From assembly GCA_040389125.1 (NCBI GenBank), contig JAZKAN010000002.1:1232-65231 (forward strand): a stretch of 64,000 nt of DNA. Reading direction: 5' to 3'. The translations under genes were made by a program, and so were the position numbers. The stretch is from Patescibacteria group bacterium. Its GTDB lineage: Bacteria; Patescibacteriota; Minisyncoccia; Phycocordibacterales; DATDWN01. The notes below the pieces were generated by a model, which worked only from the letters and a program-made list of their open reading frames with translations, was not told the origin of the DNA and searched no databases. Below, in pieces: positions 1 to 64,000 of the stretch (position 1 is its first letter; every line of letters begins with the position of its first letter).

Positions 1-209
1 GAGATGTGCTTGGAGTCAAAATCGAGCTTTCAGGACGACTCGGAGGTGCGTCAATGGCACGTCAGGAGAAAATCAAGCGTGGACGAATCCCACTTCAGAC
101 ATTCCGCGCAGATGTTGATTTTGTAAAATACGAAGCTCGTCTTCCATACGGTGCGATCGGTATCAAGGTTTGGATCTATAAAGGCGAGATCTTCGCAAAA
201 GAAAAATAA
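1..209 (+). CDS. rpsC: 30S ribosomal protein S3, C-terminal fragment (5' end lies outside the window)
   Basis: Translation [58 protein letters not shown] matches the conserved S3 C-terminus. It lies directly upstream of rplP, as in the canonical order. Confidence 0.9.
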
Positions 210-226
210 TTTTTTAATACACGACC

Positions 227-646
227 ATGTTAGTCCCAAAAAAAGTTAAATATCGAAAGTGGCATACTATGCGAAAAAACGACGCCAAAGTCGGCGTTGC
301 TTCACGTGGTACAACAATCTCTTTTGGCTCATATGCTATCAAGGCAACTGAAGGCAAACGTATCATGTCAAACCAGATCGAAGCTGCTCGAAAGGCACTT
401 TCCCGCGCTGTGGGTAAAACTGGCAAGGTATGGATTCGCATTTTCCCAGATATGCCACTCACTAAAAAGCCAGCCGAAGTAAAGCTTGGAAAGGGTAAGG
501 GAGATTTGTTTGGATACTGCGCACCGGTCAAGCCAGGACGCATTATCTTTGAAGTTGATGGTGTTACAGAGGCTGTTGCACGAGAGGCTCTCCGAAAGGC
601 GGGTACAAAACTTCCAGTCAAGACTCGTATCGTTTCTCGAGCATAA
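227..646 (+). CDS. rplP: 50S ribosomal protein L16
   Basis: 139 aa starting MLVPKKVKYRKWH, with GKGKGDLFGYCAPVKPGRIIFEV. This is the typical L16 signature and operon position. Confidence 0.97.
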   Translation: MLVPKKVKYRKWHTMRKNDAKVGVASRGTTISFGSYAIKATEGKRIMSNQIEAARKALSRAVGKTGKVWIRIFPDMPLTKKPAEVKLGKGKGDLFGYCAPVKPGRIIFEVDGVTEAVAREALRKAGTKLPVKTRIVSRA

Positions 647-660
647 TTTTACATATACAT

Positions 661-861
661 ATGAAAAAAGACGCTAAAAAAGAATTAATAAAGAAAAATC
701 CAAAGGAGTTGCAGGCTGCTATTTTGGAAAAACGAACAGCGCTTCAGACATTTCGATTTGCTGTTGCAGGTAGCAAGGCACGCAATGTAAAAGAAGGCCA
801 GACACTCAAGCGTGATATTGCTCGTATCGAGACACTCCTTACAGCACTCAAGAATAAATAA
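661..861 (+). CDS. rpmC: 50S ribosomal protein L29
   Basis: 66 aa, lysine-rich and helical (ELQAAILEKRTALQTFRF). It sits between rplP and rpsQ. Confidence 0.9.
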   Translation: MKKDAKKELIKKNPKELQAAILEKRTALQTFRFAVAGSKARNVKEGQTLKRDIARIETLLTALKNK

Positions 862-870
862 TACAAAACC

Positions 871-1146
871 ATGGCTACCAAAAATACAAAAAAAATAATT
901 TCTGAAAAAACACCAGTTGCATCAAAGGGTAAACAGCTCGTGGGCGTGGTGACTTCGGATAAAATGAAAGATACTGTCGTGGTGCAGGTTTCTAGATTTG
1001 TAAAACACCCAAAGTATGGTAAGTTCATAAACATGCACAAGAAATTCAAGGCGCATGATGCTGGAAATACCAAGAAAATAGGGGACAAAGTGACAATCGA
1101 GGAATGCAAACCAATTTCAAAAGACAAGCATTTCAAAATAGTATAA
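871..1146 (+). CDS. rpsQ: 30S ribosomal protein S17
   Basis: 91 aa with GVVTSDKMKDTVVVQVSRFVKHPKYGK, the S17 OB-fold signature, in the expected operon position. Confidence 0.93.
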   Translation: MATKNTKKIISEKTPVASKGKQLVGVVTSDKMKDTVVVQVSRFVKHPKYGKFINMHKKFKAHDAGNTKKIGDKVTIEECKPISKDKHFKIV

Positions 1147-1185
1147 TAATTGTGCAGACTTCCGAATAATTTTAATTAAAACACC

Positions 1186-1563
1186 ATGATACAGCCACAA
1201 TCAATCGTCAAAATATGCGACAACACAGGAGCCAAAATTGGGCGAGTGTTCAAGGTGCTCGGTAGTTCTAAAAAGCGATACGCATCGATCGGCGAACTCG
1301 TTGTGCTCTCTGTTCAAAAGGCAGAACCACGAAAAGGTACAAAGAAAAAAGACGTTGTGTATGCTCTTGTTGTACGACAACGAGCTCCATTTCGCCGAAA
1401 GGATGGATCATACATTCGATTTGATGAAAATGCAGTTGTAATTGTGAGTAAGGATCCAAAGAAAAAGGAGCCGGTTGCTGCACGTGTGTTCGGACCCATC
1501 CCACGAGAAATCGGTGAAGTGGGATACCAAAAGATAATTTCATTGGCACCAGAAGTCGTATAA
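1186..1563 (+). CDS. rplN: 50S ribosomal protein L14
   Basis: 125 aa starting MIQPQSIVKICDNTGAK, the hallmark L14 N-terminus. Confidence 0.97.
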   Translation: MIQPQSIVKICDNTGAKIGRVFKVLGSSKKRYASIGELVVLSVQKAEPRKGTKKKDVVYALVVRQRAPFRRKDGSYIRFDENAVVIVSKDPKKKEPVAARVFGPIPREIGEVGYQKIISLAPEVV

Positions 1564-1584
1564 TACTCCTTTAATTTTACATAT

Positions 1585-1830
1585 ATGAAAATCAAAAAAG
1601 ACGACAAGGTAATAGTAATCGCAGGCAAGGACAAGGGTAAATCTGGTTCTGTGGTCAAAGCGATGCCAAAGGAAAACAAAGTAGTTGTTTCTGGTGTAAA
1701 CATACTCAAGGTTCACAAGAAAGCTCGCAAGGGTGGTGAAAAGGGTCAGATCATCGACAAGACAATGCCAATTCACGTTTCAAACGTAAAGCTTGCAGAG
1801 AAAAAAGCCAAAGCAAAGAAAACAAAGTAA
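1585..1830 (+). CDS. rplX: 50S ribosomal protein L24
   Basis: 81 aa starting MKIKKDDKVIVIAGKDKGK (KOW motif). It follows rplN. Confidence 0.9.
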   Translation: MKIKKDDKVIVIAGKDKGKSGSVVKAMPKENKVVVSGVNILKVHKKARKGGEKGQIIDKTMPIHVSNVKLAEKKAKAKKTK

Positions 1831-1851
1831 TTTTAAACAACTAAAACTGCC

Positions 1852-2454
1852 ATGGAAACAACAAAAGACAAAGTAGCATCTGCGTTCACAGCCCTCAAGG
1901 GTGAGTTTGGATACAAGAACAAAATGCAGGCACCAAAGATTGTGAAATTGGTGGTTTCTTCTGGTGTGGGATCAATCAAAGATAAAAAGAAAATTGAACT
2001 CGTGATCGACCGTCTCGCTCGCATCACTGGTCAGAAACCAGTCAAGAAAGGCGCAAAGCAATCTGTGGCAGCGTTTAAGGTGCGAGAAGGGGACACAGTA
2101 GGAACACAGATCACTCTTCGAGGTGCGCGCATGTACGATTTTATTGACCGACTCATTCACATCGCTCTCCCTCGAACAAAGGACTTCCGTGGTATTTCTG
2201 CAAACGGCATTGATGAAATGGGTAACTACACAGTCGGCATCCGCGAGCACTCTATTTTCCCTGAAACAGGCGATGAGGAACTCAAAGATATTTTCGGTCT
2301 CGCTATCACTGTCGTCACAAACGTAAAGAATCCAAAAGAAACTCGTGCATTTTTGACTCACCTCGGATTTCCATTCAAGAAAGTAGAAACAAAGGAGGCA
2401 AAAGTTGCAAAGGTTATAGAAACCAAAGGCAAAGCAAAATTCGGTAAAAAATAG
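1852..2454 (+). CDS. rplE: 50S ribosomal protein L5
   Basis: 200 aa with YKNKMQAPKIVKLVVSSGVG and GISANGIDEMGNYTVGIREHSIFPE, which are conserved L5 blocks. Confidence 0.97.
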   Translation: METTKDKVASAFTALKGEFGYKNKMQAPKIVKLVVSSGVGSIKDKKKIELVIDRLARITGQKPVKKGAKQSVAAFKVREGDTVGTQITLRGARMYDFIDRLIHIALPRTKDFRGISANGIDEMGNYTVGIREHSIFPETGDEELKDIFGLAITVVTNVKNPKETRAFLTHLGFPFKKVETKEAKVAKVIETKGKAKFGKK

Positions 2455-2481
2455 AACTTTCAATTTTCAAAATCTCAAATC

Positions 2482-2510
2482 AAAACACCCCACTCGGGGT
2501 GTTTTGATTT
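2482..2510 (+). terminator. Intrinsic terminator directly after rplE
   Basis: Stem AACACCCC (2484-2491), loop ACTC, stem GGGGTGTT (2496-2503), followed by TTGATTT. Confidence 0.75.
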
Positions 2511-2562
2511 ACTTGTATTTTCTTGAAAAGTATGGTTTTATATTGTAGGAGGCTGTAAAGAG

Positions 2563-2958
2563 ATGACGGCGGATACAATCATATTGATTTGTTGGATAGG
2601 CCTTGGCTTGTCCGTGCTTTGCTTGATTCGAGGGTGGCAACTCAGACTCCGTGCTCGACGTAGAGAGCTCGTGCAGAAAGTCACTCTGTACATGAAAGGT
2701 GGAGCATCGGCAAACACCTACCACAAAATCATTATTCGAGTGGTTGCAGGTCGTCAAGTGGTGGCTATCTGCTATGACAAAGGTCGCGAAATAGTCGTCG
2801 CTAAGGTGACTGTGGGGAATTGGACTGTTCAAACCGAGTCCATTCCCAATGAACTCAATCTCTATTCCGACATTAGCGAGGGGGAAGAAATCCTGGAATG
2901 GCTGAATCAAATTGCAGGATATTTGCGCACCTATAACATACCACTTGTGGCGGCGTGA
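2563..2958 (+). CDS. Hypothetical membrane-anchored protein (orphan cassette 1 inside the r-protein operon)
   Basis: 131-aa ORF with an AGGAGG Shine-Dalgarno site upstream. The N-terminus has a hydrophobic helix (IILICWIGLGLSVLCLI). It has its own terminator and is visibly GC-richer than its neighbours. Confidence 0.6.
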   Translation: MTADTIILICWIGLGLSVLCLIRGWQLRLRARRRELVQKVTLYMKGGASANTYHKIIIRVVAGRQVVAICYDKGREIVVAKVTVGNWTVQTESIPNELNLYSDISEGEEILEWLNQIAGYLRTYNIPLVAA

Positions 2959-2977
2959 AATGCCACCACCAAATCAA

Positions 2978-3009
2978 GCCGGCGTACCCACATGGGTCCG
3001 CCGGCTTTT
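2978..3009 (+). terminator. Intrinsic terminator of cassette 1
   Basis: GCCGGCG (2978-2984) pairs with CGCCGGC (2999-3005), followed by TTTT. The tail GCCGGCTTTTCACATGC recurs at 4237-4253. Confidence 0.7.
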
Positions 3010-3069
3010 CACATGCTCAAAACTTGTTTTAAATATGAGAGTATGTTTCCATTATATGAGGAGGGAGAT

Positions 3070-3477
3070 ATGCATAGGCTAACGCTCAGCATGGCCAGTT
3101 TCATCAGTGGGGAATTGGTAAAGGATCTTTGGAGGATGACGGACGGTAGCAATACCTGCTTTAGCTATCTCGACCGCGGGCATTTTGAGGCAGGGGTGGA
3201 GATATGTGAATTTTTTGTTGACATTGGGAGTATGAAAAAAAGACTTGAGTCTACTGGACCTCAATCTCACCCTTGCTCAAGGTTCAATTTTTCCCTGGAG
3301 CTGAGTGAGTCAGCACGAGCAAAGCCAAATGGAATGCTTGTGTTGGGCGTGTTGCAGAGTATGTCCAAACCCACTCAATGCCTTTTGTCTCGTTTGCTAA
3401 ACGGGAGAAATCTGCGTGAGCATCATCTGCAAGCGATAGAAGATTTCTTTTTTGAATTACATCGGCTCCTAGCATGA
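3070..3477 (+). CDS. Hypothetical protein (orphan cassette 2)
   Basis: In-frame ATG at 3070 preceded by GAGGAGGGAG. The track ORF start at 2992 would overlap the previous terminator hairpin. 135 aa with no recognisable motif. Confidence 0.5.
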   Translation: MHRLTLSMASFISGELVKDLWRMTDGSNTCFSYLDRGHFEAGVEICEFFVDIGSMKKRLESTGPQSHPCSRFNFSLELSESARAKPNGMLVLGVLQSMSKPTQCLLSRLLNGRNLREHHLQAIEDFFFELHRLLA

Positions 3478-3494
3478 CTTGTATCCGTTCACCA

Positions 3495-3527
3495 GCTGGC
3501 GTACCCTATCTCGGTCCGCCAGCTTTT
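3495..3527 (+). terminator. Intrinsic terminator of cassette 2
   Basis: GCTGGCG (3495-3501) pairs with CGCCAGC (3517-3523), followed by TTTT. It is homologous in layout and sequence to the terminators at 2978 and 4215. Confidence 0.65.
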
Positions 3528-3583
3528 CGTGTCTACACCATATAAATTTAAATTAAGCTCTCAACCCAGCCTTTTTCTACCCC

Positions 3584-3612
3584 TTGCATTTTATTCTTAT
3601 GTGTGATATAAT
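3584..3612 (+). promoter_or_regulatory. Sigma70-like promoter of cassette 3
   Basis: TTGCAT (3584-3589), 17-nt spacer, TATAAT (3607-3612). Confidence 0.5.
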
Positions 3613-3693
3613 ACAGGAGAAAGCTGAAGTGGGGCAGCTATAGACTCCATTCGCCGTCGGGCGTTAAATAGATCATTGATAAGGTGGTAGAAA

Positions 3694-4194
3694 ATGTTTG
3701 AAACGAATCAGACCCTCACAATTCAGTGGCCAGCACCCCTGGTCATTGTAGCGTCCCTCGCGTTTGCAATTCTGATAGTTGGTGGAGGTGCATGGTACCT
3801 TCATTGGCGAATCAAGGTAGTTATCGAGAAAGCTCTGAGCAAAGGAAAGGGTCTAAGTCATAAAGACGCTCAGCTCCAGACTACTCGCTACAATCTTGCT
3901 GGGCAGATTAAAAATACTCTGGCAACAACTGCAAAAGATCACCCAGTAAGTGATTTCATTCATGTGGAAAACTTATCGGATCGAGCAGAACTTTGCAGGT
4001 ATGTTGTGACAGCTTTCTATGTAAAAAGAAGCGTTGAATTGATTGTCCAAGTGACTGTGATGAAAGACTCGATTACTGCTCAAACTGCTTCTGGTCCGCA
4101 CAGTAGTCTGGGGTGCAGGGCTGATAGCGGAGACATGCTACTTTTTTTGGAAGGAATAAAAGATGAGGTCAGGGAGTTTAGGCCTAAATCCTAA
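3694..4194 (+). CDS. Hypothetical membrane-anchored protein (orphan cassette 3)
   Basis: 166-aa ORF with AAGGTGG 7 nt upstream. It has an N-terminal TM helix (LVIVASLAFAILIVGGGAWYL) and the same overall layout as cassette 1. Confidence 0.6.
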   Translation: MFETNQTLTIQWPAPLVIVASLAFAILIVGGGAWYLHWRIKVVIEKALSKGKGLSHKDAQLQTTRYNLAGQIKNTLATTAKDHPVSDFIHVENLSDRAELCRYVVTAFYVKRSVELIVQVTVMKDSITAQTASGPHSSLGCRADSGDMLLFLEGIKDEVREFRPKS

Positions 4195-4214
4195 ACACTT
4201 GAATCATCATACTA

Positions 4215-4246
4215 GCCGGTGCGTCCTTCGGGACGCGCCGGCTTTT
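4215..4246 (+). terminator. Intrinsic terminator of cassette 3
   Basis: GCCGGTGCGTCC, loop TTCG, GGACGCGCCGGC, followed by TTTT. Confidence 0.75.
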
Positions 4247-4273
4247 CACATGCAAAAAATTACGTACCCACTA

Positions 4274-4443
4274 GCATTACAGAAGCATGAGCATTTTTGG
4301 AGACCCCGCAGGCCTGAAGCATGGTTCTGTCAACGACCCGCCTTTTAGGGGCGGGCTCATTGACAGATTCAGGTCGAGGAAATGCTGAAAGTCCCGCAGG
4401 GGACTTGAAGGAATCTCCAAAAATGCTCATGCTTCTGTAATGC
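4274..4443 (+). repeat. Nested-palindrome repeat, family A, copy 1
   Basis: A 30-nt outer arm GCATTACAGAAGCATGAGCATTTTTGGAGA (4274-4303) is exactly complementary to 4414-4443. The inner core CCGCAGGCCTGAAGCATGGTTCTGTCAACGAC..CTCATTGACAGATTCAGGTCGAGG is shared with 41795-41951 and 43798-43984. Confidence 0.7.
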
Positions 4444-4454
4444 GAACTCTTAGT

Positions 4455-4483
4455 TTGACTCCCACACGGTAATCTGATAGTAT
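4455..4483 (+). promoter_or_regulatory. Sigma70-like promoter that restarts the r-protein operon at rpsN
   Basis: TTGACT (4455-4460), 17-nt spacer, TAGTAT (4478-4483), about 30 nt upstream of rpsN. Confidence 0.5.
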
Positions 4484-4514
4484 GACCCCAGCTTGTAAAA
4501 GCTAATTTTATTTC

Positions 4515-4700
4515 ATGGCAAAAACATCAGTAAAAGCACGAGCAGCTAAAACCCCGAAATTCGGGACACGAGCGGTAAACCGTTGCTTTCGATGTAGTCG
4601 AAAACACGGATTCATGCGTGATTTCGGTCTCTGCAGAATCTGTTTTCGAGAGTTAGCAAACGAGGGAAAAATCCCTGGAATAAAAAAGTCCTCATGGTAG
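4515..4700 (+). CDS. rpsN: 30S ribosomal protein S14, short zinc-ribbon (type Z) form
   Basis: 61 aa with CFRCSRKHGFMRDFGLCRICFRE (CxxC...CxxC) and a C-terminal KSSW. Confidence 0.93.
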   Translation: MAKTSVKARAAKTPKFGTRAVNRCFRCSRKHGFMRDFGLCRICFRELANEGKIPGIKKSSW

Positions 4701-4777
4701 AGGCGCAAAACTAGTTGTCTCGGTAAGTCAGAGAATCTCTTCTCTCGATACTACCCAGATATAATACACAACACACA

Positions 4778-5167
4778 ATGCACGACCCAATTGGAGATAT
4801 GATTATCCGAATAAAGAACGCCTCAGACTCACGAAAAGAATCTGTGGTATTTCCGCATTCAAAACTCAAACTGGCTATTCTCGACACACTTCTAAAGGAA
4901 GGTTACGTAAAGTCATTTGGAAAGAAAGGTAAAAAGGTAGCAAAATTCATCGAGGTTGTTCTCGTATACGTAGACGGAGCACCACGAATCACTGGTGTCG
5001 AGCGTGTGTCAAAAACATCAAAGCGAATCTACACAAAGTCACAGGAGATTCGATCTGTAAAAAGTGGAATGGGATCGCTCATTCTCTCGACTCCACAGGG
5101 AATTATGACAGACAAGGCTGCTAAAAAGGCAAATGTTGGAGGCGAGGCTCTCTTTAAAATCTGGTAA
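4778..5167 (+). CDS. rpsH: 30S ribosomal protein S8
   Basis: 129 aa starting MHDPIGDMIIRIKNA and ending GGEALFKIW, a typical S8. Confidence 0.96.
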   Translation: MHDPIGDMIIRIKNASDSRKESVVFPHSKLKLAILDTLLKEGYVKSFGKKGKKVAKFIEVVLVYVDGAPRITGVERVSKTSKRIYTKSQEIRSVKSGMGSLILSTPQGIMTDKAAKKANVGGEALFKIW

Positions 5168-5177
5168 TACAAAACAT

Positions 5178-5711
5178 ATGTCACGAATCGGAAAAAAAAT
5201 AATAGCAATTCCAGAGAAAACAACAGTCACTACAGACGGTCTGAATTTTACTGTAGTTGGACCACTCGGAACACTCACAAAAAAGTTCAAGTCTGATATC
5301 GTGATCACGATAGGAGACAAAGAAATCACTCTCGAACCAAAACGCGTGACACTTGAAAACAAGGCACTGTGGGGAACATATGCATCCCACCTCATGAATA
5401 TGGTAAACGGCGTTACAACTCCATTTTCTAAAAAACTGATCATCGAGGGAATCGGATATAAATCTGAAGTCAAAGGCGACAACCTCGTCATGGCTCTCGG
5501 ATTTTCACACCCTGTTATTGTTCCGATTCCAAAGGGCTTGAAAGTAACTGCAGAGAAAAATATCATCACTGCAACAGGTATCGACAAAGAAGTCGTGGGA
5601 GAGTTTGTTGCAAACATACGATCACTCAAGAAACCAGAACCATACAAAGGTAAGGGTATTCGATACGAGGGAGAAGTGGTCAAGCGTAAACAAGGCAAGA
5701 AATCTGCATAA
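5178..5711 (+). CDS. rplF: 50S ribosomal protein L6
   Basis: The in-frame ATG at 5178 gives MSRIGKKIIAIPEKTTV, the canonical L6 N-terminus. The track start at 5133 overlaps rpsH. Confidence 0.95.
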   Translation: MSRIGKKIIAIPEKTTVTTDGLNFTVVGPLGTLTKKFKSDIVITIGDKEITLEPKRVTLENKALWGTYASHLMNMVNGVTTPFSKKLIIEGIGYKSEVKGDNLVMALGFSHPVIVPIPKGLKVTAEKNIITATGIDKEVVGEFVANIRSLKKPEPYKGKGIRYEGEVVKRKQGKKSA

Positions 5712-5730
5712 TCTCAATATATAAAATAGT

Positions 5731-6081
5731 ATGAAATCATTAAACATTAAAAACGAAAAGAGAGTACGACGACACGCGAGAATTCGCTACAGTGTTGTGG
5801 GTACTCCTACAAAGCCCCGCCTCTCTGTATTCAAGTCAAACAAACACATCGCTGTTCAGCTGATCGATGATGAAAACGCAGTCACACTCGCGTCAGTACA
5901 TTCTCGAGATGTTAAAGGTAAAACAATGATGGAAAAGTCGAGAGCAGTCGGAGAGGCAATCGCTACAAAAGCGGCTGCCAAGAAAATTGAGACGGTTGTT
6001 TTTGACCGAGGAGGATTCCGATACATTGGGTGTGTGGAGGCTCTCGCAGAAGGCGCACGCAAAGGCGGACTCAAATTTTAA
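5731..6081 (+). CDS. rplR: 50S ribosomal protein L18
   Basis: 116 aa with RRHARIR, PRLSVFKSNKHIAVQLIDD and FDRGGFRYIG. Confidence 0.95.
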   Translation: MKSLNIKNEKRVRRHARIRYSVVGTPTKPRLSVFKSNKHIAVQLIDDENAVTLASVHSRDVKGKTMMEKSRAVGEAIATKAAAKKIETVVFDRGGFRYIGCVEALAEGARKGGLKF

Positions 6082-6089
6082 AAAATATT

Positions 6090-6683
6090 ATGGATACAGA
6101 AATTAAAAAAACAGAAGGTGATGTGGTAAGTGCAGGAGCACCTGATTCTCGCGATAATGCGCAGGGTGGTAGTCAAGGTTCATCGCGTGAATTTCGAAAG
6201 AATACTCGCAAGGCACCTCCACGCCGTGAGGCTCGCGTCAAGCCTGAATTCGATCAGAAGATCGTCAGCATTCGCCGCGTGACTCGAGTGGTAACAGGAG
6301 GCCGACGATTCAGTTTCTCTGTTGGTATTGTGATTGGTGACCGCAAGGGTCGCGTCGGTGTGGGACAAGGCAAGGCAGGAGACACTCCGATCGCTATCGA
6401 CAAGGCTGTTCGTGATGCTCGCAAAAACATGATCACTGTCCCTATGACCAAAAATGGTTCGATTCCACACGAAGTTGACGCAAAGTTCTCGAGCTCTCGA
6501 GTACACATCATGCGTGCACCAGGCAAGGGTATTCTCGCTGGATCGTCTGTTCGAACAGTACTTGAATTCGCTGGCGTAAAAGAAGTCAGTGCAAAAATCT
6601 TTTCTCGAAGCAAGAACAAAGTAAACAATGCCAAAGCAGCAGTAAAGGCTCTCGCAACACTCAAGTTGCCAAAGAATAAATAA
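6090..6683 (+). CDS. rpsE: 30S ribosomal protein S5
   Basis: ATG at 6090. The protein contains RRVTRVVTGGRRFSFSVGIVIGDRKGRVGVGQGKA, the S5 dsRBD signature. Confidence 0.95.
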   Translation: MDTEIKKTEGDVVSAGAPDSRDNAQGGSQGSSREFRKNTRKAPPRREARVKPEFDQKIVSIRRVTRVVTGGRRFSFSVGIVIGDRKGRVGVGQGKAGDTPIAIDKAVRDARKNMITVPMTKNGSIPHEVDAKFSSSRVHIMRAPGKGILAGSSVRTVLEFAGVKEVSAKIFSRSKNKVNNAKAAVKALATLKLPKNK

Positions 6684-6690
6684 AAATACC

Positions 6691-7131
6691 ATGCAAACTC
6701 ATAATCTAAAGCGAACACACGCAAATAAAAAAGCACGACAAGTAGGTCGTGGGGGAACTCGTGGAAAAACAGCAGGACGTGGAACAAAAGGACAGAACGC
6801 GCGTGCGGGTCACAAGAAACGACCAGAAATCCGAGATTTCATCAAACGTCTTCCTAAACTTCGTGGACGAGGTAAAAATATCAACACAAGTATTCAAACA
6901 AAACCAGTTGTTGTGAATTTAAAGGACCTCAAAAAATGTAAAGATGGAGATACTGTATCTCCTCGAACACTCGTAAAACATGGTATAGTGAGTAAGGTCG
7001 CTGGTGACCTTCCTCGAATCAAAATCCTGGGCAGTGGTACAGTTGAGGTGAAACTGACTGTAAAAGACTGCGAAGTCTCAGCTAGTGCAAAGGAGGCAAT
7101 CGAGAAAGCTGGAGGGACGGTTGTTCTTTAA
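6691..7131 (+). CDS. rplO: 50S ribosomal protein L15
   Basis: 146 aa with KKARQVGRGGTRGKTAGRGTKGQNARAG. It starts 7 nt after the rpsE stop, so no rpmD lies between them. Confidence 0.95.
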   Translation: MQTHNLKRTHANKKARQVGRGGTRGKTAGRGTKGQNARAGHKKRPEIRDFIKRLPKLRGRGKNINTSIQTKPVVVNLKDLKKCKDGDTVSPRTLVKHGIVSKVAGDLPRIKILGSGTVEVKLTVKDCEVSASAKEAIEKAGGTVVL

Positions 7132-7250
7132 AATCTCATTCTCCTCATGGCTTTTTAAAACACGGAGTCGCTCGGGGCACTCGCGCTCCTCGCTCTCGGG
7201 CCGTCGCCCCGCGTACGGTTTTAAAAAGTCATGAGTCAACGAGATTTTAA
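7128..7250 (+). repeat. Nested-palindrome repeat, family B, copy 1 (overlaps the rplO stop codon)
   Basis: 7132-7246 matches 25592-25706 at 111 of 115 positions by hand alignment. Ends are AATCTC...GAGATT, the stem is CTCATGRCTTTTTAAAAC, and the core is GC-rich. Confidence 0.75.
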
Positions 7251-7300
7251 AGAATACTCGCCTCTGCGCCGGGGTGGTAAAAGAAAATTCAAAAAATACA

Positions 7301-8572
7301 ATGAAAGACTTTTTTAATAAATTTACACTCGTTTTCCAGGATGCAGTTTTACGAAAACGAATTCTGTTTACACTACTCGCCCTAGTGATTTTCCGCGTAC
7401 TTGCTGTTATTCCAATACCAGGCATTGACCATGCACGACTTACACAATTTTTCGCAAGTAGTGAGTTTTTCGGACTCCTCAACATTTTCTCTGGAGGGGG
7501 ACTCGCACAGGTGTCTATTGTGCTCCTCGGTGTAGGTCCATATATTACTGGTTCTATCATCATGCAGCTTCTCACAGTTATGTCACCGAGACTCAAGGAA
7601 ATGTACCAGGAGGATGGCGAGGCTGGCCGACGCAAGTTTGCTCAGTACGGACGACTCCTTACTATTCCACTTGCACTACTTCAAGCATTTAGTTTTATTA
7701 AAATTCTTCAGAACCAACAGGTACTTGGAGCACTGTCTCCGCTCCAGCTCTCGACTGATCTTATTGTGATTACCGCTGGATCGGTCCTGCTGATGTGGAT
7801 CGGTGAGCTCATTTCTGAGTACGGTATTGGTAACGGTGTGTCCCTCATTATTTTCTCTGGTATTGTGGCGGCTTTGCCTACAACCATTAGTCAACTCATC
7901 TTTACATTTGATGCAGCCCAGCTTCCACTGTACCTCGTATTTCTCGTTGTTGCAGCAATCGTCATCGTTGCGGTGGTAGTGGTAACAGAAGCAGAGCGAC
8001 CAATTCCGGTCACATATGCAAAACAGGTTCGAGGGTCACGCGTGTACGGTGGTTCGTCAACATACCTTCCACTTCGTATGAATCAGAGTGGTGTTATGCC
8101 AATCATTTTTGGTCTTGCGATTCTCTCATTCCCACAACTCATATTGCGTTTCTTTCAGAATTCATCAGTTGATATTGTCCGCAGCATCTCGACACACGTC
8201 CTCTCGGTTCTCGCAAACTCATGGTTCTACGCGATTCTCTATTTCTTCTTTGTATTCGTGTTTACATATTTCTACACAGCGGTGACATTTGATCCAGACC
8301 AGATTTCAACCAACCTTCAGAAAAACGGCGCATTCATCCCAGGTGTTCGCCCAGGCAAACCTACTGCAGAACACATCGGACGCGTAGTCACTCGCATCAC
8401 GCTCGTCGGAGCACTCTTCCTCGGTATCATTGCGATTCTTCCGCTCATTATGCGAGGCCTCACAGGCATCACGGCAGTGTCAGTCGGGGGAACAGCACTC
8501 CTCATCGTGGTATCTGTCGTAATAGACCTAGTAAAAAAAATCGACGCTCAGGTATCAATCAGAGAATATTAA
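7301..8572 (+). CDS. secY: Preprotein translocase subunit SecY
   Basis: About 423 aa and multi-pass, with LFTLLALVIFRVLAVIPIPGID and GGTALLIVVSVVIDL. It sits between rplO and adk. The start is either ATG 7301 or GTG 7274. Confidence 0.95.
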   Translation: MKDFFNKFTLVFQDAVLRKRILFTLLALVIFRVLAVIPIPGIDHARLTQFFASSEFFGLLNIFSGGGLAQVSIVLLGVGPYITGSIIMQLLTVMSPRLKEMYQEDGEAGRRKFAQYGRLLTIPLALLQAFSFIKILQNQQVLGALSPLQLSTDLIVITAGSVLLMWIGELISEYGIGNGVSLIIFSGIVAALPTTISQLIFTFDAAQLPLYLVFLVVAAIVIVAVVVVTEAERPIPVTYAKQVRGSRVYGGSSTYLPLRMNQSGVMPIIFGLAILSFPQLILRFFQNSSVDIVRSISTHVLSVLANSWFYAILYFFFVFVFTYFYTAVTFDPDQISTNLQKNGAFIPGVRPGKPTAEHIGRVVTRITLVGALFLGIIAILPLIMRGLTGITAVSVGGTALLIVVSVVIDLVKKIDAQVSIREY

Positions 8573-8604
8573 AGAAGCCACCTTGGTTCGGAAAACTCAC
8601 AAAA

Positions 8605-8629
8605 AGCCCCTATTTTTAGGGGTATTTTT
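8605..8629 (+). terminator. Intrinsic terminator after secY
   Basis: CCCCT, loop ATTTTT, AGGGG, followed by TATTTTT. Confidence 0.6.
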
Positions 8630-8645
8630 GTGCCTCAAAATGTCC

Positions 8646-8674
8646 TTGACAAGAGATGTGAAAGGGTGTATAAT
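8646..8674 (+). promoter_or_regulatory. Consensus sigma70 promoter of the secY-adk orphan cassette
   Basis: TTGACA (8646-8651), 17-nt spacer, TATAAT (8669-8674). Confidence 0.6.
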
Positions 8675-9025
8675 ATAGGGTAGATGACCAACACACAGAG
8701 TTTTCTCATAGCTCGCTAAAAATGAGATTGGACATGTACTTCTCATAATGTCCTAGGGGCGGAAAGCACCCGAGAGAAAAGGTAATAACCGGCCTTGCTT
8801 AAAATGCGTTGCGTTTTGAGTAAAAGAGATTATGTGGAGACTAAGGGTTGCCACTGACGGATACTGGAACTTTCCTAAAGCTAGTATCAAATACCCTCCG
8901 TTTTTTTGGAGCCAACCAACGATTTGGTTGGCTCCAGTATTCAGAACCAGGAGTTGAATTGATTCTAATTCGATTTGTGGAATGATTCTGGAAATTCAAA
9001 AAGAAGTTCTTTGGAGAGAAAATCA

Positions 9026-9418
9026 ATGACAACCTGGCACCGACCAACGGGTCCGCAAGTAGAACTTGGGGATCACATTTCAAATCTGCTGGGAGTGTGG
9101 ATGGCACAGAACTTTCACACCAAAATGAGCATGACAATGAATCCGGACAAAGACGGAGCGTATGTCATCTCTGCTGGATGGAGGGAGCATAGCGGATACG
9201 ACAGCGTCGGCTGGTTAGATCCCAAACCTATCCTCACGATTCGAGTCAAACTCGACGAGAATCCGGCAATCAGGGTGACCTACGCACCGCCTTTCGAAAT
9301 CAACGAAGGGGTGCGGACATCATTCGGGATCGAAAATCACGAAGTCGCTGAGATGGTTATCGGGATTGGCAATACTCTTGCCCACTTTAATCCGCGAAAC
9401 CATCCTGAGATCCGCTAG
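9026..9418 (+). CDS. Hypothetical protein (orphan cassette between secY and adk)
   Basis: 130 aa from ATG 9026, preceded by GGAGAG. The region is GC-richer and has its own promoter and terminator. Confidence 0.5.
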   Translation: MTTWHRPTGPQVELGDHISNLLGVWMAQNFHTKMSMTMNPDKDGAYVISAGWREHSGYDSVGWLDPKPILTIRVKLDENPAIRVTYAPPFEINEGVRTSFGIENHEVAEMVIGIGNTLAHFNPRNHPEIR

Positions 9419-9468
9419 GTTGCTTTCAAAAATTGCCGGACTCACTCCAGCGCATTCAGTAGTACACA

Positions 9469-9516
9469 CCGCCCAACTCGGGACGAAAATTCGTCCAGAG
9501 GCTTGGGCGGATTTTT
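9469..9516 (+). terminator. Intrinsic terminator of the secY-adk cassette
   Basis: CCGCCCAA pairs with CTTGGGCGG, enclosing the inner hairpin GGACGAAAATTCGTCC. It is followed by ATTTTT. Confidence 0.65.
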
Positions 9517-9540
9517 GTTGTAGAAAAAATAACCACTAAA

Positions 9541-9663
9541 CAAATCTCGTCGACCAAATGCTTTTCCGGCGCATCACGGAATGAGTGAATACATGAGTGC
9601 GAGGAAAATTTTCAGCAGAAAATTATTCCGGCGACGGAAAAGCTTTTGGGAGAAAGAGATTTG
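9541..9663. repeat. Long imperfect palindrome (singleton) with family-B-like ends
   Basis: CAAATCTC...GAGATTTG termini. The internal stem GCTTTTCCG pairs with CGGAAAAGC, and CCAAA pairs with TTTGG (5 bp). Confidence 0.6.
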
Positions 9664-9738
9664 TGCGGTTTGGCAATGTAAAATCTCTCCCATCTCTGGT
9701 ACAATTAGCACATTAGTATTTCATATATATTTCATACC

Positions 9739-10329
9739 ATGCCTCCATTTACATTTATTTTCATCGGACGATCGGGATGCGGAAAAGGAACACAAGCAGA
9801 CCTCCTCCAAGATGTGCTCAAAACAAAATACGCTGACAACCCGATATTCTACCTAGAAACCGGTCAGCGATTCCGCGAGTTTATCCAGGGTCAAAACTAT
9901 TCGAACCAGCTGTCTAAAAAAATGTACGAAGTGGCAGATCCTCAGCCGAGTTTCCTTGCAATCTGGATGTGGTCGCATTTTCTCGTAGAGGATTTCAAAG
10001 GCAACGAGCATCTTGTCATTGATGGCACACCACGATCGTACTCAGAGGCGCTGGTACTCACCACCGCAATGAAATTCTACGGTCGCAAACCGTTTGTGAT
10101 CTACCTCGATGTGTCGCGCGAGTGGTCAGAGGAACGTCTCATGAATCGCGGACGGGTGGATGATGTAAAACCAGAGGATGTAAAGAAGCGTCTCGACTGG
10201 TTTGACAAGGACATCATGCCGGCAGTAGAGTACTTTAGGTCAAATCCAGACTATACCTTTGTGGATGTAAATGGGGAGAGGAGTATAGAGGAGATACATG
10301 CGGATTTGGTAGGAAGAATTGGAATGTAA
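9739..10329 (+). CDS. adk: Adenylate kinase family protein
   Basis: P-loop FIFIGRSGCGKGTQADLL. The position is the conserved secY-adk-map one. Confidence 0.85.
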   Translation: MPPFTFIFIGRSGCGKGTQADLLQDVLKTKYADNPIFYLETGQRFREFIQGQNYSNQLSKKMYEVADPQPSFLAIWMWSHFLVEDFKGNEHLVIDGTPRSYSEALVLTTAMKFYGRKPFVIYLDVSREWSEERLMNRGRVDDVKPEDVKKRLDWFDKDIMPAVEYFRSNPDYTFVDVNGERSIEEIHADLVGRIGM

Positions 10330-10337
10330 CTATTTAA

Positions 10338-11105
10338 ATGATTAAATTAAAAACAAAGGAAGAAATAGAGATAATGAGGGAGGGTGGCAGGCGCCATGCC
10401 TTTATTTTGGCTGAACTTGCAAAAAAAGTTGTGCCTGGGATCTCGACGCAAACACTCGAGGATGAGGCACGGAGGATGATCAAGGAGGGAGGAGACAGTG
10501 CGTCATTTTTAAACTACACACCGAGGGGAGCACGACGTGCGTACCCTGCGGCACTGTGTGTATCGGTCAACAACGAAATTGTGCACGGTATACCAAACGA
10601 AAAGCCAACAATACTGCAAGAGGGCGACGTGGTGACCCTCGATCTGGGACTGACACATGACGGTCTGATTACAGACAGTGCCGTTACGGTTGGTGTGGGT
10701 AAAATCGCCGAGGAAGATAGAAAAATGCTTGAGCACTGCAAGGAGGCGCTTATGCTCGGAATCAAAGCGGCTCGCGGAGGAGGACGAGTTGGGGATATTG
10801 GGCATGCTATCGAGTCGTTTGTACGACCGCTGGGCTACGGGATGGCCGAGGGGCTCGCTGGGCACGGTGTAGGCTACAAGGTTCACGAGGAGCCGTTTGT
10901 ACCAAACGAAGGTCGCAAGGGTACCGGCGAGCTGCTACGGGCAGGGATGGTTATTGCTATTGAGCCAATGCTCACGCGCGGGACCGGACGTGTCACTCTG
11001 GCGCGAGATGGCTACACATACAAAACTACTGATGGCTCGAACGCCTGTCATTTTGAACATACAGTTGCGATTACGGATGGCGATCCGATTGTGTTGACGA
11101 AGTAA
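10338..11105 (+). CDS. map: Methionine aminopeptidase, type I
   Basis: 255 aa with VCVSVNNEIVHGIP, GDVVTLDLG, GHGVGYKVHEEP and IAIEPM, which supply the metal ligands. Confidence 0.95.
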   Translation: MIKLKTKEEIEIMREGGRRHAFILAELAKKVVPGISTQTLEDEARRMIKEGGDSASFLNYTPRGARRAYPAALCVSVNNEIVHGIPNEKPTILQEGDVVTLDLGLTHDGLITDSAVTVGVGKIAEEDRKMLEHCKEALMLGIKAARGGGRVGDIGHAIESFVRPLGYGMAEGLAGHGVGYKVHEEPFVPNEGRKGTGELLRAGMVIAIEPMLTRGTGRVTLARDGYTYKTTDGSNACHFEHTVAITDGDPIVLTK

Positions 11106-11123
11106 ATTTTAATATAGTTCTGA

Positions 11124-11160
11124 AAATCCGGTTGCTGTTGTGGCACCCGGATTTTCCTTT
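11124..11160 (+). terminator. Intrinsic terminator after map
   Basis: AAAATCCGG pairs with CCGGATTTT, followed by a T-rich tail. Confidence 0.7.
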
Positions 11161-11199
11161 TTGGTATATAATGTGATTTAACATTAATTTAAAAGTCAC

Positions 11200-11805
11200 A
11201 TGCAACACCCCAAGAAAGAACGATCACTGACCATCATAAAGCCGGACGGAATTCAACGGACACTTGTTGCGGAAATTATTGGACGATATGAAAGGATGGG
11301 GCTCAAACTTATTGGAATCAAAATGTGTGTGCCAACAGAGGAGCAGATTGTAAAACACTACACACTTGACCCCGAGTGGCGCCGGATAACAGGCGAAAAG
11401 AGAATTAATGCTGCAAGGGAAAAAGGGGAGACTCCGCCTTCAACTGACCCACTTGAAATCACTCGGATCGTTTTGGAAAAATTAAAAAAATACATGACAT
11501 CTGGTCCGGTGATCGCTATGGTCTGGGAGGGTGCGCACGTGGTGGAAATCATACGCAAACTGACAGGTAGTACCGAACCTCGTATGTCTGATGTTGGTAC
11601 GATCCGTGGCGATTATGTTCTTGACTCATATCTGATGTCTGACGCAGACGGCCGTTCGATACGCAACCTCGTCCATGCATCCGGCTCGGCAAAGGAAGCC
11701 GAAGCAGAAATCGCTCACTGGTTTCGAGCTGACGAACTCATGGATTACACACTCATCGCCGAGAAAATTCTGTACGATGTGAATCTGGATGGGATTGGGG
11801 AGTAG
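11200..11805 (+). CDS. ndk: Nucleoside diphosphate kinase (long form)
   Basis: ERSLTIIKPDGIQR at the N-terminus and NLVHASGS, which carries the active-site His. It is about 60 aa longer than typical Ndk. Confidence 0.9.
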   Translation: MQHPKKERSLTIIKPDGIQRTLVAEIIGRYERMGLKLIGIKMCVPTEEQIVKHYTLDPEWRRITGEKRINAAREKGETPPSTDPLEITRIVLEKLKKYMTSGPVIAMVWEGAHVVEIIRKLTGSTEPRMSDVGTIRGDYVLDSYLMSDADGRSIRNLVHASGSAKEAEAEIAHWFRADELMDYTLIAEKILYDVNLDGIGE

Positions 11806-11825
11806 AGAGAATCGTAAATTTTATA

Positions 11826-11867
11826 ATAAAAAACCGCGTGGTGCCCAGATAGGCGCATCACGCGGTT
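11826..11867 (-). terminator. Intrinsic terminator for the minus-strand GC-rich operon
   Basis: On the minus strand, AACCGCGTG pairs with CACGCGGTT and is followed by TTTTTATTATAA. Confidence 0.6.
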
Positions 11868-11887
11868 GGATGATCAGACGATCAAAT

Positions 11888-12040
11888 CTACTTCTCTTCA
11901 TCGGGGAAGTTCACATATGCGTGATATCTCCCTCCTGTTTGGGCGCAGTTCATGCACGGGCACATTGCCCGAGCCTTCGTCTCTGTGGTACCTTCGACGT
12001 TTTCTTCGACGGTATTGTCTTTTTTTTCGATCTCGTTCAT
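11888..12040 (-). CDS. Putative 50-aa cysteine-containing peptide (not in the ORF track, below 60 aa)
   Basis: Minus-strand ATG at 12040 preceded by GGAGAAAAAG. Translation is MNEIEKKDNTVEENVEGTTETKARAMCPCMNCAQTGGRYHAYVNFPDEEK. The terminator follows directly. Confidence 0.4.
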   Translation of the reverse strand: MNEIEKKDNTVEENVEGTTETKARAMCPCMNCAQTGGRYHAYVNFPDEEK

Positions 12041-12179
12041 CTTTTTCTCCAAGGAACTTCAACTCGATTTTGGATCGTACTAATCAAGTTGTCTTTAGAA
12101 ACAACAAAATTTACATTTGCATTCTCTAAAGATTGGGAGGGTGGGGCTTGCGAGCCTAACACCGCTCCCGAAAGGACAA

Positions 12180-12713
12180 TTACTTGCTGATTTGCGCCAC
12201 TAGGTGGCGGTATGCGACTGCCGCGACGGCCGAGTCATAGAGGGGGTTGTGAGTTCCGCCCTCGAACTTGCCGACGGACAACCCGTGCTTTTTCACGTAG
12301 CTGTCGACCGACGTCGGGTCTTCACCTGCTTGCTGCAGATTCCCCGATACGTCGAGCATCGGGTAAGGACCGTCCCAGTCGCCGATGACACCCTGGGCGT
12401 GCATGTCGCGGAGCAACCCTGCCTCCACGATGTACCCCATGTGCACGAGAATGTCCGCGTCGGCTTTGTTCGCGAGATAAAACTTCGCGAAGTCAGCAAG
12501 CAATCCCTTGTACGTGTCGTGCGTTACCGGCACACCAGCAAGGGTGGGGAGGACATTCTCCTTTACCCACTGTTCGGTCACTGCCGAGTCTGGCAAGCGA
12601 CCGATAAAGCGGGCGATCTCAGTGCCTTGCTCGTCGTAGACGAGCGCACCGATTGCGAAAGCCTTGCCCCAGAGACCGTTGGTCTCTGCGTCGAACGAAA
12701 ACATCTTTTTCAT
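12180..12713 (-). CDS. DEDDh-type 3'-5' exonuclease (DnaQ/RNase T-like fold)
   Basis: FSFDAETNGL is an Exo I (DxE) motif and GGTHNPLYDSAVAA is an Exo III (Hx4D) motif. ATG 12713 is preceded by GGAGACGGAGA. The gene is strongly GC-rich relative to the window. Confidence 0.8.
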   Translation of the reverse strand: MKKMFSFDAETNGLWGKAFAIGALVYDEQGTEIARFIGRLPDSAVTEQWVKENVLPTLAGVPVTHDTYKGLLADFAKFYLANKADADILVHMGYIVEAGLLRDMHAQGVIGDWDGPYPMLDVSGNLQQAGEDPTSVDSYVKKHGLSVGKFEGGTHNPLYDSAVAAVAYRHLVAQISK

Positions 12714-12990
12714 TTTTTCTCCGTCTCCTAGTCGGAATAATATCAACATTTATTTTGTAGATATTAACATTCTTCCGGCCATGAAACATTTGAAACTTTT
12801 TCGTCCTTTCGGACTCATCAGTCAGGCTTTTCCATTTCTGGACATCCTGAGAAAGTTGGAGCGTCACATACGTAATCGCCCCATGTGGAACGATAGTTGG
12901 ATCGTTCCACCATTTCACTTCTTCCGCCAACTCGGAATGTATAACATGACATTTCTTTATGAGTCGTAGTCATTGACGACTTCGCCGATG

Positions 12991-13662
12991 TTACTTGGGT
13001 TGCTGATCTGCGATGATCGCCTGCAACTCCTCGTCTGTCATTTGGCTCGGACTAGCCGAGACCCATTTGACAAACAAATCTTCCTCCTCTTTAATCACTA
13101 GTACTAACAAGTAATTTTTTTTCTTCCGATATATTCGCCTTTGTTCTTGCCACGGCTTGCCAATTGGTCGCGGCTCGTAGGGGTGATACGCTTGGTTTGC
13201 TTTCCACTTTCCCTCCAAAATGAGAGGGAGGGTTAGGTGCTCATTCAGAAGAGATTGCTTTTCCTCCGCCTGAACGACACCATTAAGCTCTCGGAGCTCA
13301 TCTAATTTTCGATGATAGTCTGAGTTTGCGTCCCCAAGTTGATTGAGCAGTTTTCTGCTCCTCAATGTCCATTCGGCAGATTCCAGGCTTGGATTTCTTT
13401 CATGGTTTTCCCGTTCTTCCATGATTTCATCCCTTTTTTCTTTGAGTCTATCAACCTCATTTTTGAGGGTTTTATATTTCCCCTCAAAAACAATTCCAAA
13501 CCATTCGGTTTGAAATTTTGGTCGCGGAACTGTATCTGACGGCTGAGTCGGGGCAAAGCTGTTTTCTTTAATCACGACCGGAGTGGCGGTCACCACCCCT
13601 TTTACCTCGTTGGTGGCATTGCTGCCACCAAAAAAATTCTTGAAAAAATTCCAAATTGTCAT
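12991..13662 (-). CDS. Hypothetical coiled-coil protein
   Basis: 223-aa ORF with a GAGGAG Shine-Dalgarno site 6 nt upstream. The central part has charged heptad-like stretches (NEVDRLKEKRDEIMEERENHERN). Confidence 0.6.
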   Translation of the reverse strand: MTIWNFFKNFFGGSNATNEVKGVVTATPVVIKENSFAPTQPSDTVPRPKFQTEWFGIVFEGKYKTLKNEVDRLKEKRDEIMEERENHERNPSLESAEWTLRSRKLLNQLGDANSDYHRKLDELRELNGVVQAEEKQSLLNEHLTLPLILEGKWKANQAYHPYEPRPIGKPWQEQRRIYRKKKNYLLVLVIKEEEDLFVKWVSASPSQMTDEELQAIIADQQPK

Positions 13663-14052
13663 ACTATCTCCTCATCCGTCCATTGGGCGGACACCTTTCT
13701 CGGCATGTGAATGTTACCCAGCCCTTTGGGCTGACCGAGCGGGATTGTTTTGCAACCCCTCTTTCCAGCACTAACTAATAATGAATTATTGCTGGAGAAG
13801 AGGAATAACAATAGAGTCGTCACAGAGTGACTGTTATTCTCTGTTATCCTAACTTCTCTATACTCAAATAATCTTGCTCGCAAGCTCTTTTATATGAGGT
13901 TTGTCAAAGTACGTACCTTGTATGTATATGATAGCATATTTAATAAATAATGTCAAGTAAAATCAGATAATATGGCTTAAAATATGATTTATAGTCAAAT
14001 TCTATGCCTTCTTTTTAGTGGTATGGGAAGTGCACGTGAATAGCATATAGGG

Positions 14053-14245
14053 TATAATTCATAGTGGATTACGTGTGATACTTTCTTCTTAACCATTTTT
14101 TAGGGAGTCCGATTTCATTGTGTCACGATGAGCGTCGCAAGACATTCTGACGAGCACATGTTAGGGCACCCACCTAGTTGCTTACTAGGGGAGTATCACC
14201 GTAGTCCAATTAAGTCACCCACCGATAACCCCGTGTGGGTGTTTT
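14053..14245 (+). promoter_or_regulatory. Candidate structured 5' leader or small RNA ending in an intrinsic terminator
   Basis: TATAAT at 14053-14058. A long-range stem pairs GTGATACT (14075-14082) with AGTATCAC (14192-14199). An internal hairpin is CCTAGT..ACTAGG. The terminator is CACCCAC..GTGGGTG followed by TTTT (14216-14245). Confidence 0.3.
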
Positions 14246-14330
14246 AAATATAGGGATTTATTCTGTTTCTAAAAAACACACAACGAGAAAGAGTTTTGTA
14301 TTTAAGTCTCTAACACGTTACAATTACCTC

Positions 14331-14738
14331 ATGATGAAAACCAAATTATTTAAGACAACCCTTTTTCTATTACTTCTTGTGGCAGCACTTAATGAATTTG
14401 GTACTATATTTTATTTATATTGGACAACAAAATGGTTTGACATGATTACACATTTTCTGGGCGGTGCTACTGCGGGTTTGGGAGTGATTTTGTTTTTTGT
14501 ATATATTTTGAAAAAACAAAACGTGAGTCGAAGGCAAATTATCTGGATCGGTATTGTGGGAACATTTGTTATTGGAATATTGTGGGAAGTGTATGAACTA
14601 TCGTTTGGCATCACATCATTTTCAGATGGAATGTACTACGTTCTAGATACCAGCAAAGATATAACCATGGATATGCTCGGAGGAATTTTGGGATCACTAT
14701 ATGCCGCAAAACAACAAATACAAATCGATCATGAATAA
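14331..14738 (+). CDS. Small multi-pass membrane protein
   Basis: ATGATG at 14331 lies downstream of the terminator hairpin that the track start (14235) would overlap. About four hydrophobic helices. Confidence 0.7.
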   Translation: MMKTKLFKTTLFLLLLVAALNEFGTIFYLYWTTKWFDMITHFLGGATAGLGVILFFVYILKKQNVSRRQIIWIGIVGTFVIGILWEVYELSFGITSFSDGMYYVLDTSKDITMDMLGGILGSLYAAKQQIQIDHE

Positions 14739-16128
14739 TACACAACGAACCAATAACGAAAATTTACACATGACTTTCTGGGGAGGCGTCGGCAGTGTCA
14801 CTGGTGCAAATTTCCTTATGGAGTCACCTCGTACTCGCATACTGGTTGACTGCGGATTACTCCAGGGCTCACCCGAGGCATCCACTGAAAACAACGCGAC
14901 GTTTCCCTACGATCCAAAAACGATAGACTATCTATTTGTGACACATGCACACATGGATCATATTGGGAAAATAGGAAAACTGGTCAAGGATGGATTTAAA
15001 GGAATCATTTACTCCACTCCTGAAACAAAAGAACTGGCACATGTCATGATTCTTGACGCTCTCAAAGTAATGGAAATGAATGCACGTGAATCGATTGGAG
15101 ACAAAACTCAGAAACCGTTGTATGGTGCAGAACATGTGGCAACCGCATTCTCGTTGTGGAAGACAATTCCATATCATACCGATACCAAACTAAATGATGA
15201 GTTTTCGGTCTTTGTTATGGATGCGGGGCACATTCTCGGATCATCCATGTACAAGTTTTCATACGGTGGCAAACGCATTGTGTTCACGGGCGACTCGGGC
15301 AATTCCCCGACACCACTTCTGCGAGAGACAGACAGGATTATTGATGCAGACTATATAGTCATGGACAGTGTGTACGGTGATCGAAATCATGAACCAAAAG
15401 ACGAACGAGATGCAAAATTCCGTAGGATTGTAACGGAGAGTATCGGTCGTGGAGGGGCTCTTGTTATTCCCGCATTCTCACTCGAACGTACACAAGTGAT
15501 TTTATACGAACTGAACAATCTGGTAGAAGAAAAGAAAATTCCGAGTGTGCCGGTGTATCTGGATTCACCCCTTGCACTCAAGGTCACTGATATTTATAAA
15601 CAATTTACAAAGGATTTTAATGTCGGTGTGCAAAGTGAGATAAAGGGGGGAGATGACCTATTCAACTTTCCACGACTATCAATAACACACGGTTCGCGCG
15701 ACTCACACGCCATAGAGGATCGTCCAAATCCAAAAATAATCATTGCCGGTTCTGGTATGTCGTCAGGTGGGCGAGTGGTGTGGCATGAGGAAAACTTTTT
15801 GCCCGATCCAAAAAGTACAATACTCCTCATGGGGTACCAAGCGGTAGGAACTCTCGGTAGACGGATTCAGGATGTGCCAAGTCAGGTTGAAATAAATGGA
15901 AAGATGATACCTGTTCGCGCGCGAATTGAAATGATTTCTGGCTATTCATCACACAAGGATTCTGACAATCTAGTTCGGATGATAGAGGACACGCAGGAAA
16001 CAGTCAAAAAAGTGTTTGTGGTTATGGGCGAGCCAAAAGCCTCGACGTACCTTGCTCAACGTCTCCAAAATGAAGCAGGTGTAGATGCGATTTATCCAGA
16101 AAGAGGTGTGATATATGAACTGGAATAG
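14731..16128 (+). CDS. MBL-fold beta-CASP hydrolase (RNase J/CPSF-like RNA-metabolising family)
   Basis: VTHAHMDHIG is an HxHxDH motif, with DAGHILGS, and SGHAD replaced by YSSHKD near the C-terminus. The start overlaps the upstream stop (ATGAATAA). Confidence 0.85.
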   Translation: MNNTQRTNNENLHMTFWGGVGSVTGANFLMESPRTRILVDCGLLQGSPEASTENNATFPYDPKTIDYLFVTHAHMDHIGKIGKLVKDGFKGIIYSTPETKELAHVMILDALKVMEMNARESIGDKTQKPLYGAEHVATAFSLWKTIPYHTDTKLNDEFSVFVMDAGHILGSSMYKFSYGGKRIVFTGDSGNSPTPLLRETDRIIDADYIVMDSVYGDRNHEPKDERDAKFRRIVTESIGRGGALVIPAFSLERTQVILYELNNLVEEKKIPSVPVYLDSPLALKVTDIYKQFTKDFNVGVQSEIKGGDDLFNFPRLSITHGSRDSHAIEDRPNPKIIIAGSGMSSGGRVVWHEENFLPDPKSTILLMGYQAVGTLGRRIQDVPSQVEINGKMIPVRARIEMISGYSSHKDSDNLVRMIEDTQETVKKVFVVMGEPKASTYLAQRLQNEAGVDAIYPERGVIYELE

Positions 16129-16131
16129 TGT

Positions 16132-16554
16132 CTAGGATTGTTTTCGTGAACCAAAACCAAATAAAAGAAACAGAATCCCCACAGCCAATATGTAGGGGTA
16201 CGATTTTGTCTCCCTCTGTGCTGGAAATGATGCTGGTTTATTGAAATATGGAAGGAATGGTAAGTATGTGATAGTAATGCTGCTTCCAGTAGACAAAGTA
16301 ACTCGGTTTACAACACCCGTTTGCGTACTTCCATTGGATAATGTGAATTCATAATATGTAACACCGCTGTTGCCACCACTAGTGGATGAAGTGACATGCC
16401 CCGAGGTTTCTTGTCCGTAGGTAGTATATGTGTACTGGAGAAGCATGAGCCAACCCGCAATTCCGGTGAGAATGAGTCCAAATAATATCGTCATCACACG
16501 AGCAACTTTATTCTGTCCCGACGATTGTGGTTTTTGATTGTTTATTATTTGCAT
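16132..16554 (-). CDS. Hypothetical membrane protein (two terminal TM helices, DUF3592-like layout)
   Basis: 140-aa ORF with N- and C-terminal hydrophobic helices flanking a Ser/Thr/Gly-rich beta region. Confidence 0.6.
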   Translation of the reverse strand: MQIINNQKPQSSGQNKVARVMTILFGLILTGIAGWLMLLQYTYTTYGQETSGHVTSSTSGGNSGVTYYEFTLSNGSTQTGVVNRVTLSTGSSITITYLPFLPYFNKPASFPAQRETKSYPYILAVGILFLLFGFGSRKQS

Positions 16555-16585
16555 ATATATAGTATAGCAAGTATGTGAAATAAAT

Positions 16586-16616
16586 AATAAAAAACCCGAC
16601 GAGATGTCGGGCCTTT
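16586..16616 (-). terminator. Intrinsic terminator after rplT (bidirectional shape)
   Basis: CCCGAC..GTCGGG hairpin flanked by an A-run and a T-run. Confidence 0.75.
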
Positions 16617-16618
16617 TA

Positions 16619-17005
16619 CTATTTTGCTACTGTTGTTTTGGTTTTTGGAGCCTCTGGTGCGAGGAGGGCCATGTCTACAATTTTTTTGAAAGTTGCTGTG
16701 TTTTCTGTGGCGAGTGTTGCGAGAATCTTGCGATCGAGGAGAACACCTTTTTTCTTGAGTGCCCCCATCATTTTACTATATGAAATACCCAGATCCTTGG
16801 ATGCGTATGAAATCTTTACATTCCAGTTTTTTCGAGCGTCACTTTTTTTGTCTTTTCGGTGAGCAAAAGAATATGTTCCAGCGTGGAAAATAGCCTCAGT
16901 TGCCTGTCGTTCCTTTGTAGATCGTCCGTTTCGGTAACCCTTTACCTTGCGGAGAACATTTTTTCTTGATTTCAGGGCGTTAACGCCTTTTTTTACTCGT
17001 GTCAT
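16619..17005 (-). CDS. rplT: 50S ribosomal protein L20
   Basis: MTRVKKGVNALKSRKNVLRKVKGYRNGRS is the canonical L20 N-terminus. Confidence 0.95.
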   Translation of the reverse strand: MTRVKKGVNALKSRKNVLRKVKGYRNGRSTKERQATEAIFHAGTYSFAHRKDKKSDARKNWNVKISYASKDLGISYSKMMGALKKKGVLLDRKILATLATENTATFKKIVDMALLAPEAPKTKTTVAK

Positions 17006-17051
17006 GTTGGTGTGTTACTTCTTTCTAAATTATTTGCTGTTATGTAATATG

Positions 17052-17237
17052 CTATTTAATATAAAACGCTTTGTCCTTGTTTGAAACTTGAAAGGGAACT
17101 GACTTTTTCTTTGCAAGCTGTGATCGTCGTTTTTCCTTTATATTGAAATGATTCTGTCCTGTCGCTCGTGAAAGAATCTTGCCGTTTTTGGTAAGTTTCA
17201 GACGTTTTGTAAATGATTTGTTTGTTTTTGTTGACAT
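17052..17237 (-). CDS. rpmI: 50S ribosomal protein L35
   Basis: 61 aa and basic, with KTNKSFTKRLKLTKNGKI. It lies between infC and rplT. Confidence 0.9.
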   Translation of the reverse strand: MSTKTNKSFTKRLKLTKNGKILSRATGQNHFNIKEKRRSQLAKKKSVPFQVSNKDKAFYIK

Positions 17238-17242
17238 GGTAT

Positions 17243-17752
17243 TTAGATTTTCTCAATAACAACGCTTAGACCCTTTGGTGATTTTTTTGCCTCATCAGCT
17301 ATCCTGAACTCCTCGGTAATGAGTTTGAGTACTCGATCCATTCTCTCCTTTAGGAACTTGAGATCCATGTACTTGGTTCTACCCGGGAGAAAGAGATCGA
17401 TTTTGATGCGATGACCCTCTTTGAGCCATTCAGAAGCTTTTTTGGCCTTGAGCTGGAGATCATTGTCTCCGGTGCCCACTTTTACCTGTATATTTTTGAC
17501 TTCTACTGTATGGGCCTTTGCTTTAGCCACCTTTTGCTTCTTGTTTTCAGCATACTGAAATTTACCATAATCCATGATTTTTGCAACTGGTGGCACAGCT
17601 TTTGGAGAAATTTCAATGAGGTCCATCCCGAGGTCACGAGCCTTGTCGAGCGCATCTTTAAATGAGAGTACTCCCAGGTTTTCTCCTTCTTCGAGAATTA
17701 CCCGTAGTTCCGGAGCTTGAATTTGATTGTTTATTCGGACGTATGTACTCAA
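17243..17752 (-). CDS. infC: Translation initiation factor IF-3
   Basis: RINNQIQAPELRVI and GMDLIEISPKAVPPVAKIMDYGKFQY. The start codon reads TTG, consistent with the atypical starts known for infC. Confidence 0.93.
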   Translation of the reverse strand: MSTYVRINNQIQAPELRVILEEGENLGVLSFKDALDKARDLGMDLIEISPKAVPPVAKIMDYGKFQYAENKKQKVAKAKAHTVEVKNIQVKVGTGDNDLQLKAKKASEWLKEGHRIKIDLFLPGRTKYMDLKFLKERMDRVLKLITEEFRIADEAKKSPKGLSVVIEKI

Positions 17753-17835
17753 ATGTGATAATTAGCTTGTAAAAAGTTTAAATGACTTCGCACCAATATA
17801 GCACTAATTTGCTGTATGTGCAAAGCCGTTTCAAT

Positions 17836-18471
17836 CTAATTTACTGTGAGGGTTGTAAAAATTGAATTTAGGATTTCCGCCTCTCTTTCTTTAGAAATCA
17901 CGCCGGGAACGAGAAGTGCCTGTCTGCCCTGATCCGCATCGATTGCTCCCGAGAAAATAGTAATGAATTCCTGTTTTGCGACAAGTGTTTTCTGATTCCC
18001 TACAGGGAAGTAGTATGTCGTCTGTCCGCAGCCTTCTGCACCTTCAAATATTTTGAAACCCTTGAGCTCGCCATATGTGACACTGTCAATAAAACCAGGG
18101 GATTCTACTACCTCACCATTTATATAGTTTTCCTCGGGAATGTATGGACTCTGTGAATGCATAGTGTCAATTAAGTTTTTGCTTACGACTTGCATCGCAA
18201 CATTAAAATCAGTTAGTGTTGGAACTGTGGTTGTTGCCTCGCCCTTGAAATCGCAGTAGTCATGATGCTCAAACGGGATAGAGTGATGGATGTCCACTAT
18301 ATTGCCTGTTGTGCCCACCTCCAAAATTTTTGGATAGGTAAATGAAACACCCACAGCGGAACTGGAGTATCGAGTAACAGTGGTATCAACTGGCACGTGG
18401 TGTGAACGAGAGTATACCAGACCACCAATCGCGATTATGAGTAGAATAATTATAAAAACAATTTTTTTCAT
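17836..18471 (-). CDS. Hypothetical exported or membrane-anchored protein
   Basis: 211-aa ORF with an N-terminal signal or anchor (MKKIVFIIILLIIAIGGLV). Confidence 0.6.
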   Translation of the reverse strand: MKKIVFIIILLIIAIGGLVYSRSHHVPVDTTVTRYSSSAVGVSFTYPKILEVGTTGNIVDIHHSIPFEHHDYCDFKGEATTTVPTLTDFNVAMQVVSKNLIDTMHSQSPYIPEENYINGEVVESPGFIDSVTYGELKGFKIFEGAEGCGQTTYYFPVGNQKTLVAKQEFITIFSGAIDADQGRQALLVPGVISKEREAEILNSIFTTLTVN

Positions 18472-18586
18472 ATATTTAGTATATCATAGTACAACCTGTA
18501 CTCTCGATGAATGAGTTTGTCTAATGGGGTAGAATAATAATGTATGGTATCATATTTTCATATTACTAGTTTTCAAAACTATATAC

Positions 18587-19165
18587 ATGAAATTAAAAAT
18601 CGCCGTAATTATAGTAATCATTTTAATTCTAGTGGGAGTAGGATCGGTCTATTGGAGCACACAGACATCTTCAAGATCAATTGAGAAAATAAATTTTATA
18701 CCATATCTGGCGCAAAAATATGAAACTCCGAGTTCAGCAAATGCGGGGGATCCGTGTGTGGCAGGCTCAACACAACGTGTATTTGATACTACAGAAAATG
18801 CTGATGCCTACGGAGACGTCACGGGTGATGGAATTGAGGAGGCAGTTATAGATTATCGCACGTGTAATAATGGAACCGGCGGAGGAGAATCAGAAGTGTA
18901 TACGTTGGATAAGGCAGGTAATCTTGTAAATATAACTCCGAATTCGACAAAACTTTCGATGTCGGATTATGAAAAAATACTTGAGGGGACTCGGGGTCAT
19001 GGATATTTTGATATCAAAGACTCAAAATTGATTCTTACATATCCACTGTATGTTGACGGGGATTCAAACGCAAGTCCATCGGGTGGAACGCGCACAATTA
19101 CTTTTGATTGGGATGGAAATACCTTTGTGTATGGTAAAGTCTCTGACGAAGTTCAATCAGAGTAG
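18587..19165 (+). CDS. Hypothetical membrane-anchored protein
   Basis: 192-aa ORF with an N-terminal anchor. DVTGDGIEEAVIDY resembles an FG-GAP/VCBS-type motif. Confidence 0.6.
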   Translation: MKLKIAVIIVIILILVGVGSVYWSTQTSSRSIEKINFIPYLAQKYETPSSANAGDPCVAGSTQRVFDTTENADAYGDVTGDGIEEAVIDYRTCNNGTGGGESEVYTLDKAGNLVNITPNSTKLSMSDYEKILEGTRGHGYFDIKDSKLILTYPLYVDGDSNASPSGGTRTITFDWDGNTFVYGKVSDEVQSE

Positions 19166-19206
19166 ACAGGTACAAAAAATCATACTGCTCGCATGATCTC
19201 GCAATC

Positions 19207-19236
19207 AAAAACACGCCTTGGGTAAGGCGTGTTTTT
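19207..19236 (+). terminator. Intrinsic terminator
   Basis: AAAAACACGCCTT, loop GGGT, AAGGCGTGTTTTT. Confidence 0.75.
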
Positions 19237-19664
19237 GTAATTGTGGACATAAGGGCTAATATATCGAAACGGCTAACTGACTACCTTTCTCGGTTTTGGC
19301 ATTACTACCAATCAAGCCCAACTTTGCAAAAAGCCCTTGAAAACAATAGCTATACAGTGATTGCATAGTCACAAGTTGGCATTAAAAAATAGCATTCGAC
19401 CGAAGGGAGAATGCTGACTCTCGACCTCAGGAGAGAGTCCAACCCTGAGCCCTGGGTGGGGTGCGGGGAGGGCGCGTAAAAAATCGCGCGCAATCCCGCA
19501 CCATCGGTTGGGTTTTGTGTATGTAGAAGAGATTAACCTCAATCAAGTATATGAGGAAATCAGGTTTTGACCTTTTCACACCGCACCATTGACACATTTT
19601 CATAAAAGTGCTAACATACTTTTTAGTAGTACATTCCAATTCCTCTTATGAAGGAGCTTTACAA

Positions 19665-20477
19665 ATGAAGAAGAAACAGGTTCTCACACGTCTGGACACC
19701 CACATCAAACGTGGAAACATCCAAGTTAAGGGCGAGATTGCTTTCGCTCAATTTTTTCACTGGTGGCTCGGAAAGCTCACCATTCCTGCTGATGAGAAGT
19801 ACGACTTCTATCAGATCGAACATTTCCTTCCCCAGCTTGCTGTGGATGCATGGGAAGCGATGCGGACTGGTACAGACGAAGTTGCTCTTCTCTATCGCCA
19901 AAGATACGAACAGAGCACTAGTCGGTTGCCTGTAAACCTGATGGAACTCGGCGAGAACATTCTCCAGCAAGCTTCAGGCATCACCGTTATCCGTTACGTC
20001 TTGTCAGCAGTTGTTGGCGAGCGATGGATTGAAGACAAGGTGGACGCCTATTGCCATGCTCAGAGCACCGCGCTCCAAGGCATGTTCGATAAGTTTCTCC
20101 GCCTCGTCTACGGCAGAGGTCTGTTCGAAGTCATCCAAGCTTCCAAATCCAGCGGGATGAACGGGAGATTTGGTTCTACCGATCTTCGAACCTGGGTCTC
20201 TGCGGGGCGCACGATGTTCACCTTTGCTCGACCCAAGAAGAAAGGGGACGAGGTGAGTGTCTCGTTCGTTGCAGGCGATGATGATGCACTGGCTCTTGAA
20301 GCTGGCATCCAGTCTGTCGAGGCAAATCTACCAACGGCGTTCAGCATGATTGAAGATGTCATCGCAAGATGGCCGAACACGCGAGAGAAGCAGGAAGCGA
20401 TCTTCAGGGATAGCACCGTCGCTCCTCTTGCAGTTCATGCAATGAGGGCTCGGGCGAAAGCTGAAGGGAAGAAGTAG
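19665..20477 (+). CDS. Hypothetical protein (GC-richer orphan cassette)
   Basis: 270 aa from ATG 19665, preceded by GAAGGAG. A possible promoter is TTGACA, 17-nt spacer, TAACAT at about 19589-19617. It has its own terminator. Confidence 0.6.
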   Translation: MKKKQVLTRLDTHIKRGNIQVKGEIAFAQFFHWWLGKLTIPADEKYDFYQIEHFLPQLAVDAWEAMRTGTDEVALLYRQRYEQSTSRLPVNLMELGENILQQASGITVIRYVLSAVVGERWIEDKVDAYCHAQSTALQGMFDKFLRLVYGRGLFEVIQASKSSGMNGRFGSTDLRTWVSAGRTMFTFARPKKKGDEVSVSFVAGDDDALALEAGIQSVEANLPTAFSMIEDVIARWPNTREKQEAIFRDSTVAPLAVHAMRARAKAEGKK

Positions 20478-20496
20478 GAAGGAATAACGTAAGTAC

Positions 20497-20533
20497 GGGG
20501 TCGTGTGGTATAAAAACCACGCGACCCTATTTC
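20497..20533 (+). terminator. Intrinsic terminator of the 19665 cassette
   Basis: GGGGTCGTGTGG pairs with CCACGCGACCC, followed by TATTTC. Confidence 0.6.
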
Positions 20534-20611
20534 TGTATTCGAACAATTTCCCTTAAGAAAAGGAGTTTCGCAGGGAAAGAAAATGGTGTAAATTTTTGAT
20601 ATAATTTTTTT

Positions 20612-21088
20612 ATGAAAGAAAAACTTATTAAACTCCTCAGAGAGCTTGAAAACAGAAGTGGCTTTGAAAATAAATATTTTGACTATGATCCAACCTACCA
20701 AAGCAATTATTCTATCGTTGAATATATTGATTTCCCAAATTATTTAACTGTTATCGAAAATTTCAATATCATGTATAAGGTAATTTCTGAAGCTGGTCTT
20801 ATTATTGTCCATCCATCTAATGCTATAAGGGCAGAATTAAAGAGGATGGAGTCGGAGGGGCTTATAATGATAGGAACTCAAAATGGTCTTAAATCAGGCA
20901 CAACAACAGATTCTCACGCTCCAGATTTTGATGAACCTATAAAATTTACTTGTGAAAGTATTATTCTTACAACCAAAGGAAAAAGTACATGGCAGTATCT
21001 TATCTATAAAGCAACGGAAGAAAATCCTCTTGCTACTGTACTATCTCTTGTAGCAATCATTGTTTCTGTATTTGCACTATTTTTCTAA
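20612..21088 (+). CDS. Hypothetical tail-anchored membrane protein
   Basis: 158-aa ORF with a C-terminal hydrophobic helix (LATVLSLVAIIVSVFALFF). The region is very AT-rich. Confidence 0.6.
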   Translation: MKEKLIKLLRELENRSGFENKYFDYDPTYQSNYSIVEYIDFPNYLTVIENFNIMYKVISEAGLIIVHPSNAIRAELKRMESEGLIMIGTQNGLKSGTTTDSHAPDFDEPIKFTCESIILTTKGKSTWQYLIYKATEENPLATVLSLVAIIVSVFALFF

Positions 21089-21282
21089 AATTATAGTTTA
21101 TTCACTTTTTTTGTAGGCAAAGATAAAGGTTGCTTAAAATGTGAGAATGAGGCAATTTTCCACAACAATTATACAAATAACACTTGACATTCTCGGTGGT
21201 TTTGCGAAAATATATTTACCTTCTCATGAAGGTCACCGGTTTTAACACATATTCGTATGAAAGTTTCTCTATAATAAAATAT

Positions 21283-21391
21283 AAAAAAGCTCTAATCACG
21301 GATATTTGTAAGGTCGAATAGATCTTGCAAATGCAAGGTTGAAATCAAGTAATTGCTTTCGACTTCAAATACCGGTGAGTAGAGCTTTTTT
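21283..21391. other. 109-nt branched hairpin flanked by A6 and T6 (bidirectional terminator-like, or a small RNA)
   Basis: AAAAAAGCTCTA pairs with TAGAGCTTTTTT. Inner stems are CACGG/CCGgTG and TATTTGtAAGGTCGAA/TTCGACTTCAAATA, plus two apical mini-hairpins. Confidence 0.5.
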
Positions 21392-21495
21392 ACTAAAAGT
21401 TTGGTAGTTTTCCCATCTTGAGCTCGTGATTTTAAAAAGATGTGCGGGAGAGCAAGTCGAAGTTCTTATCCAAAACTACTTGAGACTCATCATAT

Positions 21496-21648
21496 ATGAC
21501 TCATAAAAAGAGGGAGAATTTTTGCTCCATCTGCGGTCGGCGAAAGATCTTTAGATCTATAGTTTGTCCAAAGGGTGTGTGTAGGAATTCGTGGCACTAC
21601 GGACTGAGGTCGTGGCCACCATTTTGTCCCGTTCATCAGTTGTTTTAA
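21496..21648 (+). CDS. Possible 50-aa zinc-ribbon peptide (below the ORF-track cutoff)
   Basis: Translation is MTHKKRENFCSICGRRKIFRSIVCPKGVCRNSWHYGLRSWPPFCPVHQLF, with CxxC-x11-Cx4C. Two hairpins follow at about 21657-21685 and 21737-21757. No Shine-Dalgarno site. Confidence 0.3.
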   Translation: MTHKKRENFCSICGRRKIFRSIVCPKGVCRNSWHYGLRSWPPFCPVHQLF

Positions 21649-21940
21649 ACTAAAAAACAATCATCTTTATAAAATGATTGTTCTCTAGTTTGCTCTTGAG
21701 GGTGAATTCGTTCGAAAGTTTTTATCCTTACATTAAACACCTTGTACAGGGTGTTTTTTGTTTCATCTTTATTCTATCAAGTATATGTCTGAATCAACAA
21801 TGTGTACTTGTGGACAACAGGTTACTCGACTTCATCTTTTTTGTCAATTTGAGCCCGTTTTTGAGGCTTTTGCCCGAAAATTCCTCTAAAAATGGTATAA
21901 TTGATTTTATAAAATATAGACGAATTTACCATCTTAATTT

Positions 21941-23212
21941 ATGAGAGAAAAAATCAAAGAACAGTTAATAAAACTTTTTGAAAAACCTAACTGGAAAGAA
22001 GAAATAGATGAATTTTATTCATCTATGCGCGAAGAAGTTATTTGGGTGATGTCTGACTTCGTAAAGGAAAAGAAGTATATTTCTCAAGCTATGGAGATAG
22101 CTGAAATTTTTGTTAGTGACCCCAACCCTACGATTGAAGATAAAACTAATCAAGATTTATTGAAAGGGGAGGATGTGAGGTATATAACTTCTGTTAGAGG
22201 TAGTCTTTGTTGGCTTCTTAATTCTATTGGTGCAACTCTTGATACTACATATTATACAAGGATTATTGATCTTCTCGAAAAATTAGCCAAGGATCCTGTT
22301 ATTTATGTACGAATACAAGCGACCTACCCACTCGCTGGGTTAATGCAAAATGTAAAAGCAGAACGCAATAAAGATGGAACTCCATTTGAGTATACAAAAG
22401 CAGATAAAGATCGTGTTATTGCATTGGCATTCTACATGTTGGAGAAAAACAGGATGTACCCACCAATGATTGAAGTTTTAACAAATGTCTTTGATAAGAT
22501 GCGTTTTATATCTGAGGCAGAAGCAATGTTTGTACTCAAGGCTTTTATGTATACAGATGAAAAAAAGAAATTATTTCAAAAAGATAAGTTTATAGAAAAT
22601 GTAGCACCTCTTCTATTGTTCTTTGCAGAATTTTCTCCAGAATACACTCCAACTTTTAAAAACAGAGAATTTCAAGGATTATTAAGGGAGGTGATTGTTA
22701 CAGCCTCACCACGATTCAAATCAAATATAGTTTGGCATATCTGGAAGACAATAGAAACAAGTCCAGAAACATATCCTCGTTTCAAGGAGTATTTACCATT
22801 ATTTTTTGAAGGTGATTTTCAAGAGGAACCACTTGGTCAATATGAATTCTTGATAGAAAAAATAATGCTTCAATCTCCTGAAGATGCTATTAAACTGTTC
22901 GAAAGCGAGATTCAATACATAAAACGTGCTTTGCCACATATTAAATCCGAAGCAGGAGGTAGAATGTGGTTCTATAGCGTGGAAAACGTTATAGAAAAGG
23001 TTGCAGAATTAAAGCCTGAGATATTGCCCGAAATCCTTTTTGTTTTGAAAGAATTATACACAAAACGTTCTTATATAGGTGACGTTGTAAGAATTTATTC
23101 TGCATATAAAAAAGTTCCACAAGCTATCCAAGATGAATTAGATCTTCCTAAAAAGATAAATCTTTTGTATGAACAACTGCGACACAGATTCGATAATCTT
23201 CCTCCTTTATAG
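21941..23212 (+). CDS. Hypothetical all-alpha repeat protein (HEAT/ARM-like by eye), first gene of a 4-gene operon
   Basis: 423-aa ORF behind the extended -10 TGgTATAAT (21893-21901). The sequence is helix-rich and repetitive, with no catalytic motif recognised. Confidence 0.7.
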   Translation: MREKIKEQLIKLFEKPNWKEEIDEFYSSMREEVIWVMSDFVKEKKYISQAMEIAEIFVSDPNPTIEDKTNQDLLKGEDVRYITSVRGSLCWLLNSIGATLDTTYYTRIIDLLEKLAKDPVIYVRIQATYPLAGLMQNVKAERNKDGTPFEYTKADKDRVIALAFYMLEKNRMYPPMIEVLTNVFDKMRFISEAEAMFVLKAFMYTDEKKKLFQKDKFIENVAPLLLFFAEFSPEYTPTFKNREFQGLLREVIVTASPRFKSNIVWHIWKTIETSPETYPRFKEYLPLFFEGDFQEEPLGQYEFLIEKIMLQSPEDAIKLFESEIQYIKRALPHIKSEAGGRMWFYSVENVIEKVAELKPEILPEILFVLKELYTKRSYIGDVVRIYSAYKKVPQAIQDELDLPKKINLLYEQLRHRFDNLPPL

Positions 23213-23221
23213 TTAAAAACC

Positions 23222-23716
23222 ATGGCTTATTCGTTTCTTCAAGATCTAAAGGATATAAAGGAGCTCTACAGTTATGGGAGTAAACATTATAGTGCGTTGC
23301 CTAATCAGGCCTCGGAGGAACTAAAAAACAATCAAGCCTTACTTTCTATCGTAGTTGAAACTGTTAATCAAAAGAGTGCAACTTTTAATTTTTTGACCCG
23401 AAAGATGGTTCCTATAATGCTTTGTAGTGCGTGGGACTCATTTCAGAAAAATTTGTCACAAGATCCCCAAGAATCTCATAGACATATAACACATTTCATA
23501 GACCCATATTATAAATGGCACAATCAAGATATCCACGAAATATCTTTATTAAGGAATTGTATAGTTCATAATCATGGGGAAATAGATCAGAAATATTTAG
23601 ATAAAAGTACGATACTTAAATTCAAAATACTTGGGGAAGTCGTAGATTTTTCTGAACTTGAAATCAGTTTACAATTCAGAGTCTTTGAAGATGCTTACAA
23701 TAAAATAATGGGCTAA
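23222..23716 (+). CDS. Putative HEPN-like protein (RNxxxH motif)
   Basis: 164-aa ORF starting 9 nt after the upstream stop. LLRNCIVHNHG (R111..H116, nt 23552-23569) fits the HEPN Rx4-6H motif in form and in relative position. Confidence 0.55.
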   Translation: MAYSFLQDLKDIKELYSYGSKHYSALPNQASEELKNNQALLSIVVETVNQKSATFNFLTRKMVPIMLCSAWDSFQKNLSQDPQESHRHITHFIDPYYKWHNQDIHEISLLRNCIVHNHGEIDQKYLDKSTILKFKILGEVVDFSELEISLQFRVFEDAYNKIMG

Positions 23717-23742
23717 TTAAATATTTTTATGCAAACAACTTA

Positions 23743-24309
23743 ATGTATTTACTTAAATATATGACTCATTTATATCCATACAAAGCAAAAAGATATCTTC
23801 GAGAAGCACGAAGTAATTTAGACATTATGAAAAAAACTCAAAGCGTTGATGAATTAAAACGCGCCCATACTTCATTTTTAAATGCTTCAAGATTTTCAAC
23901 TCAACAACTTTTAACCGAGATGAGTCATCTTCACGGTTTCGATGAGTGGTGGGTACCCAAGGCAGAATTTATGGATTCAAATGATTTGTGTTCGTATTTT
24001 AAAAAGCAACGCAATAATGTTACTAAGGGAGGTGATGACGTTCTTGATGTTTATTATCATATCAGTAAACTTACTCTAAATGGTCCTGCACAGATTGGTA
24101 ATGAGGGAATTTTAGTTGGTAAAGTTGGCAAAAATGGCCCCGAATGGATTCCTTACGAGACGGACGCCTTTACCATAACTAGTTGGAATTTTAAAAATAA
24201 GCCCGAAGATTACTCCTTGGTTGGTGCGATCAAAATGTGTGAAGATTACCTAGATATACTCGAGTCCATTGTTGATGAATCAATTCAAAAGTTTGCATCA
24301 TTAAAATAG
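23743..24309 (+). CDS. Hypothetical protein, third gene of the operon
   Basis: 188-aa ORF, 26 nt after the upstream stop. No motif recognised. Confidence 0.65.
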   Translation: MYLLKYMTHLYPYKAKRYLREARSNLDIMKKTQSVDELKRAHTSFLNASRFSTQQLLTEMSHLHGFDEWWVPKAEFMDSNDLCSYFKKQRNNVTKGGDDVLDVYYHISKLTLNGPAQIGNEGILVGKVGKNGPEWIPYETDAFTITSWNFKNKPEDYSLVGAIKMCEDYLDILESIVDESIQKFASLK

Positions 24310-24320
24310 AAAAACGGAGT

Positions 24321-24716
24321 ATGAATCAAACCTCTACATCTTTTGGGTCAGATTTTTATAAAGACCTTGTCACTAGGTTTTTCCAAGCTATTGATGAGGG
24401 AACAAAGAAGGCATATCACATGCTATGGGATATTGGGTTTGTGATACTAAAACAACATTGGGTATCAATCCTTATTCTGCTCGCACTCGTACTGGTGGTC
24501 GCCATTGTAAGGGCTTTAACGGGTCGATGGGGGATGTTAGGTAGTGTTCTATATAACTATCTCTATTTCGGCACTCTATTCTTCATTGGCTGGATTTGGG
24601 GCGCCGAGATATATGCTAATGATTACTTCCAGATAGTACTAGCAGTCTTATATGTAGTCTGTTTTCTTCTTGTAGGTAAGATCCTACGTGATACAGGGTT
24701 ACGAAGAACATGGTAA
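24321..24716 (+). CDS. Hypothetical 3-TM membrane protein, fourth gene of the operon
   Basis: 131-aa ORF, 11 nt after the upstream stop, with three hydrophobic helices (VSILILLALVLVVAIV, YLYFGTLFFIGWIWG, IVLAVLYVVCFLLVG). Confidence 0.7.
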   Translation: MNQTSTSFGSDFYKDLVTRFFQAIDEGTKKAYHMLWDIGFVILKQHWVSILILLALVLVVAIVRALTGRWGMLGSVLYNYLYFGTLFFIGWIWGAEIYANDYFQIVLAVLYVVCFLLVGKILRDTGLRRTW

Positions 24717-24863
24717 ATAGACATTGTAAGACCAAGTAGCATGTGTTTACCTAGGCTAAGAAGCTATGTCTCTTTTTTTTCATTTTTATTTCTTTAAGAA
24801 ATCTATATTTCTAGGCTTTAGTTACACTACAAGTACACTAAAAAATAGTATAATGGTACACAA

Positions 24864-25091
24864 ATGAGTACACAAGAATATCAAGCTACCCCCGCCCAAA
24901 AAGAATTTCTCGTAGCACTGAAAAAATCAGGAATTATTGAACGTGCATGTAAAGAAGCTGGTATTTCAAGAACTACTTTCTACAGGTGGGATGATAGAGA
25001 AGATGATTTTAGTGCACTCGTCCTTGAAGCAATGTACGAAGCCAACCCTCGATATAAAGGAACAGCACGAGCTATTCTTCTTTATCTTTGA
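24864..25091 (+). CDS. Small helix-turn-helix DNA-binding protein (phage-type HTH)
   Basis: 75 aa. ACKEAGISRTTFYRWDDREDDF is a typical HTH followed by W..D..F, as in phage small-terminase or regulator HTH families. Confidence 0.6.
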   Translation: MSTQEYQATPAQKEFLVALKKSGIIERACKEAGISRTTFYRWDDREDDFSALVLEAMYEANPRYKGTARAILLYL

Positions 25092-25192
25092 TGAGAAACT
25101 CAAATATAGCAAAAAGGAAGGCTATCGAAACGATAATCTTCCTTGTGCTGTAAGGCTATTTGAGGAATTTGTTACCTCAAATACTCTAGATG

Positions 25193-25578
25193 TGGAGATG
25201 GCGACATCGAAGTCGCATGCATAGAGAGAATTGAAGCGGGTCTACAGCGCGTAGTTTGTTTTAGTGTTTTAAATCATACTGCTCGGAACAAACAAAATAC
25301 AGTATGATCGAGTCATCTTTTTTTCGAAACATACTCGAGACTAAATATGTTTCTAACCTGCGTTTTATATCAATCAACTTCCCGTAGCGGGTGTGAGGGA
25401 AGCGACCGTCGTTTAGGCGTTAGCGTAAGCGAAGGAGAAATCATTTACAGTGAAGTAAGGAGATTTAACCTTTGTAACTAAGTTGTTTACACTTAAGTTT
25501 TTCGTGCTGTTTTAGGAGGACACGATACTCCGCGTTGCGCGAATCAATTGGCAAACTATGTCAAAACCTGTCATCCCC
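25193..25578 (-). ncRNA. ssrA: tmRNA (SsrA)
   Basis: The minus-strand 5' end is GGGGATGACAGGTTTTGACA. The 3' end is GCGAC-TTCGAT-GTCGC, then CATCTCC, then A. This gives a 7-bp acceptor stem with a G3:U70 pair. The in-frame tag candidate ends NDFSFAYANA then TAA. smpB is adjacent. Confidence 0.85.
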
Positions 25579-25586
25579 GATGTTAA

Positions 25587-25710
25587 TATACAATCTCTTT
25601 CTCCTCATGACTTTTTAAAACACGGAGTCGCTCGGGGCACTCGCGCTCCTCGCTCTCGGGCCGTCGCCCTGTGTACGGTTTTAAAAAGTCATGAGTCAAC
25701 GAGATTGTAT
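25587..25710 (+). repeat. Nested-palindrome repeat, family B, copy 2
   Basis: 25592-25706 matches 7132-7246 at 111 of 115 positions. It lies between the ssrA 5' end and the smpB stop. Confidence 0.75.
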
Positions 25711-25738
25711 CTCTAACATCGGGTCAGGTATTGTTTTG

Positions 25739-26182
25739 TCAACGATCTTTTAAATCACGCTCGATATCGCGTCCAGACTCACGTTTCTTTATGGTCTCGC
25801 GTTTGTCGAACTTCTTCTTGCCTTTTACAGACGCAATATCGAGCTTTACCTTACTGCCTTTATTATACACCGAAAGTGGCACTATTGTCAACCCCTTTGT
25901 ACCCTCGATTTTACTCAGGTCATGAATCTCGGTTTTTTTGAGCAGGAGCCTGCGGTTGCGGTATGGGTCGTACTCCGTAGGAGTGTTGCCGACTTGGTAT
26001 GGTGGTATGAACATACCCACCACAAATGCCTCGTTCCCGCGGATAGTGACGTGTGCTCCCTCGAGCGAGCCCTGACTCTGTTTGAGTGCCTTCACTTCAA
26101 AGCCAAAAAGCTCTATGCCCGCAGAGTATTTATCGAGTATTTCATGGTTGAAACTGGCTTTGTGGTTCGTAATGAGAGACAT
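25739..26182 (-). CDS. smpB: SsrA-binding protein SmpB
   Basis: 147 aa with YSAGIELFGFEVKALK, PYRNRRLLLKKTEI and IVPLSVYNKGSKVKLDIA. Confidence 0.95.
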   Translation of the reverse strand: MSLITNHKASFNHEILDKYSAGIELFGFEVKALKQSQGSLEGAHVTIRGNEAFVVGMFIPPYQVGNTPTEYDPYRNRRLLLKKTEIHDLSKIEGTKGLTIVPLSVYNKGSKVKLDIASVKGKKKFDKRETIKKRESGRDIERDLKDR

Positions 26183-26250
26183 GGGGCTATAATATCATAT
26201 TGAAATATAATTGGTGCAAAAAACTATCTTTTGTGTATAATTGCCGTACT

Positions 26251-28188
26251 ATGAATACCCCCGAAAAACCAAACAAGCCAACAAAAATAATTATTAAAAA
26301 AAGTGAGAATGGAGAAAAAGGTCCAGATGAAGGATCGATCGTCAAATACGTGGTTTCTATTCTTATCGTATTTGTTTTGCTGTCGACTCTCTACTCGGTT
26401 ATTACAACAAAATCAAAAAAGATTGAGCAGATTCCACTTTCGCAAGTTGCAACCGATGTTGCGTCGAGTACGGTCGCATCTATTACAGTGAGTGGAGATG
26501 ACCTCTCGCTCGTATATGTAAACGGTGATACCAAAACTTCTAAAAAGGAACCAGGAGAGGCTCTCACGCAGACGCTTGTAAACTATGGCGTGACAAAAGC
26601 TGAACTGCAACCAATTAAAATAAATGTTAAGGATGAGGGCGGATTTGTGTACTGGCTTGTTAATTTCTCGCCTACTATTATTTCTATTTTATTTATTCTT
26701 GTATTTATTTGGTTCATCACTCGTCAGGTCAGGGGGGCGGGAATGCAGGCGCTGACATTTGGACAGTCCAAGGCACGCATGATTGATCCCAATGACAAGG
26801 AACAACGCGTAACATTTAAAGATGTTGCAGGTGCAAAAGAAGCCAAGGAAGAACTTGCAGAAATTGTGGATTTCCTACGATTCCCAAAAAAGTTTCTTGA
26901 TATCGGTGCGCGCATTCCAAAAGGAATTCTGCTCATGGGTGCACCGGGAACAGGTAAAACACTTCTCGCGCGAGCGGTTGCAGGAGAAGCCGGCGTAGCA
27001 TTTTTCTCTATTTCCGGTTCAGAGTTCGTAGAAATGTTTGTGGGTGTTGGTGCGTCTCGCGTGCGTGATCTCTTTATGCTTGCCAAAAAAACTGCACCAG
27101 CAATTATTTTTGTAGATGAAATTGATGCAGTCGGACGAGTGCGAGGTGTAGGAGCGGGTGGGGGAAACGATGAACGAGAGCAGACACTCAACCAAATTTT
27201 GGTAGAAATGGATGGATTTGAGCCAAATGAAAAAGTGATCGTGATGGCCGCGACAAACCGACCGGATGTTTTGGACCCCGCACTCCTTCGACCGGGACGT
27301 TTTGACCGCCGTGTGACTTTGGATTTGCCAGATCGTGGTGATCGCGAGGAAATTTTGAAAGTCCACAGTACCAAAAAGCCATTTGCAGAGGATGTGAACT
27401 TGTCAGTTATTGCAGAGCGAACTCCAGGGTTCTCTGGTGCGGATTTGTTCTCTCTCATGAATGAGGGCGCAATTTTGGCTGCACGAGAAAACCGTACAAA
27501 AATTTCTCAGTACGACCTCATACGATCAATTGAAAAAGTGATGCTCGGACCAGAACGCAAAAGTCACATTTTGTCGAAGAAAGAAAAGGAAATCACGGCG
27601 TATCACGAGGCTGGACATGCGGTTCTCGCTTCACTTCTGCCGTATGCAGATCCAGTACATAAAATTTCTATTATTTCTCGTGGACGAGCAGCGGGCTATG
27701 TGCTCAAACTTCCGCTCGAGGACCGCAAACTGCAATCCAAAAAGGAGTTTCTCGATGATATTGCAATGTCTCTCGGTGGATATGTGACAGAGAAAATGTT
27801 GTTTGATGATCTGACTACGGGTCCATCAAACGATCTCCAGGTATCAACTGCTCTCGCACGTGACATGGTCACGAAATACGGTATGTCAGATATGCTTGGT
27901 CCTGTTGCACTCGAGGGACAGGGCGGCAAGGTTTTGTTTGGACGTGGAGTCGAGGAGAAGGAATTTTCAGAAAAGGTGGCAACTGACATTGATGCAGAGG
28001 TGTCGCGAATTATGAAAGAAGCACATGACAAGGCAGAAAAGGTGATTACACAGAACAGAAAACTTCTCGATGCAATTGCTGCACGGCTGATCGAAGCAGA
28101 AACTATCGAGCGAACAGAGTTTGAAAGTATTTTGGTTGCACATGGTATCGTGCCAAAAAAGAAATTAGATATTGAACATCAGGTGTAG
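26251..28188 (+). CDS. ftsH: ATP-dependent zinc metalloprotease FtsH
   Basis: Walker A GAPGTGKT, Walker [13 protein letters not shown] region, and HEAGHA zinc site. ATG 26251 lies behind a TATAAT. Confidence 0.96.
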
Positions 28189-28243
28189 GGAGGTTGCAGA
28201 TTTGTACAGGATGTTGTAGTGTTTTAAGTAGAGGAGATTTAGC

Positions 28244-28474
28244 ATGAACGCACAAAATCGCAACCTTCATCCTACTGGGCAGATGGTTGGAGGCCAAATG
28301 CTTTATTGCCAAGGGGTATCGGTCAACGTCGACAGGCAAGGGTTGGTAGAAAGCCTGGTCTGCGGTCGTTGCGGTCAACGTCGACTACAAGCTACTGTCG
28401 GCAACGGGATTCCTCAGATCGAACTCTGGAAAACCCACTTAGCGAAGATTCCGTACTCGCTTGTTGCTCGTTAA
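28244..28474 (+). CDS. Hypothetical small protein (GC-richer orphan cassette)
   Basis: 76-aa ORF with GAGGAG 8 nt upstream. It contains CGRCG and is followed by a strong terminator. Confidence 0.45.
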   Translation: MNAQNRNLHPTGQMVGGQMLYCQGVSVNVDRQGLVESLVCGRCGQRRLQATVGNGIPQIELWKTHLAKIPYSLVAR

Positions 28475-28493
28475 TACGGCGCGAACTCCAATC

Positions 28494-28525
28494 AAAAAAG
28501 CCGAGGGACACACCCTCGGCTTTTT
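28494..28525. terminator. Bidirectional intrinsic terminator
   Basis: AAAAAA, GCCGAGGG, loop ACACA, CCCTCGGC, TTTTT. It lies between convergent genes. Confidence 0.8.
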
Positions 28526-28536
28526 CCTATATTATT

Positions 28537-28788
28537 TTAATCGTTCCAGTGCCACCCTGGTTTTTCTCCACGGGTATAGCAAATAATCAAAAGAAAAATA
28601 GTTAGTACTACAAATGGTACCGCAAACTGTAGAAGAGCATCACTGCCTGAATGCGCTTTGTTTGCCTTGACTGCATAGGGAATGAGAGCGAATGCGTATA
28701 ACAACGTAACAACCCAGCCTTGCCACGAGACAGGTGTCCACCCCCACCCCCATCTTTTTGCCCGAAACCACATTTTTTTGTTTTCCAT
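28537..28788 (-). CDS. Small membrane protein (WGWGW motif)
   Basis: MENKKMWFRAKRWGWGWTPVSWQGW followed by two TM helices. The internal ATG at 28788 is the preferred start. Confidence 0.65.
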   Translation of the reverse strand: MENKKMWFRAKRWGWGWTPVSWQGWVVTLLYAFALIPYAVKANKAHSGSDALLQFAVPFVVLTIFLLIICYTRGEKPGWHWND

Positions 28789-28869
28789 ATGGATGTAGTA
28801 TAGCAAAAATTTTCAGCTGATGGTTCAGTTTTCCACTCAGTGTTTTTGTGCTAGTATGCTAATATAAAT

Positions 28870-28942
28870 GCGCGTGTAGCTCAGTTGGTAGAGCGTTCGT
28901 CTTATACACGAATGGCCGGGGGTCCGAATCCCTCCACGCGCA
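28870..28942 (+). tRNA. tRNA-Ile, anticodon UAU
   Basis: Hand-folded cloverleaf. Acceptor GCGCGTG/CACGCGC, D arm GCTC-AGTTGGTA-GAGC, anticodon arm TTCGT-CTTATAC-ACGAA (TAT at 28913-28915), T arm GGGGG-TCCGAAT-CCCTC. No encoded CCA. Confidence 0.8.
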
Positions 28943-29103
28943 CAAAAAATTATATTTACAATGAAAAGAGAAGACAAAATTTTGATAATATCGATCGGTG
29001 TTCTAATTCTTGTATACATCCTTATACAATTTGTCCGTGTGAACTGGAACTGGTATCAAAATGAAAAGGCGATGAGGGCTGAATCCTCATTACAAATTTT
29101 TTC

Positions 29104-29922
29104 CTAGTTTTTTGGAAATTCATCCAAAAGTTCATTTGAGTTGTAGAAATCTCCAGCGAGCGTTCCAAAACTATATACTTTGTCGCCAACTGGTATTTGT
29201 GCGCCACCAGAACTCGGGTTCGGATTTGGTTTGGAATTTTTGAAACCAATGTTGTAAAGAGTCGAGAGAATTTCTGGTCTGTCTGAAATATCGAATCCTG
29301 CGTTTTTCCATTGAGTTACGATTTGTTTTAAATACAATCCCGCATAGAGGTAGCTATAGTAGTGGGCATGTTGATCTGTCATACGAACAAATCGTTCCTG
29401 CTTGATACTGTCAGTACTTGTCGAGGTTTTGAATTCGAGTGCCTGCTCGTACGTGGGACCAAGATAAAATGGAGAGTTTTTGTTTCGTAGATTTTGTTCA
29501 ATCTGAATCGCTGTATCCTCCTTGATTCCCATTACTCCCCAGGAAAATTTGGTTTGACTACCAAGGATTTTGAGCGGTTCAAAAAACTTTTTGTATGATT
29601 CGCGGTCGTCAAAGAAAAATCGCAGTTGCTCGGTCACGAGCTGTGCAACAATAAGACGTGCGGGCACACCAGACGCAACACTCGCACGATAAATCAGTTC
29701 CTTGTCTTTTGTTACAGCTTCTTTGAGCGTAGTCCATTCTGGAAGGGAAGACCATTCGGGAGAGGTGGTCGCAAATTCACCAGAGAGAAAGTTTTCACGT
29801 TGTTTGTCTACAATACCTTTAGTATTTGTCAGCCCAAAACGTACTGCAAAATATCCGGCAGTGAGGCCAAACCCAATCAAGGCGAATGCGTATATGAAGA
29901 TAGTAAAAATTTTCTTTGGCAT
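29104..29922 (-). CDS. Hypothetical membrane-anchored protein
   Basis: ORF with internal start MPKKIFTIFIYAFALIGFGLTAGYF (signal anchor). No catalytic motif recognised. Confidence 0.65.
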   Translation of the reverse strand: MPKKIFTIFIYAFALIGFGLTAGYFAVRFGLTNTKGIVDKQRENFLSGEFATTSPEWSSLPEWTTLKEAVTKDKELIYRASVASGVPARLIVAQLVTEQLRFFFDDRESYKKFFEPLKILGSQTKFSWGVMGIKEDTAIQIEQNLRNKNSPFYLGPTYEQALEFKTSTSTDSIKQERFVRMTDQHAHYYSYLYAGLYLKQIVTQWKNAGFDISDRPEILSTLYNIGFKNSKPNPNPSSGGAQIPVGDKVYSFGTLAGDFYNSNELLDEFPKN

Positions 29923-29964
29923 TATGAAATCTATGTATATCACATCTCTTCAAAAACACAAAAA

Positions 29965-32133
29965 TTATTCAAAATGAATCTTGTTTTTATTCTCCTCAAA
30001 GTATTTTTTGATTTTGGGATATTTTGAAAAATCAGACGATTCCTCGACAATTCGCAATGCCTCAGTCCTACTTGCCTCGACCATCTTAATATTTTTTATT
30101 GCTTCCATGGCGAGATCAGAAATACCCCACTGTTTACGACCGTAGAGTTCACCCGCACCACGTTGGGCAAGGTCGAATTCAGCAAGTTCAAACCCATTTT
30201 TAGCAGTAGTTAGCGCTTTTAAACGATCACGCGTTTTCTCACTTTTGCTATCGGTAAATATGTAGCAGTATGCCTGGTGGTTCGAGCGTATGACACGTCC
30301 ACGGAGCTGGTGGAGTTGTGAGAGACCGAATCGCTCTGCTCCCTCGATAATTATCATGGTTGCATTTGGTACATTAACCCCCACCTCGACGACGGACGTC
30401 GCGACGAGTATGTCGGTTTTGTGATTTTCAAAGTCATTCATCACTGATTCCTTTTCCGCTGGAGTCATTTTGCTATGCAGAATATCAATCGCAAACTCCT
30501 TGAACACATCTCTCTGTAGCCTCTCTGCTTCCTCGGTCACAGATTTTGCAATAATCGCATTCTCTTTAGTTGGATCGGCTTCATTAATTCGCGGGCAGAT
30601 GACGTATAGTTGTCGTCCGGTTTTGAGTTCCTTTCGGATTTCCTCATATGTGTTATCTCTCTGAGTTGGCAAAATGATTTTGGTAATAATCGGTTTGCGA
30701 CCGTGAGGCATGCCCTCGAGGAGAGTTAAATCCAAATCGCCATAGATGGTGAGTGACAATGTGCGTGGAATAGGTGTTGCGGTCATGGAGAGTAGGTGCG
30801 GCGACACTTCATTTTTGGTTGTCAGCTTTTGTCGCTGCAATGTTCCAAACCGATGTTGCTCGTCGATGACCACATATGCCAGATGTTTAAACGCCACACT
30901 TTTGTATATGAGTGCATGTGTACCGATAAGTATCGGCACTTCGCCATTTGCTACCCATTTTAAAAGTTGTGCACGTGAAATTCGAGTTGGTTTGGTTTTG
31001 TCGCTTTTTGATGGAAAAATCTTACACTCGCTTCCAGTGATGAGGCCGATTTTTATCGGCAAATGTTTGAAATACGAAATGAAGTTTTCGTAGTGCTGTT
31101 TGGCAAGGATTTCTGTGGGCACCATGTAGCCTGTTTGCAAGTTGCCATAATCCTTGCCTTTGGGGCGTGCCTTGGTTACTGCATATATGGTAGTAGCTGC
31201 TACTGCTGTTTTGCCTGAACCCACATCGCCCTCGAGAAGTCGTGCCATTGGATATCCGCGTGTAAAGTCTGTGACGATCGAGTCGATAGCGTGGAGTTGC
31301 GACTCAGTCGGCTTGAACGGAAAGCGAGATACAAACTCCGCGATATCTTTTTTGCTCGTTTCAATCTCAAATGCTTCTTTTGTATTCCAGAGTTTTCGTT
31401 CCTGCTGTTTCTCCAGTTGAATAAAAAATATTTCTTGGAATGCAAATCGTTTGCGCGACGCTAGTGCATCGGACTCCTTTTTCGGGGTATGAATCCAGAT
31501 GAATGCAGACCGGATGGAGGGGAGTGTGTATTTTTTTAAAACATCATCGGGTATCGGATCTTCTACTGTGTCTAAAATTCCGCTTGAAAATATTTTTTGT
31601 ATTGTGTGATAAATCCAGTGAGATGTAACACCTTTGCTTTCTGGATATACAGGATAGAGAACATGCGTATCATTTTCCGCCATTCCATTATTACTAAATA
31701 GGGACTCACCAACAGCAGTCGGCAGTGTATCAACTACCTCGATTTTGGGATTGCTCATGTATCGCTCGTTTTTCCTTTCTGTCACTTTGCCCTCGACACG
31801 CACGAGTTGTCCCTCGTGAATCATTTTAGCAATGTATGGTTGGTTGAACCAAACGATTTTGATATGTCCTGTGTCGTCCGTGACCGTCGCTTCTGCCATT
31901 GGGATTTTCTTTACAAATGCCTTACTTGTTTTGAGTCCCGAGATTTTACCAAACACAGTCGCGTCATCGCCCTTTGCGAGGGTTTCTACATTGCGCATCT
32001 GGCTTGTGTTGCCGTATCGAATAGGGAAATAGTAGAGTAAATCCTCCACAGTCACAATACCCATTTTACTGAGTGCCTTTTTTTGCATTTCTACGAGCCG
32101 GAATTCCGTTGAGAGAGGAGAGGTGAGTTTCAT
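29965..32133 (-). CDS. recG: ATP-dependent DNA helicase RecG
   Basis: 722 aa with an N-terminal wedge/OB region, DVGSGKT (motif I), VIDEQHRFG (motif II) and QLRGRVIRS (motif VI). Confidence 0.95.
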   Translation of the reverse strand: MKLTSPLSTEFRLVEMQKKALSKMGIVTVEDLLYYFPIRYGNTSQMRNVETLAKGDDATVFGKISGLKTSKAFVKKIPMAEATVTDDTGHIKIVWFNQPYIAKMIHEGQLVRVEGKVTERKNERYMSNPKIEVVDTLPTAVGESLFSNNGMAENDTHVLYPVYPESKGVTSHWIYHTIQKIFSSGILDTVEDPIPDDVLKKYTLPSIRSAFIWIHTPKKESDALASRKRFAFQEIFFIQLEKQQERKLWNTKEAFEIETSKKDIAEFVSRFPFKPTESQLHAIDSIVTDFTRGYPMARLLEGDVGSGKTAVAATTIYAVTKARPKGKDYGNLQTGYMVPTEILAKQHYENFISYFKHLPIKIGLITGSECKIFPSKSDKTKPTRISRAQLLKWVANGEVPILIGTHALIYKSVAFKHLAYVVIDEQHRFGTLQRQKLTTKNEVSPHLLSMTATPIPRTLSLTIYGDLDLTLLEGMPHGRKPIITKIILPTQRDNTYEEIRKELKTGRQLYVICPRINEADPTKENAIIAKSVTEEAERLQRDVFKEFAIDILHSKMTPAEKESVMNDFENHKTDILVATSVVEVGVNVPNATMIIIEGAERFGLSQLHQLRGRVIRSNHQAYCYIFTDSKSEKTRDRLKALTTAKNGFELAEFDLAQRGAGELYGRKQWGISDLAMEAIKNIKMVEASRTEALRIVEESSDFSKYPKIKKYFEENKNKIHFE

Positions 32134-32140
32134 GACTGTA

Positions 32141-32965
32141 TTATACCTTAATCATAAACAGATTTTTTGATTTCTGAATCAGCCCTTCTTTTATCATCGA
32201 CTCTAAGTTTTTAGATACAACATTTGTCTCATACTCAAGAGCCTTGACCAACTCCTTTTCTGTGTGTGGTTTCTGGAGAATTAGTTTCAATATTTTTGCT
32301 CGTTTTTCTCTATTTGATCCCTTGAATGCAGATTGTTTGGTGTGATGGCTACTTCGACGACTTGGATTGTGAGTTTCTTTTAGAAATGCACCGTAGTCAA
32401 ACAGTGCCCAGTACCATTCACGTGGATTTTCCATATCGAGAGTTTTTTCAATGAGTGGCAAAATTTCACTATCTGAAATTTTTGTTAAAACTTTCGCTGA
32501 ATCTTTTTCTACATCTGGAAAAAAGAAATGGATAAATACACTGCGAATATTTGTTTCGATAAGTGGCACGGGGATGTTCCACGCGAACGCCAGTATGTCG
32601 CCAGCGGTCGCAGGTCCAATGCCGGGTAGGGAACACAATAGTTTGAAATCCTTTGGAAATTTTCCGTCAAATTCGCTCTCAATTTTTTCCGCACATTTTT
32701 TCAAATACACCGCACGCCTGTTGTAGCCGAGCCCTTGCCATTCTAAAAGCACCTCGGAAAGTTCTGCTTCTGTGAGTATTTTTGTATTCGGGAACTTTTT
32801 CAAAAATGACCTATATTTTGAAACTACTCGTGGTGCTTGTGTCTGCTGAAGCATGATTTCAGAAACCAGAATTTTGTACGGATCGCGAGTCCTGCGCCAC
32901 GGGAAATCCCGTTTGTGAGTTTTGTAGCGAGTCCAGATAATTTTCTTAAATTTTGCTACCTGCAT
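32141..32965 (-). CDS. HhH-GPD DNA glycosylase, MutY/Nth-like, without the Fe-S cysteine motif
   Basis: DFPWRRTRDPYKILVSEIMLQQTQ and LPGIGPATAGDILAFAWN (the HhH element). No Cx6Cx2Cx5C cluster is present in the C-terminal part. Confidence 0.8.
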   Translation of the reverse strand: MQVAKFKKIIWTRYKTHKRDFPWRRTRDPYKILVSEIMLQQTQAPRVVSKYRSFLKKFPNTKILTEAELSEVLLEWQGLGYNRRAVYLKKCAEKIESEFDGKFPKDFKLLCSLPGIGPATAGDILAFAWNIPVPLIETNIRSVFIHFFFPDVEKDSAKVLTKISDSEILPLIEKTLDMENPREWYWALFDYGAFLKETHNPSRRSSHHTKQSAFKGSNREKRAKILKLILQKPHTEKELVKALEYETNVVSKNLESMIKEGLIQKSKNLFMIKV

Positions 32966-33000
32966 AACTTCAGTCTAGCAGATTTGTGACAAAGAGGAAT

Positions 33001-33498
33001 CTAATACACAACATTCCACGGATACTCGCTCCGTGTGATTTTCCACGTATTTTCTTTGATTGTTACAATATTTTTAATTTCAGTCACGTATTTTCGAACG
33101 CCAGCTTTATATTTTTCCATGTCCGGTTTGCCAGAAATATCTTGATCAGCCCATAGTTTGTTTTCTGTAATATAAAAAGAGTTTGGACCAAAACCGAGAC
33201 CATTTGGATATATCTCTAGGGACTTCTGGTTAAAAAGTTTAGACACGCCGTCACTGTATTTGCACCGTGATGCCGCCCCTCCCGTGTATTTCATATCATG
33301 ACAACCTTGTGTTTCAAGTTTTGTTTTTATATCTGCGAGAGAAACGGTTTCAATACTTACGTACCCTTCGTATAATGTACGTGCGCTCAGATCAGTTTTG
33401 ACGGGAATGATTTTTTTTACTGAATTAGATTTCGCAGCTACAAATCCCGCGACTAGAATAATGAGTGTTAGTAATATTATTTTAATTGATGTGGTCAT
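33001..33498 (-). CDS. Hypothetical exported protein
   Basis: 165-aa ORF with an N-terminal signal or anchor (IKIILLTLIILVAGFVAA). Confidence 0.6.
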   Translation of the reverse strand: MTTSIKIILLTLIILVAGFVAAKSNSVKKIIPVKTDLSARTLYEGYVSIETVSLADIKTKLETQGCHDMKYTGGAASRCKYSDGVSKLFNQKSLEIYPNGLGFGPNSFYITENKLWADQDISGKPDMEKYKAGVRKYVTEIKNIVTIKENTWKITRSEYPWNVVY

Positions 33499-33551
33499 AG
33501 TGTAAGTATATCAAATATGATGTTGCTTTATACATATAAGGCAGATAGTAT

Positions 33552-34253
33552 TTGTATATGAAAAAAATAATAATGCTCGGCATCACACTTCTTGTTCTGG
33601 GGGTAGCAACATATGTATATAATCCATTGTCGATTAAAGGAAATTCTACTGATTCAATACCCCAGAGTGGACAGAGTGGTATCGCACCCTTCTCCTGGCC
33701 AGAGAGGTTTCGAGTGGATGTAAAAAGAGTAAGTGTAGATGATAGAACGGGAACACAGACGGTGAATGTCAATTATCATTATTTGGCTGATGGTCAAAAA
33801 ATAAAGGACGTGCCGATTGATCAGCCGGTTGACTCAACTATTTTTCGACTTGATACACACGTTATGTATTCTATAAACAATGCAACCAAAGTATACAAAA
33901 CAACATCCTTGCGTCCCGACATGTCGCGCTCACTTCCATTTTATACTGTAGATACTACATGGACATTTGAGAAAAAAGATACCGAAAGTGGTGTATCGTG
34001 CGACAGGTATCACATCTCCAGACCTCTAACGGGTAATAAGCCTGCAAATCCAGAATATATATGCATTGATCCGATTCGCAATATTCCAGTGTATCGCAGT
34101 ATCGGATACATAGAGGAGAAAAATGGGACGTATATAGTTCACCCAGTAGGGTTTATTGATACATATTCAAATTACAGCTCTGATCCAATCCCGGCGTCAG
34201 AGTTTGAGGTACCGCCAGGATATATAAATTTTGACGAAATACCAACTCACTGA
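33552..34253 (+). CDS. Hypothetical exported protein
   Basis: 233-aa ORF with an N-terminal signal (MKKIIMLGITLLVLGVATYV). Confidence 0.6.
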   Translation: MYMKKIIMLGITLLVLGVATYVYNPLSIKGNSTDSIPQSGQSGIAPFSWPERFRVDVKRVSVDDRTGTQTVNVNYHYLADGQKIKDVPIDQPVDSTIFRLDTHVMYSINNATKVYKTTSLRPDMSRSLPFYTVDTTWTFEKKDTESGVSCDRYHISRPLTGNKPANPEYICIDPIRNIPVYRSIGYIEEKNGTYIVHPVGFIDTYSNYSSDPIPASEFEVPPGYINFDEIPTH

Positions 34254-34355
34254 GCCATTTGATGTGTTAATTTGATAAATAACAATAAATATATATTGAC
34301 AAACGATAATCAGTTGATTAAGATATAGGTATTAGTATTTTAGTAACAAATATTT

Positions 34356-34835
34356 ATGAAAAAAAGCTCAACAGTGTTTCTTCAGATGGTTGTTTTGGCT
34401 CTGGGGGTTGGTGCCCTTGCTCTTCTCCTGTGGGAACCACAAATCGAGGGGGTGAATGCACACGCTACAAATTTTGAAATATATTTCAAAGACCCCTTTC
34501 TGGCTCTTATGTATATAGGATCTATTCCATTTTTTGTGGCACTATGGCAGGCGTACAAACTACTCCGATATGCTGGGCAAAACAAAGTGTTCTCTCAGCC
34601 TGCGGTAAACGCTCTTCGAACTATAAAATACTGTGCACTGACAATCATAGGTTTTGTTGTATTGGAAGAAATTTTTATCATGCTGAATCATGGTACCGAT
34701 GATGCAGCGGGCGGAGTTTTCATGGGTGTTCTCATTACTTTCGGATCAGTTGTTATTGCAACTGCGGCGGCGATGTTTGAGCGAATTTTGCAAAATGCTC
34801 TCGATATCAAATCTGAAAACGATTTAACTGTCTAA
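34356..34835 (+). CDS. Multi-pass membrane protein (DUF2975-like)
   Basis: 159 aa with four hydrophobic helices. It lies immediately upstream of a YozG-type HTH gene, a known conserved pairing. Confidence 0.65.
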   Translation: MKKSSTVFLQMVVLALGVGALALLLWEPQIEGVNAHATNFEIYFKDPFLALMYIGSIPFFVALWQAYKLLRYAGQNKVFSQPAVNALRTIKYCALTIIGFVVLEEIFIMLNHGTDDAAGGVFMGVLITFGSVVIATAAAMFERILQNALDIKSENDLTV

Positions 34836-34839
34836 AACT

Positions 34840-35043
34840 ATGGCAATAATAATAAACATAGACGTCATGCTCGCAAAACGAAAAATGAGTGTCACTGAAC
34901 TCGCCGAAAGAGTTGGTATCACAATGGCCAACATCTCCATTTTGAAAAATGGAAAGGCAAAAGCAATCCGCCTGGGAACGCTTGAGGCAATTTGCAAGGC
35001 GCTTGAGTGTCAGCCAGGGGATGTGTTGGAGTACAGAAAGTAA
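34840..35043 (+). CDS. XRE-family helix-turn-helix transcriptional regulator (YozG-like)
   Basis: 67 aa with MLAKRKMSVTELAERVGITMANISILKNGKAKAIRLGTLEAICKALECQPGDVLEY. Confidence 0.85.
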   Translation: MAIIINIDVMLAKRKMSVTELAERVGITMANISILKNGKAKAIRLGTLEAICKALECQPGDVLEYRK

Positions 35044-35055
35044 ATGAGGGGGGCT

Positions 35056-36657
35056 TTACTTTACGTTGGCGTATTTCTGATACCATTTGTTCGTAAAAAT
35101 TTCTGACGAATCAAATTTCTTTTTCGTTTCAAAGAAAGCATCAACTTCTGGATACGCCTTATGTAATTGTTCTTCTGAATAATACAACTGATAGGGTAGA
35201 TAGTAAGTACCACCAAGATTTGTTGCAACATCGATGAGATCAGTTGTTGTCTTTTGTAATATCTTGCTTTCTTTTTCATTTAATTTCTGGTTGAAGTACA
35301 GAACAAATGCAAATCTGTCATCTTTGGCATATGGGAGAGCCGTAATAGTATCTTTATGAACTATTCGGATTGTTACGTTGAGTAGATTTGCACCATTTGA
35401 TTTTACTGTTGTTCTGAGACCATCTATGAAATCTGCCATTTTTTCTTCCGGAATAAAATACTCTTGAAGAATATCAGTGTCTTGGAGTTTGTTTTTTAAA
35501 TATCCCATCGAGTCGTACATTTCTTGGTTACGAGAAACATCACAGACTTCATTTGGACTCATGGCTTCATTTCGTGTCACACATGAATGAAACCGTGGCT
35601 CAATATTTTTCTCTAAAGCCCAGCGTACCCATTTACCCAAACTACTTGTTTTAGAAAAGTTAATCACCAGTCTATTAAACCATGTCAACTTTGCAGGTTT
35701 TAATTCTGGTATTGGTTTGTCCCATTCTATTTTTTCAAATGTATGTACTGCAGTTTGTGTGAGGTAGCTTGTTGGGGAGATAGAAATACGTGCGTACATG
35801 AGACCGAGAGTATCGTTATTTTCAATATTTTTCTTGTAGTATGTTGTAAAATCTTTGTAATTCATGTATGTCGTAGACCACTTGTACACCTCGTTTGGTA
35901 CCACGTCGAGATCAACATCGAGGATAACGCCAAATAGCCCGTAGCCTCCAAGTGCGTGACTAAAAAGCTCTGTATTTTGAGTTGGACTTGCTGTAACAAT
36001 ATTTCCATTTGCGGTCATGATATGCATTTGTCTGACTGTGGGCGCCACTTGACCAGGATTATGTGCTACACCATGTGCGTTGACAGAGAGTGTGCCACCA
36101 ACAGTGAAGATGTTGATTGATTGCATCGCCTTGACCGACAAACCTTCTTTATCGAGAAGTTCCTGAACTTTTGCCCAGGTTACTCCAGTTTGCACATTAA
36201 TAACTTTGTTTTCTTTATCTAGTTTCATGGCATTGAAACTTCTCATATCGAGTACAAGTCCATTTTGTACAAACGACTGTCCTCCCATACTGTGTTTTTG
36301 TCCGGCACTTGTTATTTTTAAATTATTATCTTTGGCATACTGCAGAGCGTTTTTGACGTCAGTTGTAGAAGTAACTTTTACAACACCATATACTGCAGTT
36401 TTGTTGAGACAGCTTGCATCGTTTATGAGACCACCTTTTTGTTCAAATGTAATCGTGGTTGTGCTGTGTTTTAGAGTAATTGTAGTTAATTTTGTTTGAT
36501 CAGTAGTGTCTGGGTATATAAAGTCGCAGTCCTTGTCTTTGTTTGGTGCAGAAGCGTATTCAACAGCTTTTTTGATTCCGAGAAAAATAAAAATCACAGC
36601 CATAATACCTGCTGTGACGATTTTTTTGTTTTGAAAATTTTTTTTGACAATTATCAT
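35056..36657 (-). CDS. FAD-binding (PCMH-type) oxidoreductase, membrane-anchored
   Basis: Internal start MIIVKK at 36657 followed by a TM helix. The FAD-binding 4-like region is ITSAGQKHSMGGQSFVQNGLVLDM. Confidence 0.8.
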   Translation of the reverse strand: MIIVKKNFQNKKIVTAGIMAVIFIFLGIKKAVEYASAPNKDKDCDFIYPDTTDQTKLTTITLKHSTTTITFEQKGGLINDASCLNKTAVYGVVKVTSTTDVKNALQYAKDNNLKITSAGQKHSMGGQSFVQNGLVLDMRSFNAMKLDKENKVINVQTGVTWAKVQELLDKEGLSVKAMQSINIFTVGGTLSVNAHGVAHNPGQVAPTVRQMHIMTANGNIVTASPTQNTELFSHALGGYGLFGVILDVDLDVVPNEVYKWSTTYMNYKDFTTYYKKNIENNDTLGLMYARISISPTSYLTQTAVHTFEKIEWDKPIPELKPAKLTWFNRLVINFSKTSSLGKWVRWALEKNIEPRFHSCVTRNEAMSPNEVCDVSRNQEMYDSMGYLKNKLQDTDILQEYFIPEEKMADFIDGLRTTVKSNGANLLNVTIRIVHKDTITALPYAKDDRFAFVLYFNQKLNEKESKILQKTTTDLIDVATNLGGTYYLPYQLYYSEEQLHKAYPEVDAFFETKKKFDSSEIFTNKWYQKYANVK

Positions 36658-36721
36658 ATTTAATATTTTGTGTGTTAGAATATTATTGTACCATTTAATA
36701 TTAATTATCCAAGGAATTTTT

Positions 36722-37156
36722 ATGCTTAAAAAAATAAGTGTCATTCAGTGGCTTGCCTGGTTCTATGCTCTTAACTTTTTATTTATTTTTGTTATCTGTC
36801 ATTGGCCAGGACTTACCGATGCACATGGAAAACTCCTTGGTTTATATCAAATCGATCCTGTTGATGACGTGTTTCATCTTTTATCAGGGCTACTTGCGGT
36901 TGTTGTTGCACTTCGCTCGAGAACATGGTCAGTTAATTATTTCAAATATGTTGGAATTCCATACGGCATTGATGCTGTTGTCGGGCTTTTCTTCAGTACT
37001 CAGTTTTTAAACGGGGATGTTTTTACAAAACCACTCGGGGGGATTGATTTCAGTTCAAGTAACTTAATGGTTAACCTTCCACATATTGCAATTTTGGTGA
37101 CAATGTTAGTTATTGGTTTTTGGTTGAGTAAAAGAGTTGATACACAAACTCAATAA
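36722..37156 (+). CDS. Small multi-pass membrane protein (DUF4383-like)
   Basis: ATG at 36722. Hydrophobic helices, with DDVFHLLSGLLAVVVAL resembling the DUF4383 N..H...G motif. Confidence 0.65.
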   Translation: MLKKISVIQWLAWFYALNFLFIFVICHWPGLTDAHGKLLGLYQIDPVDDVFHLLSGLLAVVVALRSRTWSVNYFKYVGIPYGIDAVVGLFFSTQFLNGDVFTKPLGGIDFSSSNLMVNLPHIAILVTMLVIGFWLSKRVDTQTQ

Positions 37157-37162
37157 TATTTT

Positions 37163-38200
37163 ATGGATCACGCTCGCACCCGACAAACTTTCGTTTGTAG
37201 ATTTTTAAAATGGTTGTTTTACATTTTTGTTGGACTTGTGGTTGTGATAGGAGTGATTCTAATATTTTTCAAGGTGAGTGCAACTAGTCGAGAGGTAAAA
37301 CTCTCGTCTGATGTAGCTCCCGCAACGGGTCATTTTGTCCAAACTTTTGATGCAAAGATTTTTGTTCAGGAAAGCGGTCCTATGACAGGCCAGCCAGTGT
37401 TGTTGATTCCTGGAACTGGCGCGTGGAGTGAGATTTGGAGAGATACTATAGATCCTCTCGCTACAGCGGGTTACCGTGTAATTGCAATTGACTTGCCACC
37501 ATTTGGTTTTTCAGAAAAGCTAATTGGAGTATCAAAATACAGTCGAGAGAATCAAGCTAAAAGAATCATTGGTATTTTGGATGTACTCGGTATTCATACA
37601 GTAATACTTGTGGGGCATTCAGTGGGTGCGCGTCCGACTATCGAAGCGGCACTTGAAAATCCTGAACGTGTAGCAAAGCTTGTTCTTGTTGATCCTGCGC
37701 TTGGGTTTCAAGAAGATAAAGAGGATACGCCGCATTTTGAGCAAAACCATCCATCATTTATTGTGCACGTGTTGTTTGGAATTGACTCGTTACGAAATGC
37801 TATCTTGTCGGTGTATGGAACAAATCCTATATCCATCAAGCCACTTGTGTCATCATTTGTGTTCCAAAAATCTGCAATAACAGATGCGAGAGTCGCCATG
37901 CTTCAACGTGGTCTTGTTATCAAAGATGTGACACAGGCAAATGGGGATTGGCTTGAGTACCTCACAGTCAGAACAGATACATCTCTTTCAAATGATTTTA
38001 CAAATTTTAAAAAACTAACAATGCCGGTTGGTATTTTGTGGGGCAGGGAAGATACCGTTACTCCACTGTGGCAAGGTGAAGCACTGAAAAAACTTATCCC
38101 AAACTCACAATTAGTGGTTTTGGACAATGTCGGACATATCCCTTTTATTGAGGATACTAATAGTTTTAACTTAGCACTCTTTGAGCTTTTGAAAAAATAA
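37163..38200 (+). CDS. Alpha/beta-fold hydrolase, membrane-anchored
   Basis: Nucleophile elbow GHSVGA and an HGxxxxxxxW-like N-terminal block (IPGTGAWSEIW). The catalytic His lies near the C-terminus (VGHIPFIED). Confidence 0.85.
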   Translation: MDHARTRQTFVCRFLKWLFYIFVGLVVVIGVILIFFKVSATSREVKLSSDVAPATGHFVQTFDAKIFVQESGPMTGQPVLLIPGTGAWSEIWRDTIDPLATAGYRVIAIDLPPFGFSEKLIGVSKYSRENQAKRIIGILDVLGIHTVILVGHSVGARPTIEAALENPERVAKLVLVDPALGFQEDKEDTPHFEQNHPSFIVHVLFGIDSLRNAILSVYGTNPISIKPLVSSFVFQKSAITDARVAMLQRGLVIKDVTQANGDWLEYLTVRTDTSLSNDFTNFKKLTMPVGILWGREDTVTPLWQGEALKKLIPNSQLVVLDNVGHIPFIEDTNSFNLALFELLKK

Positions 38201-38204
38201 AACC

Positions 38205-39350
38205 ATGAGAAAAGTGATAGAAATAATTAAACAAATATTCAAAACAAGGATTGTTAAAATTGTTGTTGGATTATTTTTATTTTTTCTTATAGTTGGGATT
38301 ATCCTTGCGGTATCTTTTAATGCACGTTGCAGTTCTGTACAACCAAACTTTAAAACTATAAACGACCAGATTCCAGAGCAAATAAAAATAGCAGAAAATA
38401 ATATACAAAATTATTCTCGCACAGAAGAGACAACATACCTGTCTTTTCCCGAATGGTATCTCGTTTTTAATCCTCAGGAATATGGAATATATATTGGAGC
38501 ACATAAACCGAGCGAATTCCCATATTTCACTTCAATCCATCAATTTTGGAGTGGATATTGCGATGTCTATGGTATTACAAAAAAGAATTATCCATTCAAC
38601 GGTGGAGACCATCTCACGGAGGTGGTTATTGGTACGAGTTTTACGGTAGAGTACGGGATAAAAGGAGCTTGGGAAAATACTGTTGGTAGAATTTCAGAAT
38701 GGACAGCGGATGGAGAGCAAACTGAAGAAGATTTTTTTGCCGCAAAAGTCGCACAGGATTATGGCAATTTTATTCCAACAAAACCATGGTATGAATTTCC
38801 ATTTGGACAGCGATTTGGACAACTGTGGACTCAGACCCCTTTTTTTGGGCAACATTTTTTACGTAAGATTGAACGAAAAATTTTCCTGAGTTTTGAATAT
38901 GGAATGAAATCTGTGTATGCATTAGTTATTCGAGTTGCAACGCATGCTGTATACGGTGTAGCTGATACAGAAGTGTATGTATCCGCCACACATGTTCCAG
39001 ACAGTATTTTCCAAAACCCTCAGATTCGTATGGTGAGTGATTTGGGAAATGATAAATATATTATTGCTGTACCTCATTACCAAGGATTTACTGATACAGT
39101 TCCAGGGCTTGCGATGAAGGGATTGCTATTTGTGGATATTGCGGGCAATGATGAGATATTGGTAACTGCAGTTGCTCCGCAAAGTTGGAAATTTGATTTA
39201 CCAGATGGTTCACTTTTATTTACAATGAATATGATGACAGACGATAGTCAAAAGAGAATTGTTCTTCAGGTGCCCGTTCGATCACTTGGTCAGATACTTA
39301 TACAGCTTAAAACAGAAGAAGTGAGAATTGAGCATCTATATGATTATTAG
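38205..39350 (+). CDS. Hypothetical membrane-anchored protein
   Basis: 381-aa ORF starting 4 nt after the hydrolase stop, with an N-terminal TM helix. Confidence 0.65.
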   Translation: MRKVIEIIKQIFKTRIVKIVVGLFLFFLIVGIILAVSFNARCSSVQPNFKTINDQIPEQIKIAENNIQNYSRTEETTYLSFPEWYLVFNPQEYGIYIGAHKPSEFPYFTSIHQFWSGYCDVYGITKKNYPFNGGDHLTEVVIGTSFTVEYGIKGAWENTVGRISEWTADGEQTEEDFFAAKVAQDYGNFIPTKPWYEFPFGQRFGQLWTQTPFFGQHFLRKIERKIFLSFEYGMKSVYALVIRVATHAVYGVADTEVYVSATHVPDSIFQNPQIRMVSDLGNDKYIIAVPHYQGFTDTVPGLAMKGLLFVDIAGNDEILVTAVAPQSWKFDLPDGSLLFTMNMMTDDSQKRIVLQVPVRSLGQILIQLKTEEVRIEHLYDY

Positions 39351-39436
39351 TTTTATTTTATAGCGGAGAGTATGGTGTAGCTAAGAACATACACTAAAAT
39401 GAAAGGGCTTGCCATTACGCACGCCCTTCTCAGTTC

Positions 39437-39598
39437 TTATTTTGAGTGCTCAGTGAATGCTCTCATGAGCGGAACTCCGATTGAGATTCCCAATACTGCG
39501 AGGCTAGCACACCAACCCCATGCTGACATATTAGCTGCTACTCCTGTTCCGATCACTGCAAGCAACCATGCTACAAGAAATTTTTGTCTTCGTGTCAT
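39437..39598 (-). CDS. Possible 53-aa two-helix membrane peptide (preferred over the plus-strand track ORF 39399..39611)
   Basis: Minus-strand translation is MTRRQKFLVAWLLAVIGTGVAANMSAWGWCASLAVLGISIGVPLMRAFTEHSK. The hairpin AAGGGC..GCCCTT with a T-rich tail lies downstream. Confidence 0.4.
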   Translation of the reverse strand: MTRRQKFLVAWLLAVIGTGVAANMSAWGWCASLAVLGISIGVPLMRAFTEHSK

Positions 39599-39638
39599 GA
39601 ATTTAAATTAGTATATTAAATTATATCTTGTTCATATG

Positions 39639-39725
39639 CGGAGGATGTGAGATTTGAACTCACGGTCCAGTTTCCCGGACGGCGGTTTAGTAAACCGCTG
39701 GTTTAAACCACTCACCCAATCCTCC
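39639..39725 (-). tRNA. Class II tRNA (Ser-like: long variable arm, G73) with apparent anticodon ACU
   Basis: Acceptor GGAGGAT/ATCCTCC. Anticodon arm GCGGT-TTACTAA-ACCGC. Variable arm GTCCGG-GAAA-CTGGAC. T arm GTGAG-TTCAAAT-CTCAC. Discriminator G. Confidence 0.75.
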
Positions 39726-39792
39726 AATGCGTAGACTGAGACAGTCTAGCATTTTTTATTTTTTTATTCGAGCTTTTCGTTTGCTACTGTTT

Positions 39793-40215
39793 TTACCACA
39801 AGCTAATCACTATTCCCATTGCAACCATGACGATACCACTACTAAACGCCTCAAACATCCAGAGCTTGCATGATCGTCCCATCCAGACAACCTCGATATA
39901 CGAAGATGTTGCGAGAAATCCGATCCAGACGAGTAGGGCAGAATAGATTCCATTGCACAGAGCTGAATTGAGCATGGTGTATGACGAACTCATCATGAGA
40001 TTCCACACAACAGCGAGTGCATATGCAGTAATAATATTTACAACAAGGTTTGAAAACATTTTGCCGTACATGTCCGACAACTTTTCATTGCCAGTTGGAT
40101 GTATGTTTGCAAGACGCATCCACAGTTTGCCTGCAACTGGTCCATGCATGAGAAACCCGATAATAAACGCAACTACTGCTGCAATAAGAACTGCAAGAAT
40201 ATTAACATCAAACAT
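39793..40215 (-). CDS. Membrane protein (DUF1761-like)
   Basis: 140 aa with MFDVNILAVLIAAVVAFIIGFLMHGPVAGKLWM, typical of the DUF1761 N-terminus. Confidence 0.65.
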   Translation of the reverse strand: MFDVNILAVLIAAVVAFIIGFLMHGPVAGKLWMRLANIHPTGNEKLSDMYGKMFSNLVVNIITAYALAVVWNLMMSSSYTMLNSALCNGIYSALLVWIGFLATSSYIEVVWMGRSCKLWMFEAFSSGIVMVAMGIVISLW

Positions 40216-40313
40216 ATTTTTTTATTTTAAAAATAATATAGTAAGTGTAGCAGGGATGGGGAAGTGTGTCATTGTGTAATGCATTGTTGCCTAGCAAAAC
40301 ACCTGATGCTAAT

Positions 40314-41000
40314 TTACTCACTTTTTAACATTTTACCTAGTTCTACCTCGCCGAGTATGCGATCGTCCTTAGAGAGCTTCAAACTTTCTTTCATATCTTG
40401 CCAGAAATCTTTTTTGAGCATCATGTTGATGAGGAAGATAATACCAGCCGCGATGCACGCCCCAATGATTGCCATGAGCATGTCTTTTTGTGCGTCCCAA
40501 ATATCTCCCTGGCTACCGAGGAATGCGAGTCCCGAAAGAGGATCAACTGCCTTGGCCGCTTGCCACTCGATGATTTCGTAGATTGCGGAAAACGAGCCGA
40601 GAAGATCGATGGGAAGAATGTATGCCCAAATGCCTTTGACTTTGGCCAGTCGCATGAACATTTCCCGAATAGGATAAAACAATAGAAATCCACATGAGAA
40701 ATGCACCAATCGATCATACATGTTTCTGTTTTCTCCAAACCAATGCTGTAGTGTGTAGCCAAACGGCACATGCTCGTACGTATAGTGTGAACCGATGAGA
40801 TGCAAGATGAGGAAAAGGGTGATGAGGGTGTATGAAACTTTGGAAAGTTTAAAAAAATAACCGAGAATAAGAATAATTGGTACGGAAATAAATACTAAAT
40901 AGTTTTCAAGTAACCAATCGTGAGGGAATACCGGATGTATCGCCGCCCATACCCATACTGCTACAAATGTAACCAAAAGAAACCAGTGATATTTTTTCAT
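40314..41000 (-). CDS. Membrane protein (DUF2238/YjdF-like)
   Basis: The internal ATG at 41000 (MKKYHWFLLVTF) avoids overlap with the tRNA. Multi-pass, with HLIGSHYTYEHVPFG. Confidence 0.65.
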   Translation of the reverse strand: MKKYHWFLLVTFVAVWVWAAIHPVFPHDWLLENYLVFISVPIILILGYFFKLSKVSYTLITLFLILHLIGSHYTYEHVPFGYTLQHWFGENRNMYDRLVHFSCGFLLFYPIREMFMRLAKVKGIWAYILPIDLLGSFSAIYEIIEWQAAKAVDPLSGLAFLGSQGDIWDAQKDMLMAIIGACIAAGIIFLINMMLKKDFWQDMKESLKLSKDDRILGEVELGKMLKSE

Positions 41001-41046
41001 GAATATATTGTAGCAGAAGTATTTACAAATTTGTACGGTTTTTTTG

Positions 41047-41135
41047 CGGAGACGGGCGGATTCGAACCGCCGGTGCCGTTTAAAGGGCACACCTCTTTAG
41101 CAAAGAGGCACATTAGACCGCTCTGACACGTCTCC
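41047..41135 (-). tRNA. tRNA-Ser, anticodon GCU
   Basis: Acceptor GGAGACG/CGTCTCC. Anticodon arm CCTCT-TTGCTAA-AGAGG. Long variable arm. T arm GGCGG-TTCGAAT-CCGCC. Discriminator G. Confidence 0.85.
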
Positions 41136-41226
41136 ATATTAATCGAACTGTAACTCACAGTATCATATCGAACATGCCTCGTAAATGAAATGATTTACAG
41201 CTATGTGTTTGTGATATAATAGTCAG

Positions 41227-41781
41227 ATGAAAAATAAATCATATTTATTTATTGGCATTATTTTGGTTTTAATTTTAGTTGGTTTTCTTGTGTACAGAAA
41301 TTCTGGTAACATTGATTCAGTCGCGAATTCTGGTACACAGACCGCGACTACTACAACTCAGGCCAACACTCCGCAGGCGGTGGAGTACAAAAATACAGAG
41401 TATGGGTTTACATTTTTGCTTCCACAGAGTTGGAAAGGGTATTCGATCATAGAAGACGAGTGGGGAGAGGATGGAAGCTGGACAGATGGCTCAGAGAGAA
41501 ATCCTGGTGGAGAAAGTGGCCCGCTCATTTCTATTCGCCATCCAGATTGGGAGTACAAGAGTCCACGCCAGGACATACCAATAATGGTTTTCACTATAAA
41601 ACAATGGAACGACATGCAGGCAGAGAAATTTCATATTGGTGCGGCACCGATAAATCCAAGCGAGCTCGGTCGTAACACAAAATACGTATTTGCACTTCCT
41701 GCGAGATACAATTTTGCCGATGCGGTCGGTATGGAGGAAGTGAATCAGATTATTGAAGGCAAACCCCTCAAAACGTTTTAA
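41227..41781 (+). CDS. Hypothetical membrane-anchored or exported protein
   Basis: 184-aa ORF with an N-terminal anchor (YLFIGIILVLILVGFLVY). Confidence 0.6.
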   Translation: MKNKSYLFIGIILVLILVGFLVYRNSGNIDSVANSGTQTATTTTQANTPQAVEYKNTEYGFTFLLPQSWKGYSIIEDEWGEDGSWTDGSERNPGGESGPLISIRHPDWEYKSPRQDIPIMVFTIKQWNDMQAEKFHIGAAPINPSELGRNTKYVFALPARYNFADAVGMEEVNQIIEGKPLKTF

Positions 41782-41794
41782 GTATTTTTACGAG

Positions 41795-41951
41795 CCCGCC
41801 CATTAATACATTTTGAAACATCCGCAAGCCTCGAGCACGGTCCTGTCAACGACTCAAGTATTCTCTTGAGCTCATTGACAGGTCGAGGCTGAGGACCGAA
41901 CGAACTTTTCGCCGGAAAAGTGAGTGTTTTCAAAATGTATTAATGGGTGGG
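41795..41951 (+). repeat. Nested-palindrome repeat, family A, copy 2
   Basis: The outer arm CCCGCCCATTAATACATTTTGAAACA pairs with 41925-41951. The core is CCGCAAGCCTCGAGCACGGTCCTGTCAACGAC..CTCATTGACAGGTCGAGG, with a second hairpin CTTTTCGCCGGAAAAG. Confidence 0.7.
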
Positions 41952-41966
41952 TGAGTTTACTAAGTC

Positions 41967-42623
41967 TTAATGCGCGATTGTAAATGCGTACACATCTTTT
42001 GCTCCAGCACTGAGTAGTGTGTGACGTGCTTCGGAGAGAGTGCTACCTGTAGTGACCACATCGTCAATTAAAATAATATACTTACCTGCCACTCGCGGAT
42101 CCGCTTCGAAACATCCTGTCAGGTTGTGCATGCGTTCCTCCCTAGACTGGCTACGACTTTGTTTTGGTGTGTCCACTGTTTTTTGAAACCATTGTGGTGC
42201 ATACAGTAGTGTGTGTGCCGTGTCACAGTTAAACACCGCCTTTGCAATATACTCGCTCTGGTTGTACCCACGTTCTGTCCGACGGAGAACAGAAATAGGA
42301 ATGGGAATAAGTAGAAACTCTGCGTCACTATCAAAAATCACAATGTCAGAAACGAGAGCAACGATTTCTTCATACAACAGAGTTCCGATATGATCGAGTG
42401 GTAGAGTATTTTCCCTATATTTGAGTTCCCAAATTATTGCTTTTACTTTTGGATTTTTGTAATAAAACAAAGGGTGAATCCAGTCTGCATTTTCCACATG
42501 TGGATTTCTCGGTAGTTCAAAAATATCCTTAGCAGTCAGTTTTCTAACAATATCAAAGTCTGTTCGAGGAGGAAGAATAATATCAAGAAAGGTACAGATA
42601 ATTTCTTTCAATCTTTTCAACAT
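41967..42623 (-). CDS. comFC: ComF family protein (ComFC, phosphoribosyltransferase domain)
   Basis: 218 aa with a C-terminal PRTase motif KYIILIDDVVTTGSTLSEA. Confidence 0.85.
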   Translation of the reverse strand: MLKRLKEIICTFLDIILPPRTDFDIVRKLTAKDIFELPRNPHVENADWIHPLFYYKNPKVKAIIWELKYRENTLPLDHIGTLLYEEIVALVSDIVIFDSDAEFLLIPIPISVLRRTERGYNQSEYIAKAVFNCDTAHTLLYAPQWFQKTVDTPKQSRSQSREERMHNLTGCFEADPRVAGKYIILIDDVVTTGSTLSEARHTLLSAGAKDVYAFTIAH

Positions 42624-42678
42624 AGCTGTATTATACCGTACTCAAATATGCTATACTACATTTTTCATCACATCACGT

Positions 42679-43797
42679 ATGTTTGATTTTCTTTCCAACC
42701 TATTCAAAAAGCCGAACCAAAGTGTTTTAGGTATTGATATTGGTTCGTCTGCGATAAAAATAGTGCAACTCAGGCGCAAGGGCGGTCGCGCAATACTCGA
42801 AACATACGGTGAACTTTCTCTCGGTCCATATGCAAACAAAAGTATCGGTGAGAGCACTAACCTATCCGAGGAGAAAATAATCGAGGCACTCAACAATCTC
42901 ATAAAGGAAAAAGAAGTAAATGTTACATCTCGCGAATGTGGTATCGCTATTCCATTTTCAGCATCACTCATGTCTGTTATCGAGTTGCCCCCGGTCAATA
43001 TGAAACAAATTGCGAGCATCGTTCCACTAGAGGCACGCAAATATATTCCCGTACCGATTTCCGAAGTGTCACTTGATTGGTCTGTTATTCCGCCCGACAG
43101 AAATCCTGGTGTAGAGCAGAAATTGGATATGGATGGCAAACCAATTCCACCAAAAACAGAAGTGCTGATTGTGGCAATACATAATGATACGATCACACGA
43201 TACAAAAATATTGTGGCGGCAACTGGACTGTCTGCGTCATTTTTTGAAATAGAGATTTTTAGCACACTGCGCTCGATTCTCGATCAGGAAGTCACTCCAA
43301 TGCTTATCGTAGACATGGGTGCGACAAGTACAAAAGTCTATATAGTCGAGCGGGGAATTCTCCGTGCGTCACACATGATCAATCGTGGTGGTCAGAGTAT
43401 TACGACAGTGTTATCCAAATCGTTGGGTCTGTCTGTTGATGATGCGGAAATAATGAAACGTGACAAAGGAATTCAGGGAACAGCAAACGGTATTGGAGTC
43501 AAAGATGTGGTGACTGTCACTCTTGATTTTATTTTCAGCGAGGCAAACCACGTCGTGCTCGCGTATCAAAAGAAATACAACAAAAATGTGAGCAAGGTGA
43601 TCCTCGTAGGAGGGGGAAGTGCACTCAAGGGCGTTGTGGATGTTGCCAAGCGGAACTTTCAGACAGAGGTAATAGGCGGTGACCCGTTTTCAAAGGTGGT
43701 TGCTCCGGCGTTTCTCGAAAACATACTCAAGGAGACCGGTCCGGAGTTTGCTGTGGCAGTGGGAGTTGCACTACGCAAGTTGCAAGAATTAGGTTGA
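42679..43797 (+). CDS. pilM: Type IV pilus assembly protein PilM (actin-like ATPase)
   Basis: 372 aa with VLGIDIGSSAIKIVQL and VDMGATSTKVYIV. It heads the pilus cluster. Confidence 0.85.
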   Translation: MFDFLSNLFKKPNQSVLGIDIGSSAIKIVQLRRKGGRAILETYGELSLGPYANKSIGESTNLSEEKIIEALNNLIKEKEVNVTSRECGIAIPFSASLMSVIELPPVNMKQIASIVPLEARKYIPVPISEVSLDWSVIPPDRNPGVEQKLDMDGKPIPPKTEVLIVAIHNDTITRYKNIVAATGLSASFFEIEIFSTLRSILDQEVTPMLIVDMGATSTKVYIVERGILRASHMINRGGQSITTVLSKSLGLSVDDAEIMKRDKGIQGTANGIGVKDVVTVTLDFIFSEANHVVLAYQKKYNKNVSKVILVGGGSALKGVVDVAKRNFQTEVIGGDPFSKVVAPAFLENILKETGPEFAVAVGVALRKLQELG

Positions 43798-43984
43798 GAA
43801 AACTTTTCAAACTCCTCTCCCCAAACCCGTTTCAGAGACGCTCGCTTTTCCTGCGAAAAGCTCTCTCGGTCCTCGACCTGAATCCGTCAATGAGCCCAAG
43901 TATTCTCTTGGGTCGTTGACGGAACCATGCTTCAGGTCTGCGGATGCTCTGAAACCGGTTCGGGTCGACGAGCTTGAAAAGTTT
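43798..43984 (-). repeat. Nested-palindrome repeat, family A, copy 3 (inverted orientation)
   Basis: The reverse complement carries CCGCAGACCTGAAGCATGGTTCCGTCAACGAC..CTCATTGACGGATTCAGGTCGAGG and CTTTTCGCAGGAAAAG. It begins at the base after the pilM stop codon. Confidence 0.7.
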
Positions 43985-44089
43985 AATTTTCAAAACAAAC
44001 CTCATTTTTGACATGATTCAAAAATACTCATATTTAAAGCCGTATTTTCACTACTCAAAAAAGAAAATGCAATTTTGCATGAAATTCGC

Positions 44090-44118
44090 TTGACTTTGTA
44101 TGCACACCGTGCTATGCT
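44090..44118 (+). promoter_or_regulatory. Sigma70-like promoter of the GC-rich unit
   Basis: TTGACT (44090-44095), 17-nt spacer, TATGCT (44113-44118). Confidence 0.5.
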
Positions 44119-44124
44119 TTACTC

Positions 44125-44499
44125 ATAATCGTTCATTAGAAGTATTGTAGTTGGGATGCAGTTGAGTGGGTTTGGAGGACTTGAGCCTTCGCCCACAATG
44201 GAGAATACCATGCACAACCGCGGATCCACGGCGCACGGCGCCTACGTCAACCATCATAGCGCCCATTTGAGCCATGTCCCGATGATCGTCACCACCGCGC
44301 GCGCCAACCATCGCAAGTAACCCGGCGCCGGCGGCCGGCGAGTGCGAGCGACCACACGGTCGCTGCGCTTGCCAGGCGAGAATGAGAAGTATTCCAGTCC
44401 GATCGCGGGCGCCAGCTTTGGGAAATATCGAAAGATAAAATCCCTAACGCTACGCCCGCAGGCCCCAGCCCCCGACCACAAATCGGGGGTGTTTTTTTG
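44125..44499 (+). other. GC-rich transcription unit of unknown function (short His-rich ORF or ncRNA), promoter to terminator
   Basis: This is visibly the most GC-rich stretch of the window. The ORF 44198-44320 encodes MENTMHNRGSTAHGAYVNHHSAHLSHVPMIVTTARANHRK with strongly G/C-biased third codon positions. The terminator is CCCCCGA..TCGGGGG followed by T7 (44469-44499). Confidence 0.3.
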
Positions 44500-44515
44500 T
44501 ATAAAAACTATTAAG

Positions 44516-44733
44516 TGAATAAATCCAGAATAATATAATTTTGGAAACTCCGGAAACGATTAGGAAACAACGACGAATGAAGAGGAGTCCGAAGCACTGT
44601 TTGAGCACAGGTACTCCTGGCGAGTTTGCGAGAGGACTCTGGAATGAGGACGATTGTTTCCTTGATCGTTGAGGTAGAGGAAAAAGTCACCAGACTTTTA
44701 TCCGTTTTTCAAAATTATATTATTCTGGATTCA
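44516..44733 (+). repeat. Nested-palindrome repeat, family C, copy 1
   Basis: The outer arm AATCCAGAATAATATAATTTTG pairs with CAAAATTATATTATTCTGGATT. The core CCGAAGCACTGTTTGAGCACAGGTACTCCTGGCGAGTTTGCGAGAGG is shared, in reverse complement, with 58384-58594. Confidence 0.7.
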
Positions 44734-44827
44734 TGAACCACTTTGTCCACAGCTCCCACTGTGTTTTTTATTTCCATATTCTTGTATACTTACTCTAGTA
44801 TTTGTGCGCGAATTCACACACTAACTC

Positions 44828-45433
44828 ATGGAACCAAAATTTCAAACATCGTTCATTCCAAAAAATTCAGGCACGATGGGATCGGGCAATATCATCGAGG
44901 CTGTTCACACCACAAACCTATTTACTGTTATTAGTTCGGTTGTATTTATCGCTACACTTCTCGCATCTGGCGGGGCATTTGCATACAAAAAATATTTAAC
45001 TGACCAAGTAAACAAAGCCAGCAGTGAACTCGGTAGCGCCACAGAAGCATTTGCACCAGATAAAATTCAAGAACTTGTAGACGCGAGTTCGCGTTTGGCC
45101 ACAACAAAACACCTACTCGTAAATCATGTGACCGTTTCAGAAGTTTTTAGTTTATTGCAGTCGCTTACTGTGTCCAAAGTTAGATTTACCAGTTTTGAAT
45201 TTTCAATAAAGGAAAATCACATGAGTGTCGCAATGGATGGTGAGTCGCAGACATACAATGCACTCGCCAACCAATCTGATGCGTTTTCACAGAATTCATT
45301 TATTATTGCCCCATTATTTTCAGATGTGAATCTGACAACCCAGGGAAATATCGGTTTCAAGTTTGTCGCGACGCTTAATCCCGATCTCGTATCCTACAAA
45401 AAAGCGATTGAAGCACTAAAATCAAACCCATAA
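44828..45433 (+). CDS. pilN: PilN-like pilus assembly protein
   Basis: 201 aa with a single TM helix, then a coiled region and an alpha/beta C-terminal domain. It lies between pilM and the pilO-like gene. Confidence 0.6.
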   Translation: MEPKFQTSFIPKNSGTMGSGNIIEAVHTTNLFTVISSVVFIATLLASGGAFAYKKYLTDQVNKASSELGSATEAFAPDKIQELVDASSRLATTKHLLVNHVTVSEVFSLLQSLTVSKVRFTSFEFSIKENHMSVAMDGESQTYNALANQSDAFSQNSFIIAPLFSDVNLTTQGNIGFKFVATLNPDLVSYKKAIEALKSNP

Positions 45434-45434
45434 T

Positions 45435-45983
45435 ATGAAAGCAATTCTTACCATTGTCATAGTTACCATCGGGATCGGAATGTATATTCTGTATATTAGT
45501 CCTACAATAGGTGACATACGGTCGTTGCAACAACAAAAAGATGAATACACTCGCACACTTGCTACATCCAAAGAACTCAAAATTCGTCGAGATACGCTCA
45601 TGGATGCATACAACAGTATTGCTCCGGCGGATTTGGATCGTTTGAATAAAATTATTCCAGTTACATTTGATCAAGTTCGTTTTGCAAAAGACATGTACGC
45701 TATTTCACAGCTTGATTCTATTTCAATAAAAAATATTAAGATTTCAACTGCACCAATAGATTCAGCGGGGAATATTGGGACAGCGGCAACAAACCCAGTA
45801 AGTTATAAAACTATTTCCGTTTCCTACACTGCCTCGGGGACGTATGACCAGTTTATTCGATATCTCCGGGACGTAGAACAGGATCTGCAACTTATGGATG
45901 TGACTTCGATAGTGGTCAAACCGTCCGACAAGAGTAATGTGTATGACTACGCAATGACACTTACAACTTATTCACTACGATAA
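45435..45983 (+). CDS. pilO: PilO-like pilus assembly protein
   Basis: 182 aa with an N-terminal TM helix, a coiled segment (SLQQQKDEYTRTLATSKELKIRRD) and a C-terminal ferredoxin-like region. Confidence 0.6.
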   Translation: MKAILTIVIVTIGIGMYILYISPTIGDIRSLQQQKDEYTRTLATSKELKIRRDTLMDAYNSIAPADLDRLNKIIPVTFDQVRFAKDMYAISQLDSISIKNIKISTAPIDSAGNIGTAATNPVSYKTISVSYTASGTYDQFIRYLRDVEQDLQLMDVTSIVVKPSDKSNVYDYAMTLTTYSLR

Positions 45984-45984
45984 T

Positions 45985-46374
45985 ATGGAATTTTTCACAA
46001 AAAACAAAAAAGTAATTATTGGCATCATCATTCTTATTGGTTTGATTTATTTTGGATACGCAACCGTTTTTTCAACTTCTTCGTCTGATATTGCCGAGGG
46101 GGATACACCAGCCGTTTTGCAGGACAGTGGACCAGCTAAAGAAATATTAAATGCAGTAGATAAATTCAAAAATGTATCAATAGACCCAGAAATATTTACA
46201 TCGGATTTGTTTAAAAATCTTAAAGATTTTACAAGTATTGTTACACCTGAACAACGAGGCAGATCAAATCCTTTTGCTGTGTTTGGTGCAATAAATAGCA
46301 CAACTGGTGCAGAAAACACTCCATTTCAAACTACGCCTGTACAATCTACAACCCGTTCCACTCGTAATATATAA
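45985..46374 (+). CDS. Pilus-cluster membrane-anchored protein, function unknown
   Basis: 129-aa ORF starting 1 nt after the upstream stop, with an N-terminal TM helix. Confidence 0.55.
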   Translation: MEFFTKNKKVIIGIIILIGLIYFGYATVFSTSSSDIAEGDTPAVLQDSGPAKEILNAVDKFKNVSIDPEIFTSDLFKNLKDFTSIVTPEQRGRSNPFAVFGAINSTTGAENTPFQTTPVQSTTRSTRNI

Positions 46375-46386
46375 CTGTCATATAGA

Positions 46387-48120
46387 ATGGATATAATCAA
46401 TTTACTCATTGAAAAAGGTTTACTAACTCCTGAACAGGTTACTGCGGTCAAGAAAGAAAGGGCACAAACAGGTATTACAGCAGAACAAGCCTTGCTTAAA
46501 CACGGTATCTCCCCAGAAGTCATTTTGAATGCAAAGGGAGAGTATTTTGAGGTGCCTGTACGTAGTCTAGAGGGGGTAGATGTTCCCGGGAAAGTGCTTG
46601 AGTATATTCCAGAGGAGTCCGCAAGACATTATAAATTTATTCCACTTGCGATTGTAGATGGCGCGCTCGAAATAGGTATGGTAGATCCAGATGATATTGA
46701 GGCACACGATGCACTCAACTTCATTTCTTCTAAAATTCAGATGCCGTTCAAAACCTTTATCATCACAGAAGAGGATTTTGAGAAAACAGTGGCGTTGTAC
46801 AAGGGTTTGTCGGGGGAAGTGTCAAAGGCACTTTCGGAACTCGAGAATGAACTCAAGATCGAGACATCATCTGTGGATATGGAAAAAAATAAGACAGATG
46901 CGGAAAATGATAAAGCGGACGGTGAAGCGACTAAAATTGCAGAGGATGCTCCGGTGACTAAAATTGTTGCGACAATACTCAGATATGCAACTGACGGCAA
47001 TGCATCCGATATTCACATTGAGCCATGGCGTGAAAATATTCGTGTACGTTTTCGTGTTGATGGTGTGATGAATACAAGTCTCGTACTGCCACTCAAAGTG
47101 CACTCGGCAGTTGTTGCGCGTATTAAAATCCTTTGTAATATGCGACTCGATGAAAAAAGAAAGCCCCAAGATGGTCGTTTTACCGCACGTATCGAGGGTA
47201 GAAAAATCGATTTTCGTGTTTCAACATTTCCAACATTTTTTGGTGAGAAAGTCGTGATGCGACTTCTCGACCAGGAAAAAGGTGTAAAAAAACTAGATCA
47301 GCTCGGTATTAGCAAGAAAAATTTGGAACTTATAAAAAAAGCAATTGATAAACCATACGGACTAATTCTTATTTCTGGACCGACCGGCTCTGGAAAAACG
47401 ACAACTCTGTATTCAATGCTAAACGAAGTTGATCGTGAGCATCAAAACGTACTTTCACTCGAAGATCCTATCGAATACAACATCGAGGGAATGTCTCAGT
47501 CGCAGGTTAAACCTGAAATAGGGTACACGTTTGGAGAGGGACTCCGAACAACCCTTCGTCAGGACCCTGACGTAATCATGGTGGGAGAGATTCGAGACAA
47601 AGAAACTGCGCAGTTGGCTATCCAAGCGGCTCTGACTGGTCACCTTGTGCTATCCACTATCCACACGAACTCGGCAGTCGGTGTGATTCCGCGTCTTATT
47701 GATATGGGAATTGATCCGTATCTTATTGCGCCGACTCTGATTCTGGCAATCGCTCAACGACTGGTGCTTGGACTCTGTCCTGGTGGGGGTGAGGCGTTAC
47801 CTATCGAAGGTAGTCTAAAAGCAATGATAGATGATCAGTTTAGTGACTTGCCTCAAAAATATATTGATGAACAGGAGTTTACAGACAAGGTCTATAAAGC
47901 AGTTCCAACTCCAGAATGTCCAAATGGTACTCGCGGACGAATTGCGGTGATGGAAGTTATGGAAATGGACAAGGAAATCGAGAGTGTGATTTTGAAAAGT
48001 GCAACAGAATTGGATATTACAAAAGTTGCACGTGCAAAAGGAATGCTCACAATGAAAGAAGACGCGATTTTGAAAGCAATGCAGAGAGTTATTCCTTTTG
48101 AAGAAGTGAGTACATTGTAG
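46387..48120 (+). CDS. pilB: Type IV pilus assembly ATPase PilB (GspE family)
   Basis: 577 aa with an N-terminal MshEN-like domain, Walker A GPTGSGKTTT, Asp and His boxes, and Walker B IMVGEIRD. Confidence 0.93.
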   Translation: MDIINLLIEKGLLTPEQVTAVKKERAQTGITAEQALLKHGISPEVILNAKGEYFEVPVRSLEGVDVPGKVLEYIPEESARHYKFIPLAIVDGALEIGMVDPDDIEAHDALNFISSKIQMPFKTFIITEEDFEKTVALYKGLSGEVSKALSELENELKIETSSVDMEKNKTDAENDKADGEATKIAEDAPVTKIVATILRYATDGNASDIHIEPWRENIRVRFRVDGVMNTSLVLPLKVHSAVVARIKILCNMRLDEKRKPQDGRFTARIEGRKIDFRVSTFPTFFGEKVVMRLLDQEKGVKKLDQLGISKKNLELIKKAIDKPYGLILISGPTGSGKTTTLYSMLNEVDREHQNVLSLEDPIEYNIEGMSQSQVKPEIGYTFGEGLRTTLRQDPDVIMVGEIRDKETAQLAIQAALTGHLVLSTIHTNSAVGVIPRLIDMGIDPYLIAPTLILAIAQRLVLGLCPGGGEALPIEGSLKAMIDDQFSDLPQKYIDEQEFTDKVYKAVPTPECPNGTRGRIAVMEVMEMDKEIESVILKSATELDITKVARAKGMLTMKEDAILKAMQRVIPFEEVSTL

Positions 48121-48153
48121 TATACTTTAGAAAATCTGTAATTATTAATTTTC

Positions 48154-48549
48154 ATGCCAACAGAAAATACACAAGTAAAAATACTACTGATAGATGATGA
48201 TAGATTTTTGCTTGATATGTATTCTATTAAGTTCAGTAAACATGGATTAAAAATCGATACTGCTTCATCAAGTATTTCTGCACTTGCTAAACTCCGTGCC
48301 GGGGAAACATACGATATTATTGTGCTTGATATTATTATGCCATCTATGGATGGACTCGAGCTTCTTGAAGTTATCAGAAAAGAAAAACTTGTGCCTACTG
48401 CAGTTGTAATTATGTTAACAAACCAAGCCGATGATTTAGAAAAAGCAAAATCCCTTGGAATTGATGGGTATATAATAAAGGCGATGAATATTCCGTCAGA
48501 GGTAGTGCGTCAAGTTATTCAAATTTATAAAACTAAAACACAATCATAA
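48154..48549 (+). CDS. Stand-alone response-regulator receiver domain (CheY-like)
   Basis: 131 aa with ILLIDDD, IIVLDIIMPSMDG and K at IIKA. There is no output domain. Confidence 0.9.
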   Translation: MPTENTQVKILLIDDDRFLLDMYSIKFSKHGLKIDTASSSISALAKLRAGETYDIIVLDIIMPSMDGLELLEVIRKEKLVPTAVVIMLTNQADDLEKAKSLGIDGYIIKAMNIPSEVVRQVIQIYKTKTQS

Positions 48550-49616
48550 TGGCACTGGATTACAAAAAAGAACTCGAGGATCTCATTGGCATTGTTCAAA
48601 AAGAAGATGCGTCAGATTTGCATTTGTCAGAAGGACGTCAGCCGATTATTCGTGTAGCAGGGTTTCTGATTACGCTCGTAAAACATCCGGTGTTGTCGCG
48701 AGTTGATATAAAGGGAATTCTCGATGAGCTACTCGAACCACAAAAAAAAGATATCTTTTTGGATAAAAAAGAAGTGGATTTTGCGTATGATCACAAAGAC
48801 GTTACTCGTTTTCGTGGAAATGCGTTTTTTAGAATTGGTAAAATCAGTATCGCACTACGCCTCATTCCAAAGAAAATCAAAACACTCGAGGAACTACAGT
48901 TGCCGGGAATACTTGAAACATTTGTAAATAAACAACAAGGATTTTTCCTGGTTGTAGGACCGACAGGCCAAGGAAAAAGTACAACTCTCGCTGCGATGGT
49001 TGAAATGATTAACGAAAGACGGCTTGAACATATTATCACCATTGAGGATCCAATTGAATATATTTTTGATTCCAAAAAATCTATTATTGATCAGCGTGAG
49101 GTACTTCAGGATACGCCGGATTTTCACTCTGCACTCAAGGGAATGTTTCGACAAGACACAGACGTGATGATGATTGGGGAAATGCGTACGCCAGAGACTA
49201 TTTCGACCGCTGTAACTGCGGCAGAAACTGGACATCTTGTGTTCTCGACGTTGCATACCAACACCGCTGCGCAGACTATTGCTCGTATTATTGACTCGTT
49301 TGGAAATGAGCAACAGGCTCAGATTCGTATGCAACTCTCTGCATCTCTGCTTGGTATTTTTTCGCAACGCCTTGTACCTCGTATTTCTGGAGGACTTATT
49401 CCCGCATGCGAACTCCTTATCAATAACAATGCGGTATCAAACCTGATCCGTGAAAATCGTACCCACGAGATCAATACAGTGATTGAAACGGGTATGGATA
49501 TCGGAATGATTGATCTGAACAGATACCTGAGCGAACTGGTACGAGCAGGGGAGATTACGGTGGAGAATGCATATTTGTATTCACAGGATCCAAAAAGTCT
49601 AGAACGTATGATTTAG
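48549..49616 (+). CDS. pilT: Twitching-motility retraction ATPase PilT
   Basis: 355 aa with ASDLHL, Walker A GPTGQGKSTT, MMIGEMR and GHLVFSTLHTN. Confidence 0.93.
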   Translation: MALDYKKELEDLIGIVQKEDASDLHLSEGRQPIIRVAGFLITLVKHPVLSRVDIKGILDELLEPQKKDIFLDKKEVDFAYDHKDVTRFRGNAFFRIGKISIALRLIPKKIKTLEELQLPGILETFVNKQQGFFLVVGPTGQGKSTTLAAMVEMINERRLEHIITIEDPIEYIFDSKKSIIDQREVLQDTPDFHSALKGMFRQDTDVMMIGEMRTPETISTAVTAAETGHLVFSTLHTNTAAQTIARIIDSFGNEQQAQIRMQLSASLLGIFSQRLVPRISGGLIPACELLINNNAVSNLIRENRTHEINTVIETGMDIGMIDLNRYLSELVRAGEITVENAYLYSQDPKSLERMI

Positions 49617-49651
49617 AGTTGAATATGATAAAATAAACTGCATAAGACACT

Positions 49652-50857
49652 ATGATTTATAAATACAAAGCTCTGACGCCAACAGGTGAAATTTCACAAG
49701 GAGAAGTTGAGGCAATCAATGTTGATGTTGCTATTGCCCAACTTCAGAAACGAGGCCTTGTTATTTCTGAGATTCATGGGGCAGAGGACAAGGGTATGAA
49801 AATTCCTGCCTTTGCATTTTTCAATGGAGTTTCTGTCAAAGATGTTGTGATTTTGTCTCGGCAAATGGCAACTCTGTTTCAGTCACAGGTGTCAGCGCTT
49901 CGCATCTTTCGCCTCATCGGCTCTCAGGTAGATAATGCAGAATTACAGAAACAACTGACTCAGATAGCCGATGATATTCAGGGAGGAAGTCCAATCTCTA
50001 CTGCTCTCGCTCGTCATCCAGATACTTTTTCTGCTTTTTATGTAAACATGGTTCGTGCCGGAGAGGAGTCTGGAAAACTAGACGAGACATTTAACTATCT
50101 CGCTGACTATCTAGACCGTACATATGAAGTCACTTCCAAAGCCAAAAATGCGCTGATCTACCCTGCATTCGTTATTGCCACATTTATTGGGGTTATGGTT
50201 ATTATGCTTACGGTTATTATTCCTAAAATCGCTCTGATGCTCACATCATCTGGTCAAGAAATACCTATCTATACCAGAATCGTTCTCGGTATCAGTAATA
50301 TATTTGTGAATTATGGAATATTTCTTGCTATTGCTGTTGTCATTTTAGGGTTTATGTACTGGAAATATTCAAAAACAGAAACTGGCGCGATAAATCTGGA
50401 TAAAATACGTTTGGATATCCCATATCTCGGGGATTTGTATCGAAAACTCTATCTTTCTCGTATTGCGGACAACCTAAATACTATGATTATCAGTGGTATT
50501 CCGATTTTGCGCGCACTGGAAATCACATCTGCAGTGGTAGAAAACCGGATTTATAAGGCAATTCTCGATAGGACACTGACAGAGGTTAAAGGGGGTAGCT
50601 CTCTTTCAGCCTCATTCGGCCAGTACAAGGAAATTCCAGGTATTATGGTTCAGATGATAAAAGTGGGAGAAGAAACTGGAGAGGTCGGTAATATTTTGAA
50701 AACGCTTGCCAAATTCTATCAACGCGAAGTAACTACATCTGTGGACACTCTCGTAGGACTTATTGAACCGGTCATGATTGTGGCACTCGGTGCAGGGGTG
50801 GGAATACTCCTTGCTGCAGTACTCATGCCTATCTACAACATCGCCTCAGCGGGATAG
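49652..50857 (+). CDS. pilC: Type IV pilus platform protein PilC (GspF family)
   Basis: 401 aa with duplicated T2SSF domains and three TM segments. Confidence 0.92.
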   Translation: MIYKYKALTPTGEISQGEVEAINVDVAIAQLQKRGLVISEIHGAEDKGMKIPAFAFFNGVSVKDVVILSRQMATLFQSQVSALRIFRLIGSQVDNAELQKQLTQIADDIQGGSPISTALARHPDTFSAFYVNMVRAGEESGKLDETFNYLADYLDRTYEVTSKAKNALIYPAFVIATFIGVMVIMLTVIIPKIALMLTSSGQEIPIYTRIVLGISNIFVNYGIFLAIAVVILGFMYWKYSKTETGAINLDKIRLDIPYLGDLYRKLYLSRIADNLNTMIISGIPILRALEITSAVVENRIYKAILDRTLTEVKGGSSLSASFGQYKEIPGIMVQMIKVGEETGEVGNILKTLAKFYQREVTTSVDTLVGLIEPVMIVALGAGVGILLAAVLMPIYNIASAG

Positions 50858-51037
50858 AATTCATGGTTTATCCACAGAGAGACTTCTCATTCATTGTATA
50901 TAGCCGTATAATAGACTACATACGTTTGAATACTAATGTATTCTTTCGGGAAGTGAGGTTTCTCTACAAAGAGAGCAGTGGTCGAAAACAATAAAAATCA
51001 GTCATTACAAGAATTTAATAATTTACATATTTAATTT

Positions 51038-51493
51038 ATGAAAAAGAGTCTTTCACGAGGTTTCACACTCATTGAACTTTTGGTTGTTATCGCTATCATC
51101 GGTATCTTGTCATCAGTTGTTCTCGCATCACTCAACACAGCACGAACAAAGGGTGCAGATGCAGCTATAAAGAGCAACCTAAACAATACACGTGCTCAGG
51201 CAGAACTTATATATGACCCAGCAGGTTCATATGCAACTGTTTGTGCTGATACAACAACAATTCAGAAAGCTATGGCAGCGGCTCATGTTGCTGCAGGTCT
51301 CACTGGTGCAGATACATACGCTTTTGCTACAGCAGGAACTTCTAACACTGTTGCTTGTCAGTCACAGGCTGGTTCATGGGCTATTGAAGCGCCTCTAAAG
51401 GGAGGTGGATACTGGTGTGTAGATAGTACAGGATTTTCTGGAGCACGAGTAAGTGTTCTTGCAGCATCTGCAGGTGCTTGCCCAGCTACATGA
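51038..51493 (+). CDS. Type IV pilin (prepilin N-terminal cleavage/methylation motif)
   Basis: The N-terminus MKKSLSRG/FTLIELLVVIAIIGILSSVVLASL is a class III signal. A C-terminal Cys pair is present. Confidence 0.88.
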   Translation: MKKSLSRGFTLIELLVVIAIIGILSSVVLASLNTARTKGADAAIKSNLNNTRAQAELIYDPAGSYATVCADTTTIQKAMAAAHVAAGLTGADTYAFATAGTSNTVACQSQAGSWAIEAPLKGGGYWCVDSTGFSGARVSVLAASAGACPAT

Positions 51494-51521
51494 TTCTGTG
51501 TTCGACTATTTAGTTAGTAAT

Positions 51522-51547
51522 AAAAAAACCGGCTTGCCGGTTTTTTT
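51522..51547. terminator. Strong intrinsic terminator after the first pilin
   Basis: AAAAAAACCGG, loop CTTG, CCGGTTTTTTT. The flanking TAGTTAGTAAT/ATTACTAACA extends the palindrome. Confidence 0.85.
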
Positions 51548-51623
51548 ATTACTAACAGTGGACAGGGTTTCTATAATAAAAATATAGTATATAATATATA
51601 TTGAATTTGGTTATATACCTGAC

Positions 51624-52046
51624 ATGCATCATTCGCGCACACATGGATTTACACTCATTGAACTTTTGGTAGTTATCTCAATCATTGGGGTATTGAGTTC
51701 TATTGTCCTTGCTTCACTAACAAATGCACGAAGCAAAGGAGCGGATTCTGCTATAAAATCTAATTTAAATAATATACGTTCGCAGGCAGAATTGTCCTAT
51801 GATAACGGTGCAAATGGATATCAAGGTGCATGTACATTTGGAAATAATACTGATTTGTACAATGCTGCAAAAGCCGCTGCAGGGTGTGGAGGAGCAACGT
51901 GTGGGGCGTGTGCAAACAGTACTGGTGCGTGGTCAGTGTGGGTTCAACTCAAAACGGTTCCTGCAGATGCCTGGTGTGTGGATTACAAGGGGAGCGCTAA
52001 AACAGTCAGTCCAAAACCTGCTGCCCCTATAACTTCCTGCCCCTAG
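51624..52046 (+). CDS. Type IV pilin, second paralogue
   Basis: The N-terminus is MHHSRTHG/FTLIELLVVISIIGVLSSIVLASL. Confidence 0.88.
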   Translation: MHHSRTHGFTLIELLVVISIIGVLSSIVLASLTNARSKGADSAIKSNLNNIRSQAELSYDNGANGYQGACTFGNNTDLYNAAKAAAGCGGATCGACANSTGAWSVWVQLKTVPADAWCVDYKGSAKTVSPKPAAPITSCP

Positions 52047-52109
52047 TCTCCAAAAGGTTATCGGGATAACCTTGTTTCTCTCGCAGTGTATTTACTATAT
52101 AATACAAAC

Positions 52110-52967
52110 ATGGATATATTGTCTTACGTTTATATTTTTATTTTTGGAATGCTTATTGGTAGTTTTATAAACGTGGTTGCACTGCGATATGGTACAGGAC
52201 TTTCTCCGTCTCAGGGACGCTCTATTTGTTTTTCTTGTAATAAAACTTTGCGGTGGTATGAACTCATTCCTCTTTTTAGTTTTCTGTTTCAACGTGGCAA
52301 ATGTCGCGAGTGTCACAGTCCACTCTCGTGGCAGTATCCGATTGTTGAATTTTTATCCGGGATTTTGTTTGTAGTTATTGCTCTGCGTCAGGTAGCACTG
52401 TGGCCTATTTATAGTGTGTTTCAGTATGGACTAATATATTCGGCATCCTTCTTTTTTTACTATGCGTTTATATTCAGCCTCTTATTTGTCATTGTCATAT
52501 ACGATATTAAACACAAAATAATTCCTGACAAACTCGTCTATACATTTATAGGAGTTAGTCTTTTTAAATTGGTTTTATTTTTCGTGCTGATGGGATCTAC
52601 GGCAAGCACGGTGAATATACTGGATTTGTTTGCACCTATTGTGTTGTTTGTTCCGTTTGCACTCTTGTGGTTTGTTTCGCAGGGGAAGTGGATAGGATTT
52701 GGAGATGCTAAATTGGCTTTTGGTATTGGAGCACTCCTTGGATTTGTTTCTGGAATCTCTGCAATAATTCTTGCATTTTGGATTGGAGCAGTGTGGAGTA
52801 TCGGCATGCTCATCCTGAGTCGTATTCATGCGTATCATAACCAAAGTGTCGGAATGAAAACAGAAATACCGTTTGCACCGTTTCTCATTCTTGCTACGGT
52901 TGTACTTTTTTTCTGCCACATCGATATTCTCGGATTGGGAACATTTCTCAATTTCTTTACTCAATAA
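52110..52967 (+). CDS. pilD: Prepilin peptidase PilD (A24 family)
   Basis: ATG at 52110. Zn-binding CFSC...CREC, multi-pass membrane protein, with GFGDAKL carrying a catalytic Asp. Confidence 0.9.
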   Translation: MDILSYVYIFIFGMLIGSFINVVALRYGTGLSPSQGRSICFSCNKTLRWYELIPLFSFLFQRGKCRECHSPLSWQYPIVEFLSGILFVVIALRQVALWPIYSVFQYGLIYSASFFFYYAFIFSLLFVIVIYDIKHKIIPDKLVYTFIGVSLFKLVLFFVLMGSTASTVNILDLFAPIVLFVPFALLWFVSQGKWIGFGDAKLAFGIGALLGFVSGISAIILAFWIGAVWSIGMLILSRIHAYHNQSVGMKTEIPFAPFLILATVVLFFCHIDILGLGTFLNFFTQ

Positions 52968-52968
52968 T

Positions 52969-53607
52969 ATGAAACATACTTTACGATCCGGTTTTACACT
53001 GATTGAGCTCATGGTCACTATGGGTATTGTCACTGTTATCATGTCAATCGTGCTGTTTAGCTATTCGCGTTTCAATGACCGTCTGGCACTGACTACTGCT
53101 GCACAGGAACTAGCTATCACAATCCGCCAGGCTCAGTCGTATGGTCTCAATGTAAAAGAGTCAGGAGTCGGCAATGGCCAGTTTACATCTGCATATGGAA
53201 TATATTTTAATCCTCCGCACGCAGCATCTGCGTATGCAGGAGATCCCACGCATTATGTCCTCTTTGTTGATAATCAGACAGTAAACAAAACATATAATAG
53301 TGGATCTGGAACCTGCGGTAGTAGTTCGACCGAATGTGTAGAAATAGTGACACTCCGAAATGGTGTAACTATTTCTGCGGTGTGTGATGGTGCTGGAGAA
53401 TGTCCTCCTACTCGTGGTAGTGGAGGTACGCGCGCACTTAGTATTACATTTCTTCGTCCGAACCCAGATGCTGATATTAATTTTATCAACGCAGGTGGAA
53501 ATATTTTATTAGGTGGAGAGCCAACAGGAAAAGTGGTGCTCAAATCTCCTCAGGGCAATACGATAATGGTGGTGGTGGAGAAAACGGGTCAGATATCAAT
53601 CCAATAG
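52969..53607 (+). CDS. Minor pilin / pseudopilin
   Basis: ATG 52969 gives MKHTLRSG/FTLIELMVTMGIVTVIMSIVLF. Confidence 0.8.
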   Translation: MKHTLRSGFTLIELMVTMGIVTVIMSIVLFSYSRFNDRLALTTAAQELAITIRQAQSYGLNVKESGVGNGQFTSAYGIYFNPPHAASAYAGDPTHYVLFVDNQTVNKTYNSGSGTCGSSSTECVEIVTLRNGVTISAVCDGAGECPPTRGSGGTRALSITFLRPNPDADINFINAGGNILLGGEPTGKVVLKSPQGNTIMVVVEKTGQISIQ

Positions 53608-53608
53608 T

Positions 53609-54175
53609 ATGACATTACGTGAATCTACATTAAAAAATACAAAGAGTGTGAGAGGGTTTACTCTCATTGAGATGATGGTCTCTCTCGCGGTGTTTAGTGT
53701 GGTTGTTGTTCTCAGTATGAGTGCAATAGTGAGTGTCTTGGATTCTAATCAGAAATCACAAACACTGCGTTCGGCAATGGACAATCTAAATGTGACACTC
53801 GAAAGTATGACTAGAGCAATTCGTTTTGGGACTACATATCATTGTGGATTAACCGGTTCCGGTACAGCTGATTGTGGTGGAGGAGATACAGGTATGATGT
53901 TTATTGGATCTGATGGTGTGCGGGTACGATATAATCTAAGCGAAGGAAGAATCGTGCGTAGTAGCGATATTGGTGCGTATACTCCTATGACATCTGCAGA
54001 TATAATAATTGAAAAACTGACGTTTTATGTAAGCGGTTCTACTCCATATCCGGGTGATAATCTGCAACCCAGAGTGGTTATTGTTATAAAAGGATATACC
54101 GGAGCAAAAGCAAGTACAAAAACATCATTTGTATTATCGACCACAATTTCTCAGAGACAACTAGATTATCAATAG
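53609..54175 (+). CDS. Minor pilin / pseudopilin
   Basis: SVRG/FTLIEMMVSLAVFSVVVVL is a class III signal. Confidence 0.8.
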   Translation: MTLRESTLKNTKSVRGFTLIEMMVSLAVFSVVVVLSMSAIVSVLDSNQKSQTLRSAMDNLNVTLESMTRAIRFGTTYHCGLTGSGTADCGGGDTGMMFIGSDGVRVRYNLSEGRIVRSSDIGAYTPMTSADIIIEKLTFYVSGSTPYPGDNLQPRVVIVIKGYTGAKASTKTSFVLSTTISQRQLDYQ

Positions 54176-54178
54176 CAT

Positions 54179-54811
54179 ATGACTCTATTCAATTTCAAAA
54201 ACTCAAAAGGTTTTACACTAGTAGAAACAATGGTTGCAATTGCTATTTTGTCAGTATCCATTACTGCTACATTTACAGCTGCCCAAAAAGGATTGCAGTC
54301 TTCGTCATATGCAAAAGACCAAATCACCGCATTTTATTTAATACAGGATGCAATGGAATATATAGAAAATGTTAGAGATATAAATAGAATACAATCTATC
54401 GCATCACTTTCATCTGGAGGAAGTCGAGTTGGTTGGCTCACTGGTCTCTCTCAAAATAGTAGCGACCCATGCTGGTTTGCTGATCAGCCTGGGGGCAAAG
54501 TCTGTACTATTGACACTCGTCTTAACATTGCCGCCGCAACAGCTGCGGGACTAACTCAGGCGTGTACTGGAACATGGGCAAGTAATACATGCTCAAACGT
54601 GTACCAGGATACAGCAACAGCAAGCCCGACATATTTGTACGGCTACACCACAACTGCTGGATGGACGCAAACGTCATTCAAACGAGAGATTAAATTTGAA
54701 ACTGTATCACTCTCAAACCCTCCAGAGGTCAGGGTTACTGTGAGAGTCAGCTGGGCGAGTGGAGTGTTTGCAAAATCAATTAGTGTTTCAGAGGATCTTT
54801 TGGACCGATAA
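54179..54811 (+). CDS. Minor pilin / pseudopilin
   Basis: NSKG/FTLVETMVAIAILSVSITA is a class III signal. Confidence 0.8.
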   Translation: MTLFNFKNSKGFTLVETMVAIAILSVSITATFTAAQKGLQSSSYAKDQITAFYLIQDAMEYIENVRDINRIQSIASLSSGGSRVGWLTGLSQNSSDPCWFADQPGGKVCTIDTRLNIAAATAAGLTQACTGTWASNTCSNVYQDTATASPTYLYGYTTTAGWTQTSFKREIKFETVSLSNPPEVRVTVRVSWASGVFAKSISVSEDLLDR

Positions 54812-54816
54812 TATCT

Positions 54817-58381
<3,565 letters not shown>

Positions 58382-58383
58382 GT

Positions 58384-58594
58384 AAAGGAAATAAATATAT
58401 TTTCAGAGCACGCATAAAATTGTACTCAATTTTTGCTCTCGCTCAGAGATCAAGAAAATAATACACTCAATGCGTAGCCCTCTCGCAAACTCGCCAGGAT
58501 TACCTGTGCTCAAACAGTGCTTCGGGCTTACTTCATTTTCGCTGTTATTTTCTAATCTCTTCCGCAGTCTCAAAAAATTATATTTATTTTCTTT
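58384..58594 (-). repeat. Nested-palindrome repeat, family C, copy 2 (inverted)
   Basis: The reverse complement carries CCGAAGCACTGTTTGAGCACAGGTAATCCTGGCGAGTTTGCGAGAGG plus homologous arms. It starts 3 nt after the ligA stop. Confidence 0.7.
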
Positions 58595-58626
58595 ACTTTT
58601 GCTCATTTTCCAAAAAATGCTATTGT

Positions 58627-58932
58627 ATGAGTATGATAACAACTGATGAAATCAAACACCTTGCCGAGCTGGCACGCATGGAGCTTTCTCCAGGGGAAAT
58701 AGAAGGATTGACCGGACAAATTGACTCGATTCTGGGGTATGTAGGACAAATCAAAAACGCAACAGGCGATATGGTACAGGAATTACCCCCACTGAGAAAT
58801 GTTATGAGGGAAGATGTCGTAACAAATGCCTCCCGAGAATATACAGAGGATATTTTAGCCAACACTCCAAATCGCGAGGGTGATTATTTGAAAGTAAAGA
58901 AAATTCTTGGTAACAGCGACGATATTATTTAA
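58627..58932 (+). CDS. gatC: Asp/Glu-tRNA amidotransferase subunit C
   Basis: 101 aa with IKHLAELARMELSPGEIEGLTGQIDSILGYV. Confidence 0.9.
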   Translation: MSMITTDEIKHLAELARMELSPGEIEGLTGQIDSILGYVGQIKNATGDMVQELPPLRNVMREDVVTNASREYTEDILANTPNREGDYLKVKKILGNSDDII

Positions 58933-58938
58933 TTTTTT

Positions 58939-60363
58939 ATGATTGACCTTACAACTCTCACCATCGCTACTGCTAGAAAAAAACTTGACGCAAGGGAGTT
59001 TTCTGCTGTTGATTTAGCACAGGCGTATCTCACTGAAATAGAAAAGAAAAATCCTGAACTCAATGCGTATCTCGAAGTATATGATGATGTGTTGGAACAG
59101 GCAAAAAATGCAGATGAAAAAATTGCCAAAGGTGAGTCATGTCCACTTTTGGGCATTCCACTTGCGGTTAAAGATGTTATTTTAATTAAAAATAGGAAAG
59201 TCACTGCCGCTTCAAAAATTTTGGAAGGCTATGTTGCTACATATGACGCTACGGTTATAGCGCGACTTCGAGAGCAGGGAGTAGTTTTTCTCGGTAGAAC
59301 GAATACAGATGAATTTGCTATGGGAGGATCAACAGAAAACTCTGCATTTGGTCCAACAAAAAACCCTCACGATACTTCACGTGTTTCCGGCGGTTCATCT
59401 GGCGGATCGATTGTTGCTGTCGCAGCACATATGGCTCTCGGTGCTTTGGGATCAGATACTGGCGGATCGGTACGTGAACCTGCAGCTTTTTGTGGAGTTG
59501 TTGGAATGAAACCAACATACGGCAGAGTATCTCGCTATGGACTCATTGCCATGGGATCATCACTTGATTGCATCGGTCCAATTGCAAAAACTGTAGAGGA
59601 TGTGCAGATTATGTATTCAGCAATCGAGGGACATGACAGGCTCGATAGCACTACTATTACTGACACAACGTATCCGAAAATTACTGAAAAAAAAGAAATG
59701 ACTATCGGTGTACCATGGGATTTGGTCAATGGGGAAGGTGTGGGTGGATCGGTTAAACAAAATTTTGCAGAGGCTGTAAAAAAGCTTGAACTTCAAGGCC
59801 ACACAATAAAAAATGTTTTCTTGCCAAATATGGCACTGGCACTGGCAGTGTATTACATTATTATGCCCGCAGAAGCCTCATCTAACCTCTCACGATTTGA
59901 TGGGGTAAAGTATGGATTGCATATTGATGGTAAAAATTTACTCGAAGATTACACCAAAACGCGTGGACAAGGTTTTGGTCCTGAAGTTCGACGAAGAATT
60001 CTCCTAGGAACATACGTTCTTTCTTCAGGTTATTATGATGCATATTATGCAAAAGCACAGCATGTACGAAGTATGCTTCGGAAAGAATTTGATGACGCAT
60101 TTAAAGATGTGGATCTTGTGCTCACCCCGACCGCACCTTTTGTTGCGTGGAAAATAGGGGAAAAAACTGACCCATTATCTATGTATCTTGCAGATATTTT
60201 TACAATTACGGCAAATATTATCGGGGTTCCAGCCATTTCCATACCTTCTGGATTTACAGAAGTCGAAGGAAAAAATTTGCCGCTCGGTATTCAATTCATG
60301 GCGCCACACGCGGGGGAGAATATTTTATTTGATATTGGTAAAAAGTTTCTGGGAGAAAAATAA
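58939..60363 (+). CDS. gatA: Asp/Glu-tRNA amidotransferase subunit A (amidase signature)
   Basis: 474 aa with GGSSGGS and the GSDTGGSVREPAAFCG amidase signature. Confidence 0.95.
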   Translation: MIDLTTLTIATARKKLDAREFSAVDLAQAYLTEIEKKNPELNAYLEVYDDVLEQAKNADEKIAKGESCPLLGIPLAVKDVILIKNRKVTAASKILEGYVATYDATVIARLREQGVVFLGRTNTDEFAMGGSTENSAFGPTKNPHDTSRVSGGSSGGSIVAVAAHMALGALGSDTGGSVREPAAFCGVVGMKPTYGRVSRYGLIAMGSSLDCIGPIAKTVEDVQIMYSAIEGHDRLDSTTITDTTYPKITEKKEMTIGVPWDLVNGEGVGGSVKQNFAEAVKKLELQGHTIKNVFLPNMALALAVYYIIMPAEASSNLSRFDGVKYGLHIDGKNLLEDYTKTRGQGFGPEVRRRILLGTYVLSSGYYDAYYAKAQHVRSMLRKEFDDAFKDVDLVLTPTAPFVAWKIGEKTDPLSMYLADIFTITANIIGVPAISIPSGFTEVEGKNLPLGIQFMAPHAGENILFDIGKKFLGEK

Positions 60364-60419
60364 ATTTTGTTGTACAATGAGAGTGTTAGTTTTTTCTAAT
60401 TTCTTATTTTTACATTTTT

Positions 60420-61388
60420 ATGGCAGATGAACCAAAGCCAAGCAAACCAGCTGACAAAGCACCTGCACCTGCTGCGGCACCGAGCAGGCCTGATCCATTT
60501 GTTGAGATTGTTTCATTTTTAATTGTTATTTTTTTGGCTAGTTTTATCGTAAACGGAGTCATTCGATCTGTTACTTCTAGTAGACTTTTTTCACAAGGAT
60601 GGAGTGCATTTACTCCGAGGGGAATACTTCTTTCTCATACTCGTTCTATTTCTTCTTTGGAAAATCCAGTCGGAGCTACTGTAGTGGTTACAAGTAAGGG
60701 TGAAATCGTCGTTCTCGATTCTGCAGGTGGAACAAGTATTGGTACACAGAAAATGGAAGTTCGTGGCAAAGTCATTCAGGGACCAGTCACTATCGGAACC
60801 CAGAGGTACTGGAATATTGATTTTGATACTGGTGTTGATGGTTGGGTTAATGAAAATGATATTGCATATTTAGAAAATACCTCGGGTCCCACGATTTTGG
60901 AGAGAATAATTTTATTTGCATGGACAGCGGGGAATTATATTAAAGTGATTTCTGTTATTCTCACTGTTTTGGCAATATATGGAATTATCCATTTCACTCG
61001 AAAACTAGGTGAAATGCGAAGAGCGGAGCATGCCATGTTGTATCCGCCACCCGTTGTTTCGTCCGCTGGGATTACTAATCCAAAATGGGATAGAGTATTG
61101 CAACATATTGAATCGAACAATGAAAATGACTGGCGACTTGCGATACTCGAGTCAGATATTATGCTGAGTGATATTTTGGATAATCTGGGATTGCCGGGGG
61201 AGACCATGGGAGAGAAATTAAAAGCTGTAGAGAAAAGTGATTTTCAAACTATAGATGCTGCATGGGAAGCACATAAAATACGTAATCAAATTGCACATGA
61301 AGGTGCCGATTTTGTCCTGAGTCAACGAGAAGCACGACGTGTGATCGAGTTGTATCGTGCCATTTTCGAAGAATTTCATACTATATAA
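60420..61388 (+). CDS. Hypothetical membrane protein with a C-terminal RNxxxH (DUF4145/HEPN-like) domain
   Basis: 322 aa with a Pro/Ala-rich N-terminus and two TM helices. The C-terminus has AWEAHKIRNQIAHEGADF (nt 61281-61298). Confidence 0.65.
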   Translation: MADEPKPSKPADKAPAPAAAPSRPDPFVEIVSFLIVIFLASFIVNGVIRSVTSSRLFSQGWSAFTPRGILLSHTRSISSLENPVGATVVVTSKGEIVVLDSAGGTSIGTQKMEVRGKVIQGPVTIGTQRYWNIDFDTGVDGWVNENDIAYLENTSGPTILERIILFAWTAGNYIKVISVILTVLAIYGIIHFTRKLGEMRRAEHAMLYPPPVVSSAGITNPKWDRVLQHIESNNENDWRLAILESDIMLSDILDNLGLPGETMGEKLKAVEKSDFQTIDAAWEAHKIRNQIAHEGADFVLSQREARRVIELYRAIFEEFHTI

Positions 61389-61398
61389 GTGATTAAAC

Positions 61399-61426
61399 AA
61401 AATCACCCCAAAAGGGTGATTTTGTT
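61399..61426 (+). terminator. Intrinsic terminator
   Basis: ATCACCC, loop CAAAA, GGGTGAT, followed by TTTGTT. Confidence 0.75.
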
Positions 61427-61432
61427 ATCTTG

Positions 61433-61776
61433 TTGCGGGACCAGGACTTGCACCTGGGTCTGAAGGTTATGCTTTCCACTATAGTTTTCACTACTTCCAA
61501 ATTTCAAAAATTTGTAATTTGTGGTCTGGACTATACCATTTCCTTTTTCAAACGAGTTTGAAGGTAAGGAATTCACCATCTAGTCTCTACACATTTATCA
61601 GTTGATTTTAGTCATCTGAATTTAGCTCGGAATTGTCTTTCTCTACTATACTATAGTAAAGAGAGGATTTCTCCGAATTTGGCGAATGCAATCCTAAAAA
61701 TTTCTTTTTAGGTGGCCCATACAGGATGCAAGATCCAATACTTGAGCCTTCCGAGATACTGCTTCTCTATCCCGCT
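61433..61776 (-). tRNA. Initiator-like tRNA(CAU) interrupted by a 273-nt group I intron in the anticodon loop
   Basis: The 5' exon (61776-61745) is AGCGGGA-TA-GAGA-AGCAGTA-TCTC-G-GAAGG-CT. The 3' exon (61471-61433) is CATAA-CCTTC-AGAC-CCAGG-TGCAAGT-CCTGG-TCCCGCA-A. The spliced loop is CTCATAA. Features are A11:U24 and a 1:72 mismatch. Confidence 0.75.
61472..61744 (-). mobile_element. Group I self-splicing intron (IC3/Azoarcus-like core)
   Basis: The minus strand contains GTGTAGAGACTAGATGG (plus-strand 61576-61592) and CAAATTCGGAGAAATCC (61665-61681). As recalled, these closely match the Azoarcus tRNA-Ile intron core segments. U precedes the 5' splice site and G ends the intron. Confidence 0.75.
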
Positions 61777-61847
61777 ATAGGGAATCATACAGTGTTTTGG
61801 TTTATATGCAAGTTGTTTTTGTACCATAGTTGTATTAATATATACCT

Positions 61848-62522
61848 ATGCACAATCCATCTATTAGATATAAGGCACTTGAATTACGTCAAAAAGGTAC
61901 AAGTCTAAATGAGATCGCAACTAGCCTTGAATTAAAAAAATCCACAGTAAGTTATTGGTGCAAGAATATTGTATTAAAAGAATCTGCAATCAAGAAAATT
62001 AAAATAAAGGGTAGGGAGAAATCTGTGCATGCACTACTACGATATTCTGAGATAAAAAGGAAAGAAAGAATTGAAAGAGATTTTGTTCAAAAGAAAGGTG
62101 GTGTAAATTTTGTAGGTGCGGTATCTAGAAGAGACATTCTTATGGCAGGATTCGGATTATATTGGGGAGAGGGATATAAGGTTGGGGAGCTTGGTTTTAC
62201 CAACAGTAATCCCAAAATTATTAAATTTTATCTTGCATGGATCAAGCAATTCGATGTCCAAAAAATTGATCTCATATTTCGCCTAACAATTAATCAGGCA
62301 TTTAAGTCATACGAAAAACAAATTAAGGATTTTTGGGTGAGGTTTCTCGGTGTTAAAGAAAATCAATTTTCCAAAACTACATGTATACAGACAATATTGA
62401 GAAAAGAGTTTATTCCTGACACGTCTAGTTATAAAGGAGTACTGCGTGTAAAAGTTAGAAGGGGACTATCACTTAAAAATAAGATTCTTGGTGCAATCGA
62501 ACATATTTCTACTTGTGTCTGA
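61848..62522 (+). CDS. HTH plus LAGLIDADG-like putative homing endonuclease (free-standing)
   Basis: 224 aa. The N-terminal HTH is GTSLNEIATSLELKKSTVSYWCKN. ILMAGFGLYWGEGYK (nt about 62139-62177) resembles a single LAGLIDADG motif. It lies 72 nt from the intron-containing tRNA. Confidence 0.5.
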   Translation: MHNPSIRYKALELRQKGTSLNEIATSLELKKSTVSYWCKNIVLKESAIKKIKIKGREKSVHALLRYSEIKRKERIERDFVQKKGGVNFVGAVSRRDILMAGFGLYWGEGYKVGELGFTNSNPKIIKFYLAWIKQFDVQKIDLIFRLTINQAFKSYEKQIKDFWVRFLGVKENQFSKTTCIQTILRKEFIPDTSSYKGVLRVKVRRGLSLKNKILGAIEHISTCV

Positions 62523-62568
62523 TTTTTTATCATGGTATTCTCTATTTGTTCAGTACCTAGTACTTGAC

Positions 62569-62639
62569 GTCGGTGTAGTTCAATGGTAGAACGGAGGACT
62601 CATAAGCCTTAAACCGTGGTCCGATTCCACGCATCGACA
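62569..62639 (+). tRNA. tRNA(CAU), probably elongator Met
   Basis: Acceptor GTCGGTG/CATCGAC. D arm GTTC-AATGGTA-GAAC. Anticodon loop CTCATAA. T arm CGTGG-TCCGATT-CCACG. Discriminator A. Confidence 0.8.
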
Positions 62640-62679
62640 CAAAATTTGTTTCTCGTGTGTATTCGTGCTAATCTAAATC

Positions 62680-63240
62680 ATGGTATTTAGAAATCATATC
62701 TCCATAACTGCAGACAGTGGGGTAGGGAGCACCACTACTGCAAAACGTCTTCACTCCATCCTGGGGTATGCTCCATGGCGTTGGGTTAATGCTGGTGCAA
62801 TCATGCGTATTTTTGCAAAGGAACTTGGTATGAGTATCGAGGATTTTGCGGTTTACAACAGCGAGCACCTGGAAGAAAAGTTTGATGAACGGTGTGACGA
62901 CATGATCAAACATTTTGGCGAGCAGGACTATGTGATTTTCGAAGGACGTCTTGTACACTATTTTGCGCCGCATGCATATCACGTTCGACTCGTCTGTGAT
63001 CCACAAATCCGTGCACAGAGACGGTCAAAAGAAATGCACATGTTCACAAAAGACGAGGTGCTCCAGAAAATCATAGACAGAGACAAAATGAATACAGAAC
63101 GGTATGTGAAAATTTACGGTAGCGAGGTATTGTGGCCGGACGAGAAATTTGATTTGGTGCTCGATACGGGTGTTTTTCCACCAGACATCATCGCCGAAAA
63201 GATTTTGGCAGGTCACACAGAGTGGCTAAAAGGGAAGTAG
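62680..63240 (+). CDS. Cytidylate-kinase-like P-loop family protein (degenerate Walker A)
   Basis: 186 aa with ISITADSGVGSTTTAKRL in place of GxxGxGKS/T. The overall layout resembles CMP/AMP kinase-like proteins. Confidence 0.6.
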   Translation: MVFRNHISITADSGVGSTTTAKRLHSILGYAPWRWVNAGAIMRIFAKELGMSIEDFAVYNSEHLEEKFDERCDDMIKHFGEQDYVIFEGRLVHYFAPHAYHVRLVCDPQIRAQRRSKEMHMFTKDEVLQKIIDRDKMNTERYVKIYGSEVLWPDEKFDLVLDTGVFPPDIIAEKILAGHTEWLKGK

Positions 63241-63295
63241 AGACGTCGTTGCTCTTCTGATTAAAATCTGTTACATTTTATCTGTTCCATTAAAT

Positions 63296-63370
63296 GCGGT
63301 CGTAGCTCAATTTGGTTAGAGCACTCCCCTGTCACGGGAGAGGTTGCCGGTTCAAGTCCGGTCGACCGCG
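63296..63370 (+). tRNA. tRNA-Asp, anticodon GUC
   Basis: Acceptor GCGGTCG/CGACCGC. Anticodon arm CTCCC-CTGTCAC-GGGAG. T arm GCCGG-TTCAAGT-CCGGT. Discriminator G. Confidence 0.9.
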
Positions 63371-63376
63371 CAAAGA

Positions 63377-63405
63377 AAATAGAGCCAATACTATGGCTCT
63401 ATTTT
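63377..63405 (+). terminator. Intrinsic terminator after tRNA-Asp
   Basis: AAAATAGAGCC, loop AATACTAT, GGCTCTATTTT. Confidence 0.75.
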
Positions 63406-63447
63406 CGTATACTGATTGGACGGGAGAACTGGTATACTTATTTGTAT

Positions 63448-64000
63448 ATGAACTGGATAAAATTTATTAGGATTTTCTTACTCGTTTTAATTGTTATTGG
63501 AGTTGGACTACTTATTACTCAAAAAATGCGGGTGCCGAAGTTGGTTGATAGAATTTTAAAAAATGAAAATAAAGGTCAGCAGATTTCGAATATCAATGCT
63601 GATTCAACCTTAATCCCTTCTTTTAAATTTATCTCAATTAAACCGGACGAAATACTAGAACTTGGAAAGTCATATAAAATACAATTAACTCCCTGTATTG
63701 AAAAAAATAATCCAGATATGCGATTAAGTCTGTGGGTAGATCAAGATACGGGTCGTGCATATGACACTGGTGTGGATTTAAATAATACAGCGTGCGACTC
63801 AAACTCTCATGTTTCGACTATACAGTGGACAGCAGATGAACCAAACTTTTTTGGTCCTAATAAATATGAGCCACTTAAATCCAAATTTACTTTACGCAGG
63901 GCGATTGGTAAAGGAAATAACGAAAATGAAGTTGCAATAGCGACAAGCACTACATTCTTTTTGGCAGGACCTTCATGGATCGGTGAGGCCGGTGATACGA
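63448..64000 (+). CDS. Hypothetical membrane-anchored protein, 3' end outside the window
   Basis: ATG 63448 stays open to the window edge by hand translation (MNWIKFIRIFLLVLIVIGVGLLITQK...). It has an N-terminal anchor. It is absent from the track, probably because it is open-ended. Confidence 0.55.
   Translation, partial: MNWIKFIRIFLLVLIVIGVGLLITQKMRVPKLVDRILKNENKGQQISNINADSTLIPSFKFISIKPDEILELGKSYKIQLTPCIEKNNPDMRLSLWVDQDTGRAYDTGVDLNNTACDSNSHVSTIQWTADEPNFFGPNKYEPLKSKFTLRRAIGKGNNENEVAIATSTTFFLAGPSWIGEAGDT

Follow-up and report, generated by a model that had tools for sequence, protein, structure and literature searches.

Background

Collaborative or trans homing has so far been described in phages, and two such phage systems have been summarised (PMC3984707). 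In phage T4, MobE drives the trans homing of the neighbouring nrdB intron (PMC2790892), and F-CphI is a further phage case (PMC6083498). SegB, a GIY-YIG enzyme encoded among the tRNA genes of T4, has a conserved tRNA feature as its DNA target, namely a T-loop motif, and carries neighbouring tRNA genes along when it spreads (PMC2330249). A group I intron is also known from a cyanobacterial tRNA-fMet gene (Bonocora and Shub 2001, as cited in PMC3984707), and the endonuclease I-Ssp6803I is a PD-(D/E)xK tetramer (PMC3384342). Group I introns in CPR tRNAs are mentioned only in passing (PMC8172020), and our literature search returned nothing on the protein family described here.

The locus studied here lies in a 64-kb window of a CPR (Patescibacteria) genome; the window is the whole stretch of DNA that was analysed. 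Like phage collaborative homing, it pairs a free-standing ORF with a group I intron that is at most about 100 bp away and lacks a functional endonuclease; the two elements are passed on, and are missing, as a unit, and the gene invaded by the intron is highly conserved. This situation is different from that of the phages in that the chromosome is cellular, the target is a tRNA gene, and the arrangement occurs widely within one class of bacteria. The phage enzymes belong to the HNH and Endo VII-like families, whereas the ORF protein belongs to neither, and any cleavage by it is putative. As in the I-Ssp6803I system, the group I intron resides in an initiator tRNA gene. I-Ssp6803I is encoded within its intron, whereas the ORF found here is located outside the intron and encodes a protein with a helix-turn-helix (HTH) and a C-terminal domain that has no PD-(D/E)xK match.

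The ORF and the split initiator tRNA gene

The features of the locus, in window coordinates, are as follows.

61432..61471, minus strand: 3' exon of the initiator-type tRNA(CAU), starting CAUAACC
61472..61744, minus strand: ORF-less group I intron, 273 nt, between U33 and C34 of the anticodon loop, ending in G (Rfam, splice rules and homology)
61745..61776, minus strand: 5' exon of the initiator-type tRNA(CAU), 32 nt, ending in U33
61777..61847, no strand: divergent spacer from the ORF start to the tRNA 5' end, 71 nt (72 start to end; ORF and ARAGORN coordinates)
61848..62522, plus strand: ORF of 224 aa with an ATG start, stop codon included; HTH, long linker helix and C-terminal alpha/beta domain
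61857..61958, plus strand: HTH module, aa 4-37 (weak Pfam matches; AlphaFold helices)
62016..62114, plus strand: long single linker helix, aa 57-89 (AlphaFold secondary structure H57-89, pLDDT about 90)
62127..62519, plus strand: C-terminal alpha/beta domain, aa 94-224, the putative catalytic domain (AlphaFold pLDDT 88.6, pTM 0.80)
62136..62180, plus strand: signature motif ILMAGFGLYWGEGYK, aa 97-111, with E108 and K111 (conservation across 74 homologues)
62193..62210, plus strand: second conserved block GFTNSN, aa 116-121, forming a hairpin strand and the start of the next helix
62569..62640, plus strand: intron-less elongator-type tRNA-Met(CAU), 46 nt downstream of the ORF, the right boundary of the ORF insertion

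The preliminary description of this DNA had placed a 224-aa ORF near the 5' end of an intron-containing tRNA gene on the opposite strand, and both genes and their arrangement are as it stated. The intron-less tRNA-Met was absent from that description. ARAGORN, with introns allowed, found a split tRNA at 61432-61776 on the minus strand (5' end at 61776) with a 273-nt intron, and Rfam RF00028 (Intron_gpI) matched 61505-61735 on the same strand with 64.4 bits against a gathering score of 50, from model position 1 to 253 of 253. The intron had been said to have no room for an ORF, and the ORF list contains no credible ORF within it; a structurally complete (full-length model match), ORF-less group I intron thus interrupts a conserved gene, as in collaborative homing.

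The intron boundaries were placed by the group I rules (the 5' exon ends in U and the intron in G) and by homology with 58 related loci. The splice sites so placed give the loop CUCAUAA with the anticodon CAU, and the intron sequence GGGCC, about 25 nt from the intron start, can pair with GGCU of the exon. The exons, AGCGGGA...UCCCGCA-A with a 1x72 mismatch and A73, are of the bacterial initiator type. The ARAGORN call of Leu(CAA) for this split tRNA was replaced by initiator tRNA(CAU) after the placement of the splice sites, and the same rules identify as initiator tRNA(CAU) every split tRNA of related loci that ARAGORN called Leu(CAA/CAG), Ser(UGA) or Glu(UUC). Many different target tRNAs were first suggested by these calls; after their correction, tRNA-Phe is the sole genuine second target.

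The ORF has 616 homologues of about 225 aa, whose source annotations are all "hypothetical" or "HTH", and its ATG start is supported by the starting methionine that homologues share. The full-length AlphaFold model has a pLDDT of 85. An N-terminal HTH had been noticed before, and it is borne out by three short helices (aa 4-37) in the model and by Pfam matches (aa 5-45) that are weak and of HTH families only: Terminase_5 reached 20.4 bits against a cutoff of 20.3, and HTH_38, GerE and HTH_23 all stayed below their own cutoffs. Other members of the family pass the HTH_23 threshold, and four residues of the module (R14, G17, I23 and W37) are invariant in 74 homologues.

The single motif of the preliminary description, ILMAGFGLYWGEGYK, occurs once in the window. 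Its core, GLYWGEGYK, is 97-100% conserved in 74 homologues with overall identity down to 24% (L104, Y105, G109 and Y110, 100%; G103, W106, G107 and E108, 99%; K111, 97%), which is far above chance, and the pattern in the wider family is Y-W-[GAC]-E-G-x-K. In the GFTNSN block, N119 is conserved in 99% of the same 74 homologues, S120 in 92%, and G116, F117 and T118 in 91% each.

Relationship to LAGLIDADG proteins

The motif had been likened to LAGLIDADG. Its helix (residues 94-107) ends at the acidic E108 in GLYWGEG, 99% conserved, as a LAGLIDADG helix does; this is a resemblance, by which membership is not established. The likeness to LAGLIDADG_1 and LAGLIDADG_3 comprises a helix that ends in G-[DE]-G, a hairpin and then a strand-helix pattern of the form x-F-T/S-x-D/N, and the ORF family also has both single-domain and tandem-fused forms. 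In addition, a genuine CPR LAGLIDADG_3 gene, found free-standing beside tRNA-Leu in locus L210, shares the tRNA-side niche with the ORF family.

Membership of a LAGLIDADG family is, however, not supported. A Pfam search returned no LAGLIDADG family, either with the window protein (E ≤ 10) or with any of four relatives (E ≤ 1), while the free-standing L210 protein, used as a control, scored 38.9 bits on LAGLIDADG_3. The matches of sequence and profile searches against PDB were confined to the N-terminal HTH, as were all library matches; the C-terminal domain has no model in Pfam, NCBIfam or PHROGs. An alignment by hhalign against 25 CPR LAGLIDADG_3 proteins was non-significant (probability 0.4%, E-value 0.14). 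Its best path, likewise non-significant, aligns the motif helix, the hairpin and the next helix with the equivalent LAGLIDADG_3 elements (GFTNSN against INFTSKD).

An unrelated predicted fold had been named beforehand as evidence against the LAGLIDADG reading, and the structure comparisons by AlphaFold and Foldseek gave no LAGLIDADG match, so that this part of the preliminary reading fails on its own terms. Against PDB, Foldseek found nothing at E ≤ 1e-3 for either the full-length or the C-domain model, and the 50 matches listed for each included no LAGLIDADG structure; the same was true of the C-domain model against the BFVD viral library (50 matches listed). The best TM of the C-domain among the matches listed was 0.37 (PDB) and 0.34 (viral), and the weak alpha/beta likenesses to IspF, OmpA and RusA (TM no higher than 0.37) were set aside as non-informative. 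The alpha-beta-beta-alpha-beta-beta-alpha core is absent from the C-domain model, whose elements follow the order helix, short hairpin, helix, strand, helix, strand, strand, helix, with an extra predicted helix between the third and fourth strands; the N-terminal HTH is a further difference from LAGLIDADG. In short, what remains of the LAGLIDADG reading is a local resemblance.

Association with group I introns at two tRNA genes

The co-occurrence of ORF and intron in related genomes, which had been proposed as a check, was found: by nhmmer, a group I intron lies within 365 nt of the homologue in 78 of 80 genome loci (within 250 nt in 75), a figure that gives the intron frequency for a given ORF and not the reverse, as all intron-bearing initiator loci were sampled through the protein. 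The Rfam gathering score was exceeded at 11 of 17 loci in one set and at 16 of 18 in another, and the spacer between ORF and tRNA is 70-150 nt in most related loci. Two pattern scans of viral contigs for intron-bearing initiator tRNAs, made independently of the ORF, found none.

A second subfamily (717 homologues, 23-30% identity) adjoins an intron-bearing tRNA-Phe(GAA), split at U33|G34, in 12 of 12 contexts. Here the ORF is located just 3' of the tRNA in L075-78 and L209-212 and just 5' of it in L081-86, L213 and L214, so that the link between ORF and intron is not simply inherited gene order. At the initiator tRNA, the intron positions 33/34 and 36/37 are interspersed within one ORF subclade, as would be expected if any insertion in the anticodon loop protects the tRNA gene.

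Ten intron-less tRNAs, of which the mature sequence is 96-100% identical to that of spliced intron-bearing ones, are all without the ORF. In two of the empty loci, L157 and L145, the same flanking genes and tRNA-Met/tRNA-Asp neighbours are present, the intron is missing, and a spacer of 81-87 nt replaces the ORF segment (about 755 nt in the filled locus L022), and tRNA-Met lies 81 nt from the initiator tRNA. Filled and empty loci interleave, the flanks of the empty L157 resembling those of L022 (72.6%) as closely as filled loci resemble each other (64-74%). Filled and empty flanks share only about 70% identity, so that the initiator tRNA has yielded no recent gain or loss, which weakens the case for homing, and the correlation of ORF with flank divergence (r = 0.11) is too noisy at this identity to prove horizontal transfer. 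Exact look-ups of the window proteins for strain variants of the locus gave only one short extra contig. The co-inheritance of a free-standing gene with the adjacent intron, and their joint absence at syntenic empty sites, correspond to what is seen in collaborative homing. The suggestion of the preliminary description that the ORF may be a trans-acting partner of the ORF-less intron finds its support in these comparative data (co-occurrence, co-absence, the varied geometries and the two tRNAs).

The same description had offered a degenerate maturase-like protein as an alternative, and this has been weakened. Such a splicing cofactor would bind the precursor tRNA or intron RNA, aid its folding and splicing, and owe its retention beside the intron to the essential role of the initiator tRNA. 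The near-obligate co-occurrence and the joint absence at empty sites agree with this, as do the strong purifying selection on a mostly intact ORF and the precedent of homing endonucleases that act as, or became, splicing factors (PMC3384342). However, relatives also adjoin intron-less tRNA-Arg, Glu, Val and Gln genes, and intact ones adjoin intron-less initiator tRNA genes (L143, L106, L116 and L118); one ORF subclade serves introns at two insertion sites; and tRNA-Asp group I introns occur in the same loci with no ORF adjoining them. The N-terminal module resembles DNA-binding HTHs of the transposase and terminase type, the intron covers the entire Rfam model of the catalytic core, and the tRNA remnants and scars described below suggest events at the level of DNA. 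A splicing cofactor therefore appears unlikely.

tRNA remnants and the wider family

The family ORF was found at only 4 of 43 evaluable metagenome loci with an intron-less initiator tRNA, and every readable one of these has a variant motif. Of 80 copies, about 7 show decay, by truncation or by internal stop codons. In L081, the ORF and a new tRNA-Arg precede what is left of the old tRNA-Arg, from about nucleotide 36 onwards, and this cassette is missing from a strain that is 98.9% identical downstream. In L208 the ORF lies between tRNA-Glu and the remnant 3' end of a tRNA-Glu, and in L106 the anticodon loop of a pseudo-initiator tRNA bears a 9-nt scar. The breaks in the anticodon region in L081 and L106 are indirect hints of cleavage near the intron site.

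As a free-standing gene among tRNA genes the ORF is also comparable to segB, and the L081 and L208 cassettes, consisting of the ORF and a tRNA copy, look analogous to the joint spread of SegB and its tRNA genes. SegB is, however, a phage GIY-YIG enzyme that is not associated with an intron and has its site in the T-loop, whereas the scars of the ORF family are mainly in the anticodon region.

These cassettes, with the displaced 3' remnant of a tRNA, recall integration at tRNA genes, and they raise the alternative of a small recombinase- or transposase-like protein that inserts a minimal cassette (itself and sometimes a tRNA copy) at tRNA genes in a non-homing manner, with the intron link being secondary. 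The HTH is similar to modules of IS630, IS3 and resolvases, and the family always adjoins tRNA genes, including those of Actinomadura. On the other hand, the window search revealed no terminal inverted repeats around the ORF, the remnant and new tRNA ends are not identical core repeats, and no known recombinase catalytic domain was recognised by Pfam or Foldseek. Each locus has one copy in a fixed position with no dispersed copies, and the near-total association of the canonical subfamilies with introns would be left unexplained. We thus regard this alternative as quite improbable. An ordinary IS element or transposase was rejected in view of the missing inverted repeats, a transposase likeness limited to the HTH and the single motif copy in 64 kb.

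The search for the wider family gave 677 clusters (50% identity) with E ≤ 1e-30, and tandem two-domain fusions are present among the relatives. Three members from cultured actinobacteria (two of them named Actinomadura) lie 43-101 nt upstream of tRNA-Gln. A phage origin of the family was not adopted, only 2 weak loci having been found among 2.9 million viral contigs. To judge from these genome comparisons, the ORF family is a large, undescribed, tRNA-gene-adjacent one that in CPR bacteria appears to be gained and lost together with the initiator-tRNA intron.

The position of the ORF relative to the tRNA varies in the family between divergent, upstream and downstream on the same strand. This bears on a third alternative, namely a domesticated DNA-binding regulator, in which a catalytically inert derivative of a nuclease fold, joined to the HTH, controls the transcription of the adjacent tRNA. 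WhiA (Pfam LAGLIDADG_WhiA) is a precedent, as its LAGLIDADG-like plus HTH architecture can serve as a regulator, and the HTH domain, the divergent 71-nt spacer common to the ORF and the tRNA gene and the long-term conservation would all fit such a role. The varied geometry does not, and neither does the near-invariance of the acidic residue and the lysine of the motif even at 24% identity, which is unusual for an inert scaffold. The joint absence of ORF and intron at loci with identical tRNAs, and strain-level presence or absence accompanied by tRNA remnants, would also stay unexplained, and a regulator seems very improbable.

A possible homing mechanism

We favour the reading that the ORF encodes a free-standing homing-type DNA endonuclease of an undescribed family, co-mobilised with the intron and shielded by it, and given the comparative data we take the chances that this is so to be about even. 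The N-terminal HTH would bind DNA, and the end of the C-terminal Y-W-G-E-G-Y-K helix would supply the acidic residue and the lysine. The protein, probably as a dimer, would recognise the inherently palindromic DNA of the anticodon stem-loop in an intron-less initiator tRNA gene (the proposed pseudo-palindromic target being a further likeness to the I-Ssp6803I system) and would break the gene there. Repair from the ORF-bearing allele would then copy both the ORF and the ORF-less intron, the ORF lying about 100 bp from the insertion site. In the donor, the intron would split the recognition site and so protect the essential tRNA gene, while self-splicing of the RNA would keep the tRNA functional. 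We infer the nuclease activity, the target site, the dimerisation and the immunity conferred by the intron. The tandem two-domain fusions count in favour of a homing nuclease, because other dimeric homing enzymes have such fusions.

Several observations count against a homing nuclease. No nuclease fold or motif was recognised in any library or structure search; the strong, mostly intact conservation across a whole bacterial class could mean a function that benefits the host; intact ORFs beside intron-less initiator tRNAs demand an altered specificity or activity if the enzyme cuts the intron-less allele; and the tRNA-Asp group I introns do without an adjoining ORF. A broader reading, which we consider possible but rather doubtful, is that the family as a whole represents a very large, unrecognised group of tRNA-gene-targeting homing endonucleases, with a fold that is new or diverged from LAGLIDADG beyond recognition, and maintains the introns of initiator and Phe tRNAs in CPR bacteria in an addiction-like manner, the intron being the sole shield of an essential tRNA gene against the neighbouring nuclease. 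On that reading, collaborative homing would be common in cellular genomes and no phage curiosity.

Implications

The analysis draws attention to tRNA genes that are split by introns and escape standard tRNA finders, and it provides a functional lead for a family annotated merely as "hypothetical" or "HTH". If the protein is a nuclease, homing endonucleases would gain a new family whose targets in tRNA genes are long and conserved. Collaborative homing, with two or three phage examples so far, would then reach into hundreds of cellular lineages, and the natural series of intermediates (ORF only, ORF with an intron at either of two sites, and both absent) would allow a direct test of the pathway by which mobile introns originate. 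It would also become clear why essential tRNA genes of the genome-reduced CPR bacteria retain group I introns.

The split initiator tRNA and its neighbouring ORF

The ORF lies divergent from a split tRNA, with 71 nt between the ORF start and the tRNA 5' end, and the features of the locus are as follows.

61848-62522, + strand: ORF, ATG start, 224 aa
61432-61776, - strand: split tRNA with a 273-nt insertion (ARAGORN, introns allowed)
61505-61735, - strand: group I intron match (Rfam, 64.4 bits, gathering score 50, whole model covered)
61472-61744, - strand: intron by group I splice rules, between U33 and C34

Group I introns require a 5' exon ending in U and an intron ending in G, and the intron is therefore placed at 61472-61744. 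With these corrected boundaries the spliced loop reads CUCAUAA, with anticodon CAU; the Leu-CAA assigned by ARAGORN is an artefact of its boundary placement. In our reading, the GGCU that ends the exon can pair with a GGGCC about 25 nt into the intron. A 1x72 mismatch and A73 characterise the exons (AGCGGGA...UCCCGCA-A), those of the relatives read xGCGGGG...CCCCGCAAC, and the split tRNA of the window and its relatives is of the bacterial initiator type. Downstream of the ORF come, in order, an intron-less tRNA-Met at a distance of 46 nt, a 186-aa ORF and tRNA-Asp. Everything that the preliminary description had stated of the ORF, the opposite-strand split tRNA, the 273-nt intron and their spacing holds. 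Inverted repeats bracketing the ORF were looked for, and none were found.

Between the split-tRNA 3' end and the upstream 322-aa gene, a perfect 13-bp hairpin (AACAAAATCACCC/GGGTGATTTTGTT; 61396-61426) may be a bidirectional terminator. ARAGORN also called a tRNA-Ile with anticodon UAU (28870-28943, +) and a tRNA-Ser with anticodon ACU (39638-39725, -) in the window, both anticodons being unusual in bacteria. A tRNA-Ile(UAU) would agree with reading the two CAU tRNAs close to the ORF as initiator and elongator tRNA-Met, not as tRNA-Ile2.

A large protein family of unassigned fold

The family of the window ORF is very large: two different queries gave 616 and 717 clusters at 90% identity, and the representatives at 50% identity number 677 with E<=1e-30 and 3779 with E<=1e-10. 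All members are annotated in their sources as hypothetical or HTH proteins, and the family is essentially absent from the viral contigs searched. Over 74 homologues (identity down to 24%), the motif GLYWGEGYK is nearly invariant, with L104, Y105, G109 and Y110 at 100%, G103, W106, G107 and E108 at 99%, and K111 at 97%; N119 is conserved at 99%, and W163 and G197 at 100%.

Matches to the window protein (Pfam, NCBIfam, PHROGs, and PDB sequence and profile searches) were weak and confined to the N-terminal 45 residues, which resemble transposase-, terminase- and resolvase-type HTH families; relatives reach scores above the HTH_23 cutoff. The full-length AlphaFold model (31 homologues, pLDDT 85) contains the following elements.

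aa 4-37: HTH, three helices
aa 57-89: long helix
C-terminal: alpha/beta domain

Modelled alone with 53 sequences, the C-terminal domain (pLDDT 88.6, pTM 0.80) runs helix, short hairpin, helix, strand, helix, strand, strand, helix. At E<=1e-3, Foldseek found no match for either model in PDB or for the C-domain model in BFVD, the best C-domain TM scores being 0.37 (PDB) and 0.34 (BFVD), to IspF-, OmpA- and RusA-like proteins.

The ORF had been described as LAGLIDADG-like. Membership is unsupported: the library searches matched nothing beyond the N-terminal HTH region, and no LAGLIDADG chain stood among the 50 matches listed in each of three Foldseek searches. For a direct comparison we used a bona fide free-standing LAGLIDADG_3 gene of a related genome (L210:294-944, - strand, 216 aa, 38.9 bits on PF14528), which ends 4 nt from tRNA-Leu(GAG); true LAGLIDADG genes thus share with the window family the niche beside tRNA genes. 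The family of this LAGLIDADG_3 gene numbers 2267 homologues in CPR bacteria, and those that were aligned are 54-67% identical. By hhalign, the profiles of the two families matched with a probability of 0.4%, which is not significant; the sole path pairs GLYWGEGYK...LGFTNSNPKII with GLIVTDGNLS...INFTSKDIEL, a local and non-significant resemblance over the first helix, the hairpin and the second helix. A mechanistic resemblance to LAGLIDADG is possible, because an acidic residue stands at the end of the Gly-rich helix.

Linkage of the ORF to tRNA introns

Co-occurrence of ORF and intron extends to the relatives. Eighty genome loci were fetched through the protein, so that intron-bearing tRNAs were sampled only via the ORF. 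In most, the ORF is preceded at 70-150 nt by a split tRNA called by ARAGORN, and with splice sites corrected all partners of the main subfamily are initiator tRNA(CAU). In this ORF-selected set, all loci but L079 and L080 gave an nhmmer intron-profile hit no farther than 365 nt from the ORF (78 loci, 75 of them at 250 nt or less), the positives including loci left out of profile building (L001, L056, L060, L070-74). Rfam was independently above its gathering score in 11 of 17 loci in one set and 16 of 18 in another. All 12 contexts of a second subfamily, 23-30% identical to the window protein, place it beside a tRNA-Phe(GAA) gene whose intron lies at U33|G34. Some of these contexts read tRNA-Val, tRNA-Phe(intron), ORF, tRNA-Gly; in others the ORF immediately precedes tRNA-Phe(intron), and in Wolfebacteria its stop codon abuts tRNA-Phe. 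With three geometries and two tRNAs, the link exceeds inherited gene order.

The initiator-tRNA intron lies at 33/34 (ggcu^...G^cauaacc) or at 36/37 (ggcucau^...G^aacc), the two types being interspersed within one ORF subclade; the intron in tRNA-Ile of Azoarcus also occupies 36/37. Those starts of 36/37-type introns that were read (AGGAAACUGUGA...) contain GUGA, which by our reading can pair with exon-terminal UCAU, the splice site then being marked by a U-G pair.

Introns in tRNA-Asp(GUC), apparently between U35 and C36, were found at L070:2312-2639 (- strand, Rfam 82.5 bits) and, by weaker nhmmer or ARAGORN calls, at L012 (~4386-4700), L033 (~3518-3800) and L141:934-1243. No family ORF directly adjoins any of these four, and in L141 the entire 7.5 kb is free of one.

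The tRNA-Phe(intron)/ORF module of Wolfebacteria (L081-L086, ~3934-5711) sits immediately upstream of the 23S rRNA gene. Many family-bearing contigs end less than 1 kb from the ORF, so assemblies may tend to break in such regions.

Empty sites, scars and remnants

Scanning metagenomes for window-type initiator tRNA genes that lack an intron gave 80 loci, only six of which carry any family ORF (four of the 43 flanked by 900 nt or more on each side). The readable ORFs all have a variant motif, YW[AC]EG[SNA]K, or YWGEGTK in L158; no canonical EGYK protein was seen beside an intron-less initiator tRNA in this sample. No ORF accompanies ten intron-less tRNAs whose mature sequences match spliced intron-bearing ones at 96-100% identity. 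Two empty sites, L157 and L145, share the upstream genes, tRNA-Met and tRNA-Asp with filled loci; they have no intron, and a spacer of 81-87 nt replaces the ORF segment (~755 nt in the filled locus L022). In its flanks, L157 is as close to L022 (72.6% identity) as filled loci are among themselves (64-74%), which suggests repeated joint gain or loss of ORF and intron, although flank divergence is near saturation.

Among Wolfebacteria, L081 and L085 are 98.9% identical downstream to L083 and L086, and only the first pair has a cassette consisting of a third paralogue (motif LMLYWAEGDK) and a new tRNA-Arg(UCU), followed by a remnant of the resident tRNA-Arg starting at about nucleotide 36. This paralogue (L081:1189-1917, + strand, 242 aa) overlaps the tRNA-Arg(UCU) 5' end by 38 nt and is found in some strains and missing from others. 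In L106, a pseudo-initiator tRNA whose anticodon loop bears a 9-nt scar lies beside an intact copy and an ORF, and L208 reads tRNA-Glu, ORF, then a remnant tRNA-Glu 3' end. About seven of the 80 ORF copies are truncated or interrupted.

At many loci, 18-22-nt copies of the 3' ends of tRNA-Met, Asp, Thr and Gly genes recur ~100-300 nt downstream of the same gene (L013:4917-4935; L036:5668-5688, 5956-5977 and 6108-6129; L030:3594-3614; L078:3153-3170). They could be remnants of earlier replacements or exons of uncalled split tRNAs.

A putative trans-acting nuclease

The trans-acting partnership with the intron proposed in the preliminary description, LAGLIDADG identity apart, is the best fit to the comparative data: the family protein would be a homing-type nuclease acting in trans, and the intron would shield the initiator tRNA gene. 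Such shielding is consistent with the use of either anticodon-loop position and with canonical EGYK proteins being unseen beside intron-less initiator tRNAs in our sample. Nuclease activity, target, dimerisation and immunity are all inferred here, and the protein may instead be a maturase, a recombinase-like protein or a regulator.

If the protein is a nuclease acting in trans, this kind of system is already known from phages. In T4, MobE mobilises an adjacent intron (PMC2790892), and SegB, within a tRNA gene cluster, recognises a tRNA motif (PMC2330249); a review covers collaborative homing (PMC3984707). A further precedent is I-Ssp6803I, which has a 23-bp pseudo-palindromic target (PMC3384342). 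CPR tRNAs with group I introns have been mentioned in passing (PMC8172020), and no account of this protein family or its intron linkage was found in the literature searched. What appears to be new is the family itself, its setting at cellular tRNA genes, and the scale.

Tandem two-domain fusions also occur in the family, including in cultured Actinomadura. Three cultured actinobacterial genomes (two of them named Actinomadura) encode the tandem form (424-560 aa; L216:3001-4599, L217:2001-3275, L218:2001-3683) 43-101 nt upstream of tRNA-Gln, at one syntenic site with the order desaturase, ORF, tRNA-Gln(UUG), glmU-like gene, prs. These are organisms in which the family protein could be studied.
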